Origin: Candidatus Bathyarchaeota archaeon
Lineage (GTDB): Archaea; Thermoproteota; Bathyarchaeia; Bathyarchaeales; Bathycorpusculaceae
Reading direction: 5' to 3'
DNA: 64,000 nucleotides
NCBI GenBank assembly: GCA_963833575.1
Contig: CAWHXY010000004.1
Coordinates: forward strand, 192,001 to 256,000
A model generated the notes under the pieces. The model saw nothing but the letters and a program-made list of their open reading frames with translations. It was not told the DNA's origin and did not search any database. Positions 1-64,000 of this stretch are shown here, piece by piece. Made by a program: the position numbers and the translations under genes. How positions within the stretch are numbered: position 1 is the first letter of the stretch; each line of letters starts with the position of its first letter.

Positions 1-47
1 CTCTTGCGACGAAATTGTATGGGGAGAAGGCGGAGGAATTCCTGTAA
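1..47 (+). CDS. 3' end of an upstream gene (partial; LATKLYGEKAEEFL*), stop overlaps the AOR start
   Basis: Open frame ends in TAA overlapping the ATG at 47 (TAATG coupling). Confidence 0.5.
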   Translation, partial: LATKLYGEKAEEFL

Positions 48-1915
48 TGCTGGGCTATGCTGGAAAGCTCATAGAAGTTGACCTCTCAAATTCAAGCTTC
101 AAAGACTTTGTGGTTCCTGACGAGTGGCTGAGAGACTACATAGGTGGCAGAGCCCTTGCGGCAAAAATCCTCAGTGAACGGCTCTTAAGCAAGTGGGAAA
201 CTGTCGATCCGCTGGGACCTGAAAACCTCTTGTTCTTCATGCCGGGTCAGTTTACGGGGTACTTTCCCGGCGGCAGAACTTGCCTCACGGGCAAGTCGCC
301 TCAGAGCAACGGTATGGTTGGCTCCACTGTCGGCGGCGAATTCGGTGTTGAGCTTCGCTGCGCAGGCTACGACGGCATCATAGTGTCGGGCAAAGCTGAG
401 AAACCTGTTTACCTGTTCATTAAAGACTCTGATGTGGAGCTCAGAGATGCGGGTGGCATCTGGGGTAAAGACGGCAAGCAAACCGAAGCGTTGCTAAACA
501 AAGAATGTAGACAATTGCTAGCTGAGCGGTATCCGCGGGTAGGCGTTTGGAGACAGCCAGCCAAGCTGTACATAGGACCTGCAGGCGAACGCAAAGTCCG
601 AACTTCAGTGGTTATCGCAAAGTGGACTCACGCGGCAGGCTATGGCGGCTACGGAGCAGTCATGGGTTCAAAAAACCTCAAAGCAGTTGCGGTCAAGGGT
701 ACGGGGCCTTTGCCTGAAGTGGCGGACATTGAGAAAGTCAAGCATATGATTAACGAGGCTTGCGAGGGGGCATACGGAAATGTGCTGTGGCGGCGGTGGG
801 GCACCGGCGGGGGCGGCTACAGCTTCGGAGCGGAAACAAGTTCCGAGCCTGTTCGAAACTGGCAAGAAGAGCGGCACGAAGAGAAAAGCTACGGCGTGGA
901 CCAGTTCGAAAGCAAAGTGTGGGTAAAGCCGGCTTGGAGCGACTTTGGCTGCCCCACGAACTGCCTGAAAATCAGCTGCATCCGCACAGGCAAATACAAA
1001 GGCGCCATAACCGACAATCCCGATTATGAGTTGCAGGCTTTTCTGGGTCCAAACTTGGGGTTGTTCACGCCCGAAGAGAACGTTTACTTGTCCTCGCTGC
1101 TTGAAGATCTTGGTCTTTGCGGCATCCAAGGCGGCAGCACACTGGGATTCGCGGCGGAACTTTACCAGCGCAGTATCCTAACTAAGGAAGATCTGGACGG
1201 CATCGAGTTGAAGTGGGGTGATGTGGAAGCTTTCGCAGTGCTCTTAAGGAAGATAGCTTCCCGAGAAGGCATCGGTGACCTATTAGCGGAAGGCACTTAT
1301 CGCGCCGCACTTGAACTGGGAAAACGTAAAGGCATCGATCTCCTGCCCTATACTGTGACAGGCAAGGGCATAAACATTGGAGCCCACGGTATACGAAGCG
1401 GCAGAGACTTCTCACGCGAAATAGGATACGCTTGCAGTGTACAAGGCGGCGACCACACCAGCATGACTGATCTGCCTATTGATGGCTGGGGCAGCGAAAT
1501 CTGGACAATATTCAACGACTCCGCCGTCATGTGCATCTTCACCTCGTTCAACATAAGTCCAACTTATAGATACGATTTCTACACCGCATTAACAGGTCAA
1601 CCTCTGCGACGAAAAGACTGGCTGAACGGCGGCGGAATGAAAACGCTCCAGATACAACGAGCTATGTTACTCCTCGGCGGACCAGACTTAAAGTGGAATC
1701 CATCGGTTGACGATGATAACCCAGCAAGATTCTACGAGCCGCTGCCAACGGGGCCATGCAAGGGACAAGCAGCTGACCACGCAAGGGTGAAAAGAAAAGT
1801 GAAGCAATACTACGAGCAAGCAGGATGGGACCAAAAAGGCATACCTACACAAGAAACTCTCACAAAGCTAAAACTAAACAGTGTAAAGGAGAGCTTAAGC
1901 AGACTGCGTAGTTGA
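47..1915 (+). CDS. aor: Tungsten-containing aldehyde:ferredoxin oxidoreductase family protein
   Basis: GYAGKLIEVDLS N-terminus, KSPQ..GG.FG, GYDGIIVSGKAEKPVYL, GAVMGSKNLKAVAV, C-terminal YYEQAGWD..GIP. Confidence 0.93.
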   Translation: MLGYAGKLIEVDLSNSSFKDFVVPDEWLRDYIGGRALAAKILSERLLSKWETVDPLGPENLLFFMPGQFTGYFPGGRTCLTGKSPQSNGMVGSTVGGEFGVELRCAGYDGIIVSGKAEKPVYLFIKDSDVELRDAGGIWGKDGKQTEALLNKECRQLLAERYPRVGVWRQPAKLYIGPAGERKVRTSVVIAKWTHAAGYGGYGAVMGSKNLKAVAVKGTGPLPEVADIEKVKHMINEACEGAYGNVLWRRWGTGGGGYSFGAETSSEPVRNWQEERHEEKSYGVDQFESKVWVKPAWSDFGCPTNCLKISCIRTGKYKGAITDNPDYELQAFLGPNLGLFTPEENVYLSSLLEDLGLCGIQGGSTLGFAAELYQRSILTKEDLDGIELKWGDVEAFAVLLRKIASREGIGDLLAEGTYRAALELGKRKGIDLLPYTVTGKGINIGAHGIRSGRDFSREIGYACSVQGGDHTSMTDLPIDGWGSEIWTIFNDSAVMCIFTSFNISPTYRYDFYTALTGQPLRRKDWLNGGGMKTLQIQRAMLLLGGPDLKWNPSVDDDNPARFYEPLPTGPCKGQAADHARVKRKVKQYYEQAGWDQKGIPTQETLTKLKLNSVKESLSRLRS

Positions 1916-2011
1916 TTCATTAAGGATTCAGAAAATTCCACAACTACTCTAAAAGTGAGTCCGAAGAAAGCTTTTATTTGTTAGTATGAAAATTATACTT
2001 TCGGTATTGAA

Positions 2012-2302
2012 ATGGGGCAAGAAGAATCTGAGATTGCAATCGTTGGAACAAAGGGTCAAATAGTTATCCCCCAACGATTTCGAAAAGAACTAAAGATAAT
2101 TTCAAAAACAAAACTCATAGTATACCGAAAAGGGGATAAACTTGTGTTAAGCAAGCTGGAGATTCCACCTTTGAGGGAAGAATTAAAAGACCTTTTCGAC
2201 GAAATTGATAAACAAAATAAGGGTAGGAAGATTTCTGACAAGGAAATTTTGAAAGAGATTCAAACTTATAGACTTGAGAAGCTTGCCAAAAAAAGCGCAT
2301 AA
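2012..2302 (+). CDS. AbrB/MazE/SpoVT-family antitoxin-like DNA-binding protein (no toxin downstream)
   Basis: KGQIVIPQRFRKEL motif; AGTAT..ATACT inverted repeat upstream. Confidence 0.85.
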   Translation: MGQEESEIAIVGTKGQIVIPQRFRKELKIISKTKLIVYRKGDKLVLSKLEIPPLREELKDLFDEIDKQNKGRKISDKEILKEIQTYRLEKLAKKSA

Positions 2303-2347
2303 AATGGCTCATGACATGAAAGACGTTGCTTTGTTAAGCCTTATCTG

Positions 2348-2746
2348 CTAAAGCCATATTCGTTTTGTTTCTTCTATTGCATCGAAGTGCGAATCGTCTG
2401 AGAGTATTCTCGCTTGGTTTCTGATTGCGGTGGCAGCGATTATGCAGTCACCAACTGGAATGTGTTTGTATATACTTTTTAGTATGCCTGCTTCCTTCGC
2501 AATTGAAGGGCTTAGACTTTCGATTCTTATTCCACTTGAAATGATTGATTGGTAGATCATTTCTGCTTTTTGCTTGCCCTCTCGTGAGCAGATCAGCTGA
2601 ATTGTTTCACAAACAACAATGGTTGGTATTATGCCGCTACTATTTTTGATTAGCTCTTTAATTTTCTGATTGACTTTCTGTCGAATGATCGGTTCTTGGG
2701 AATAATAGTATTCCACAAAGAATCGACTGTCAAGCACTTGGTTCAC
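2348..2746 (-). CDS. vapC: VapC-type PIN-domain toxin
   Basis: VLDSRFF start, DCIIAATA, LSDDSHF; directly follows an AbrB gene. Confidence 0.9.
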   Translation of the reverse strand: MNQVLDSRFFVEYYYSQEPIIRQKVNQKIKELIKNSSGIIPTIVVCETIQLICSREGKQKAEMIYQSIISSGIRIESLSPSIAKEAGILKSIYKHIPVGDCIIAATAIRNQARILSDDSHFDAIEETKRIWL

Positions 2747-2749
2747 CGG

Positions 2750-2977
2750 TTAGTATTCCTCTCGCAGCTTGTCGATTTCCTTTTTCATTTCTGTCACGTC
2801 TGCGTGACCAGCAAAGATTCCTGCACAATCCTCGATTTTGGGTATGCGTTTGAAGATCACGGCTTGGTCAACAGTTTCAACTGACAAGTCGTCTCCCTCT
2901 TTTATTCCCAGTTCGTTTCTGATTCTGGCAGGTATAGTTGTTTGTCCTTTTCTGGTAACTTTTACTGTTTTCTGCAA
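2750..2977 (-). CDS. vapB: AbrB-family antitoxin (VapB)
   Basis: VTRKGQTTIPARIRNELGIKEGD; 3 nt upstream of the PIN gene. Confidence 0.88.
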   Translation of the reverse strand: MQKTVKVTRKGQTTIPARIRNELGIKEGDDLSVETVDQAVIFKRIPKIEDCAGIFAGHADVTEMKKEIDKLREEY

Positions 2978-3251
2978 CTTAATATTCTCTCAAGTAATGA
3001 ATACTGGTACTACCATATAAATAATTACTAACTCAGTTAAAAATACTACTTCTGTGCATTTAGCCGCATCAGTGCAGCTGGCTAAAGGGATGCATGTATT
3101 TCTTCAAAAATGGTTTTACTGGTAAATTGAGGCTAGTATCCCGTCTCTTTGGGTTCGCAACATACCAATTATATTACTGTTCCATAACGAAACGTGAGCC
3201 AATAGAGTTATATTGACTGGGTAACCTCTCACATTGTAGGAGAATTTTTAA

Positions 3252-3647
3252 ATGACCAATGATGAAAACAAATCCATCGTCCTCAGATTCATTAAAGAAG
3301 TGTTGGGCGGCGGCAATATCGACGTTATCGACGAATTGCTTGCGCCGAATTATACGAATCCGAGCATGGGCGTCACCAACCGTGCGGGTTTCAAGGCTGT
3401 GATTTCCGGTCTGAAGGCCACTGCACCGGCACACGATTTTGAAATTACCGATTTAGTAGCCGAAGGCAATTCGGTCGTCTTTCGGGGCAACATGAACTTC
3501 ACCCTCGCCAACGGGAAAAGGGTCTCCGCCCGAGTTCTCACCTATTACCGTCTAGTTGAAGGAAAGATCATGGAAGATGAACCGATAAGTACACCGCCTC
3601 TGACCGAAATATTAAGTGGTATGATGCCGCCAAAGTCAGGCTCCTAA
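3252..3647 (+). CDS. SnoaL-like ester cyclase / NTF2-fold protein
   Basis: NKSIVLRFIKEV..G.NIDVIDELLAP, DLVAEGNSVV. Confidence 0.85.
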   Translation: MTNDENKSIVLRFIKEVLGGGNIDVIDELLAPNYTNPSMGVTNRAGFKAVISGLKATAPAHDFEITDLVAEGNSVVFRGNMNFTLANGKRVSARVLTYYRLVEGKIMEDEPISTPPLTEILSGMMPPKSGS

Positions 3648-3719
3648 ACTACATCTTCAGATTAGGGCTTAGCGCCGGTTATAAAAAATAGGTCACGGAT
3701 TCCACTTTTTAGTGCTTTC

Positions 3720-3830
3720 CGAACACAATATTATGCCGCCCTGCAAGCTTACGAAAAAGACCACAATCTACGCCCAACTATAGAACTAATGCTAAAACAA
3801 TATCGCTCTCTTAAAAAATTCCTCAAATAA
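3720..3830 (+). pseudogene. C-terminal remnant resembling a Fic-domain protein tail
   Basis: Reads RTQYYAALQAYEKDHNLRPTIELMLKQYRSLKKFLK* with no start; YY.AL..Y is typical of Fic C-termini. Confidence 0.5.
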
Positions 3831-3832
3831 AA

Positions 3833-3863
3833 GGTGACTACAAAACACACAAATGTAGTCACC
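3833..3863. promoter_or_regulatory. Perfect 10-bp inverted repeat (operator or terminator-like hairpin)
   Basis: GGTGACTACA-N11-TGTAGTCACC. Confidence 0.55.
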
Positions 3864-3945
3864 CCACATTCTCTAACCAGTCTTGTTCAGGTTTAGGGAA
3901 GTTTAATAGGTTACGTTTGATATCTAATGTATTACAGTGGGTTTC

Positions 3946-4239
3946 ATGTCTAAAACAATCACCTTAAGATTACCGCCCCAAACAGCAAAGAAACTCCAAG
4001 AAATCGCCAAAAAAGAAGGCAAAGACCGCTCAACCCTTATACGTGAACTTCTCGAAAACGGCGTTAAAGAAAAAAGCTTGGAGCAAGCCGTTGAACTTTA
4101 CCGAACGGGACAGGTTACAGCTTGGAAAGCATCACAGTTAGCTGGAGTTTCGTTGTGGGCTTTCTACAAAATATTAGAACCAAAAGGCATCATCATTCAA
4201 TATTCTGAGCACGATTTAGAGCAAGACTTGAAAGTTTAA
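3946..4239 (+). CDS. UPF0175-family antitoxin with N-terminal RHH
   Basis: TITLRLP..DRSTLIRELL; AVELYRTGQVTAWKASQLAGVS. Confidence 0.88.
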   Translation: MSKTITLRLPPQTAKKLQEIAKKEGKDRSTLIRELLENGVKEKSLEQAVELYRTGQVTAWKASQLAGVSLWAFYKILEPKGIIIQYSEHDLEQDLKV

Positions 4240-4255
4240 GGAGCTAACAGACGCC

Positions 4256-4792
4256 ATGCCACTAACAGTCTCAAACACTAGCCCCATTATTTGGTTTGCA
4301 AAAATTGGCAAACTCAACTTACTCAAAGATCTGTTTGATATAGTCCTGATTTCAGAAGAAACCTACAAAGAAGCAGTCGAAGTAGGCTTGCAAGAAGGAT
4401 ACAGTGACGCGTTGGTCATCAAGGATGCGTGCGACCAAGGATGGATAAAAGTTAATCGGCTTGATGAAAAACAGGTTGCGATTTGTCAGAAAATAATGGA
4501 GCACAGTTTTGAACTTCATGAAGGTGAAGTGAAGGCAATAGTGCTGGCTCGCGAAATTAGTAAGGACACACTTCTGCTAATGGATGACTCTAGTGGTCGA
4601 GCCTTTGCTGAAACATGGAACTTAAAAGTCAAAAGCGTACTCTACGTCATAATCACAGCCATGCGAAACGACTTATTAGATAAAGCTGAAGCAAAAGAGG
4701 CAGTGCTAAATTTAGTGAGCAAAGGCTTCAGAATTGAACCAAAATTTCTGGCAAAAATAATTCACGAAATCGAAAAAGAAAATATGCGATGA
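4256..4792 (+). CDS. DUF3368-family PIN-domain toxin
   Basis: VSNTSPII, LHEGEVKAIVLA, LLMDD; follows a UPF0175 gene. Confidence 0.88.
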   Translation: MPLTVSNTSPIIWFAKIGKLNLLKDLFDIVLISEETYKEAVEVGLQEGYSDALVIKDACDQGWIKVNRLDEKQVAICQKIMEHSFELHEGEVKAIVLAREISKDTLLLMDDSSGRAFAETWNLKVKSVLYVIITAMRNDLLDKAEAKEAVLNLVSKGFRIEPKFLAKIIHEIEKENMR

Positions 4793-4958
4793 GCACTCAT
4801 GCGCAACGCCAGTTGCAGACTTCGTAGTTACTTTATTCAAATACCTTCCTCGGCACTATTTGGGGTGTGAAATACTTCCCTTTCTTCAGCTCTTTTAGAT
4901 TATTTGATAATGCTTTCATTATCGCTCTCTTATTCGTTTTACATGCTGCTGATGAACG

Positions 4959-5180
4959 ATGGAAACTGTTACAGTTTCGAAGAAATACCAAGTAGTTATT
5001 CCCGAAAAGCTGCGCAAAAGTGCCGGCATCAAACCGGGAGACAAAATGGTTGCGATAACTAAACATGGAATTATCCAGTACATACCTATACGCCCCCTAA
5101 AAGAAATAGAAGGCTTTGTCCCTGGACTTGACACAAAAAACCTGCGTGATAAGTCTGACAGAAGTGAAAGAGATTTTTGA
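4959..5180 (+). CDS. AbrB-family antitoxin
   Basis: VTVSKKYQVVIPEKLRKSAGIKPGD. Confidence 0.88.
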   Translation: METVTVSKKYQVVIPEKLRKSAGIKPGDKMVAITKHGIIQYIPIRPLKEIEGFVPGLDTKNLRDKSDRSERDF

Positions 5181-5214
5181 TACCAAGGTCTTGGTTTCTG
5201 TCTTTAGACTGTAG
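5164..5214 (+). pseudogene. N-terminal stub of a PIN toxin (MKEIFDTKVLVSVF)
   Basis: GTG overlaps the AbrB end; resembles the PIN first strand hhDTNVLVSA; stops after 16 codons. Confidence 0.5.
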
Positions 5215-5464
5215 CTTTTTTTCCTTTACGTGTACTAAGTCGCCACACAAGAAGTGCTTTGAATTGAGTCAAGTGGGCTAGTCTCCTTTTCGGGGCATGT
5301 GAGAAATGACCCAAGCGGAAACATTGGAAAAGTGAATTGTTGGTGGCAAATGTAAGTGCAGAATTAGTGCATTACTGATGCACAATTTTATATTTTAATA
5401 ATGCACACACGAGCAAGAATATGGTTTTGCTAAAGTTCCAGAATGTACTTGAAAGTTTTTAGGG

Positions 5465-5860
5465 CTACAGTGTCCTTCGTTTAAGTTCTCTTATCTTATC
5501 GAAATGTGTGTCTGTTGAAACCACAGCTTCTGCTTTCGCAGCAATTGCTGTTGCAGCATGAATAGCGTCTCTTGGAGCTAGACGATATTTTTTAATAATT
5601 TGCAGAGCTGACAATGCTAGATCTCCGTCGGCAGAAATGATTTCTAAGTTAGGAAAGTTCAAGAGCGCTTGGCAAGCTTCAAGTGCAGCTTCAAAGTCCA
5701 GTTTCTTTATCGCCCAAAATACTTCATCGAAGGTTAATGCAGATGTTTCTGCTTTTTCTTCTCCTTGTTGGATTCTTTGAAGCAAAGATCTTGCTTTTTC
5801 TCCAGGTTCTTTGGTGTTTAAAGTTGCGTAAATAAATACGTTGGAGTCAAGATAGATCAT
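5465..5860 (-). CDS. vapC: VapC-type PIN toxin
   Basis: IYLDSNVFIYA, PRDAIHAATA, STDTHFD. Confidence 0.92.
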   Translation of the reverse strand: MIYLDSNVFIYATLNTKEPGEKARSLLQRIQQGEEKAETSALTFDEVFWAIKKLDFEAALEACQALLNFPNLEIISADGDLALSALQIIKKYRLAPRDAIHAATAIAAKAEAVVSTDTHFDKIRELKRRTL

Positions 5861-6105
5861 TAAGGATTTCTCGCTTTAAGTTCTTCTTCGTATTGATGGG
5901 GGTTTATTTTCTTGTTGTAGTTGATTTGTTTGGCTATTTTTTTGAAAACTGCTACTGCATCGAAACTTGGTTTCTCTAAAATTAGTTTTCCGTCTTCTAG
6001 TTTGAATAACACTTTGGAGCCAGGATTAATTTTAAGAGCTTTTCGCATTGTTCTTGGAATGACAACTTGCCCTTTTGGTCCAACTTTCATCTCTTCCTCT
6101 ATCAA
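5860..6105 (-). CDS. vapB: AbrB-family antitoxin (VapB)
   Basis: VGPKGQVVIPRTMRKALKINPG; stop/start overlap with the PIN gene. Confidence 0.9.
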   Translation of the reverse strand: MIEEEMKVGPKGQVVIPRTMRKALKINPGSKVLFKLEDGKLILEKPSFDAVAVFKKIAKQINYNKKINPHQYEEELKARNP

Positions 6106-6170
6106 ATTCTCACCTTAGGTTATACAAAAGTAGGTCATGGATTTATACTTTTTAGAAGGCTCTTTTGTAG

Positions 6171-6482
6171 CCGCCGGAGAAGTCAAAGAAATACTTCAAA
6201 ACAAAAAATGGATTTTCTGTTACAAGCTCTCAGGTTGACAGGTTCATTTCGATTCTGGTCAAAAAGGCAACGATAGTGTCAGTGGCCTCCATTCCCAAGG
6301 TCATATTGGAAGATCCTGACAACGATGTAGTCTTCACCACTGCTCGCAGAGGAAAAGCAGATTACATAGTTAGCGGCGACAAGCACCGCCTCAAAGTGGC
6401 TTGTTATATGAAGATTCAAATAGTATCAGTAAATGAGTTTACTCAAATTATAGTCAGACACGGTTCTAAATTTGGCAGGTAA
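6171..6482 (+). pseudogene. C-terminal two-thirds of a TIGR00305-like PIN toxin, lacking its N-terminus
   Basis: Frame open from 6171: ..GFSVTSSQVDRFISILVKKATIVSV..EDPDNDVVFTTA..GKADYIVSGDKH. Confidence 0.75.
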
Positions 6483-6534
6483 AGGGTTCAGAATTGAGCC
6501 AAGTTTCATCTATTGGCAGTGATATATGCTGGAG

Positions 6535-7797
6535 CTATTTTAGCAGCCATTTCCATGCTGGTAAGACCTTAATGATCTTGCCGTTTCGTTCAATATTGTT
6601 TTCTTCGTTGAATGTAACTACCGTCAGTGTGTTGCAACTTAGCTTGTCGCTTGCTTCAAGAAGGGAGTTAATTTCTCTTGCGTATGTATCTGGATCTTTT
6701 ATGCTATAGCTGACTTGGATGAGTTCGCATGCCCTATTTTCCTCGGTTATTACAAAATCTATGTCTGAGGAATTTGTTTTGTAGTAGTGAATGTTTTTGT
6801 TTTTTCTAATCAAATTTACAAGAATGGTGTTTTCGAGTTTTTTTCCTTTGTCTGAATCAAAAAGACCTAAAATTCCAGAGTCTGAAACGTAAAGTTTTGG
6901 TTTTGTGTTCCTTTCTTTAATTTTTCTAGAATAAGGATATATCAGGAAGAAAAGAAATGCTGATTGAGCGTAATTAAGGTAATTAAGAGCCGTTACGCTA
7001 CTGATTTTTGTTCCTTGTTGCTCGAACCAATTGGTTATGGCTGGTAGTGAAATGTTTCTGCAAGCCGAACCGAAAAGTGAATTGATAAATGCTTTAAAGA
7101 CTGCGGTCTTTCGAATGTCATATTTTTCTATGAGATCTCTCTGTATCACAGTACCGTATAATTCAGTCAGTAGCAAATGTTTTAAAACGGAGTCTTTATT
7201 TTTTGTTATCTCCGGATATCCTCCAAATTCAAGGAACTCATTCAAGGCTGCGACTACTTTGCTGATCTCTTCTGATTTCATGTATTCTTTTGGCGTAATT
7301 TTCTCTGACCTTAAGTACTCCTTGAATGAAAAAGGCAGAACCAAAGTGTTAACCGCTCTACCGCGAAGCTCGGAGGGTAATTTATCTAATGTCAAGTCTG
7401 AAGTTGAGCCTGTTATAAAGATTTTATATTTTTGTTCATCAAAGAGCGTTCTTATCCATCTTGACCACTCGGGAAAAGTCTGCACTTCATCAATGAAAAG
7501 ATAAATGTCCTTTTTCGTTATGGGTTTATAAATAAGGTAAATGGCTTCCTCCACCTTGCTGAGATCGTTTACTGTTATCCCTGCAAAGTCTATATCCTCA
7601 CAATTGACGAATACTTTGTTACTTTTCTCAATGTCGAGGCTTTTCATGTACAAGAGCATCAAGGATGTTTTGCCCGATCGTCTTGGCCCTATTACCGCGT
7701 TAATGAAATTTCCATTTCGCAAAACTATGTCTCTTTCAATTAATTCTATAGTTTTTGGATAATCTACATATCTTGTAAGTGCTGTTTCGATGTTCAT
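6535..7797 (-). CDS. AAA+ superfamily ATPase (AAA_14 + DUF4143)
   Basis: GPRRSGKT, FIDEVQ, ITGS, GGYPE, PKLYVSDSG, DIDFV, LIQVSY. Confidence 0.92.
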   Translation of the reverse strand: MNIETALTRYVDYPKTIELIERDIVLRNGNFINAVIGPRRSGKTSLMLLYMKSLDIEKSNKVFVNCEDIDFAGITVNDLSKVEEAIYLIYKPITKKDIYLFIDEVQTFPEWSRWIRTLFDEQKYKIFITGSTSDLTLDKLPSELRGRAVNTLVLPFSFKEYLRSEKITPKEYMKSEEISKVVAALNEFLEFGGYPEITKNKDSVLKHLLLTELYGTVIQRDLIEKYDIRKTAVFKAFINSLFGSACRNISLPAITNWFEQQGTKISSVTALNYLNYAQSAFLFFLIYPYSRKIKERNTKPKLYVSDSGILGLFDSDKGKKLENTILVNLIRKNKNIHYYKTNSSDIDFVITEENRACELIQVSYSIKDPDTYAREINSLLEASDKLSCNTLTVVTFNEENNIERNGKIIKVLPAWKWLLK

Positions 7798-7939
7798 GTT
7801 GCCGTTTACCCCATTAATAATAGGTTCTAATTTACTATTTTAACAAATTAACTAATTAGCATTTTGCTATTTATTATACGCCGCCGTAGAAACTTTATTT
7901 TCAAAAGAGTTTTGCGTAATTAGAATGAATCCTTGTTAT

Positions 7940-8090
7940 TCAGGCTGGGATTAATCTGCAACTTTTTTTCTTCATATTTCATGACGAATTGTTTGCGTTC
8001 TTCTGAATTAAGCCATACCCTAAACTGCTCCAGCTCCTTTGCTGATTCTAAATCTTGGATTTCGAGTTGGTGTATCTCTAAAATACCTTA
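7940..8090 (-). pseudogene. Degraded paralog of the 11689..12147 ORF
   Basis: Reverse strand reads LEIHQLEIQDLESAKELEQFRVWLNSEERKQFVMKYEE; DNA TTCTGAATTAAGCCATACCCTAAACT recurs almost identically near 10721. Confidence 0.6.
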
Positions 8091-8259
8091 ACATGACTCC
8101 GTTTTTACGTTTCGTCAAAATATCCGAAACAAACGTTGAGCAAATTCTTAGGCGTAGTTGAGAGAAGCATTAAGGAACATCTCGAAAAAGCAAACAGATG
8201 GATCAGCAGTGGCAATTTTTCTATTTGAAAAAATAAAAAAGGAGTGAAGTTGACGATGA

Positions 8260-18274: not shown

Positions 18275-18744
18275 AAGCAGTACAGCAAATTTTAGTTTTA
18301 TAATTACAAGTTATTAATTTTTCAACAAGTATCTTATTTTATGCTTGATCCCTTAGTTTTAAATAAAATACAAACAAATTTCACCTTTAATTTTCCGTGC
18401 AGGGTCGACAAGGCATATGCAACCACGTCACAGATAGTAGTCATTTTCGAAGCTTTTCAAGGACTGATTACTAAACACTTTGCAGTTTTTTTAAGTAACA
18501 TGCTGACTCTGTTGTGCTCGCTCATCTGGAGAGAGCACTGGCTCGATATTTGTTCTGAGTTCGACACTTAACCCAAAAGCTAAGAACTCGGCTTGTTTAC
18601 TTATCTACGCTAATCCAGTTTTGTTTGCAATTTTCAGAGTTATTAAAACTGTTAGAAAGAGAGAATAAATAAAAAATAAATATCGAATCCCGCTAATCGT
18701 CAAGATAAACCCCGATCTTTGCCTTGACTGTGAATACAGTTTTT

Positions 18745-18824
18745 GACAAGGGTTTGCTGAGATTCTGGCACAGAAATATTTTCTTTTAGGAGAAAAAGAA
18801 AAATGCAAATCTCACGAAACTATG
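18745..18824. repeat. 80-bp exact direct repeat, copy 2
   Basis: Identical to 14419-14498; looser similarity continues toward the propeller gene stop. Confidence 0.95.
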
Positions 18825-18926
18825 GCTTGTGTCGTGAATATTAACCAGAACCTTCTCAGCCCCATTTTTTTCTCAAGTGTTTTTTTAGACTAAAAAAGGG
18901 GAAAGATAGTTTTTGTTTTGGCATTT

Positions 18927-21635
18927 TTATGGCTTTTTTCTTACTAACACTAAACCGACCATTACGACTGCAATGATTATTGCGATTGCTGCTACTGCTG
19001 TGTATGTCATCAGGTCGGTTGCTGTTGCCAAGTTTTGTGCAGGAACCGCAGTAGGTGCCTGAGTTGCTGGTGGGTTGCTTGCGTAGAAGGCTGCTGTTGC
19101 GGATGATCCGTAGTATGAATTCGTGCCCGCGAAAGTTGCTGTAACTGTGAAGTTTCCTGATATGGTGGGTGTCCATGTTAGACTGTAGAAGCCGCTTGGG
19201 GTAGATGTTGTAGTGCCTATTGGATAACAGTTGCCGTTTGAATCAGTGACTGAAATCGTAACTGGAACTCCAGTCAAGTTTGTTGGCATTGGTTGCTGCT
19301 CGTAAACAGCTTCCATAAACTGGCTCATGCTAGCGTCAGATACACATGGAAGACCACTGGGGAAGTTCGCTGCAACTGCTTCTTGCTGTGAGCCAGCGGA
19401 GATGTCGGTGATTGTTCCTGAAATCGTTATCGGGGTTGCAGTTGTTACGCCAACAGCAGGAACGGTAACAGTAATAGCGCTTGGTCCCATTCCGTAGCCG
19501 TAAACTTGGTTGTCGTATGCGTTGAGTGTCGTCATAATTCCGTCTGAGACAGCCTTGACACCGTTAACGTCGAAAGCCAGCATGCTCCACACTCCTGTTC
19601 CGTCGGTAAGGTTTAGTGCTAAAATTTTTGCGCTATGGAACAATGGGGGAGCGAACTCGTGTCCTTCAGATAAGATAAGCATTCCTCCAGCAACTACTCC
19701 TCTTCCGAGGGAGGTCCATAAGGGTTCTACGCCATATGGAGAGTCAGTGCCACCGGATGGAGTGTGATATTGCCAATTGATTGCACCAGTGTGAATGTTG
19801 ATGGAATAAACATCTCCTCCTAAAGTCCAAATGTAGATTGTGCCATTTGCAACTATTTGCGACATGCCAAGACTAGTCCAAGGATTAGCATTTGGAAGCG
19901 TTATTGGTCCCCAAAGCTGTGCACCTGTAAGAAGATTGTAGCCGGTAACTGTTTCCGTATTGAGGTTACATTCTACCCAAACTCCATCGCCAATAGCAGA
20001 GCCAGTATTACCATTACCAGTACTCCCGAAAGATACTCGAGTATTTGCTGGTTCGGTTCGATTAACTGGTCCCCATAGTAGCTGTCCGGTATCTGAACTA
20101 TAGCCTGCTTCAACTATCCATCCCGCCTGGAAAGCATCTGAAAAACCGCCTGTACTGCCATATTGTTGCATAAAGATAACTCCACTGCTCATTCCAGAAT
20201 AGCTGAGAGTTATAGGAGCACCTGAGATGTTAGTTGCCAAAGGAGCGGTCCATTCTATTCCGTCACTAAATGGAATTACGGCGCCTTGTGGAGGTCTCCA
20301 GGTCCAAAGATTATTAAGTGGAAAACCTGGTATGACTAGCCCTGTATCGAGTCCGTACTGGAAAATAGCTTTGGTAGAGTTCCAAGCAACTAACGTGGCT
20401 GCAGCTGGATTAGTTGAGTTAACGTAGTAGCATATCAAGTCTCCATTTTGACTCTCCGTAATTTGTGACAATCCAATGCCAAACGGTCCTGCTGGAATGT
20501 TAACAACACTCAATATGTACTTTCCACTCATTGCATCAAACATGTTATATGCGGTTGTTCCTGGTGCAGTTTTGACGCCATCGGGAACTCCGGCGCTCCA
20601 TAAGTATGCTAAGGCTCCGTACTGGTTTGGTGACACATAATTGAATATTTGACCGTTGACTAAAGTTGTGACTGCGCCAGAAGATGTTAAAGCAGTGTGC
20701 TCTGGAGAACCACCGCCGTAGTTGGTGGCATCGTTAGTCCATATTGTTTGTCCAGTGTGTAGGTTTACAGCCACCCAGCTTGTTGGATAAGTTGTGCTTC
20801 CAGGATACGTAGTGTAGTAGAGAATGCCATTCATGATAATTGGTTGGAATTTGACTTCGTACTGTGCAGTTGAGTAATAGTTGCTTTGTAGGGATCCACC
20901 GAATTCTCCACCTATTGTACCTCCGAAGGCCTCAGGTTTTGTCCATAGAACGTGACTAGAAGTTGGAGCTGTAGTGTAGGGGTTATAGTTTCCCGTAGCA
21001 TTATACACTCCACCAAATACGCCGAACCCGAATCCAAGCCAGTTTCCAGCGATTGTGTACCAGTTGTTGTTCAAAGCATTTATCGGGCGTGTCCAGTAGC
21101 TTGTTGGGAGCGGAGTTAATGGCGAGTTTGTTATTGGATCCGATTGAACAGTTAGTGTAAATGGGCTGCTTTGGCTGGGTTGATAATAGTCGCCTATAGC
21201 GGTGCTAGCTGGTTGGCCGGGGTAGAGCGAGGGTGATGGGTTGTCGCCTGCTAAGGTTTGTCCACCGAAAAACGACTGGAGAGTATAGTTGCCAACATTA
21301 GCTGGGGTAAATGTGGTTGACGTTCCTCCTGAACTATCGGAGGAAAACGGCCCTAGTGTTTGTTTGGTTCCATCAGGCGCAGTAACCACGACGGTCATGT
21401 TGTGCCATCTGTCACCAAATTGAGCGTTTGCTGTTGGGGGTGGGCAACTAAGCCATAGGTTGACGAAAACTGTTTGTCCGACGCCTATAGGATTAGGTGC
21501 AACGCTAACGTACATGTATGTTGGAAGTTGCCACGAAGGTGTGTGTGCATCAGCAGTGAAAATTGAGGTTAAATTTGTTGCAACGATTGCTAATAGTAGT
21601 ACAATTGCTAAAATAGTTTTGATTTTCTTATTCAT
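18927..21635 (-). CDS. Secreted PQQ-like beta-propeller surface protein
   Basis: SVAPNPIGVGQ, PLPTSYWTRPI, NAYDNQVY, CVSDASMSQFMEAVYEQQPMP, C-terminal TM + RKKP. Confidence 0.9.
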   Translation of the reverse strand: MNKKIKTILAIVLLLAIVATNLTSIFTADAHTPSWQLPTYMYVSVAPNPIGVGQTVFVNLWLSCPPPTANAQFGDRWHNMTVVVTAPDGTKQTLGPFSSDSSGGTSTTFTPANVGNYTLQSFFGGQTLAGDNPSPSLYPGQPASTAIGDYYQPSQSSPFTLTVQSDPITNSPLTPLPTSYWTRPINALNNNWYTIAGNWLGFGFGVFGGVYNATGNYNPYTTAPTSSHVLWTKPEAFGGTIGGEFGGSLQSNYYSTAQYEVKFQPIIMNGILYYTTYPGSTTYPTSWVAVNLHTGQTIWTNDATNYGGGSPEHTALTSSGAVTTLVNGQIFNYVSPNQYGALAYLWSAGVPDGVKTAPGTTAYNMFDAMSGKYILSVVNIPAGPFGIGLSQITESQNGDLICYYVNSTNPAAATLVAWNSTKAIFQYGLDTGLVIPGFPLNNLWTWRPPQGAVIPFSDGIEWTAPLATNISGAPITLSYSGMSSGVIFMQQYGSTGGFSDAFQAGWIVEAGYSSDTGQLLWGPVNRTEPANTRVSFGSTGNGNTGSAIGDGVWVECNLNTETVTGYNLLTGAQLWGPITLPNANPWTSLGMSQIVANGTIYIWTLGGDVYSINIHTGAINWQYHTPSGGTDSPYGVEPLWTSLGRGVVAGGMLILSEGHEFAPPLFHSAKILALNLTDGTGVWSMLAFDVNGVKAVSDGIMTTLNAYDNQVYGYGMGPSAITVTVPAVGVTTATPITISGTITDISAGSQQEAVAANFPSGLPCVSDASMSQFMEAVYEQQPMPTNLTGVPVTISVTDSNGNCYPIGTTTSTPSGFYSLTWTPTISGNFTVTATFAGTNSYYGSSATAAFYASNPPATQAPTAVPAQNLATATDLMTYTAVAAIAIIIAVVMVGLVLVRKKP

Positions 21636-21845
21636 TTTTTCTCATCCTTTTGTAGTGAGTTTTTTGCTCGCTAAGGGCTCTTTGCCATAAAAAGTCTTTT
21701 AAGGCTATACCTGCAACCTGAAAAAACCGCGAAATTCTTAGAAAGAACGCAAATTAAACGCACAAAAAAACTTTTAATACTTGCTGATTAACCGTTATGA
21801 ATATCAAATATTGAGCTTAGCAGATTACGTTAAGAGGATTACCCA

Positions 21846-22838
21846 ATGGAAGTAATCAGCGGGCTTGACGCTAGAATATTGAGAGCCCTCTTAGAAGATG
21901 GACGAAAGAGTTACCGAGATATTGCCAGAGAAAACAACATTTCAGAAGACATCATTTTCAGGCATTTAAAGAAAATGGAAAAGAATGGAATAATTGTTGG
22001 AGCAACAACCCAAGAAAACCACCCTGATGTTGGGTATCCTGTTGTTGCTGATATTTATGCCAAAGCGTCGATCACAGACAGAGTCAAGGTTAACATAGAA
22101 AAATATCTAGAGGAAAAAACGAATGCCCATTATGTAATTCCTTTGTTCCTCTTTAACTCGTTAAATAGGTCATTTTCAATAATTATTCTAATGAATAACA
22201 GGAACCAGTTTAACGAGATTAAAAAAGATATCGAGAAATTAATCCTTCCTGAAACAATTTACACCGATTACTGGACTGGCCGAACAATCGAAATGCCTGA
22301 GAACCTGTCGTTTGGACGCTACAAAGAATCTACGTTCAAGGAGATACCGGATATTTATTTCTATAGAAAACCCAGAGTAGACCAAATTGACCTAAAAATA
22401 CTTGAGAAACTCCGAGAGAATGGTCGAATACCATTCGGCGAGATACAAAAGGAAATCGGAGTCTCAATAGATACAATCGCGCGAAAATACCATAGACTGC
22501 GAAAACATGGAATAATCAAAATCACCACACTAATCAACGCTGAAAGGCTCGGTTATTCAGGGATTTTATTCACTAGGATAAAATTAGCATCCCATCGAGA
22601 CATAGATCTTGCACTTCGTTCATTAATAAAAATACCAGATATTTATGCTATTGTTGAGTTATCAGGGTATTATGATCTTCGCGTTTTTATTTTGATAAGG
22701 GATATTAATCATCTATTGGAAATGCAACAGAAAATAAGTAATATTCCTTCTTTTAAGGAAGCTGAAACAATTCTTGTTCGTGAATCCGTTAGTTCTTTCC
22801 CAGGTCCACATCCGCATTGGATTACAAATTGGAGATAG
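21846..22838 (+). CDS. Tandem Lrp/AsnC-family regulator
   Basis: Two AsnC HTHs: LDARILRALLEDGRKSY and IDLKILEKLRENGRIPF. Confidence 0.88.
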   Translation: MEVISGLDARILRALLEDGRKSYRDIARENNISEDIIFRHLKKMEKNGIIVGATTQENHPDVGYPVVADIYAKASITDRVKVNIEKYLEEKTNAHYVIPLFLFNSLNRSFSIIILMNNRNQFNEIKKDIEKLILPETIYTDYWTGRTIEMPENLSFGRYKESTFKEIPDIYFYRKPRVDQIDLKILEKLRENGRIPFGEIQKEIGVSIDTIARKYHRLRKHGIIKITTLINAERLGYSGILFTRIKLASHRDIDLALRSLIKIPDIYAIVELSGYYDLRVFILIRDINHLLEMQQKISNIPSFKEAETILVRESVSSFPGPHPHWITNWR

Positions 22839-23183
22839 CGATTAAGAGGATAGTTAGAAGAGAAAAGAAACTTTCTTATTCCCAAGAGAGACACCACCCC
22901 CAGAAGACCTATAGTTTTTTTTCATGCAGTCAAGCAATCTGGCTCTTGTTAAACTAATTACTTTGACACATAGAGTCTACGCAGGGTACCTCGCTCATTC
23001 TGCTATCGCAAATTAATGTTTTCCTCAATGAATAAATTGGCGAATATAGTTAGCAATTTTAACGGGAAGATTCCTTAGCTTAATAAAATAATTATCGCAG
23101 GAAATACCAACATAATTCTTAATTATTTGTTATTTTGTGAGGGGTAATTTTTCTATTTTTTTCTTATTTTTTTGCTGTTTTAT

Positions 23184-23260
23184 GTGTTTACTCGATTCCG
23201 ATACTACATATACTTTACCTTAACCTTATGTTATGTGTGTTACCTGAATCGAGTGAACAC
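23184..23260. repeat. 15-bp inverted repeat (one G-T pair) around a ~47-nt loop
   Basis: GTGTTTACTCGATTC / GAATCGAGTGAACAC. Confidence 0.75.
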
Positions 23261-23334
23261 TTTTGTTATTTTTTTAGTTACCTAACCAATTATCATTATT
23301 TTTAACATGGTTAACGGTAGTCGTGGTCGTCGTA

Positions 23335-23505
23335 GTGGTTGGTTGGTTGGTTGGATTAAATTTTAATCCTCTCTCTCGGACTCACTGCATCACTGACTGT
23401 CACTGAAACACCCTGTCACATATAATCACTCAATCTCTCCATCACTCAAATTCTCACTATCACTCAGTCACTCATACATACCTACCCTACCTACCTCACT
23501 ATCTC
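23335..23505. repeat. Low-complexity block: (GGTT)n, palindrome GGATTAAA-T-TTTAATCC, and ~10 TCAC(T) repeats
   Basis: Direct reading; non-coding, strongly C/A-skewed. Confidence 0.7.
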
Positions 23506-23712
23506 TAAGACCAGGCAGGCATCTAAGCGAGCAAGCAGGCAGGAGAGCACACAGACGAAAAAGGGTTAAGATTTGATTGTTTAATGGCATGCGATCATAA
23601 TGAATCATGATTATGACGAGTGCGTCAGCCGACTGGAAGAAGGATCGCGGAATAGGATGTAATACTTTTTTCATTACAATTATCAAGAGAATAATTACTT
23701 AGGAAGCAGCAA

Positions 23713-23961
23713 ATGATTGCTTGTTACTTTCATGCAGCAGCAATTCGCAACGGTCACACAAGTAATGGAACTCAAAGATGGAAATGTAAGCGATGCAAAT
23801 CTAACTTTACTTTTGGCAAAATAACAGTAGAAGAAAGACAAGCAGTAATCAAAAATCATAACATAGCAGTCAGAAGAAGAATAAGAAATAAAGTGCTTGA
23901 TCGAAGACCGGATTTGCTCGATCGCCGGCTAGAAGAAATCATTAGAAGAAGAGGCTTTTAG
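23713..23961 (+). CDS. InsA/IS1-like zinc-ribbon small protein
   Basis: C..H..IRNGHTSNGTQRWKCKRCKSNF. Confidence 0.65.
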   Translation: MIACYFHAAAIRNGHTSNGTQRWKCKRCKSNFTFGKITVEERQAVIKNHNIAVRRRIRNKVLDRRPDLLDRRLEEIIRRRGF

Positions 23962-24134
23962 GAATTGTCACACAACCCAAAAGTAAGACCAAAATTGAAT
24001 CAACGCCAAGCTGCTGTCAAACAAAAGATGCGACATGACATTAAATTTGGCGTTAGCACTAAGACACGAACTCATGAAACAAAGAATGTCTTAAATCTTA
24101 TAACAAATAAGTAATCAGTTAAAAGAGGGATAAC

Positions 24135-24389
24135 ATGTTCGCAAAAGAACCGTTTCCTAATACAACAACTCCCCTATGTGATAGTCTTTTACGAAATCTT
24201 GTTAATGCAGTTGAAAGCACAACACCTTTCGAACAGGCTAAAGCTAATGGATGGTTAGATAGACTTGGTAATCGGAAATGTCAGATTTGCCTAAGTTGGT
24301 TCTTTAGAAACTATTGTAACCATCCATCACCCTTTGTTCAAAACATTGCCAAAAAAGCTTATGATTATGAAATGTCTCTAAATCCATAA
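24135..24389 (+). CDS. Small hypothetical protein with CxxC
   Basis: GAGG ribosome-binding site; RKCQICL..YCNH. Confidence 0.55.
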   Translation: MFAKEPFPNTTTPLCDSLLRNLVNAVESTTPFEQAKANGWLDRLGNRKCQICLSWFFRNYCNHPSPFVQNIAKKAYDYEMSLNP

Positions 24390-24415
24390 AATCCAAAAGA
24401 CGGCTTGAAAAGTCA

Positions 24416-24841
24416 TTAATCTAAATTTGTTCTCTCTAAGAACACTATTACCGACTCACAGATTTTTTTTATTTTGTTCTCTTCAGCTAAATCTAAGTCA
24501 TTTCTCCAAGTTCTTGATTCATGAGCTACATCATTTCGTTTTTCTCGAAGGTCATCTAACGTCTTAAATTCATCATTTTTCAACAATCCCATCTTTTTGC
24601 AGTTTTTCAGAAGCCCAGAAAAAGTTAGACTTTTGAATATTTCTGCTGTCTTCTTCCACTTTTTGTCTTTTGGCTCATTTATTTGTGGTTTAATCCAATC
24701 AGTGAGCAACGACCTAAGGCGTATACCTGCATAAATGTAAGCAATTAACAATGCGAGATGATATTCCTTGTTTCTGAGAAAAGAATTGATTTTGTCTCTT
24801 GCATATGTAGTGGTTTCTTCTCTTTCAGAAAAGTCTCCCAA
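24416..24841 (-). CDS. HEPN-like protein (RX4H)
   Basis: LREKRNDVAHE motif in an all-helical protein. Confidence 0.7.
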   Translation of the reverse strand: MGDFSEREETTTYARDKINSFLRNKEYHLALLIAYIYAGIRLRSLLTDWIKPQINEPKDKKWKKTAEIFKSLTFSGLLKNCKKMGLLKNDEFKTLDDLREKRNDVAHESRTWRNDLDLAEENKIKKICESVIVFLERTNLD

Positions 24842-24958
24842 ATAGATAGCCTGCTCACAATTATTATGTTTCTTAGTATAAGTAATTATTGCGTTACAGT
24901 TACTGAATATTTTTGTGACATAAAGTTTTAGTAAAACACCCGGCTGTTTGGGAAATCC

Positions 24959-26197
24959 CTAGTGAATTATCATGATTTTTCCATTTTGAATTGTTAGCCA
25001 GCCTCTTTTATTAAGCATAATTCCTGTCAAAGTTGAAGCGATGTTTTGTTTGGTTTCTTCTAAGTAATCAACTATCCTACACAAATCAATCGTTCGTGTT
25101 ATCAAAAGGTTTGAGTTTACTGATTTTTCAATAACATTAGGCGGAAATGGCTCGTTTTTGTTTTCTATTGAGTCGGCAATTCTGAAAGTATTAGCTATTA
25201 ACAAACCTGTTAGTTGCGGCACCTCTCTCGCTTCTCTGTGTTCGTCAAGTTTTGAAATATCTTGTCTAGTCAAGTTTTTGTTTAAACCTTTGACCTCAAC
25301 CATAATTTGTTTTTCTTTCCTCGACATAATCCACAAGTCCTCTTCATAAATCTCATCAGTTTGCGTCAGAAAACCGATTTTCTGCAAAAACGTGTTAATT
25401 GCGAGCTCCAAGTTTTTATCCCCTAGCCACAAAATTGATTTCATTTCCTCATAACGTTCAAGTTTTGTTTGCAAGGGGCGAATTTCTTCTTGCATAATTT
25501 TGTTAATCTCTTCTCTAGCATCTTTTTCTTCTCTGAATTGAAACTGAGATATGTATTTTGGCGGTTGAAGTATTACTCTTGTTGAATAAGATACTAATGC
25601 AGTCGTTAGTCTTTTCAGGTGCTCAACTACATATCCGATACCTGTTGAGCCCCACACAGTTGGAATAAAAAGCAACAATCCCTTGCCTATTTTCTTAGAA
25701 AAACCTGTAACTAAATCTTCGTAAGCATAACAAATGACTTCATCAACTACACTTTGGCTAAAATATGATTGCGTTGCTCCTACATCGTCAATATAAGATT
25801 TAAACTCTGATCTTCTAACTGTAAGATTCCCAACAATTTGCCCCTGCTCAAAATAACCAAAAGGTATCTGATATGAACTAAAAATTCGATTAACTACATA
25901 ATCTTCAATGGTGCCGCCAATGAAACAAACTAATTTGCCTCTTTCTAAGGCAAGATGTATTTCATTTTCCCTTTGAATTGCCGCGGCAGGAGCTGACTTA
26001 ACGGTTTGAGAGTAGCCAAACGTGCTCCTTTCATAACGGTGCGCAAAAACACCGACCGAATAAATAATTATGTCATAATCAGCAAGATGACCGGAAAAGT
26101 CATTATCGGGAAAAGAAATTTCTCCTTCCTCATAACTAATGGATTTAATTCCGCTCATGCCAAAGACAACTATCTTCCGCGAACAACTCATTTGCAA
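24959..26197 (-). CDS. Protein with coiled coil and C-terminal PD-(D/E)xK restriction-endonuclease-like domain
   Basis: LE..I..FLQKIGF, EEDLWI, VEVKG, GLLIAN. Confidence 0.7.
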   Translation of the reverse strand: MQMSCSRKIVVFGMSGIKSISYEEGEISFPDNDFSGHLADYDIIIYSVGVFAHRYERSTFGYSQTVKSAPAAAIQRENEIHLALERGKLVCFIGGTIEDYVVNRIFSSYQIPFGYFEQGQIVGNLTVRRSEFKSYIDDVGATQSYFSQSVVDEVICYAYEDLVTGFSKKIGKGLLLFIPTVWGSTGIGYVVEHLKRLTTALVSYSTRVILQPPKYISQFQFREEKDAREEINKIMQEEIRPLQTKLERYEEMKSILWLGDKNLELAINTFLQKIGFLTQTDEIYEEDLWIMSRKEKQIMVEVKGLNKNLTRQDISKLDEHREAREVPQLTGLLIANTFRIADSIENKNEPFPPNVIEKSVNSNLLITRTIDLCRIVDYLEETKQNIASTLTGIMLNKRGWLTIQNGKIMIIH

Positions 26198-26323
26198 TTC
26201 CCTTTACTCTAAAGGTTTACGTTTTGGAAAAAAGGCTTTCTATACTATCTCCAGATGACCATTAAATTCTTCCATGCCAATCGGGGAAATTGAGTTTTTA
26301 TGTTTTTGCGTTCTCCTGCTTTA

Positions 26324-27010
26324 TTAGTTCTTTTGAGTTCTGAAATCACAAAAATAAACGTGGTATGATGACGGGAAAGTTTTGTTTACATTAATTGTTA
26401 TACTGTCTGATACAAAATTCTTTTTTGTTCTGATGCAATCAAAGAATTTTTTGGCCAATTCAAGTGAATATTTGTTGTTAAAATCACTTTTCTCGTTGTA
26501 CGCCTTTTCATATTTGCCCCAGCTTATTTGTTCTGACGCCACATTGACAGATATTTTTCTTAGGTCACGGGACAGCACAATCAAGATAAAGATGTCTGGA
26601 TTCTTCTCAAATATATCTTCAATAATTGGTAACGTCACCTTCCAACTGTGCGATTTGCCTTCTTTTTTTAACGAATTTAGTTCGCTTCTCAGAAGGTCTA
26701 TATTCCATTGAAATTTGTTCATCTCTTTTTCAAGTTTTAACAGGTCTGATTCGTAGTAGAACTTTGCTTCTATTTTCGTATTGTTTACAACCATATCACA
26801 CCATTGATTTTTCCCAAGATTCTTTTCAAGACATAAGTTAAGAAAACCTCTTTTGTACAAATATTTTGCAAGTAAGTAGCACATAGGACGCTCCTGTTTG
26901 ATGTGCGCTCCATATGCACTGAGGTCTATCAATTCCTCTACGTAGGGTTTAGAAAGCATAACACTTTTCAAAGTTTCAATTTCCAATTGTTGAATATTCC
27001 TTTCTGCCAT
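26324..27010 (-). CDS. Putative PD-(D/E)xK nuclease-fold protein
   Basis: QER..CYLL, CLEK, CDMVV..IEAKFY. Confidence 0.6.
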   Translation of the reverse strand: MAERNIQQLEIETLKSVMLSKPYVEELIDLSAYGAHIKQERPMCYLLAKYLYKRGFLNLCLEKNLGKNQWCDMVVNNTKIEAKFYYESDLLKLEKEMNKFQWNIDLLRSELNSLKKEGKSHSWKVTLPIIEDIFEKNPDIFILIVLSRDLRKISVNVASEQISWGKYEKAYNEKSDFNNKYSLELAKKFFDCIRTKKNFVSDSITINVNKTFPSSYHVYFCDFRTQKN

Positions 27011-27148
27011 CAGGATTCCAGCTGCTTCAGATTAATCTAATTGCAACGTTAATGAAGCGCAGAGTTTAATGCTTTTGCGCGCTATCATCAGTATCTAAAC
27101 TCCATAATTGTTAAAACTGCTTCAGAACAAACAATTTAACGATTAAAG

Positions 27149-27973
27149 ATGCCAGTCTGTTTAAACTGTGACAGAGAAACAAGACTAGAGTACAAATTTT
27201 GCCCGTTTTGTGGTCGCAAAATTGAAGAAACAAGTTTGGTTACAATTTTGGTTAAGTCCGAAAAAAACGGGAAGATTTGTCTTGCTGGTGTGAATGAAAA
27301 CAGACGGTGGGTTCGTCCAGTCAAGGCTGGCGGTTTCATGGAAAAAGATACAGTAATGGACAATGGTGAGATGATAGGTCTCTTTGATGTTGTCGAAATG
27401 AAATTTAGCGCTCCGTACCCAATCAAACATCACACGGAAAATATGCTGGTTTCTCCTGGCAGTGGCATTAAGCTTGCAATGAAATTTGGGGAAGAGTCAC
27501 GGAAGAACTTGCTCTCAGAAATTGTCGACCCTGCATTACTGGATGAAGTGGATTCAAGAGATTCCCTTTACAATAAAATGGTAGATTTGCTACACCAATC
27601 ACTGGCTTTGGTTGGACCAGTAAATTCTTTTGAAATTCAAAGTAGTATAATAATCGGCAAAAACCATCCCCGAATTTGGATGCCACTAAGCCAATTACCT
27701 TTCTATTTTACATGTACTGACAGTGGATTTTGTAAATTTATTGGAAACAAATTTGCCGAGATTAAAGGTGACGGCATTATCAGTTCGCAAGATGTTGCTG
27801 AGTTGAGAGGTAAACAAACATATTTTGTAATTGGCATAACCGGACCTTTTATTGATGAGAATGGCGAAATTATTCTTAATAATTATGCTCCACCCGGAAG
27901 TTCAATTCAGCCGAGGTACTGGCCAATGGTCGTGAGTGTTCTAACCGTACCAAACTATTCTAGCGAGGAATAA
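27149..27973 (+). CDS. Zinc-ribbon + dual-OB-fold protein
   Basis: CLNC..CPFCG; VKSEKNGKICLAG..WVRPV, HTEN, TD..F, IGITGPF..WPMVVSV. Confidence 0.72.
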   Translation: MPVCLNCDRETRLEYKFCPFCGRKIEETSLVTILVKSEKNGKICLAGVNENRRWVRPVKAGGFMEKDTVMDNGEMIGLFDVVEMKFSAPYPIKHHTENMLVSPGSGIKLAMKFGEESRKNLLSEIVDPALLDEVDSRDSLYNKMVDLLHQSLALVGPVNSFEIQSSIIIGKNHPRIWMPLSQLPFYFTCTDSGFCKFIGNKFAEIKGDGIISSQDVAELRGKQTYFVIGITGPFIDENGEIILNNYAPPGSSIQPRYWPMVVSVLTVPNYSSEE

Positions 27974-27974
27974 A

Positions 27975-28478
27975 ATGAATAAACTTTTTTCAATAGGATC
28001 AGGAAATGAAGACTTAAACAGTTTCATTAATAGGCTCAAAAAATGGGACATTAAGTGCTTAGTTGACTTGAGGTCTCAACCTTACAGCAGATACGTTCCC
28101 CATTTTAATCGTGAAAGTCTGTCGGATTCGTTAAAGAAGGCTGAAATAGACTACATGTACTATGGAGACAAGCTTGGGGGTCGACCGCCGGAAGGCTTTG
28201 AAAAATTCCGAACCTCTCATAGATTTAGAGAGAATATCGACCTGCTATTGAGTCAAATTGAAGGAAAAGTTACTGCTTTAATGTGCACAGAATTCGACAT
28301 AACAAAATGTCATCGTCGTTTTATTGTCGTAGAAATAATTAAGAAAGGCATCGACGTAACCGTAATCGACAAAGAAGGAAATGAGGCTAAACCCATTTCA
28401 AGTTTCTCAACAAAAAAGTCAAAACCCCGTAAAGCAGTCAAGGATTCCAAGAGTCAGAGTAAACTCACAGGATTCTAA
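27975..28478 (+). CDS. DUF488-family protein
   Basis: LFSIG, LVDLRSQPYSR, LGGRP, LMCTE..KCHRR. Confidence 0.88.
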   Translation: MNKLFSIGSGNEDLNSFINRLKKWDIKCLVDLRSQPYSRYVPHFNRESLSDSLKKAEIDYMYYGDKLGGRPPEGFEKFRTSHRFRENIDLLLSQIEGKVTALMCTEFDITKCHRRFIVVEIIKKGIDVTVIDKEGNEAKPISSFSTKKSKPRKAVKDSKSQSKLTGF

Positions 28479-28494
28479 CAAGGAGACAAACTGA

Positions 28495-28923
28495 ATGAAT
28501 AAAATCTACACAATTGGATTTACTAAGAAAACGCTGCCAGACTTTATTGCCCGTCTAAGGAAAAGCGGTGTTCAAAGGATTGTGGATATTCGTTTAAACA
28601 ACTCATCCCAACTGTCAGGATTCGCAAAAAGCAAAGACTTAGAATTTATACTAAAACTAGTTGGAATCGAATACATTAGCGTAAAAAATCTTGCACCAGA
28701 TAAAACTCTTCTTGATAAATACCACGAAAATAAAGACTGGGATGAGTACGAAGTCAATTTTAAAGCCCTGATGGAAACTCGGAACGCAAAAAAGACGCTA
28801 AATGAACTTCAGCTTGATAAGAAAATATCCTGCTTCCTCTGTAGCGAGGATAAACCCGAGAAATGCCATAGGCGTTTGGTCGCTGAAATGCTCGACAAAA
28901 GCTTTGTGATTGTACATTTGTAG
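28495..28923 (+). CDS. DUF488-family protein
   Basis: IYTIGFTKK, VDIRLNNSSQLSGFAK, LAP, LCSEDKPEKCHRRLVAE. Confidence 0.9.
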   Translation: MNKIYTIGFTKKTLPDFIARLRKSGVQRIVDIRLNNSSQLSGFAKSKDLEFILKLVGIEYISVKNLAPDKTLLDKYHENKDWDEYEVNFKALMETRNAKKTLNELQLDKKISCFLCSEDKPEKCHRRLVAEMLDKSFVIVHL

Positions 28924-28972
28924 TTAAGTTTTACTAAAACCTTAATTCACTAAAAACCGAATTTCTGTCAGC

Positions 28973-29182
28973 CTATCGTTTCTTAGCATGATATGATGAA
29001 TGGTGACTTTTACTCATTTGGTCAAGATTGCTTCTTCTGAAATTGCTCTTGTCTCCATCTCTGTGGTGAATAACGCTATCTCCTAAAGGACCATACATGT
29101 TTCTTGCTACATCCCTATGCACTAATCTATTGCTATCGTTCCATCTAGGGTAGCCATTTCTGTCTTTGTGAGTGTTTCCCAT
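28973..29182 (-). CDS. Minimal HNH endonuclease-like protein
   Basis: VHRDVA..VIHHRDGDKSNFRRSNL..H. Confidence 0.8.
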   Translation of the reverse strand: MGNTHKDRNGYPRWNDSNRLVHRDVARNMYGPLGDSVIHHRDGDKSNFRRSNLDQMSKSHHSSYHAKKR

Positions 29183-29479
29183 ATTGACTCACCTCGGTTA
29201 AGCATAAGAAATCAAGCGGCTGTTCTTAAATCCGACTGTGCGGTCATGTAAGTGCAAAAGTGTTGTACGTGTGTGAATAAAAGTAAGAGTTCCCGCGCTT
29301 CAAGAGTATGAGTGGCTCAGGAGATTACTAAGTCTTCTTTTGATAATAAAACAGCCATTATAAGTCACAAAAAAATAAGATTTGAGAAAAAAGACAATCG
29401 AAGTTGATTTAAAGGAAATAAAGTCAATGCAGCTGATTCCAAGATTAATGTCTTATAAGCAAACAGATTACTACTCAAA

Positions 29480-30091
29480 TCAGGATTTGAGCAGCTTGCG
29501 TATTTCGAATACAAAATCCCTCGCTCGCTCAAGAGAAGTCTGAGCATATCCTCTTTTTGCTTGAACCCCAATATCATATTGGAACTTGCTTCTCTTCCTG
29601 CGTTCGCCTTCATAAGAAATTATCAATTCGTCTGCTTTTTTCTGCATCCTTTTCATGAGTTCTTCTCGGCCTACAAGTTCCAAGCCTACTGTCTGAGCTT
29701 CCTCATACTGCTCAAGTAGTCTGGCCAATTTCTCGTTTGACGCAAAGAAGTGAATGAGTGCATCCGCTGTAACTTTATGAACTATTTGTCCTGTTGCCCT
29801 GATGCCTTGTTTAGCTAAAATTGCTGTTGCCGCATAGAACATTGAGTAGTATGATGACACGATGACCCATAGATAGGACTCGAAATCTGAGCTGACTTTC
29901 AATGTTTCTTTAAGGGAGTTCTCGTCTGATATTTCCTGCAGAATTGAAGCGGTTCGAAGAGAGGATTCAGCATTAGCCATAAAAAAATCAACAAAACGAG
30001 GTGCATCCTTTTCGCCAGTCTTCAGCAGGCCGTCTTCTACGTATATTTTCACATTTCTTCTTGCTTCATCAATCCTTTCTTTTTCTATCAT
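29480..30091 (-). CDS. HEPN-domain protein (MNT-HEPN pair)
   Basis: WVIVSSYYSMFYAATA, HKVT, R..FQY. Confidence 0.88.
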   Translation of the reverse strand: MIEKERIDEARRNVKIYVEDGLLKTGEKDAPRFVDFFMANAESSLRTASILQEISDENSLKETLKVSSDFESYLWVIVSSYYSMFYAATAILAKQGIRATGQIVHKVTADALIHFFASNEKLARLLEQYEEAQTVGLELVGREELMKRMQKKADELIISYEGERRKRSKFQYDIGVQAKRGYAQTSLERARDFVFEIRKLLKS

Positions 30092-30705
30092 AGTACTTCC
30101 TCCAACATTTTGAATAACATCTCTGCGCCGTATGGAACAATTCGGTTATCTACTGCCTCCCGAGCAACATTAGGCTTTTTCTGTTTAAGAAGCTCCAAAA
30201 ACTCACTGTGGGTTAATATTGTCTCATGGATGCCCATTGGACTAACACGCTGAATAGATCCTACAGCTGCTTCCACGTCTTTTTCAAAACTGTGCTCAGG
30301 AATTATTAAGAGCACGTCTAAATCCGATCTTGGTGAAGCTTTGTCTTTCACATGGGAACCGAATAGTATGAAAGTGAAGAAGGGCGATGAAATCTTGGAG
30401 GTTAGATCGTCTACGAGGATTTCAATATTTTTGTGTTTTTCAAAGAATCGGCTCGCGCGTACCCATTCTATGTAAGCAAGAAGCGACGAGTTACCTTTTA
30501 GTTTGAGTCTACAATAAGTTACTGGGCGTTTCTTCTCGGCAATTATGTACTGTTGCTCGGCTAGTCGCATGGTCATAGTGTGTGTAATTTTGTAGTCTTT
30601 TCCGATTGCGTCTGTTATTTGCCGCACTGTGAAGGTTTCTCGGATTCTTGAGCTTAGAAAAACTAGGATTTCGACTGAAGTTTTAGTTAATGGTTCTAAG
30701 TACAT
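30088..30705 (-). CDS. wHTH + minimal nucleotidyltransferase (MNT antitoxin)
   Basis: ILFGSHV..SDLDVLLI; overlaps the HEPN start. Confidence 0.88.
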   Translation of the reverse strand: MYLEPLTKTSVEILVFLSSRIRETFTVRQITDAIGKDYKITHTMTMRLAEQQYIIAEKKRPVTYCRLKLKGNSSLLAYIEWVRASRFFEKHKNIEILVDDLTSKISSPFFTFILFGSHVKDKASPRSDLDVLLIIPEHSFEKDVEAAVGSIQRVSPMGIHETILTHSEFLELLKQKKPNVAREAVDNRIVPYGAEMLFKMLEEVL

Positions 30706-30717
30706 AATATTATGTAC
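30700..30717. promoter_or_regulatory. Perfect 18-bp palindrome over the MNT start codon (putative operator)
   Basis: GTACATAATATTATGTAC. Confidence 0.65.
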
Positions 30718-30755
30718 CTAAGTACATATGTCACCTATTAAATCTTGCGCTATTC

Positions 30756-31019
30756 TTACCTGTTTTTCCCGACTTGCCTTATTTCGTCTTCTATTTCTTC
30801 GTAGGAAATCTTCAGTTTCTTCTCATCCATCATCTTGAATATGCTGTCCCATTCCTTTTTCAAGTCAGGAATTTCCAGCTTCTTCATTATAATTGTGTCG
30901 CCTTTTCCGTAGACTAGAAATTTGTTTTTTGCCTTTATTCCCATCTGCTTTCTGATGGATTGTGGAATTACGACCTGTCCTTTTTCGCTGATTGTTGTAA
31001 CTTGTGGTTCCTCTGTCAT
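30756..31019 (-). CDS. AbrB-family protein (no adjacent PIN toxin)
   Basis: ISEKGQVVIPQSIRKQMGI; paralog of 2012..2302. Confidence 0.87.
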   Translation of the reverse strand: MTEEPQVTTISEKGQVVIPQSIRKQMGIKAKNKFLVYGKGDTIIMKKLEIPDLKKEWDSIFKMMDEKKLKISYEEIEDEIRQVGKNR

Positions 31020-31155
31020 AAGTAAGAATAGTTTACTTTCATACTATTATACATTATCAATCTAGTTAAGAAAGTCAATCTACGCCAATTTAACCTAATC
31101 TTTTAAGTATCTAAAATCATGTTGGTTCGGGTTATCAGGAATAGTGATTGCATCT

Positions 31156-31302
31156 TTTTGACGTTTGTTGACGTTCCTCGACGTCCTTTGACGGCTATTG
31201 ACGACTGTTAACGCAACCTGCAAACGTAGCAAGCTCTAAAACAAAAGAGCAGCCCAAAACAACTGTTCAGAAAATGGCAATTTCCATTGTTGTTGTTCTT
31301 CT
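31156..31302 (+). repeat. Dispersed element copy A (TTGACG 10-bp array x6 + conserved body)
   Basis: ACG at 31161/71/81/91/201/211, CAACCTGCAAAC at 31214, TGTTGTTGTTCTTCT end. Confidence 0.9.
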
Positions 31303-31370
31303 AAATAATATTTCTCAAGAATCAGCATTACTTTAGAGCTTGTCCATTTTAATATAGAAGACACAAAAAA

Positions 31371-31769
31371 TTAAGGTGCGCTACACCATTTTGTTTTCAG
31401 ATTTTGTATTTCTTTAAAGTGCGGGTCGTCGGAAAACAAGATGCATTCATGAATTTGAGCGGATGCGGCGATTACGCTGTCAGCCATCGGTATTGAATGG
31501 GTGCTTCTAAGTTCTGCACTTTTCACTGCGGTGTTATAGTCTACGTCAATAATTTGAAAGTCTCTGCGTATTGTGTTGCTTCTTAGGGCTGCAACATCTT
31601 TGCCTTCTCTTTTCAAATTAATGCGGTGTATCTCATGAATTGTCAATGAAGAAACCATCCTTTCTTTAACTGACCTTAATTCTTCTTTAAGTTTTCTTAA
31701 AAGCTCATTATTGTCTGAATAGAAATATTCGACAAAAAACCGAGTGTCATATAATCGTCTTTCAGGCAT
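31371..31769 (-). CDS. vapC: VapC-type PIN toxin
   Basis: LYDTRFF, MADSVIAASA, FSDDPHF; paralog of 2348..2746. Confidence 0.9.
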   Translation of the reverse strand: MPERRLYDTRFFVEYFYSDNNELLRKLKEELRSVKERMVSSLTIHEIHRINLKREGKDVAALRSNTIRRDFQIIDVDYNTAVKSAELRSTHSIPMADSVIAASAQIHECILFSDDPHFKEIQNLKTKWCSAP

Positions 31770-31989
31770 CCTGATTCCTCATTTGATCCAGCATCTGTTT
31801 TAACTCGGCAACATTGGCTTTTCCAGCGCCGCTTCCAGCGAGATCAAAAATGCTCGGGCTCTTTTTTATTATGATCACGCCGTCTTGCTCAACAATCTTT
31901 ACTTTGGAGTTTTCTTCTATGCCAAACTTTCTTCTAAGTTCCACTGGAATAGTGACTTGTCCCTTCCGCGTAACAACAACTTCAGTCAT
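31762..31989 (-). CDS. vapB: AbrB-family antitoxin (VapB)
   Basis: VTRKGQVTIPVELRRKFGI; overlaps the PIN start. Confidence 0.9.
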   Translation of the reverse strand: MTEVVVTRKGQVTIPVELRRKFGIEENSKVKIVEQDGVIIIKKSPSIFDLAGSGAGKANVAELKQMLDQMRNQDA

Positions 31990-32084
31990 ACCATTACCAA
32001 TGTACAACTCATACAAAAGTACTACTTAACTTTTCTCCAACACAATCAACTAAACTACCCCAAAATAACTGCATAAAGGGGAAT

Positions 32085-32162
32085 GAAAACAAACCCCTCA
32101 ACAAGAAAGCAGCCCAAAACAGCATCTTCAAAAATGGCGACACAGGCGTTGTTGTTCTTCTT
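32085..32162 (+). repeat. Dispersed element copy B (body only, degenerate 5' part)
   Basis: AAAGCAGCCCAAAAC..AAAATGGCG..GTTGTTGTTCTTC. Confidence 0.75.
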
Positions 32163-32282
32163 GTTCTTTCAAAGCTTAAATCAACAAAAGCATTAAGCAA
32201 AGAAAAACCTTAAAACCGCGAAGAAAAAAATGCCACTTAAAACCATCTTAACTGAATTTCAGGCGTCTAACAAATTTATGTT

Positions 32283-32395
32283 CTCAAATTGTCTAAAAAT
32301 GTCAAATAATGTCAAATCGTGTCAAATTATGTCAAAAAATGTATCAACCTGCAACCAAATCAAACCCCAAATCAAAAAAGCAACCCAAAACACAA
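32283..32395 (+). repeat. Dispersed element copy C (TGTCAA 10-bp array)
   Basis: TGTC at 32290/300/310/320/330, CAACCTGCAAC at 32345, AAAAAAGCAACCCAAAAC. Confidence 0.9.
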
Positions 32396-32505
32396 ACAAA
32401 GAAATTTGAACGAGAATATCCAATCGGAGATTGTGACAGTTAACTGATTCTGGTCTGAATTATTTATTAGGTGGTTAAAGTCAAATCTAGGTTGAGGCGT
32501 TTTCT

Positions 32506-33000
32506 GTGAGTTTTGAAACACAAGTTGCAAAGACTTTGCCGATGGATAAGTTGGAGAAGCGTATTGTCGAGTTTCTGAAGGAGCAGAATATGTGTGTTCT
32601 CGCTACTTGCGGCGAGGGGGTTGCGCGTGCTACTCCAATTGAGTTTCACTCTAAAGGATTAACATTGTATTTTGTAGGAGAACCAGGAACGAAGATAAAG
32701 AACATTGCCAGGAATCCAAATGTGAGCGTGGGCATTTTTCTGCCATATACGGGTTGGGACAGCGCGAAAGGTGCGCAGATCACTGGAAAAGCAACAGTTA
32801 TCTCCAGAAACAGCCCTGAGGAATTCAAAGAAGGCTTAGAAGCATATCAATGGGAAAAAACAGCCAAAGAATTAAACATAAAGATGTTTCCTAAGTCAGT
32901 GGAGTTAATCAAAGTTGAACCAGAAAAAATCGAATACGTAGATATGTCACTGAAAAAACTAGGCTACAACCCACGACAAGTGTACACCTCAGTTAAATAA
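32506..33000 (+). CDS. Pyridoxamine 5'-phosphate oxidase-like FMN-binding protein
   Basis: CVLAT..ATPI..KIKNIARNPNVS, GAQITGKA. Confidence 0.87.
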   Translation: MSFETQVAKTLPMDKLEKRIVEFLKEQNMCVLATCGEGVARATPIEFHSKGLTLYFVGEPGTKIKNIARNPNVSVGIFLPYTGWDSAKGAQITGKATVISRNSPEEFKEGLEAYQWEKTAKELNIKMFPKSVELIKVEPEKIEYVDMSLKKLGYNPRQVYTSVK

Positions 33001-33103
33001 AGACAAAAGTTCAATCTCCCACGAGGTATACCTTCATTTTCTGAACAGTGCCATCGTTAATAGTTATAAGATTCGCTGTGGCAATTATTTGTAGGGATTT
33101 GTT

Positions 33104-33307
33104 ATGAAAGTGAAAATTAAAGAGAACGGTCCTATTTTGTTAGAATCGAATGGGCATGCAAAAATAACGCAAAATGGACAGGAAAAACCAATCCAAGGCT
33201 CAATAGTAGCACTGTGCCGCTGCGGCCAAAGCAAAAACTTACCATTCTGCGATGGATCACACGCAAAAGCCAACTTCAAAGCAGATGCAGCAGAAATCGA
33301 CATCTAA
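33104..33307 (+). CDS. CDGSH iron-sulfur domain protein
   Basis: ALCRCGQSKNLPFCDGSH. Confidence 0.95.
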   Translation: MKVKIKENGPILLESNGHAKITQNGQEKPIQGSIVALCRCGQSKNLPFCDGSHAKANFKADAAEIDI

Positions 33308-33463
33308 ACGGCAACTGAGTTTCAGCCGCCTCAAGAATCCTTTTTTCAAACAAAGCTACGAAAGAACTTGCAAACTTCCTAAAATATTTTCAAAATCAGA
33401 ATCCACAGGCTTGGGCAATAACAATTATACCACACGAATCACTTACTTTATCAAGGTTATTTT

Positions 33464-33844
33464 ATGTTAAGACATGCAGAGCCTAAAGAACAGTATATTT
33501 CAGACTTGAAAATTACGAAGATCTTAAGCACGGTGCCACATGATAAAGCATTTTATTTTTACACTGATCTTGGCCGCTACACTGGTGAGGCAGCTACAGA
33601 CTTAGCAACATTCGCTCAAAAGCTGGAAACGATAAATGCTGATTGTGTCAAATTTCATTTTCAAAGAAACGACTATCAAAACTGGATAAAAACCACTGTA
33701 GGGGATAATGTCTTAGCTGAACGAATCAACCAAATAAACCGACAGCTCCCTGTTGAGGAATTGAGGAAGGAACTTGCTGAAACCGTGCAAACACGAATCA
33801 CGCAGCTAAAGCTTCAACACGACCAAATGATCCGCTCACAATAA
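33464..33844 (+). CDS. DUF5752-family protein
   Basis: AFYFYT..G.YTGE.A, VKFHFQRNDY.NWI..VGD..LA. Confidence 0.8.
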   Translation: MLRHAEPKEQYISDLKITKILSTVPHDKAFYFYTDLGRYTGEAATDLATFAQKLETINADCVKFHFQRNDYQNWIKTTVGDNVLAERINQINRQLPVEELRKELAETVQTRITQLKLQHDQMIRSQ

Positions 33845-33910
33845 AGCAGGGTAGGTCGCTAAAAACTCCTAAACAATTGGTTATGAATGTTTTACAGAAG
33901 ATCTGGATTT

Positions 33911-35056
33911 TCAAGTTTTTCTCCTCTTTGCAACGATAACTGCAGACAAGACTACGATCATCGAGACAAACAGAGTGATTCCAACCAGTTGGCTAGGAAA
34001 CTCTGGAACTGAAGATGTCGCAGACGGAGTTGAGGTAGATGTTGTGGCTGAAGACGCTGGGCTTGGCGTAATGGATGTGCTTGAGGAATCTGATATCACT
34101 GAGACCGTGTCACTCTTAGAATTGGTTACGAATGTTTCACCCTTAGCAGAATCGTAAGCCACAAAATCAGGAACGATGCCAACGTTTACGGTCGCAACCA
34201 CTGCGTTGGTGCTGTCCGATATTACCGAAACAGAGTTGTTGCCGCCATTGGCCACGAAAATCTGGCCCATGCCGGAATCATAAGCAACGCCATAGGGATA
34301 GGCAGAAGGGACAAGATTGATTGTTCCGACGATGGAATCGGTGCTATCTGATATAGCCAAGACCTGATTGTCGTTGGTGTCGGACACGAATATCTCGTTT
34401 TTGACGGGATCATAAGCCACTCCATAAACATAGTTGCCCACTTGGAACCCATTGACTACGGTATTGTTGTTGTCTGCAATAACTTCTATTTCGTTAGCTG
34501 AATTTACGGCCACGAAAATCTCGCCCGTGCCCGAATCATAAGCTGCACCCAAGGGGTTGTCCTGAACAGTTACGGTTGCTACCAATTGATTAGTGGCGTC
34601 TGATATTACTGAAACGGTGTTGATACCGGAATTGGTTACGTAGATCTCGCCATTGCCGGAATCGTAGGCCACGCTCCAGGGGTTGGTTCCAACGCTCACG
34701 GTTGCCACCACCTTATTAGTGCTGTCCGATATGACCGAGACAGAATTAGAACCCCAGTTGGACACAAATATCTCGCCCTTGGTAGAATCATATGCTAAGC
34801 CCCAAGGAGTAGTTCCTACAGTAATCGTTGCGACAACCTTATTGGTGCCTTCCGATATGACCGAGACGGAGTTAGCGCCAGCACCATAATTCGCTACGAA
34901 TATCTCGCCTCTGGCAGAATCATATGCTACGCCCTCCGGAGAACTTCCCACTGTAACCGTCGCTGTTACCCCAGCGGCGTGGACTGCGTTGACTGCTGAC
35001 AAAACAAAAATCATAATGAATAGTAAACTCAAAATCCTACAAACTCTAAATCTCAT
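33911..35056 (-). CDS. YVTN/YncE beta-propeller surface protein with PEF-CTERM-like sorting tail
   Basis: Seven AYDS..GEIFV.N..SVSVISD repeats; VPEFP + TM + KRRK. Confidence 0.9.
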   Translation of the reverse strand: MRFRVCRILSLLFIMIFVLSAVNAVHAAGVTATVTVGSSPEGVAYDSARGEIFVANYGAGANSVSVISEGTNKVVATITVGTTPWGLAYDSTKGEIFVSNWGSNSVSVISDSTNKVVATVSVGTNPWSVAYDSGNGEIYVTNSGINTVSVISDATNQLVATVTVQDNPLGAAYDSGTGEIFVAVNSANEIEVIADNNNTVVNGFQVGNYVYGVAYDPVKNEIFVSDTNDNQVLAISDSTDSIVGTINLVPSAYPYGVAYDSGMGQIFVANGGNNSVSVISDSTNAVVATVNVGIVPDFVAYDSAKGETFVTNSKSDTVSVISDSSSTSITPSPASSATTSTSTPSATSSVPEFPSQLVGITLFVSMIVVLSAVIVAKRRKT

Positions 35057-35472
35057 TATCCTCTCTCACCTTTGTGTCCCCTCAAGTGAAATGCAGATAA
35101 AAGCATTTCGCCAAGCAACACGTCGGTAAGATGCCAAAAGCTCGCTTTCTTCTGTTTCTTTCTGAATCCATTGCCCCGAAAGAGTCGCAGCAATTTCGAA
35201 GCTATGCCTAGCAAAGTCTCCGTCATATCTGATTCTCAAGTGCACTTGGAAGTTCTGGATCTCCAAGCACAACATCATCTGCGTCCCCTTCCCAAACGGT
35301 GCTCGAATTAAGCAGCACTTATACTATAAGCATCAACGATAATAGTAATTTTTGCGCCCATACAGAACGGGTGACTTTTTCAATGAAAATGCAAAGTTTG
35401 TACAAATTAGGGAAAAGTCTTAAATTGAAACTGGAAAATAGGCTAAAAGAGAAGAAATTCGAGGGAATGCAA

Positions 35473-35832
35473 ATGAAAATCAAAGTTTGGAAACTCTTAG
35501 GTTTGTTATCAGTAGTGATCTTCATGTTGTCCTCAGCCGGTTCAGTTCATGCTGCAGCCGCAACAGCAACTATAACCGTAGGAAACAGTCCCGTAGGCGT
35601 GGCTTACGATTCTGGCAAAGGCGAAATATTCGTAGCGAACAACTGGGCAAATACAGTTTCTGTCTTATCTGATTCCTCCGGGACATCTAGCACGTCTAGC
35701 CCAACAGCATCTGCATCAAAAAATCCATCAGTACCTGAATTCGGAAGCACAGCGCTCATCATGGTTGTGGCGACAATGGTTGTTGCGGCATGTGCAGTTG
35801 CTTTGACAGTGAGGATAAGAAAACAACTGTGA
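35473..35832 (+). CDS. Single-blade YVTN protein with signal peptide and PEFG sorting tail
   Basis: One AYDSGKGEIFVANN..TVSVLSD repeat, S/T linker, VPEFG + TM + RIRKQ. Confidence 0.75.
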   Translation: MKIKVWKLLGLLSVVIFMLSSAGSVHAAAATATITVGNSPVGVAYDSGKGEIFVANNWANTVSVLSDSSGTSSTSSPTASASKNPSVPEFGSTALIMVVATMVVAACAVALTVRIRKQL

Positions 35833-36096
35833 TAGTATCAAGAAGAAATGGAGATTGCGAAAAAGTCCCCTTTATTTTTTCCCTTTTTAGTTGCTTGCAT
35901 AAAGATTGTTAAAATTGGAGAATGCGGAAACTAGAACTCCATGTTTTTTAAAAAGTTTTTAGGTTCTGTTCTTATCTCGTAAGTTGGATCTTAGCGATCA
36001 AGGTCACTGGTTGCGGTTGGCATGATCGAGATTTAAAACTTGATTTTAATGAATTTTGGGACAAGCGATCGCCCAGACTCAAAACTGAATTGATGA

Positions 36097-36501
36097 CTAC
36101 TCTATTTGGAAGACGTTTCCACATTTTGTGCAACTGATGCTTTGCTTCCCAGTTTCTTTGGAAATAACCAAAAGATAACCGCAAGATGGACACTTGATTG
36201 TTTGTATCTTATTTTTAGCCGGTTCGGTTCTCTTGGCTGGTTCTGTTCTGGGCTCTGGTTCAGTTCGGGCTTCTGGCTCCGTTCTAGGCGCCGGTTCAGT
36301 TCTAGCCTCTGGTTCCCATTTGCTTGCTTGAACTTTTGTCAACAAACTCATCCCGATAAGTAACTCCAAAACATCTGCCGCTTTTATGTTTACCTCATCG
36401 CACACTCTGGTCGCAGACCACTTGATAGACAAGATGGTGCGCGGATACGTGGTGCCTTGTCTAGGCCAAGTGAGGGTTCTTAAAGCGCAATCTGGAACCA
36501 A
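36097..36501 (-). CDS. Protein (possibly 5'-truncated) with EPxxRT repeats and C-terminal zinc ribbon
   Basis: 18-nt tandem repeats; CPSCG..CTKCG. Confidence 0.6.
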   Translation of the reverse strand: MVPDCALRTLTWPRQGTTYPRTILSIKWSATRVCDEVNIKAADVLELLIGMSLLTKVQASKWEPEARTEPAPRTEPEARTEPEPRTEPAKRTEPAKNKIQTIKCPSCGYLLVISKETGKQSISCTKCGNVFQIE

Positions 36502-36595
36502 TTTAAACCCTGAAACAAAAAGTTAGGTGGAGCAAGCTGGTTAAGATTCAGATAATTCAATAGTGCGAACGGCTTTGATGTCAGATTTTTCGCGG

Positions 36596-36774
36596 TTAAA
36601 TCGATTGAACGCGATTAAACTAGCTTAAAATAGCTTAAACTAGCTTGAACTAGCTTAAAAGGGATTAAACTAGCTAAAAATGCACTCAACCTGCAAACAA
36701 AGCAAAGGCTGAATCAAAAAAGCAACCTAAAACAACTTGAACAAAATGGCAACGCCAACGCTGTAGTTCTTTTT
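36596..36774 (+). repeat. Dispersed element copy D (TAGCTTAAAC 10-bp array x8)
   Basis: Units at 36601..36671, CAACCTGCAAAC at 36687, AAAAAAGCAACCTAAAAC, AAAATGGCAA. Confidence 0.9.
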
Positions 36775-36849
36775 AAGAAAAGTAATTTTTGAAAATTAGG
36801 AATAGTTAAATATTTACTCTATAAAGGTAGATTTAGGGAGAATGGATTT

Positions 36850-37647
36850 TTGAATCAAACTGTAACTTTCAAGTGTTCTGACGGCGCTGATATGACAACT
36901 TATGTTGCCGCGCCTAAATCTGAAGGTCGACACCCGGCAATCATTATTGTCCATGAAGCTTGGGGCCTTAACGACCAGATTAAAGGTGTAGCGAACAGAT
37001 TTTCTGACCAGGGCTTTGTTGGCATAGCTCCTCATCTTTTCAGCCGAGACAAAGATCTAACTGAACAAGCAATTGAGAAAGCTATGATGCGGATGTGGCA
37101 AATTCCCCCCGAAAAACGCAGCGACCCCACAACTGTACAGAGCTTAATGGCAAGTCTACCCGAGAATGAACGAAAAATAGTGAATTTCTTCTTCGCAGGC
37201 CGAGAAAACGCTGAAAAAACAATGACACAAGACCTTCTCTGCTGCATAAACTATACTAAAACCTTAGAAGAGGTAGATGGAGAAAACCTTGGAATTACAG
37301 GTTTTTGTTTAGGCGGAGGCCTAACCTACCAACTTGCAACCGAATACCCATTCAAAGCAGCCGTTCCCTTTTATGGCGCAAATCCCAAACCACTTGAAGC
37401 AATCGCCAAAATTAAGTGCCCAATATTTGGAATCTACGCAGGAGAAGACCTAAGAATTACCAGCACAGTTCCAGCCCTAGTAGAAAGCATGATAGCCAAT
37501 AAGAAAACGTTTCAAATGAAAATCTACCAAGGAACACAGCACGCCTTCTTCAACGAAAAAAGACCATCATACAATAAAGACGCAGCGGAAGATGCATGGA
37601 CCATGACTTTAGCCTTCTTCAACAAGTACCTCAAGGCGAACAAATGA
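36850..37647 (+). CDS. Dienelactone hydrolase family protein
   Basis: HEAWGLN, GFCLGG, HAFFNE. Confidence 0.93.
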   Translation: MNQTVTFKCSDGADMTTYVAAPKSEGRHPAIIIVHEAWGLNDQIKGVANRFSDQGFVGIAPHLFSRDKDLTEQAIEKAMMRMWQIPPEKRSDPTTVQSLMASLPENERKIVNFFFAGRENAEKTMTQDLLCCINYTKTLEEVDGENLGITGFCLGGGLTYQLATEYPFKAAVPFYGANPKPLEAIAKIKCPIFGIYAGEDLRITSTVPALVESMIANKKTFQMKIYQGTQHAFFNEKRPSYNKDAAEDAWTMTLAFFNKYLKANK

Positions 37648-37795
37648 GCACCAAACAAAACCAGAAAGAGGCAAGTCTCCTCTGGGACTGCTTCACCAAC
37701 TGGTCCCAAACACTAGAAAAAACCTTAGAACAAAAAGACACAGCAACAAAATCGCAGAGTTTCTAGGCTAATATGTTCTAGTATAATTTGACGAC

Positions 37796-38227
37796 TTACT
37801 TCACATTGAAAACAAATCTATAACGGTCTTTACCAACCCTTTCAACCTTAAGAATCTCAAAATAGCCAATCTCGCCCGTGTTTTCGACATGCGGATCCTT
37901 GCAGGGGGTTTTGTCAAACCCTTCGATTTCAACGATTCTGACCGTTTCTATTGAAGAAGGCAATCTTGCCAGATCAAACTCTTTTTGCGCATCTTCCCTG
38001 TTCATAATATGTTTGCTTACCCGAAGGTTCTTCTTTATCACGACGTTGACGTCATCCTGCAGTGCTATCCTGTTAATATTCCTCAGATCTTCTTTGGTGA
38101 CAATTTCCATTTTTCCAAAGTTCTCATAGAACTTGGAAATGATGAATTTTGAATCGGGAAACCTGCTTTCCAAAATCCTTGAAAGAATGTGTTCGGCAGT
38201 TTGAAGTCTGCCTTCGATTGGCTTCAT
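37796..38227 (-). CDS. Stand-alone tRNA-synthetase editing (AlaX/SAD-like) domain
   Basis: QTAEHIL, VRIVEIEGFD..PCKDPHVENTGEIG. Confidence 0.8.
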   Translation of the reverse strand: MKPIEGRLQTAEHILSRILESRFPDSKFIISKFYENFGKMEIVTKEDLRNINRIALQDDVNVVIKKNLRVSKHIMNREDAQKEFDLARLPSSIETVRIVEIEGFDKTPCKDPHVENTGEIGYFEILKVERVGKDRYRFVFNVK

Positions 38228-38352
38228 AAGATTTTGTTGATACCAATTTCTATTTAAGAATTTAACCAAAACTTAAGCGGAGCTACAACATGAAATTCTG
38301 TGTCTTCTCTAAAAAGAAAAAGGGGAAATAGGGATTGTTTTATTGTTTGTTC

Positions 38353-40932
38353 TTACGACTTTTTTCTCAGTATTAGTAGGCCTACTATTGCGATTGCTAT
38401 GATTATGGCGACTACTGAAGCAACCATCCCAATAGATACGCCGGACATCGTTGCTAAGTCTAACGCAGGGGATGCTGTTGGAGCTTGGGTTGCCGAGGGG
38501 GCGCCTGCATAGAAAGCCGCTGTCGCTGAAGATCCGTAGTACGCTCCTGTCCCTGCGAAAGACGCTGTAACAGTGAAGCTGCCAGGTATGGTTGGTGTCC
38601 ACGTAAAGCTATAGAAACCGTTTGCATTGCTTGTTGCTGTGCCTATATCGTAGTGATTGCCATTGGAGTCAGTGACTGATAATGTAACTGGAACACCAGT
38701 AATGTTAGTTGGCATTGGCTGCTGTTCGTAGACTGCTTCCATGAACTGAGTCATGCTTGCATCGGAGACGCATGGAAGACCGTTCGGGAAGTTTGCCGCG
38801 ACTGCATTTTGCTGGGAACCTGCTGATGTGTCAGTGATTGAGCCGCTGATCACTATAGATGATCCGAAGGCTTGGGCGTTTGTAGTTGTTTTTGTTGGTC
38901 CCATACCGTAAGCGTATATCTGGTTGTCGTATCCGTTTAGAGCCATCAGGATGCCGTCTGCAACGGGTGTAACTCCCTCGTAGAACGAGTCTGTATTCCA
39001 AATTTCATTTCCAGTAGTGGCGTTTACGCAGTAGAGTTGTGCGCCTCTGAATATTGGGTCTCCATGGGTATCGCCAGTTTGCAGGTAGAGTTTTCCGTCT
39101 GCAACCGTCATTGAGGTGCCTTCAAATGGATAATAAGTGAAGCCGGGGAAATCTGCTCCGCTGTTAACTCCTTTAAAGTCCCATAAGTGCTGGCCTGTAG
39201 TAAGGTTGAAAGCGTGAACTCCGTCTGTAGATAGTCCATAAAGAATTCCGTAAGCGATTTGTGAATTTCCCGCGCTTCCTTCTGAACCCCATGGATCATT
39301 ATCAGGAGTAGTTGGACCCCAAACTTTGTTGCCAGTGTTAACGTCATAAGCATACCACTGTTCAGCTAAGGCATCGTATACTGTGTATATGCCGTTTGCC
39401 ATTGGTCCAATACTGTAAAGGTACCCTGTTGTAGGTCCAGAAGGCAATGTTCGGTTTTGCACCCATAATTGTTGTCCCGTCGTCGCGCTGTACCCCACTT
39501 CTGTAGTGTAGGTCTGTGTCGCGAAATAGCTGAATACTCCAGTTACGGTACTTGCAAGTATTACTCCCGAATTGACGCTTGCTATCGCCTCATCAGGATA
39601 AGTCTGGACAGTAACGTTCCATTGGACGCCAGTATTCCAGTTGAGAACTGCTCCTATTGGTGGGCTCCAAACCCAACTGTTTGAACTAAACAATGGAATC
39701 GGCGGCGTGTATCTGCCAAATGTTCCGATGCACTGGGTTGAGTTCCACATAGCAATCCAATTGGTGCCGATAACGTAATCTAGTATTTCACCGTTAGGTC
39801 CTTCGACAGTTATACCGCCGGTTGTTGCATTAGCAACTTGCAGTATCTTTTCGCCCGTGTTAGCATCATACATATCCCATGTGCTTGTGCCTGTGAACCA
39901 TAGGTAGGGGAAACCGCCTTCCATGTTAGGTGACAAGTAGTTGAACACTTGACCAATAGAAATCCCTGGATAAGCCCATCCTGTCACTAATCCACCCATA
40001 GGTTGGTACACTGGTTGCGTGCTGTTTTGCCACCATAACGTTTGTCCTGTTCTCAAATCGACCGCATAGAATCCTTCTCGAGGATTAGTAGGTGAATTGT
40101 AGTAGAGTACGCCGTTGATGATTATTGGCGGTTGGAACTCGGTTTGATATGTCTTTCCGGTGAAATAGTTGCTTGTGCTTGTTCCGCCGAATTCTCCACC
40201 GATTAAGCCTCCAGCCTCTAACGGCTTAGTCCACATTATATGAGAAGTATTAGGCGCAGTGGTGAAGGCGTTAAAGTTTCCTGTGGCATTGTAGTTTGTT
40301 GAACCGAAAGTGGACGCACCTTGTGCTAGCCAGTTTCCTGAAATAGAATACCACGCTTGATTCTGAGAATTGATCGGGCGAGTCCAATAACTTGTTGGGA
40401 ACGAAGACTGAGGCGAATTTGCTGCCGGCTGCTGCTGAACTGTCAGTGTGGTCGTGAAACTGCTCGTTGCATAGTAAACGTCAACTGGGGCCATACTAGC
40501 AGGCGCTATTCCAGTCACATGTTGGCCTGGAAAGATGAATTTGAAAGTGTAGTTACCGGTTTGATCTGGCGTGTAGTAAGCTAAAGCGAATGAAGCATCG
40601 TTGGCTGTGAAGGGCCCAATACTGCTTTTTGTACCGTCAGGTTTTGTAATATCTATGGTTAGATTTGTCCATCTGCTACCAACTAATCCGGATGCAGTCG
40701 GGTTAGGTTGCCCCAACCACATTTCTAGTGTTACCTGCTGACCGATTCCAACAGGGTTTGGCGAAACAGCAAGGTAAGAATTGGTAGGTAGAGGAGAGGA
40801 TGAAGTCTGCGCTTTTAAATTTGGAATAGCCGTCATCATTATGGAAACTGTCAAAAGCAGAATCAAAGCAACTGCAGATATCGTTTGTTTACCATGAATT
40901 TTAGCATTCTTTCTAAAGAAATAGATAGACAT
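38353..40932 (-). CDS. Secreted PQQ-like beta-propeller surface protein (paralog of 18927..21635)
   Basis: VSPNPVGIGQ, PTSYWTRPI, CVSDASMTQFMEAVYEQQPMP, TM + RKKS. Confidence 0.9.
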   Translation of the reverse strand: MSIYFFRKNAKIHGKQTISAVALILLLTVSIMMTAIPNLKAQTSSSPLPTNSYLAVSPNPVGIGQQVTLEMWLGQPNPTASGLVGSRWTNLTIDITKPDGTKSSIGPFTANDASFALAYYTPDQTGNYTFKFIFPGQHVTGIAPASMAPVDVYYATSSFTTTLTVQQQPAANSPQSSFPTSYWTRPINSQNQAWYSISGNWLAQGASTFGSTNYNATGNFNAFTTAPNTSHIMWTKPLEAGGLIGGEFGGTSTSNYFTGKTYQTEFQPPIIINGVLYYNSPTNPREGFYAVDLRTGQTLWWQNSTQPVYQPMGGLVTGWAYPGISIGQVFNYLSPNMEGGFPYLWFTGTSTWDMYDANTGEKILQVANATTGGITVEGPNGEILDYVIGTNWIAMWNSTQCIGTFGRYTPPIPLFSSNSWVWSPPIGAVLNWNTGVQWNVTVQTYPDEAIASVNSGVILASTVTGVFSYFATQTYTTEVGYSATTGQQLWVQNRTLPSGPTTGYLYSIGPMANGIYTVYDALAEQWYAYDVNTGNKVWGPTTPDNDPWGSEGSAGNSQIAYGILYGLSTDGVHAFNLTTGQHLWDFKGVNSGADFPGFTYYPFEGTSMTVADGKLYLQTGDTHGDPIFRGAQLYCVNATTGNEIWNTDSFYEGVTPVADGILMALNGYDNQIYAYGMGPTKTTTNAQAFGSSIVISGSITDTSAGSQQNAVAANFPNGLPCVSDASMTQFMEAVYEQQPMPTNITGVPVTLSVTDSNGNHYDIGTATSNANGFYSFTWTPTIPGSFTVTASFAGTGAYYGSSATAAFYAGAPSATQAPTASPALDLATMSGVSIGMVASVVAIIIAIAIVGLLILRKKS

Positions 40933-41080
40933 TTCTCTTTTCTTCCTTTTTTCTTGTAAGTTTCAAATTGTAGGTTATTGCTTTTAAAAAGAAGCAAGCA
41001 AGACTCTTGCTTTCAGAAAAATTTTAAAGCTTCTGAAGTCTTAATTATATATAGGCAACATAGGGTTTATTGGAGAGAGG

Positions 41081-41914
41081 ATGATGCTTCAGGTTGAAGA
41101 TATTCAGACTCTTACAGGATTTGGGCTCACTTTTCTTCAAGCGAAGGTTTACCTAACTTTAGTCAGATCTGGCAGTAGTACGGTTAAAAAGATTGCAGAA
41201 AGGACAAACATTGCTCGGCAAGAAGCCCAGCGAGTGGTCAGTGAACTACAAAGTATAGGTCTAGTAGAAAAATTGCTTGTTAATCCGACAGAATTTAAAC
41301 CCGTTCCCATAAAAGACGGCGTTAGGTTTTTGATTAGCCGCAGAGAAAATGCATCCATAGAACTTCAGCAGAAGGCAAATATTCTGCTTAAAAATTTCGA
41401 AAGCAGGGGTCAAGAAATTATAGAAAACGAAACCGAGCGCACTCAGTTTATTATCGTAAGCGGAAAAGAAGCTATTATAAGAAAATCAAGAATGGTTGTT
41501 GACAGAACAGAAGAGTCATGCAATATTATCGGTGGCTTGTGGAAGAATGTGGGTTATTCAAGCTCCATTTTTAAAGAGGAAACCACTCAAGCGTTAAAAC
41601 GGCATGTAAAAATCAGAATTGTTGCAGAACAAGTTCCTGAAATACAAGCAGTCCAAAAAAGCTATGAGCATTGTATTGAAAATCAGGATTTTGAAATCAG
41701 GTTTGTTTCAACCTCAATTCCTACAATGTTGGGAATATACGATAGAAGAGAGCTCCTTGTTAATACTTCGACTGAAAAACGCATAGGTGACTGCCCTATG
41801 CTGTGGACAAATAGTCCTGCCCTCATAGCGGTAGCCCAGGCTTATTTTGACAAAATGTGGAACCAAGAGGCTTCGCTTCTTCAGCATTATTCTGAAAACA
41901 TCGTAATAGTGTAA
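41081..41914 (+). CDS. TrmB-family transcriptional regulator
   Basis: GLTFLQAKVYLTL..LQSIGLVEK..P..FKPVP; YFDKMW. Confidence 0.9.
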   Translation: MMLQVEDIQTLTGFGLTFLQAKVYLTLVRSGSSTVKKIAERTNIARQEAQRVVSELQSIGLVEKLLVNPTEFKPVPIKDGVRFLISRRENASIELQQKANILLKNFESRGQEIIENETERTQFIIVSGKEAIIRKSRMVVDRTEESCNIIGGLWKNVGYSSSIFKEETTQALKRHVKIRIVAEQVPEIQAVQKSYEHCIENQDFEIRFVSTSIPTMLGIYDRRELLVNTSTEKRIGDCPMLWTNSPALIAVAQAYFDKMWNQEASLLQHYSENIVIV

Positions 41915-42076
41915 AAGTATGTTAAAAGTGCAAAATAAACTATTAAATAACAATAGAGAATCAGAAATTTACATTATTACACAATTTTATCACGCACAGT
42001 CGAACCTTTTTTTCCAAATTAGAATTCTCTAGCTTGTTTTAAATATTTAAACGCACTAATTATTATGTGGGGATAA

Positions 42077-42274
42077 ATGTTGCTGGAAGTAGAACGTCCA
42101 TGCTTCAAAAATTTCCCTGATGAATGCATAGAATGCCCTGAATACCGCGAAACAAGGCCAGATCAGGCTTCGCAACTCATATTTTTTCCAGGGATGACGT
42201 ATGTGCCAGAAACGCCAAGAATCGTCAAAGAATGTAAACGATATCACAAACGCAAAGTTGAATACCTAATATAA
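42077..42274 (+). CDS. Small Cys-containing hypothetical protein
   Basis: C..CIECPE..C; TTTAAATA box upstream. Confidence 0.5.
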   Translation: MLLEVERPCFKNFPDECIECPEYRETRPDQASQLIFFPGMTYVPETPRIVKECKRYHKRKVEYLI

Positions 42275-42388
42275 AAAATCTCAACAACGCGAAATCAGAC
42301 ACGGTCAAAGTTGACACAAAAAGTAATTTACCAGGGAAAAGAGTCGATTTCCACTTGACTTCTTAAATCAGAGCCTTTTTTCTTCATT

Positions 42389-43609
42389 TCAAGCATGTTG
42401 TTTCGCTGCATCTTGCGAGTGCCCACTTTTTCGCATTGCAAAAATCGCTTCGGTTTCAGGCCCACCCAATTCAGTTGATACTAGCTTTAGTTTTTCAGGG
42501 ATTGAAATATGCTGTGGACAACGTTCCATGCATTTCTTGCATTCTTTGCATAATGAAGCATCAGACCGTTTTCCTGTTAGGCCACCCATTAATATCATGG
42601 CATACATTGCACGTGATCTTTGTTCGTCGCCAAACATGTAATAATCATTGTAGATTCTGAAGCTGCTGGGTATGTTCACGCCATAGGGACAGGGCATACA
42701 ATATTGGCAGCCTGTACATGGAACCTTCATTAGACACCTAAAAGATTCAGCCACATTCTTGATAACAGTTAGCTCGCTGCGTTTCATTGAGCAAGGCAAA
42801 GCGGTTTCAGCTGCCTTAATGTTTTCGGCAACGTGGTTTTCATCGTTCATTCCAGAAAGCGCTAAAGTTACTTCAGGGTGATTCCAAACCCAGCGAAGCC
42901 CCCACTCAGCCGGAGACCTTTGAATTTTAGCGGCATCATAAAACTGCTTTACTTTATCCGGAAGCTTGTCTGCTAGCGTTCCTCCCCTGAGTGGCTCCAT
43001 AATCATAACTGCAAGATTCTTTGAGGTAGCATACTTCAGCCCCTTAGTTCCAGCCTGTAAGTTCTGATCCAAAAAATTATATAATATTTGACACATCGCC
43101 CAATCATAGGTATTAACGATCTCTTTGAAAGTTTTAAATGAACCGTGAAACGAAAAACCTAAGTTGACGATCTTTCCATCAGCTTTTGCTTTTTCCAAAA
43201 ATTCAAAAACGCCAAAGCCAAGCAGTTTTTTCCAAGATTCTTCTTCGAGCCCGTGGAGAAGGTAATAGTCTATGTGGTCTGTTTGGAGTTTTTTAAGTTG
43301 TAAGCTAAGCATTTTATTCATATCTTCGGCCTTGCCGAGAAGAAAAGGCGTGAGTTTAGTGGCTATCTTCACTTTTTCTCTGTAGCCGCCGAGCAGAGCT
43401 TTTCCAAGAACTTTCTCGCTCTCGCCGCCATGATAGGGTGGAGCTGAGTCAACATAGTTTACACCATTGTCGATGGCGAAGCGGATTTGATTTATAGCAC
43501 GTTCTTCATCAACATTTTCTCCCTTTAATGGCAAACGCATTGTGCCAAATCCAAGGACAGATAACTTATCTCCATTTTTTGGAACGGTTCTATATTGCAT
43601 TGCAAACAC
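42389..43609 (-). CDS. Aldo/keto reductase with C-terminal 4Fe-4S domain
   Basis: LGFGTMRLP, IDYYLLH, GFSFH, MEPLRGG, CTGCQYCMPCP, CKECKKCMERCPQ. Confidence 0.93.
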   Translation of the reverse strand: MFAMQYRTVPKNGDKLSVLGFGTMRLPLKGENVDEERAINQIRFAIDNGVNYVDSAPPYHGGESEKVLGKALLGGYREKVKIATKLTPFLLGKAEDMNKMLSLQLKKLQTDHIDYYLLHGLEEESWKKLLGFGVFEFLEKAKADGKIVNLGFSFHGSFKTFKEIVNTYDWAMCQILYNFLDQNLQAGTKGLKYATSKNLAVMIMEPLRGGTLADKLPDKVKQFYDAAKIQRSPAEWGLRWVWNHPEVTLALSGMNDENHVAENIKAAETALPCSMKRSELTVIKNVAESFRCLMKVPCTGCQYCMPCPYGVNIPSSFRIYNDYYMFGDEQRSRAMYAMILMGGLTGKRSDASLCKECKKCMERCPQHISIPEKLKLVSTELGGPETEAIFAMRKSGHSQDAAKQHA

Positions 43610-44130
43610 CTACATCCAATTAACCATTAACGTTTTAAGTGGTTTATCAATTTGCAATTAACCAAATAACTCTTAAAAGCATTTTCTGTAGATGTGTTTT
43701 ATCAATAATATTTCAATAGGTCAGGCGAGAGAAATTAGAAAAATTCCTTTATTTGCATAGAAGGATGATACCAGCGCCAAATTGCTTCAGCAACTTTTTC
43801 CGAGTATCCATGATCGGTTAATTTGCTAAATACTTGGTCTGATTTGTACCCATTCTCATTCTTCGGGTTCATGTTTTCTTCGTTATCTAATTTTCATATA
43901 AATATTCTGAATCTAAGCTTAACTTGTAGACTTGTACGACACAAATACAATCAACACTTCATCTATCGGGGGTAAACATGTCCAGACGTTTTAGATGACT
44001 ATCCGTTTCATTTCTTAATCGGATTAATTTTTAGAAAATAAGAAATCCTTCAACGGTAGTCAAATGAATATATTTTTTACTACGCACATATCGTTAATTC
44101 TGTTTTTAGATTAATACAAAGACGATCGGT

Positions 44131-44424
44131 ATGAGACGTTCCAAACTAGAAATGTACGTTGACATCCTCAGTGTTTTGGCTCACAGAGGACCGTTAAAAC
44201 TAACACACGTTATGTATAAAGCAAATGTTAACTGCAGTGTCCTCAAAGAGTATCTTGATTTTCTCATGAAACAGGGCTTAGTGGAAGAACGCACCATAAG
44301 GAAACAACGTACTGTCTACGCTGTTACTCAACGGGGAATAACAGTTCTGAAATACTTTAAAGAACTAAAACAGGTTTTACCTATAGTAGAGGAAGCAAGA
44401 AACCAAGCATCAATTCCCTACTAA
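44131..44424 (+). CDS. Archaeal winged-helix regulator (HTH_45/DUF4364-like)
   Basis: MRRSKLEMYVDIL..THVMYKANVN..YAVTQRG. Confidence 0.88.
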   Translation: MRRSKLEMYVDILSVLAHRGPLKLTHVMYKANVNCSVLKEYLDFLMKQGLVEERTIRKQRTVYAVTQRGITVLKYFKELKQVLPIVEEARNQASIPY

Positions 44425-44560
44425 AACGACAAAACGCCTATTTCTTAACTTATCCATTTCTTGTAGTTTTTTCCGACTGGAATTAGTTGAAAAAGCTCGT
44501 TATATCCTTAGAAAAGCTTATCCTTAGAAAACTAATATTGTTATTTATAAGGTCAAAACC

Positions 44561-45037
44561 ATGAAATCGTTGGTTGTTTATTATTCAAGAAGTGGTAACA
44601 CTAAATTTGTAGCTCAAAAGGTAGCTGGGAAACTCGGTGCGGACATTGAAGAGGTTGTCGACAAGAAAGACAGACACGGGTGGATTGGGTTCTTAAAAGG
44701 TGGACGCGACGCAGGCCAAGGCAAAGAAACCGAAATTGAAGAAACAAAGTTTCTGCCCGACAATTATGATTTGATTGTTGTTGGGACTCCAATATGGAAC
44801 GGGAGACCTACGCCGGCAATAAGAACATATTTGAGCAAAAACGATATTTCAAAAAAGAAAGTAGCCCTTTTCTGCACGTTAAACGGAACTAAAGAAGACA
44901 AAGTTATCGCAAACACAAAGGCGCTATTACCCAACAACAATATCGTAGGCACACTTGCAATAAAAAAGGTACTGAAAAATCCACAAGAAGCTGAGAACAT
45001 GGTTTCTGCCTGGTGCAGCAGCCTTATTTCGACTTAA
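44561..45037 (+). CDS. Flavodoxin family protein
   Basis: VVYYSRSGNT, VGTPIW, ALFCT. Confidence 0.92.
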   Translation: MKSLVVYYSRSGNTKFVAQKVAGKLGADIEEVVDKKDRHGWIGFLKGGRDAGQGKETEIEETKFLPDNYDLIVVGTPIWNGRPTPAIRTYLSKNDISKKKVALFCTLNGTKEDKVIANTKALLPNNNIVGTLAIKKVLKNPQEAENMVSAWCSSLIST

Positions 45038-45131
45038 ACGCACCTCTATATCTTGCAAACCAAAAAACCGTTGGACCGCGAAATCTTTAATAAATTTTTG
45101 CGATAACAAAAAGCAAGATGGGTTGTAGGCT

Positions 45132-45743
45132 ATGTGGGTTGAACTAGCTGATGAAACTGTAGTAAAAAGGACTATTGAAGCTCTTGAAGGCAGAGGCGTT
45201 CATGTTGAGCTTTTGAACACCAAAGAAGATGCTTTGAAGAGATTGACAGAATTTATTCCTTCAGGAGTCGATGTAATGACTGGCAGCTCCACCACACTTA
45301 ATGAAATTGGTTTTGTTGAACTTTTGAAGTCAGGCAAACACCCGTGGAATAACCTCAAAGACAAAATAGTTTCGGAAAAGGATCCTTTGAAACAAGCTGA
45401 ACTTCGCAAGAAAAGCATCCTTGCTGATTATTTTTTAGGCAGCGTCCATGCGGTTTCACAAGCTGGAGAAGTAGTTACTGCAAGCAATACTGGTAGCCAA
45501 TTGGCTCCTTACGCTTTTTCGTCAAGTAATGTGGTTTGGGTTGTGGGTACACAGAAAATTGTTTCTAGTGTAGAGGAAGGGCTCAGGCGAGTGCGTGAGT
45601 ATTGTCTACCTCTTGAAGACAAACGAATGAAGCAGGCTGGATTCAAAGGCTGTTCAATAGGTAAAATCCTGATATTTGAAAAAGAAACGTTACCCTTCCG
45701 GAAAGTCACTCTATTTTTTGTGAATGAAAAATTGGGATTCTGA
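45132..45743 (+). CDS. LUD-domain (lactate utilization-like) protein
   Basis: GSSTTL, DYFLGSVHAV..G, VVGTQKIV. Confidence 0.87.
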   Translation: MWVELADETVVKRTIEALEGRGVHVELLNTKEDALKRLTEFIPSGVDVMTGSSTTLNEIGFVELLKSGKHPWNNLKDKIVSEKDPLKQAELRKKSILADYFLGSVHAVSQAGEVVTASNTGSQLAPYAFSSSNVVWVVGTQKIVSSVEEGLRRVREYCLPLEDKRMKQAGFKGCSIGKILIFEKETLPFRKVTLFFVNEKLGF

Positions 45744-45829
45744 TTAAAGCAATGGCGTAGCTTCGCAAAAAACAAAGGAATCAGCGGCAAACACCACTTT
45801 TTAAACAACCCAGATTTGACCAAAATCGA

Positions 45830-45965
45830 CATTTTCGCCGTTTTCCAACTTTTAACGCCGATTACCGCCGCTTAACACCGCAATCTGGAAACAAATCAAA
45901 CGCTGATTCAAAAAAACAATCCAAAACAGACAGTCCAGAAATAGCAATTCCAACTGTTGTTGTTC
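45830..45965 (+). repeat. Dispersed element copy E (CGCCG 10-bp array)
   Basis: CCG at 45838/58/68/78, CAATCTGGAAAC at 45881, TGTTGTTGTTC end. Confidence 0.8.
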
Positions 45966-46015
45966 ATTCAGAAAAAAAAATCAAACCAAAAGTTAACAAG
46001 AATTATGATTACATC

Positions 46016-46172
46016 TTTTGATGTTGGTTGACGATCGTTGACGTATTTTGACGAATAGCGACGACTGTTGACGAATATTGACGTAGCCTGCAAACATTAC
46101 AATCCCCAAACCCAAAAAACAATCTAAACCCGTTTGATTAAAAATTGCAATTTCATCTGTTGTTGTTCTTCT
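46016..46172 (+). repeat. Dispersed element copy F (TTGACG 10-bp array x6)
   Basis: ACG at 46031..46081 every 10 nt, CCTGCAAAC, TGTTGTTGTTCTTCT. Confidence 0.9.
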
Positions 46173-46295
46173 AAAGAATAAGAGTTTTTTTGCTCAAATA
46201 AAAGAATGGGAAGCTGAGCTCCTCATGTCTCTGGTTAGTTTAAGTATCAGTGAACATATAAAATACAATTCAAAAATAGTTTGGAACTTTAACTG

Positions 46296-47543
46296 GTGAA
46301 CATTTTGAGAATCGGCTTCTTTGTTTATGAATATTCACCAGCAATTGTTGGTGGCTTAGGGACGTATGCTGAAAATGTAACACAGGAATATGTTGACATG
46401 GGACATGACGTTTCAGTTTTCACATTAAATTTTGGGGGGAATCTGAAAACCAGAGAAATCCTAAGAGGTGTGGAGGTTCATCGTCCATTAATTGCTGATG
46501 CGAGCAACGTTTTTCCATTTTTCGTGGTTGACGATTTAAAGAAATGGGGAACTAACATAAAATTCTTCAATGACATTTTCATGTACAATATTCTCAGCGC
46601 GACTAAATTCATCAACGGCTTGATAAAAAAAGAGAAGTACAATTTTGACGTTGTGTGCGTACACGATTGGCTAAGCAGTATTTCCGGTCTTGTGATAAAG
46701 AACGAAACAAAAATCCCAGTGGTCTTTCATACACACAGTACGGAATGGGGAAGAAGCGAGGGTAAGGGATCGGAAGTGGTGTCGCATTTTGAAGATGCGA
46801 TGGCTCACAACTCAGACAGGCTAATCACCGTCAGCTACGCCATGCAACAAGACTTAATTAAGCATGGTTGGCCGTCATCAAAAATAAGCGTAGTCTGGAA
46901 CGGAGTCGACCCTGACCGCTACAACATGGCAAAATGCAAACCCGAGGACATAGCAGCAATTCGCGAAAAGTATAGCGTTCCAAAAGATTGGAACATGCTT
47001 CTGTTTGTGGGAAGGCTATCTTGGGTAAAAGGCGCTAGAAACCTTGTGTTAGCAATGCCCTCTGTCCTAAAGGAATACCCTAACACCAAACTCGTAATTC
47101 TAGGTAAAGGGGATGAACAAATAATAACTGAAGCTGCCTACAGGTTAAACATAACAAACAACGTAGCTTGCCGCTTTGATTTTGTGTCTGAACCAGAGAG
47201 AATCCTGCATTACGCCGCTTCCGACGTATGCATATTTCCATCTGTCTACGAACCATTTGGAATTGTGTCCTTAGAGGCCATGGCAATGGAAAAACCAGTG
47301 GTCGTAGGCGCACGCGGTGTAGTAGGTTTTAAAGAGCAAGTACTAAGCTCCGGCCCTGACCAGAACGGTGTGCACATAAATGGCGAAGATCCTCTCGACA
47401 TAGCCTGGGGAATAAAAGAGACCTTGCGAAACCCCGAAAAAGCCAGAAAATGGGGTGAAAACGGACGCAAAAGAGTAATAGAATACTTCACATGGCACAA
47501 AGCTGCGGACGAGACACTAAAAATCTACGAATCGCTAATCTGA
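46296..47543 (+). CDS. GT4 glycosyltransferase (probable glycogen synthase)
   Basis: EYSP..VGGLG, HDW, HSTEWGR, PSVYEPFGIVSLEAMA. Confidence 0.88.
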   Translation: MNILRIGFFVYEYSPAIVGGLGTYAENVTQEYVDMGHDVSVFTLNFGGNLKTREILRGVEVHRPLIADASNVFPFFVVDDLKKWGTNIKFFNDIFMYNILSATKFINGLIKKEKYNFDVVCVHDWLSSISGLVIKNETKIPVVFHTHSTEWGRSEGKGSEVVSHFEDAMAHNSDRLITVSYAMQQDLIKHGWPSSKISVVWNGVDPDRYNMAKCKPEDIAAIREKYSVPKDWNMLLFVGRLSWVKGARNLVLAMPSVLKEYPNTKLVILGKGDEQIITEAAYRLNITNNVACRFDFVSEPERILHYAASDVCIFPSVYEPFGIVSLEAMAMEKPVVVGARGVVGFKEQVLSSGPDQNGVHINGEDPLDIAWGIKETLRNPEKARKWGENGRKRVIEYFTWHKAADETLKIYESLI

Positions 47544-47640
47544 AAAGATTAAAGACTGCACCAGAATAATCAAGCGTCCTCTAATAGACTAATAAGAATG
47601 TCTTACCTTAACAGTAGATCAATCCCAAGGTAGATGTTTT

Positions 47641-47937
47641 ATGCCAGTAACAATTGGTTCACTATTCAGACGAATTGTTAAAGAATTGAAGACGAAAGAC
47701 GACAACCCAAATAGCTGCTTAAACAATCCAAAAAGCGACTTCTATAACCCAAATCACGACATCAACAATCCATGCAGCGACATCAACAACCAAAATAGCG
47801 GAATCAACAATGCGTCAAATAACCAATACAACAAAGAACTGCGAAGATGCGCTCTGCGAGAACTCATAAATTTGTATTTGTCTGACTATCTGTCTACTTA
47901 CCAAACAGAGAAGCCCGTTGCAGAGTATATCCCATGA
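47641..47937 (+). CDS. Small Asn-rich protein with 7-aa (NNP.SDI) repeats
   Basis: 21-nt tandem repeats. Confidence 0.5.
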   Translation: MPVTIGSLFRRIVKELKTKDDNPNSCLNNPKSDFYNPNHDINNPCSDINNQNSGINNASNNQYNKELRRCALRELINLYLSDYLSTYQTEKPVAEYIP

Positions 47938-47971
47938 AATCATTAAGCACTAAGTAAAACAAGGTTTTTTG

Positions 47972-49990
47972 ATGAGCGATCTTGAAAACCGATTAACTCG
48001 CCTGCTAAATAGTGATTCGTACCTCGGCCCGTTTTCTGATCAAATTCGACACAGATTGGAAAATATTGAAAAAACAGAGGATCGCCTAACTCAAGGCAAA
48101 ATGACCTTAGCAGATTTCGCGTCCGGCCACGAATACTTTGGCATGCATTTTCAAAGAGGAGAATGGGTATTTCGTGAATGGGCACCAAACGCAACAAAGA
48201 TTTACCTGATAGGCGATATGAGTAAATGGCAAGAGAGCCGAGAATTTGAACTCCAAAAGATCAACAACTTTGGCGTCTGGGAAATTCACCTGACCGCTAA
48301 CAAACTAAAACATGGCGATTTGTATCGGCTCCGTATTCATTGGGCAGGGGGCGAAGGCGATCGCATTCCAGTGTACGCTCGACGAGTTATCCAAGATCCA
48401 AAAACATTGATTTTCAACGCCCAAGTATGGTCACCTCTTCAAACATATTGTTGGAAAGAAACTAATTTCAAAAGACCTGAAGAGCCCCCTATCATTTACG
48501 AAGCTCATATCGGTATGGCACAAGAAGAAGAAAAAATCGGAACCTTCCAAGAATTCACTCTCAACGTTCTTCCGCGAATCGTCGCCGCTGGATACAACAC
48601 GTTACAGCTAATGGCTATTCAAGAACATCCATACTATGGATCATTTGGATATCAAGTATCAAGCTTTTTCGCTTCTTCATCACGGTACGGAACACCTGAG
48701 GATTTGAAATTATTAATCGACTCTGCGCATTCCAAAGGGCTCAGCGTCTGCATGGATCTAATCCACTCCCATTCTGTGTCCAACGAGGTGGAAGGTTTAA
48801 GTCGCTTCGACGGAACACTATTTCAGTATTTTCATGAAGGCCCGCGAGGAATTCACAAGGCATGGGATTCACGAGTCTTTGATTATGGCAAACCTCAGGT
48901 TTTGCATTTTTTACTTTCCAATTGCCGATACTGGCTAGACGAATTCCACTTTGACGGTTTTCGGTTTGATGGCGTCACAAGCATGATTTACCTTGAACAC
49001 GGTCTTAAGAGAGTATTCACTTCCTACAACGATTATTTTGATGGAAGCGTGGATGAAGAAGCTCTTACATACTTGGCTCTAGCCAACAGGGTGATTCATG
49101 ATGTGAACACCGACGCTATCACCATAGCTGAAGACGTTAGCGGCATGCCTGGTCTAGCCGTTTCCCAGTCAAAGGGCGGGTTCGGTTTTGACTATCGCTT
49201 CGCAATGGGCGTGCCTGATTACTGGATCCGTCTAATAAAAGATTACAAAGATGAAGACTGGCCCACCAGTTACCTTTGGTTTGAGCTTACCAACCACAGA
49301 ACAGATGAGAAAACCATTAGTTACGCCGAATCTCACGACCAAGCATTAGTGGGAGACCAAACACTTATTTTCCGACTGATCGGCGAAGACATGTACAACC
49401 ACATGTCCATCGATGATGAAAATGCAAAGGTCGCCCGGGGAATAGCATTGCACAAGATGATCCGTCTAATAACCCTAAGCTCAGCCAACAACGGATATCT
49501 AAACTTCATGGGCAACGAATTTGGCCACCCAGACTGGATAGATTTTCCCCGGGAAGGAAACAACTGGTCATTCAAACATGCACATCGACAATGGCATCTC
49601 GCAGACGACACCCACCTAAAATATTATTTACTAGCCCGATTTGACCGCGACATGATTGCCCTAGCCAAAACACATCACCTACTTGAAACGCCTCTCCTGC
49701 AACTCCTGCATGAGGATTCCACAAAAAAAGTAATCATTTTCAAGAGGACTGATCTGATTTTTGCCTTCAATTTTAATCCCCAACAATCCTTTGCTGATTA
49801 TCGATTCGAAGCGCCTCCTGGAAAATATCGAATGATTCTAGACAGTGATTCACCAAAGTACGGAGGACACGGTCGCCTGGACCCCAAGCAAACTCATTTC
49901 ACTCTTTATGATAACATTGAAGGAAAAAATCAAAACATACTCAGTCTCTATCTGCCAGCGCGCATCGCTTTTGTCCTAGTAAGAACATAG
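47972..49990 (+). CDS. glgB: 1,4-alpha-glucan branching enzyme (GH13)
   Basis: REWAPNA, IYEAHIGM, EHPYYGSFGYQV, GFRFDGVTSM, AEDVSGMP, YAESHDQALVGD, FMGNEFGHP. Confidence 0.95.
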   Translation: MSDLENRLTRLLNSDSYLGPFSDQIRHRLENIEKTEDRLTQGKMTLADFASGHEYFGMHFQRGEWVFREWAPNATKIYLIGDMSKWQESREFELQKINNFGVWEIHLTANKLKHGDLYRLRIHWAGGEGDRIPVYARRVIQDPKTLIFNAQVWSPLQTYCWKETNFKRPEEPPIIYEAHIGMAQEEEKIGTFQEFTLNVLPRIVAAGYNTLQLMAIQEHPYYGSFGYQVSSFFASSSRYGTPEDLKLLIDSAHSKGLSVCMDLIHSHSVSNEVEGLSRFDGTLFQYFHEGPRGIHKAWDSRVFDYGKPQVLHFLLSNCRYWLDEFHFDGFRFDGVTSMIYLEHGLKRVFTSYNDYFDGSVDEEALTYLALANRVIHDVNTDAITIAEDVSGMPGLAVSQSKGGFGFDYRFAMGVPDYWIRLIKDYKDEDWPTSYLWFELTNHRTDEKTISYAESHDQALVGDQTLIFRLIGEDMYNHMSIDDENAKVARGIALHKMIRLITLSSANNGYLNFMGNEFGHPDWIDFPREGNNWSFKHAHRQWHLADDTHLKYYLLARFDRDMIALAKTHHLLETPLLQLLHEDSTKKVIIFKRTDLIFAFNFNPQQSFADYRFEAPPGKYRMILDSDSPKYGGHGRLDPKQTHFTLYDNIEGKNQNILSLYLPARIAFVLVRT

Positions 49991-50125
49991 AAGACCCTCA
50001 ACCATAAAACATGCCTCAAACAAAACAGAAAAAAGCTCTACCTCAAAAAACAAGATGAATGAGATTAAACAAATCTAAAGTAACACAGTGCCCAGATTTG
50101 TTTAGGATTTTAGGGTGAATCAAAA

Positions 50126-50496
50126 ATGGAAAGTTTCTCTAACGAAGCATATTATTTGTTTTTTTCTGCATTGGCAAATAGCACGCGTCTTGCAATAATT
50201 GATGTTCTAAAGCAAGGACCTAAGAATATTTCAGGTATTTCAGCGGTTCTGGAACAAGATGAACCCTAATCGCTGGCAACCTCAAACTGCTGGAACGTTC
50301 TTCACTATTGCTCTCTCAAGGTTCTGGAAAAGAGAACCGTTACTCTTTGAATATGGAAGCTTTTGCTCCGCTTTCCGAGCTTCTAACTTTTCATACGAAC
50401 AAGTATTGCCTTAATCTTAAGTTGTGTACCTCCCGAAAAACTCGAAGCCTACATGAAAAAAAAGCCGCCAAAGAGACATTCGTAGAAAACCAATGA
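50126..50496 (+). pseudogene. Frameshifted ArsR-family regulator
   Basis: MESFSNEAYYLFFSALANSTRLAIIDVLKQGPKN..EQDEP*, continuing in another frame as LIAGNLKLLE..RYSLN..HTNKYC. Confidence 0.75.
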
Positions 50497-50697
50497 TTCG
50501 TCCAGCACACCTTAAATTACAAATGATTACTTGCACAAGCCCCAAACCAAAAAACAAATCTAAAACAAAAAAGCAGCAAGATTAATTCTGCAAAGACTTC
50601 TAAGCAAAATAAATCAATAAGCAGTCAAATGAATAATAGAAAGAATTAAGTAACAACACTCACTACATATCATTTACTATTGTGAGTGTTCCGAAGA

Positions 50698-51609
50698 ATG
50701 ACTGAAAAACAGGAAAATTTGGAACAAAATAACGTGAGGGTCCCATCAAACTCTAATCAATCTCAAGGTGAAACAGAGGATCTAGAAAAACAAAGCGAAC
50801 AAGAAAAACTCAACAAAAAAAACGATGAAGAAAACTATAAAGTCATGCAATATGTAGGCATTTACCTCATAGTTTCACTGTCAGTTTTAATTGCGATTGG
50901 ATCGATTGTATATCTTCTGCATGTTAGCAGTCCTCTCGTAAAGACCGTTTTGTATGTTGGAGTATCTGGAGGTATTGGGGGAGTTTTCTATTGCATCAGG
51001 GGATTCATTTTTCATAATGTTAAGAATGATTTTGAAGCTAAGTGGAAATGGTGGTATCTTTATCAACCGTTAACTGGATTTGTGTTTGGGATATTAGCGT
51101 ATTTTTTGCTTGTCGGCGGACTTTTGACCCTGGGCTCAGTTGATCAAGTAGATTACAGTAAAGGCATTCTGCTTTATTGTTCAATTTCATTTCTGGCAGG
51201 CTTTTCAACTAAGAAATTCACCGAAAAACTTGATGAATTAGCCTCAAGTATCTTTTCGTCCTCTGAAAAATCTGCGGCATCTGAAACACCAGTTGCTAGC
51301 TTTGATGTTTCCGGATTCCCAAATCCCGCAACATCCGGCGCCCTTGGCTCAGTAACGGTTACAGCAAAAGATGCAAAAGGAAACTCCTTAGGCGACTATA
51401 TAGGCACGGTTAAGATAACTTCAAGCGACAAGGCTGCTCTGTTGCCTGACGATTACAAGTTCCAACCAAGCGACAAAGGAACACATAAATTCAATGTCAC
51501 TCTAAATACAACCGGCACCCAGTTGATTAAAGCCACTGATTCCGCGGATAACTCTATTATAGGCTCTCAAACTGACATAACCGTCAAAGCATCTTCGCCA
51601 CCGCCATAA
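50698..51609 (+). CDS. Membrane protein (4 TM) with C-terminal Ig-like domain
   Basis: SGGIGG..WWYLYQP..FLAGFS; VTVTAKDAKGN..YIGTVKITSSD. Confidence 0.75.
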   Translation: MTEKQENLEQNNVRVPSNSNQSQGETEDLEKQSEQEKLNKKNDEENYKVMQYVGIYLIVSLSVLIAIGSIVYLLHVSSPLVKTVLYVGVSGGIGGVFYCIRGFIFHNVKNDFEAKWKWWYLYQPLTGFVFGILAYFLLVGGLLTLGSVDQVDYSKGILLYCSISFLAGFSTKKFTEKLDELASSIFSSSEKSAASETPVASFDVSGFPNPATSGALGSVTVTAKDAKGNSLGDYIGTVKITSSDKAALLPDDYKFQPSDKGTHKFNVTLNTTGTQLIKATDSADNSIIGSQTDITVKASSPPP

Positions 51610-51809
51610 TAGAAACATAAGTCTTAAGCAACAAAAGTTATTTCCCACCTGCGAACCGGAAAAAAAGGGAGTTTTCTCAGTTTAAGCAAATTTGTTTGTA
51701 GGCTTAGGTTTACGAAGGTGTTCAAAACTGTTTCAGAGAACTGTTTCTAATCTATTTCAGCGAATTACCATAAGATTTTATGCACATGTTCTAATAAGGT
51801 GATTAAAAA

Positions 51810-52107
51810 ACGCAAAAAACTAAAGTGATCGTAGCGGTTGTCACAATAGCCGCTCTAACATTAACTATCGTGGGACTGGCAGGAGCCCAACTCAGTTAAT
51901 CAACCATACAACAACATCTGCACAAACCCAAACAATTCTATATCTAATTCAGTCTTTTGGAGTTGGATAGGCACCAGCTTTGGATTTAGAAACAACCAAC
52001 CATACGCAAACCAGCACGTTGCTCCTCAAGCATCAACGAGCAGTTCAGTATCAGCGCCATACCAAGGCAGCTATTACGGCTATGGACCCTGCACGAGAGG
52101 CGGGTAA
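51810..52107 (+). pseudogene. Decayed small secreted protein (start ATG>ACG, frameshifted)
   Basis: AGGTGA RBS, then KTKVIVAVVTIAALTLTIVGLAGAQ..FWSWIG.SFGFR..YYGYGPC. Confidence 0.5.
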
Positions 52108-52611
52108 GAAAACTCACCCTCCTTACAAGAGATTTCCTCATTTTCTTTGTTTTATCTTTAACAATTTGTAATGTCGGCTATTATCGCTGGCGATGCCTGA
52201 ATAGGGATAAATTGGGTGTAAAATTGGAAAAACGTTTATAATATTATCGCTACTACTATTGATAGTAGCTAAGCAATAAGAAGAAAGAAAAACCAGACAA
52301 AGACCCAACAAAAACCTTAACCTTCACAGCCCCAAACCCAAAAGCTCAAAAAACCACCCCAACAAGATCACAATTACTCCAAGCCGCCGCCAGAATCAAT
52401 CCCCTCGAAAAGCTTAATCTCCTTTCTCCTTTCAAGGGCGGAACCCTCTTTGCCAGTGAGAAGTTCTCCCTCTGGTGGCGGCTTACAAAGAAGTCAAATG
52501 GGTAATTAATTGAAATAAGAATGTTATCAAAACACGTTTTATTGATTGTAGGTACAAAAGAAAGTAATGATTTCAAGTTACGCGGAATTCTCTTGATTTT
52601 TAGGAAAAGTA

Positions 52612-52926
52612 TTATTTTTGTTCTATTTTTATTGCTTTTTTTGAATTTGTCATTTCTTGGAGTAGAGCGTAGTTTTCTTCCATCGTTTGTGAGAGAAAGT
52701 AGGTGGTGCCGTAGTTGTCGCCCATAGGGATTACAAGTTTGTGTTTTTGGAGGATTGACAGGTGGTGGCTTATTGTTTTGTAGCTTCTATTTAGGCGTGT
52801 AGCTAATTGGTTGGTATTTTGTGGGGTTTGTTTGAGGGTTTTGAGTATTTGTATTCGGGTGTCGCCGCCTCTTGTTGTTGTGAGCAGCCATTTTAGGATT
52901 TGTTGCGTTGGTTTCTGGTTTATCAT
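52612..52926 (-). CDS. ArsR-like winged-helix regulator
   Basis: WLL..TRGG.TRIQIL..PQNTNQLA..YKTISHHL..YG..YF. Confidence 0.87.
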   Translation of the reverse strand: MINQKPTQQILKWLLTTTRGGDTRIQILKTLKQTPQNTNQLATRLNRSYKTISHHLSILQKHKLVIPMGDNYGTTYFLSQTMEENYALLQEMTNSKKAIKIEQK

Positions 52927-53044
52927 AACGGGCTTCCCGAGTTTTAAGATGTCAACGCTACTATTTAAAATAGTAGCTACTTAAGCGTCTACGAACAAGC
53001 TACCCCCAACCCCGAACAGATAACTTTGATCAGGTTTTTGAAAG

Positions 53045-53168
53045 TCTCATTATCGAATTGTCTAATAATGTTAATAATGAACCTGCCTGCAAAAGATCAA
53101 GCTCTGAACTAAAAAAACAACCCAACCCATATTAAAAAAGGGCACCACAAGTGTTGTTGTTCTTCTTT
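53045..53168 (+). repeat. Dispersed element copy G (degenerate C-type array)
   Basis: AATTGTCTAATAATGTTAATAATG, CCTGCAAAA, AAAAAAACAACCCAAC, TGTTGTTGTTCTTCT. Confidence 0.8.
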
Positions 53169-53216
53169 TGAATGATTTCAAGATAACTGCATTCTAGCTT
53201 TAGTGTTGGCTTCGCA

Positions 53217-54992
53217 TTATTGCTTTCTTTCTTCAAGAGCTTCTTGGTCGAGGTAGTATTTTCCATTTACTTCTTTGAAGAGTTTTGTTTGTCCTTTGCG
53301 TCTTTCCATGAACCTTACGAATATTCGTGACAAACCGAGTTCTTTGGCTGTCATGGCTGTTTCTGGGCTGATGGCTCCTTTCTCCAGGAACTTTTTGATA
53401 TTTTGGTTAATTCTGTCTTGGCTCCAACCTTGTTGTTCGCTTGTTTCTTGTTGACTGAATGAAGGAGGTGTGACTTGTGCTGTCTCCGCGACTGATTGAA
53501 CTTTAGGTTGTTGAAGGGTTTGGCTTGGTTGTGTTTGATTATTTGATTCTTGGACCACGAAGTTAGGAGTTTTTGAAGTTGTTTTGTCTTCGCCGTCAGG
53601 GTCATTTCCAGTGTTATCTGCTTTTGACTCCTCTGAAGGAGCAGGGTTTAGTTTTATTATGATTTCAGTTTTGTTTTTAACTGAAACCGAGATAGGCATT
53701 GATTGTTTGTATCCTGTGGCGCTGGCTTTGATTGAGTAATCGCCGTCTTTGAAGTCGCTAAAAACAGTTTGTCCCTGTTTATTGGTGGTGCCTGTTAGAT
53801 CTTGTTGTCCGCTGGTATTGACATTTGCTCCAGAAATTGGCGATTGTGTTTTCGAGTTTTGTACCGTGACTGTGAATTTGCGTTGGCGACTGAGCCATAT
53901 GAAGATTATGATGATCAATAATATGATTATTATTATGATTATGATGATCCAGATAATTGATCCGAAGTTAGTTGAGCCTGGGTTTGAGTTTGGCGTTGTT
54001 GATGTGGTTGAAGGACCTGAGATTACTGATACAGTGCTGTCTCCGCCATTAGCAACATAAATTGCTCCATTTCCGGGATCATAGGTTCCTACCCAAGGTA
54101 GATGACCAACGGTTATGGTTTGAACCACTTTGTTTGTGCTGTCTGATATAACTGTGACTTCGTTGTTTTGATGAAGGGCTACGAACACTTGGTTGCTTCC
54201 AGAATCGTAAATTAGTCCTTCAACTTGCACTTCGAAGTTCAAGTCCGAAATAGTTGCAACCACTGCATTAGTGTTATCTGAAATAACTGTGATAACAGCA
54301 CTAGTAGGTACGAATATCTCGCCTTTTCCAGAATCGTAGACTACGAATTGAGGAATACCCGGCAGAGACACAGTTGCAACTACTGTGTTGGTATTATCAG
54401 ATATTATTGAAAGCGAGTAGTCTTTAGTGTCGGGGCTTGTATTGACTACGAAAATCTCACTTTTGCCAGAATCATAGGCGATGCCAAATGGGTCAGTCCC
54501 AACAGTTATTGTTGCTACCACAGTGTTAGTTTTATCTGATATAACGGAGACAGTGCTGTCGTATTGATTGGTTACAAATAATTCACTCTTTGCAGAGTCA
54601 TAAACTATGTTATAGGGAGATTCTCCTACGGGTATTGTTGCAATGACAGTGTTTGTGTTATCTGATATGACTGATACAGAATTGCTATACAAATTGACCA
54701 CGAATATCTCGCTCAATGCAGAGTCATAAGCTACACCATAAGGGTAACCTCCAACTGGAATAGTTGAAACGACGGTATTAGTGCTGTCAGATATAACAGA
54801 TGTAGTGTTGTCTTGGCCATTGGCTACAAATATCTCGCTTTTGGCAGAATCATAAGCAGCACCTGAGGGAGCGTTTCCGACCGGTATGGTTGCAGTTACT
54901 CCCAGGCCATTAACCATGTTAGCTGTTGACAAAATAAAAATTGCAATGAATAATAAAACGAGAAGTTTCGAAACTCCAATTTTCATAGTCAT
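53217..54992 (-). CDS. YVTN beta-propeller + Ile-rich TM + carboxypeptidase-regulatory-like domain + C-terminal wHTH-like domain
   Basis: AYDS repeats; poly-Ile TM; PISGANV..TTNKQG..YSIKASATGY; KFLEKGAISPETAMTAKELGL..KYYLD. Confidence 0.85.
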   Translation of the reverse strand: MTMKIGVSKLLVLLFIAIFILSTANMVNGLGVTATIPVGNAPSGAAYDSAKSEIFVANGQDNTTSVISDSTNTVVSTIPVGGYPYGVAYDSALSEIFVVNLYSNSVSVISDNTNTVIATIPVGESPYNIVYDSAKSELFVTNQYDSTVSVISDKTNTVVATITVGTDPFGIAYDSGKSEIFVVNTSPDTKDYSLSIISDNTNTVVATVSLPGIPQFVVYDSGKGEIFVPTSAVITVISDNTNAVVATISDLNFEVQVEGLIYDSGSNQVFVALHQNNEVTVISDSTNKVVQTITVGHLPWVGTYDPGNGAIYVANGGDSTVSVISGPSTTSTTPNSNPGSTNFGSIIWIIIIIIIIILLIIIIFIWLSRQRKFTVTVQNSKTQSPISGANVNTSGQQDLTGTTNKQGQTVFSDFKDGDYSIKASATGYKQSMPISVSVKNKTEIIIKLNPAPSEESKADNTGNDPDGEDKTTSKTPNFVVQESNNQTQPSQTLQQPKVQSVAETAQVTPPSFSQQETSEQQGWSQDRINQNIKKFLEKGAISPETAMTAKELGLSRIFVRFMERRKGQTKLFKEVNGKYYLDQEALEERKQ

Positions 54993-55309
54993 TTCTCTTC
55001 CTTCGAATCGGTTAGTTACAAAATAGATTTAAGGCTTTGGTTTACCCGCTAGCATTATCTTAAATTAATTTGAGATTTTCACTAATTATGAAAAATTTTC
55101 ATAAAACACAGAATGAATGAAGACTAAAGACATTGGAATCTCATATTATTTGATAGAGCTAATTGATTTCGGGATAAGCCAGCTGGTATTATATTTCTGA
55201 GACTTTAGTTTCGTCTAATCTGACCAGAAAGAAAAAAGTAAGAAATAACTCCGCCTGGAGTTATGTTTTCTTATAGTTTTTTGAATTGTTACGTTTGGAT
55301 TTTTTTCCG

Positions 55310-55412
55310 CCGGTTTTTTGACTTTCAGTGTAGCTGTGCATAAAGTTAATACTGTCATTGCGGCTACTGCGGAAACAATCGCTACATTGCTGAATTCTGG
55401 TACTGTAGGCAA
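55310..55412 (-). pseudogene. Orphan PEF-CTERM-like sorting tail
   Basis: PTVPEFSNVAIVSAVAAMTVLTLCTATLKVKK just after the stop of the upstream YVTN gene. Confidence 0.7.
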
Positions 55413-55430
55413 TGCAACTATTTTATTTCA

Positions 55431-57335
55431 CTATATCAGCAACAACCAGGCAATGAAGATAATTAGGGTAGCTACGAATAGTTCTGCCCAAAGACGTTTG
55501 CTATGGCTGAATATGTCTTTTCCACTCATGGGCGATATTGGGAACGTTCCAAAGAAAGAGCCGATCACACACATTGACAATCCGGCATCCCCAATAGCTG
55601 GGTAACCACCCTTCAAAAGCAAGAAGAATACTCCAGCGAAGGCTAGGCTGATAAGGATTCCTGAGGCAGCAACCATAGCGCCTAGGTGTTCTGTGTATTT
55701 TTTGGAGTTGACGCTTCGCGTGGGAGAAGAGAAAGGAACCTTAAAGGCAAAGGTTGTGAAAAGAAAAAGAACCAAGCCTAAGGGCCAAATTGAGTGTTCG
55801 CTCCATACGCCTTTGCTTCGCAGATACGCTATGGAGAAGAACTTTTGAACAAAGCCAACAATGAAGCTTGTTGCCAAGAAAACAGGTAATAACACCCAAA
55901 TTTGACTCAGAGTGATGACTTTGACATATGAGAAGGAAATGGCCAAAACAACAACCAAAACCACATACGCTAAAGTTTCAGTCTTAGTGGGTTTGAAAAC
56001 AGAACCAGCTTTATCTTTTGCGTCTAGCTTACGTCTAGAGGCAACAACTTCTTCAAGCCACTCTCTTATTTTGTCAGGAATCAAGTCTCGAGTCTTTTCT
56101 CCGATTGCTCCACCCACGCCCCCTAACGGGTTACTTATTACAGCAAAAAGCAACGAAACTACACCTAAGACTACTGCGGATACACCGACTGCTGCTACTG
56201 CATTAGTTGGACTAGGAACCCAAACCTGTTGCAAAAGGTCTGACGAAGAGGATGGCTGCGGTGATTGAGTAGGACTTGATGTTGGATTAGAATTTGGGCT
56301 TGCTGTTGGAGAAGTAATTGGAGTTGGCGACGAGGAAGTTCCTGGACTGGCCGTGACAGACGTGGAAGAATCCGATATTACAGAAACCGTGTTGGCTCCC
56401 AAATTTGTTACAAATATTTCGCCTTTTGTGGAATCGTATGCTACACCTGAGGGTGTGGTCCCTACGGTTGCTGTTGCAACGACAGCGTTAGTGCTATCAG
56501 AAATAACTGAGACAGTTCCAGAACCGTGATTGGAGACATAAATCTCGTTTGTGCCAGAATCATAAGCTACGCCGTAAGGGGTGGTTCCAACTGGTATGGT
56601 TGCAACAACTGCGTTGGTGCCGTCTGATATAACGGAGACTGTGTTGGCGCCTGAACCGTAATTGGCAACAAAAATCTCACCTTTGCCGGAATCATAGGCT
56701 GCGCCTGCAGGAGAGATTCCCACAGTTATGGTAGCAGTCACGGCATTATTGTTATCGGAAATAACTGAGACCGTATTATAGCCAGAATTGCAGACAAAAA
56801 GTTCTGCCTTTCCTGAATCATAGATTACTTTATTGGGATTTGTTCCGACGGTAACGGTTGCAACTACCGAGTTAGAACTATCAGAAATGACCGAGACTGT
56901 GTTGTCCCCAGAATTAACTACGAATACTTCACCTTTGACTGAGTCATAAGCTATGTTACTGGGAGTTGTTCCAACTGTCACGGTTGCAACGACAGCATTA
57001 TTACTATCAGATATGACTGAGACGGAGTTGGAACCATGGTTGGTCACAAATACCTCATTCTTACTAGAATCATAAGCTACCCCGGTAGGAGAAGTTCCGA
57101 CGGTCACTGTTTTGACCACGGCTTTAGTGCTATCAGAAATAATTGATATTGTGTTGTACCCTGAATTTGCTACGTAGAGTTCACCTTTGCCGGAATCATA
57201 AACTACTCCAGTGGGAGAAGTTCCCACCGTTATTGTGGAGGTTACTCCAACTGCATGGACACCACTAACTACAATAGAGCAAGCAAAAACAACCATGAAT
57301 ATTAATACCAAAAGCCTCAAGACTTTAGCATTCAT
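55431..57335 (-). CDS. YVTN beta-propeller fused to a multi-TM degenerate M50/S2P-like domain
   Basis: Seven AYDS repeats, S/P/T linker, multiple TMs, FPISPMSG.DIF. Confidence 0.85.
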   Translation of the reverse strand: MNAKVLRLLVLIFMVVFACSIVVSGVHAVGVTSTITVGTSPTGVVYDSGKGELYVANSGYNTISIISDSTKAVVKTVTVGTSPTGVAYDSSKNEVFVTNHGSNSVSVISDSNNAVVATVTVGTTPSNIAYDSVKGEVFVVNSGDNTVSVISDSSNSVVATVTVGTNPNKVIYDSGKAELFVCNSGYNTVSVISDNNNAVTATITVGISPAGAAYDSGKGEIFVANYGSGANTVSVISDGTNAVVATIPVGTTPYGVAYDSGTNEIYVSNHGSGTVSVISDSTNAVVATATVGTTPSGVAYDSTKGEIFVTNLGANTVSVISDSSTSVTASPGTSSSPTPITSPTASPNSNPTSSPTQSPQPSSSSDLLQQVWVPSPTNAVAAVGVSAVVLGVVSLLFAVISNPLGGVGGAIGEKTRDLIPDKIREWLEEVVASRRKLDAKDKAGSVFKPTKTETLAYVVLVVVLAISFSYVKVITLSQIWVLLPVFLATSFIVGFVQKFFSIAYLRSKGVWSEHSIWPLGLVLFLFTTFAFKVPFSSPTRSVNSKKYTEHLGAMVAASGILISLAFAGVFFLLLKGGYPAIGDAGLSMCVIGSFFGTFPISPMSGKDIFSHSKRLWAELFVATLIIFIAWLLLI

Positions 57336-57486
57336 TTGACTTCCCTCTCTCCTTGTTCCAAAAGGCTATCATTTAGTTTTCATTTAAAACTTCCGTTTGC
57401 CTGTTTAGTAGGACTCAATAAAGAATGTTATTCATTGTAAGTTTATAGAGGAAAAGAGACGATGTGGATTAAAGAGGGTTTGAGAA

Positions 57487-57696
57487 ATGGAGAAACCAAT
57501 AAAAACAAGTAACAACAGCAAAATGCATGGCATAATTTTGGGCGTGATAGGAATAATCTTAGCGATCGTTGGAGCAACAATAATAAGTGTTAGAGGTATG
57601 CCATTTCGAGGCTCAGGTCTTGGCACTATCTCACTTGTTATAGGTATTGTACTGCTAGTCATCGTAATGCTAAGTTTATTTTATAAACAGCCATAA
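57487..57696 (+). CDS. Small 2-TM membrane protein
   Basis: Two hydrophobic segments. Confidence 0.65.
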   Translation: MEKPIKTSNNSKMHGIILGVIGIILAIVGATIISVRGMPFRGSGLGTISLVIGIVLLVIVMLSLFYKQP

Positions 57697-57775
57697 TTAG
57701 CGTTCACCATAGACTCATCCATTTTCTTTTTTTCGAAGCACTCATGTTAGCACCCTACCCTTAGCTTGTTTATGT

Positions 57776-59464
57776 TTAGGTGAATTTGCCTTTTGTTTTG
57801 AACTGCTTTTCATAGATTTCCCTAACTCTGTCTATGGTGTCAGCTTCGTTAGGTGTTTTGTCGTCTCGGATCCGAGTGATCCGCGCAAACCGAAGCGCCA
57901 TTTGGCTCTTGTATTTGGGGCTCTTCTGAATCTCATTGTACGTGACCTCAACCACAATTTTAGGAATCACCTCAACGTGATGCCCCTCCAGTCTAACCGC
58001 ATAAGCCTCTAAGTGCTTTGTCATTTCAGCCATTTCGGCGTCGGTTAACCCTTTGAAGGTTTTGCCTAGATCCAAAAACTCACCTGTCTCAGGATCCCTC
58101 GCAGCAAAATAATAATCGGAGAGCCAGCTTTTACGTCTCCCATAACCATACTCGGCAGCAGTTATAACAAGATCTAAGGTCTCGAGCACTGGTTTTATTT
58201 TCAACCATTTTTTTCCTCGATTTCCAGGCGTGTAGGGACTGTCAAGTTTCTTCGCCATTAACCCTTCGTGCCCAGAAGACGTAGCTTCTTTGAAAAAATC
58301 TTCTGCCTCATCGATCCTATTGGTCACGATTTGCTTGCTTAAGCTGATTTCTTCTGCAGTCTGGGCTAAGATTTGCCTACGCTGATCATAGGGCAGCGTG
58401 ATTAGGCTTTCACCGTTCAGGTAGAGGATATCGAATAGGTAAAGCGTCAAAGGAATTTTCTGTGCCATGCTGGCTATTTCTCGGGTTCGTTTGAAGCGGC
58501 GCATTAAATGCTGAAAAGCAATTGGATAACCTGCACTGTCCAATGCGACGACTTCGCCTTCAACGATTGCTGACTGCGCCACAATGTTATGTTTTACGAT
58601 TTCAACGATTTCTGGCAGGCTTTCCGTGACATTACTGAGTCGTCTACTGAAAATCTCGACGTTACCGTTTTGTTTGTGGATTTGAACTCTTGCACCGTCA
58701 TACTTGTATTCGAAAGCGGTTTTGCCACTAAACTCTTCTAGAGCCTCTTTTACTGACTGAGCGGTTTGTGCGAGCATCAGCTTCACCGGCCTAAAAACGC
58801 TAAAGCCCGCTTTCTCTAAGCCTTCTAATCCTTGTGTTTTGAGGGTTGCCGCAACCTCGCCTATGTCTCCTAAAACCATTCCAGCATGCTGCACTTTCTT
58901 TAGAGGCACATCAAATGCTACTGCGACAGCCTGCTCCATTAAACCCTCATGAAGACCAGTGCGCATTTCGCCAGTGAAAATTTTCACCAAGTATTTGGCT
59001 TCAAGGGGGGTCGCTTGGCTAAACAGACTAGTGACTTGGCGTTCTTTTTTGGTTCTTGAGCCTGCACCTGATGCTTGGGCGATGGCTTCGAAGGCGCGAC
59101 TGACTTCGGTTATTGTTAAGGAATTTTGGGTCAGCTGGGTTTGTTTCTTTGTTTTGGATTGTTCAAGAACTGCTTTCGTGGCTGAGCCGATGTCACCCGT
59201 ATTTGCCATTGCTTCACTAAATTTGTCCCAGTTAAACTGGCTTACCTGCTCCAAAACCCCGGTAACGGTAGACCAACTGACATCGAGCATCTTTTGGCTG
59301 TATTTTGGAAAAGCACGGCCAACCATCATGTTTACCGCTGGCTCAATTTCTTGTGGTGTAAGAGTTTTTAGGTAGTTTGCGGTTAAATCTATGATTTCTA
59401 ACCGTTTTGTTGTCGCTTCAACTTTTTCAAGAAGGCCAGAGAGAGATTTGAATAATGCAGACAT
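57776..59464 (-). CDS. lig: ATP-dependent DNA ligase
   Basis: EYKYDGARVQIH, EGE, FDIL, EGLMAK, WLKIK, LRFARITRIRDDK. Confidence 0.96.
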   Translation of the reverse strand: MSALFKSLSGLLEKVEATTKRLEIIDLTANYLKTLTPQEIEPAVNMMVGRAFPKYSQKMLDVSWSTVTGVLEQVSQFNWDKFSEAMANTGDIGSATKAVLEQSKTKKQTQLTQNSLTITEVSRAFEAIAQASGAGSRTKKERQVTSLFSQATPLEAKYLVKIFTGEMRTGLHEGLMEQAVAVAFDVPLKKVQHAGMVLGDIGEVAATLKTQGLEGLEKAGFSVFRPVKLMLAQTAQSVKEALEEFSGKTAFEYKYDGARVQIHKQNGNVEIFSRRLSNVTESLPEIVEIVKHNIVAQSAIVEGEVVALDSAGYPIAFQHLMRRFKRTREIASMAQKIPLTLYLFDILYLNGESLITLPYDQRRQILAQTAEEISLSKQIVTNRIDEAEDFFKEATSSGHEGLMAKKLDSPYTPGNRGKKWLKIKPVLETLDLVITAAEYGYGRRKSWLSDYYFAARDPETGEFLDLGKTFKGLTDAEMAEMTKHLEAYAVRLEGHHVEVIPKIVVEVTYNEIQKSPKYKSQMALRFARITRIRDDKTPNEADTIDRVREIYEKQFKTKGKFT

Positions 59465-59574
59465 TTAGTTAACCAAGAAATTTTGAACGATAGAAATAGG
59501 GTTTCGGTTGCTTATTTAATTAATTCCCAAAAAATTGTTCATTTAATTAACATTTTCACTAGGATTCTAGAATT

Positions 59575-60125
59575 TTCGAGCAACTCGGGACAATTTGGGA
59601 CAATCAGGGACAAATAGGACAATTCTAGACGCAACCTGCAAACAAACCAAACCCTGAATCAAAAAAGCAAGCCAACATAAGTTGCAAAGAAATTTGCCCA
59701 CTTTATGGTAAAATTATTAAAGATCTGTCTCGATGTTTCACAATGATTGGGATGATTCGCGATGCCAGCTGCAACCGACTTAAGCTATAAAACAAAAAAG
59801 CAACCTAACGCAAAAAAACAAAATGTAGAAGAAAATAATTTGCGCTCAAGGACATCTAAATTTCAAGACTTAAAGATAGAGACATGTTAAATCTCAATTT
59901 CCATTTTAGCACAAATAACGAAAAAAACGACTGATACACGACAAATCTACACGCAACCTGCAAACGTTTCAAAGCTTAAACCAAAAAAACAACCCAAAAC
60001 AAACTGAACAAAAATGTGCACATTTTACACCTTAAAATATTGAGGATCTACCACGATGATTCGCGATTAAACACGATGATGTCTGAAAACGCCACTATAC
60101 CTTAATTAGGAAAGCAAACAAAAGA
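59575..60125 (+). repeat. Four tandem units (H-K) of the dispersed element with different 10-bp array cores
   Basis: GGGACAA array + anchor 59632; GATG array + anchor 59766; ACG(A) array + anchor 59954; CGAT array + degenerate anchor 60082. Confidence 0.85.
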
Positions 60126-60188
60126 AAGAAAAAATTCATGGCCACTCAAAGCTAACCTAAGGAGGTTATAGCGACTAATAGAAAGGGT

Positions 60189-60617
60189 TTAGGAGAATAC
60201 GGAGAATGATTGTTCTTCGTCGCTGCCTGAACTTTGATTGAGTTTTTGGTTTACTTCCTTGATTTTTTTAGTCAGCTCTTCAGCTTTTTCTTGGTTGTTC
60301 AAGGCGGTGTAGCAGTCTCTTGCGTATTCTAATGCGCTTACGCCGTATCTGTCAAAGGCTTTGCTAAAGGAGATTTCAGAGGATTTCATAAAGAGCCCAG
60401 CAGCTTTCTCGTTGTCTTTGAGGGCAAAAGCAGCTTCACCAGCTTTGTAATACATTTCTGCCGCACCAAAATAATTCTGGCCTTTAAAGTAAAGCTCACC
60501 AGTCTTAACAAAGAGGTCTCTTGCCTCCTCAAATTTGCTGTTTTCCATTAACGCAATAGCTTGTTTATGAAGTTTAATCGGATCTTCCCTAACGTTACTT
60601 GCACACATAACAGTCAC
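60189..60617 (-). CDS. TPR/SNAP-like helical repeat protein
   Basis: EEARDLFVKTGELY, AAEMYYKAGEA, AAGLFMKS, ARDCY. Confidence 0.7.
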   Translation of the reverse strand: MTVMCASNVREDPIKLHKQAIALMENSKFEEARDLFVKTGELYFKGQNYFGAAEMYYKAGEAAFALKDNEKAAGLFMKSSEISFSKAFDRYGVSALEYARDCYTALNNQEKAEELTKKIKEVNQKLNQSSGSDEEQSFSVFS

Positions 60618-60787
60618 TTTATTCGTATTTATTTTAAGTGAACTCCCATTTAGATTTTCCCCTTCTGCTTCTAAAATCTTTTAAATTATGTCTCTCATCG
60701 CTTAACAAAAAATACTGAAACTTCAAGCATGATTGGCGATTATACTTTTATATGCGCCTGTTATCGAAACTATAACGCTGTGAAGCA

Positions 60788-61348
60788 ATGAGTAACAAGC
60801 AAACCACAACGACCGATTCTACTGGTTTTGCTCCATCTGCCGCATTCAAAATTGCAGCAGCCGCAATCTTTGCCGCCCTCGTTGCAGCAGCCACACTCTT
60901 GTTTGTGGTTCCTATACCAGCTACAACCGGGTATTTCAACCTTGGAGAGACACTGATCTATATTGCGGCTTTACTGTTTGGACCACTAGTGGGAGCGGTA
61001 GCCGGTGCAGGAGCAACAATCGCAGATGTCCTTGTAGCCGCACAATATGCCCCAGGAACCTTTGCAATAAAAGCAATTGAAGGTTTCCTCGTTGGTTTTC
61101 TAAGCAAAAAACTTAACAGAAAGATTCAAAACATCACCGTAAGCGCATCTATAGCTATTGTTATTGGCGGGTTTGAGATGGTTATAGGATATTTCTTCTA
61201 CGAAACACTTGTTTTAGGATACCCATTTGCTTTGGCACTTGTTGAAGTCCCATTAAACATCGTACAGATGCTCATTGGCTTAATGATAGCTGTGCCTGTG
61301 ATGCATGCGGTTATGCGTGTTTTCCCACAGCTTAAAAGCTCGATTTAA
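60788..61348 (+). CDS. ECF transporter S component
   Basis: AALV..T..IP..GYFNLGE..ALLFGP..G..IAD..APGT..IK..EG. Confidence 0.9.
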   Translation: MSNKQTTTTDSTGFAPSAAFKIAAAAIFAALVAAATLLFVVPIPATTGYFNLGETLIYIAALLFGPLVGAVAGAGATIADVLVAAQYAPGTFAIKAIEGFLVGFLSKKLNRKIQNITVSASIAIVIGGFEMVIGYFFYETLVLGYPFALALVEVPLNIVQMLIGLMIAVPVMHAVMRVFPQLKSSI

Positions 61349-61361
61349 CAAAGGTTAAGTT

Positions 61362-62369
61362 ATGAAACTACCACCTGGAAAAATTCCAATAGACATCTTA
61401 AAAGAAGTGGTTTTCAAAAATTTAGGCACAGAACGTAGCGAAGTCCTTTTGGGCCCAGCTGCGGGAGTTGACGGAGCAGTACTTGATGTTGGAACCAAAA
61501 ACGCCATCGTTTCCATGGACCCAATCACGGGCGCAGTGGAACGTATCGGATGGGAAGCAATCAACATAAACGCTAACGACGTAGCCACCTTCGGGGTTGA
61601 ACCAGCTTTTTTCTTCTCATGCCTGCTCCTACCCGAGCACGCCGACAGCAAAATCGTTGAGATCATAAGCACCCAGATGCACGCGGCCGCAAAAAAGCTC
61701 GGAATAGCCATCGTCGGAGGACACGCAGAATCAACACCGGGACTCACTAACCCAATTGTGGTCGGCTGCATCATGGGCTTAACAGAAAAAGGCAAATACG
61801 TCACAGCAGCAGGAGCAAAAACTGGCGACAAACTCATTCTTACCAAAAGCGCAGGCATCGAAGGCACTGCTATATTAGCTACTGACCGTGAAGAACAATT
61901 GAAAAATGTCTTCAATGCCACTCTTCTTGAGAGCGCCAAAAACTTCTACAATCAAATTAGCGTAGTTAAAGATGCGTTAACCGCTTACAAAACAGGTGGA
62001 GTACATGCCATGCATGACCCTACAGAGGGCGGAGTCCTGAACGGTATTCATGAAATGGCGGATGCTGCAAGCTTGGGCATCAGAGTTTTTGAAGAGAAGA
62101 TCACTGTTGAACCTGAAACCGCTAAAATATGCCGTTACTATGAGATTGATCCATTGCAGTTGATAAGTTCGGGGGCACTTCTTATTGCGGCAAAGCCTCA
62201 AGCAGCAGATAAAATTGTTGATGCCTTGTGCCAAGAACACATTTATGCTGATATCATCGGCGAATTTGATCCGAATCCAAACAAACGCATACTTATGCAC
62301 AAGGATGACTCTGCGGAGATACTGCCAAGACCAATATCAGACCATATATGGATGGCATTATCGCGCTGA
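61362..62369 (+). CDS. AIR synthase-family (HypE/ThiL-like) protein
   Basis: DPITGA, NANDVAT.G, VGGHAE, AMHDPTEGG, DPLQLISSG. Confidence 0.9.
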   Translation: MKLPPGKIPIDILKEVVFKNLGTERSEVLLGPAAGVDGAVLDVGTKNAIVSMDPITGAVERIGWEAININANDVATFGVEPAFFFSCLLLPEHADSKIVEIISTQMHAAAKKLGIAIVGGHAESTPGLTNPIVVGCIMGLTEKGKYVTAAGAKTGDKLILTKSAGIEGTAILATDREEQLKNVFNATLLESAKNFYNQISVVKDALTAYKTGGVHAMHDPTEGGVLNGIHEMADAASLGIRVFEEKITVEPETAKICRYYEIDPLQLISSGALLIAAKPQAADKIVDALCQEHIYADIIGEFDPNPNKRILMHKDDSAEILPRPISDHIWMALSR

Positions 62370-62431
62370 AAACCCGTCATTAAATCAACCATTTATTTAA
62401 GAAGAATTATCAAAAACCCTAAGAAGTGTAT

Positions 62432-64000
62432 TTAATGCTGCCTTGGCTTTAGAAGGTCTTGGAATTCAGGGTTAGTTTCACCATATTTCTCTTGGATTGC
62501 ACGGTTTATGCGTAGCCAATCTTCAATTGCTAACGGCCAAGTTTTACTCGGAATAACCTGTTTTGTTACATACTCTTTGATTGACGGTATCCTTTTGATT
62601 ACCTGATTATGCCAATCAACATCAATTAATCCGCCGCGACGCAGGTATTGCAAACTCTGATAAACCCTATCTGTTTCAATGGGGTAGTTTAGGCTTCCAG
62701 TCAAATCTTGAATTAGAGAATTGAAGGAAATCTCGTTCTCTGGACGCAGACATATGACGGCAGCGGTGTCTTGTACCAATCGCGCGCTCCTGCTCAAATA
62801 GAAAGATTTTCTTTTCGGAACAAGCGTTTGCTCAATCCGGTATGCATGTCGTTTATAGAACCATTTCTTGACTACTTCTGCCAACAACAGATATGTAACA
62901 ACCATCAGCACCAATAGGACATAGAACAATGGTGGGAGAGGCGCAAACTTAAACACTGGACCTATCGGCGTATACGGTATTACTAATGCTGCAGCAACAA
63001 CTGATAAACTACTAATTGCTAAGTACTTACCAATTCTGCTCTTCCAGAACGGCGATTGTCTTGTTCTAATGACAAACACTACGAGTGTTTGGGTGCAAAG
63101 GGATTCCACGAACCAAGCAGTTTGGAATTGTGATTGTTGGAAAAGTGTTGCCAATGGAATTCCTGAGGCTGAAACACCCAGCGGGATGCCAAAAATGAAG
63201 ACCATTATGAAGAATGTTGCGTAATCGAAAATGGAGCTAATGGGTCCTTCAACTACCATGAAATTTCTGATGAAAGATATATCCCATCTCTTGGGGCGCT
63301 CAAGGTATTCTTCATCGACATGGTCTGTTGCAATTGTTGTTTGGGAGAGTGTGTAGAGAAGGTTGTTTAACAATATCTGAATGGATAACATAGGTAGGAA
63401 GGGCAAAAATAATGCTGCTCCCGCTACGCTGAACATATTGCCAAAGTTTGAGCTTATACCCATCATTACATATTTCATTGTGTTGCCAAAGGTTTTTCTG
63501 CCCTCAGTGACACCCTGAGCTAATACAGTCAAATCATTTTCCAAAAGGATAATATCTGCAGCTTCTTTTGCAACATCCACTGCGTTATTAACAGAAACAC
63601 CAACATCAGATGTTTTCAAGGAAGGCGCATCATTGATTCCGTCGCCCATGAAACCAACAACGTGTCCGTTGTCCTTTAGTAAATTAATTATTCTGTCTTT
63701 TTGGACAGGGGTTACTCGAGCGAATACGTTGGCTTCTTCTACTACTCGAGCTAACGCATCATCTTGCATTTGAATCATTTCATTGCCAAGAACAACTCCT
63801 TTGATTTCGAAGCCCAGTTGCTCGCATACTTTTCTGGTTACTAGCTCATTGTCTCCAGTTAAGATTTTTAGTTCTATTCCTTCTTTGGCTAAAAGTCCTA
63901 TCGATTCCTTCGCGGTCTCTTTTGGTGGATCAAGAAAAGCGGTGAATCCAAGAAAAACCATCTCAGTTTCATCGTTAACAGAGTAAACTGATTTCTCTTC
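62432..64000 (-). CDS. mgtA: Mg2+-translocating P-type ATPase (5' part outside window) with C-terminal extension
   Basis: DPPKET, LTGDN, GDGINDAP, SSNFGNMFSV, PFLPML..QILLNNLLY, FQTAWFVES. Confidence 0.92.
   Translation of the reverse strand, partial: EEKSVYSVNDETEMVFLGFTAFLDPPKETAKESIGLLAKEGIELKILTGDNELVTRKVCEQLGFEIKGVVLGNEMIQMQDDALARVVEEANVFARVTPVQKDRIINLLKDNGHVVGFMGDGINDAPSLKTSDVGVSVNNAVDVAKEAADIILLENDLTVLAQGVTEGRKTFGNTMKYVMMGISSNFGNMFSVAGAALFLPFLPMLSIQILLNNLLYTLSQTTIATDHVDEEYLERPKRWDISFIRNFMVVEGPISSIFDYATFFIMVFIFGIPLGVSASGIPLATLFQQSQFQTAWFVESLCTQTLVVFVIRTRQSPFWKSRIGKYLAISSLSVVAAALVIPYTPIGPVFKFAPLPPLFYVLLVLMVVTYLLLAEVVKKWFYKRHAYRIEQTLVPKRKSFYLSRSARLVQDTAAVICLRPENEISFNSLIQDLTGSLNYPIETDRVYQSLQYLRRGGLIDVDWHNQVIKRIPSIKEYVTKQVIPSKTWPLAIEDWLRINRAIQEKYGETNPEFQDLLKPRQH

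Follow-up and report, generated by a model that had tools for sequence, protein, structure and literature searches.

Stacked gene-less modules of a predicted MraZ/PhS018-like regulator family between lig and a TPR gene in a Bathyarchaeota genome

The boxes of MraZ in E. coli are TGGGN repeats, and the ParR-parC centromeres of plasmids are built from iterons of 10 or 11 bp that are bound by small proteins. BOX elements, with their variable number of boxB, and BIME/REP clusters are mosaic intergenic repeats of bacteria. For MraZ from Mycoplasma genitalium at the dcw promoter, the cryo-EM report describes GTG(G/T) boxes with 6-nt spacers and one subunit per box, placed in each major groove; transcription starts within the first box, and the outcome is repression (PMC12957436). 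PhS018 from Pyrococcus horikoshii is presented as a putative uncharacterized protein, an archaeal relation of the AbrB fold with its swapped hairpins, whose recognition of DNA is only predicted from alignment (PMC4333400).

The window analysed here is a 64-kb stretch of DNA (G000:C4:192001-256000) from a Candidatus Bathyarchaeota archaeon (G000, 2.75 Mb assembly, 41% GC). Within it, the 724-bp spacer between lig and a TPR gene contains four plus-strand units arranged head-to-tail. These units are stacked modules of a new MraZ/PhS018-like family, whose role as regulators is predicted from sequence, a structural model and analogy. We put the probability at about 60% that they are gene-less copies of the array-plus-core regulatory cassette of paralogous MraZ-like regulators.

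With MraZ the family shares short boxes (at least three) with a 10-bp period at the regulator's own gene, although the focal units themselves are gene-less; their arrays are clear in units 1, 2 and 4 and decayed in unit 3. The two-repeat swapped-hairpin barrel is also common to both, here as an AlphaFold model, and the one subunit per box that has been shown for MraZ would be expected here as well. Yet the family protein has 92 aa versus about 150, is without the MraZ oligomerisation helices and fails the Pfam MraZ model, and its genes lie outside the dcw cluster at the loci examined. It also differs in arrays of up to 11 boxes and in dozens of dispersed, stacked array-plus-core copies that carry no gene. 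PhS018 (2glw) is the best structural and profile match, with the same length and a single-chain barrel, but is only 22% identical to the family. AbrB, MazE and VapB are likewise small swapped-hairpin DNA binders with autoregulation through repeats at their own promoter, as predicted here, but no toxin partner adjoins the genes examined, and the family is modelled as a single-chain pseudo-dimer with long direct-repeat arrays and not palindromes. BOX, BIME and REP sequences resemble the modules in being non-coding, modular and multi-copy with variable sub-repeat numbers, and in lying between genes, often at 3' ends, with variation between close relatives. The modules differ from them in having no hairpin or palindrome, in being tied to a cognate DNA-binding gene family and in their archaeal host, and are unrelated to them in sequence. 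ParR-parC likewise has short direct repeats spaced by the helical turn ahead of the gene for the binder itself, but no partition ATPase lies beside the genes examined, the 85 copies are chromosomal and the protein fold is another one.

Table 1. Coordinates of the units and flanking genes in the window.
Feature	Position	Strand	Description
lig, ATP-dependent DNA ligase	57776..59464	-	on the array side of the stack
lig own promoter region	59465..59586	-	block GGTTGCTTATTTAATTA (59505-59524), on the lig strand TAATTAAATAAGCAACC, conserved in relatives
Unit 1	59587..59715	+	GGGACA-class array 59587-59631, canonical core, short tail; profile E 3e-13
Unit 2	59730..59880	+	CGATG-class array 59730-59764 (GATG boxes), diverged core; profile E 6e-6
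Unit 3	59910..60040	+	decayed array (ACGA/CGACA boxes) ~59910-59953, canonical core; profile E 1e-13
Unit 4	60050..60137	+	CGATG-class array 60050-60078 (CGATG/CGATT), degenerate core; recognised by architecture
TPR/SNAP-like gene	60189..60617	-	3' end toward the core side of the stack
Single unit, TTGACG class	31157..31300	+	long tail ..TGTTGTTGTTCTTC
Two-unit stack	32086..32421	+	partial unit with tail 32086-32155, then TGTCA-class unit (array 32290-32342)
Two-unit stack	36486..36765	+	partial core 36486-36521, then TAGCTT-class unit (array 36615-36679)
Two-unit stack	45852..46170	+	CGCCG-class unit, then TTGACG-class unit, long tails on both
Weak single unit	53086..53158	+	E 1.6e-5; ArsR-like small gene on the array side

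Each focal unit begins with short boxes in a 10-bp register and continues into an A/C-rich core of the form CAACCTGCAAAC-N17-AAAAAAGCAACC (Table 1). The array of unit 1 has three GGGACAA boxes and one GGACAA box with a period of 10, and Tandem Repeats Finder (TRF) reports it at 59587-59624. Its core contains an exact CAACCTGCAAAC (59632-59643) and, after 17 nt, AAAAAAGCAAGC (59661-59672). The core of unit 3 is built in the same way, with an exact CAACCTGCAAAC at 59954-59965 and, again after 17 nt, AAAAAAACAACC at 59983-59994. Unit 2 combines the variant CCAGCTGCAACC (59765-59776) with an exact AAAAAAGCAACC (59794-59805), and unit 4 retains ATGTCTGAAAAC (60079-60090, 7/12 match) and AGGAAAGCAAAC (60108-60119, 9/12 match). 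A profile built from the genome copies found units 1, 2 and 3, and unit 4 fell below its threshold. Core-to-core distances in the stack are 133, 189 and 125 nt. Exact CAACCTGCAAAC occurs four times within the 64-kb window, where ~0.01 occurrences are expected by arithmetic. In gene direction the order is TPR, unit 4, unit 3, unit 2, unit 1, lig promoter and lig. The initial annotation had described four head-to-tail units with the box cores GGGACAA, GATG, ACGA and CGAT, and both its coordinates and the 10-bp register were recovered. Its further remark that the focal bodies lack the tail also holds: the tail motif is present in 21 of 85 genome copies, in 18 of them as ..AAAATGGCAA-N8-10-TGTTGTTGTTCTTC at a fixed distance of +71 to +79, and is absent from all focal units.

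A two-block regular expression gave 53 matches in G000, two of which lie inside ORFs and are probably spurious, and the profile was built from the other 51. At E<=1e-3 this profile found 85 copies in the genome, two of them inside crude ORF calls. In a comparison across genomes the two-block pattern had 46 matches in G000 versus 0 for its reversed control. By pattern search it is restricted to the genus, being found in 16 of 24 congeners and in none of 16 genomes of the order's other families. The 85 copies fall into 64 clusters, of which 47 are single, 13 double and 4 triple, and stacking is thus general, with 17 of 64 clusters, and not peculiar to the focal locus. A 4-mer recurring at least three times in 10-bp phase within the 80 nt before the core was seen for 65 of the 85 copies compared with 3.1% of controls (5000 random intergenic windows), and at least four in-phase recurrences were seen for 52 copies compared with 0.06%. 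Arrays have 3-8 boxes (up to 11), whose 10-bp phase is strictly kept relative to the core. The conserved stretch comprises the array and the ~70 nt after it, namely CAACCTGCAAAC, a moderately conserved N17, AAAAAAGCAAC, CAAAACA, an A-run and TTGCACC, and ends there.

The box words fall into recurrent classes: TGTCA, TAGCTT/TAGATT, GGGACA, TTGACG, TGACT and CTACT/GTACG, as well as AACG, GCACA, TTGTCT, CGATG, ACCT, TTGCCT and others. Stacks show a recurring order of TAGxTT, TGTCA and GGGACA, and composite pairs are homologous through their spacer (~71-74%); the spacers separating stacked units are only ~50-70 nt long. The likening of the stack to a repeat-spacer array does not hold up, since the barcodes are about a dozen recurrent classes, not unique spacers, and match the operator arrays of the gene family described below.

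Neighbouring genes were located with a crude ORF map, and expectations were taken from the proportions of the intergenic types. On the core side, 40 of 64 clusters have a gene 3' end (~45% expected), often within 3-90 nt, and the remaining 24 a gene start. On the array side, a gene start is present in 30 of 64 (~55% expected), and divergent intergenic regions are depleted (9 of 64 clusters versus a background of ~30%). The gene-less copies are therefore not placed like ordinary promoters and lie mostly behind genes. As there is no preference for gene starts, neutral or selfish placement fits better than a working regulon.

Nine module copies in G000 are accompanied by a gene of ~92 aa, always from one family and divergently oriented on the array side. 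These nine are all the intact family members in the genome, and all nine have core and array upstream, with the array next to the gene. Read toward the start codon, the T-rich core comes first, followed by the array and a gap of 15-60 nt. The family consensus is MPLTxxVxF..LQ..N..QIPKLIRWxFKLE...KDGRIxIPKL...EPA. Across the genus, 59 of 70 distinct genes have a core match at most 320 nt upstream with the array toward the gene, and none has the opposite orientation. In these 59 the median distance from core to start codon is 82 nt, and 52 have at least three in-phase boxes. The 11 genes without a core match belong mostly to a clade that adjoins primase-like genes. Gene and module are both present in 15 of 25 genomes and both absent in 7, with 3 discordant. 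Outside the genus the gene is rare, being found in 9 of 151 genomes of the class (G000 and G013 counted in). There are up to 12 family matches per genome and more than a dozen box words. The neighbours of the regulator genes vary; carB lies upstream in six loci, and the downstream genes are mutually unrelated.

No significant Pfam, NCBIfam or PHROGs model was found for the family. The Pfam MraZ model (PF02381) gave a sub-threshold match for one of nine proteins (E 0.013, 15.9 bits versus a cut-off of 23), and the best NCBIfam AbrB match had an E value of 0.1. Database searches returned 853 relatives at E<=1e-3; the best 120 of these 853 are mostly 92 aa long and either unnamed or called 'hypothetical protein', and a few homologues among the matches listed are labelled PrlF-like. 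In a language-model atlas the family falls among unnamed Bathyarchaeota clusters. The AlphaFold model (pLDDT 89, pTM 0.79) is a single-chain swapped-hairpin barrel. Its best Foldseek match is PhS018 (2glw; E 2e-6, TM 0.73); second and lower places are taken by MraZ entries (E ~2e-3 to 5e-3), among them cryo-EM structures of MraZ on promoter DNA. The sequence profile of the family matched 2glw with an E value of 0.022. Prediction of a 4-copy homo-oligomer gave a score of 0.01, which speaks neither for nor against oligomers.

L073 and L077, from relatives, belong to a ..QVPKYVRW.. clade that is without the canonical core; they adjoin primase-like genes, which probably belong to an integrated element. 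A decayed regulator gene in G000 (L052, C7:114966-115160; E 3e-6, internal stop) lies beside a TGTCA-class unit and carries the EFKLE signature seen in the AGACA-box clade of G063. At L047 (G000 C6, about 214750-214850), ~15 perfect CCCGTT hexamers separate a CGTT-class array from the regulator gene, and the box word seems to have expanded there as a microsatellite.

Box words follow the protein clades. AGTCAA was found at 8/8 genes of its clade, GGT(A) at 6/6, AGTAC at 3/3, TGTG at 2/2 and AGACA at 2/2, and CGTCA boxes occur at four genes. Within one tight clade residue 18 is K where the boxes are CGACT (5 genes) and T, N or A where they are CGTT (5 genes), and an NHTVQAPK variant goes with CGCC boxes (1 gene). 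Some of this agreement would be expected from the shared ancestry of linked DNA. Every box of an array bears the class word, however, which argues for selection on binding. Since 10-bp arrays lie upstream of the family genes and the box word tracks the clade, the barcodes are most likely operator arrays, each being the DNA word that one family member would recognise.

By analogy with MraZ, one barrel could sit in the major groove at each box, so that a row of barrels would line one face of the DNA, with each paralogue reading its own box word as a 'barcode'. The bound array would then gate a promoter carried by the shared core; as with MraZ, transcription would most likely run across the array toward the gene, and perhaps the other way too. 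The anatomy, the copy number, the tie to the gene family, the correspondence of box type with protein clade and the gain in the lig spacer are shown directly by the sequences, and from them we infer the DNA binding, the promoter role of the core with its direction and any effect on lig.

The focal stack contains two clear box types (GGGACA, and CGATG twice) and one decayed array. For TGTCA, TAGCTT/TAGATT and GGGACA, the most abundant classes, no intact cognate gene was found in G000, and there is one pseudogene at a TGTCA unit. When 120 congeners were searched with a strict pattern for a gene of the GGGACA type, the one match was a false positive inside another gene. Near-cognate regulators were seen in other species only, with AGTCCC at L195, TCTCG at L185, and AGACA at L179 and L190 as near-cognate for the TGTCA/TTGTCT classes. 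As the focal box types have no intact cognate gene in G000, the focal units are probably orphan, decoy or relic operators and not a record of past events. The latter had been the initial proposal, and we replace it with stacked gene-less operator-plus-core modules of MraZ/PhS018-like regulators.

Synteny of lig and the TPR gene is conserved, and in most relatives the spacer is about 100-190 bp long and free of elements. Judged from the ends of BLAST HSPs, it measures ~120-190 bp in G045, G004, G053, G062, G020, G059, G068 and G015 and ~1-1.5 kb in nine other genomes, where it is taken to hold an extra gene. Among 22 regions scanned, including that of G000, units were found only in G000 (three profile matches), in G044 (one unit of the TGTCA class in the opposite orientation) and in G002 (one unit of the CGACT class). 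We also scanned 32 metagenome contigs with the lig N-terminus, which covers between-species variation only as the best match had 81% protein identity. The TPR gene was present in 26 of them, with a spacer of at most 170 bp in 15 of the 26 and a single unit in two. Since the spacer is element-free in most relatives, the four units were gained in the G000 lineage, and the focal stack is a lineage-specific gain.

The nearest relatives of the focal units lie elsewhere in the genome. By BLAST the best non-self match is C4:688236 for unit 1 (86%), C5:44135 for unit 2 (81.5%, same class), C2:40962 for unit 3 (87%) and C5:85126 for unit 4 (75%), and no neighbouring unit is among the top 9 matches of any of them. 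The similarity between units 1 and 3 (72-75%) does not exceed the family background. The two ways in which the initial annotation might have failed, recent local tandem duplication and an invariant region, are thus both contradicted: each unit has its best match in a distant copy, and the region varies among relatives, being mostly empty, with other single units in G044, G002 and the two metagenome contigs. Units 2 and 4, ~300 nt apart, have the rare CGATG class and the exact 13-mer GATGATTCGCGAT in common, from which an old duplication of a two-unit block is possible.

How the modules spread is a separate matter, and here they may be a non-autonomous mobile (MITE-like) or recombination-prone repeat with no regulatory role at the landing site, the arrays serving as docking sites for proteins that move or copy it. 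The modules are dispersed and multi-copy, with presence/absence differences at orthologous sites, and within the one genus a species may have none by pattern or as many as 84; at the lig spacer presence, class and orientation all vary. A recent pair, gene-carrying C7:47596 and gene-less C6:31871, is 89.6% identical from the far array end to ..CTTCTTCTTC and stops sharply on both sides. In the window, units are found at the edges of indels relative to G044, which is 86-91% identical in the flanks. A 2.9-kb segment (33849-36760) with three ORFs and the unit pair at 36486-36765 corresponds to ~70 bp in G044; its right breakpoint lies exactly at the tail end of the unit at 36765, and this tail end resembles the empty-site sequence. 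A second segment (31120-33425) is variable, with 2.3 kb in G000 versus 3.5 kb of unrelated sequence in G044, and has at its left edge a unit in both genomes, of different class. Enrichment at gene 3' ends, depletion in divergent regions and the stop codons in many family genes of relatives also fit such a repeat. On the other hand, the focal units are without terminal inverted repeats, no transposase or integrase is associated with units, and no obvious target-site duplication was seen in the C7:47596/C6:31871 pair, which as one pair is a weak test. That arrays vary with the adjacent small DNA-binding gene points instead to an operator role. We regard a purely mobile repeat as unlikely; as it concerns spread, it can hold together with the operator explanation.

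Another alternative is that genes were deleted from tandem core-array-regulator gene cassettes and the stacks remained as scars, close to the initial suggestion of excised gene cassettes. In its favour, family genes do carry the same cassette before them (59/70 with core), a decayed gene lies beside the TGTCA unit on C7, relatives have many pseudogenes, and G012 has three tandem genes. In six species (L055-L058, L064 and L067) a core comes directly after the 3' end of carB and leads on to an array and a regulator gene, with different box classes between species; as two protein clades are also involved, cassettes may have replaced one another at this site, or it may be a hot spot. Against deletion scars, tblastn found no gene remnant in the focal region, its best match in the window being at 31894-31965 (E 0.18), and stacked units are only ~50-70 nt apart. 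Moreover, homology between the gene-carrying copy C7:47596 and the gene-less copy C6:31871 stops exactly at the far array end and does not reach into the leader or gene. We consider it improbable that the stacks are such scars.

The operator reading treats the core as probably the regulators' shared promoter. Its N17 occurs in two forms, AATTCAAACCCTAAATC and GATTTAAGCTTTGCCAC, the latter being TATA-like and flanked by inverted TGCAAA / TTTGCCA. At the N17 position an outgroup has a canonical TATA, TTTAAATA; among four outgroup genes inspected, L203 and L204 have a TATA box followed by boxes with a 10-bp period, and L204 reads GGGTTCTTTTTTGG..GTTTAAATAT..boxes. From the TATA-like N17 together with the outgroup TATA we take the core to be probably a core promoter common to the family. 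In several paralogue genes another TATA-like motif lies between array and ATG, so the core need not be the promoter of those genes. Normal G000 promoters have TTTATATA/TTAAATA ~50-60 nt before the ATG.

Three other proposals for parts of the module were discarded. AAGCAAC is sense-biased upstream of genes (42 versus 14) and was dropped as an initiator-like motif because its distance from TATA boxes is variable. A mini-ORF in the long tail (MAIPTVVVLL-like) was rejected as its ATG reads ATA or ATT in other copies, and the core as coding sequence was rejected as the period of the array is not divisible by three.

On its T-rich strand, with runs of 7, 4 and 6 T, the core might instead be a transcription terminator or insulator, with the array as a roadblock, and stacking would then strengthen the insulation between TPR and lig. 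This would agree with the 40 clusters whose core side lies at a gene 3' end, with the lack of a T5+ run of their own in the spacers of 23 of these 40, and with six carB loci of relatives where the core begins directly after the stop codon. The 23 of 40 are unremarkable, however, since just 39% of genes genome-wide have a T5+ run within 60 nt. In addition, CAACCTGCAAAC and AAAAAAGCAAC are conserved far beyond the needs of a T-run terminator, and the 24 clusters with the core side at a gene start do not fit. We consider termination as the main function very unlikely. A promoter core would on its T-rich strand also terminate incoming transcription. As a clue to the direction of transcription, the T-run asymmetry of arrays gave conflicting signs: TF gene leaders avoid T5+ runs (9/57, versus 21/57 with A5+ runs), and the 85 G000 copies are biased the opposite way.

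Head-to-tail units with variable inserts might suggest small RNA genes, or an array of CRISPR or attC type, but this is hardly credible, as the window has no Rfam match and no tRNA genes, no fold of either strand beats shuffled sequences (z -1.27 to +1.29; the core strand is A/C-rich), hairpin arms are absent from the unit ends and with them the inverted repeats folding at junctions that mark integrons, and the 'repeats' are only 72-87% alike with 'spacers' in recurrent classes where a CRISPR has near-identical repeats and unique spacers.

For the preferred reading, operator arrays with a shared core, one extension is tentative and, in our view, rather improbable. The cassette may be a self-spreading promoter with an addressable operator array, whose copies settle behind genes with or without the regulator and form stacks. 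If so, the genus would naturally possess at least a dozen MraZ-like regulator/operator pairs, all orthogonal to one another, like a library, in which gene-less copies insulate or rewire their neighbours or, as decoys, titrate the regulators of rival cassettes. As one protein clade lies beside primase-like genes, some of these rivals may be proviruses or plasmids. The operator reading itself offers a likely function and likely DNA targets for an unannotated protein family, and suggests that MraZ-style reading, with one small barrel per turn along a row of short boxes, has diversified into many archaeal box words. Residue 18 appears to track the box word (K with CGAC versus T, N or A with CGTT), so that a recognition code could be tested at the bench and ready-made orthogonal regulator/operator pairs may be on offer. 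In addition, an uncultured genus of soil archaea is seen to carry an intergenic repeat that is modular, widely dispersed and able to stack. Our literature search found no description of it, and such a search cannot prove it undescribed.

Elsewhere in the window, the pairs that the initial annotation placed near 32085-32395 and 45830-46172 are present (profile matches span 32086-32421 and 45879-46165), and a third was added at 36486-36765. Besides the array of unit 1, TRF reports five period-10 arrays, each immediately before a core. Where the array side of the partial unit at 32086 would lead to a gene, a minus-strand stretch (31894-31965) matches the regulator family weakly by tblastn (E 0.18 and 1.1, two paralogues) and may be the last remnant of a regulator gene. 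The PIN-domain gene at 31371-31769 (minus strand) is flanked by units and lies inside the variable segment 31120-33425. An ArsR-like winged-helix ORF (52612-52926, minus strand) is divergent from the weak unit at 53086-53158, and a different DNA-binding family thus occupies there the position that MraZ-like genes hold elsewhere. Three further repeats occur in the window: an 18/36-bp repeat at 36237-36316 within a zinc-ribbon ORF, encoding a PEPRTE-like peptide repeat, five copies of a 21-bp repeat at 47702-47811 upstream of the gene at 47969, and a 126-bp tandem duplication (two copies, 73% match) at 56830-57079, inside the NHL-repeat propeller gene at 55431-57335.
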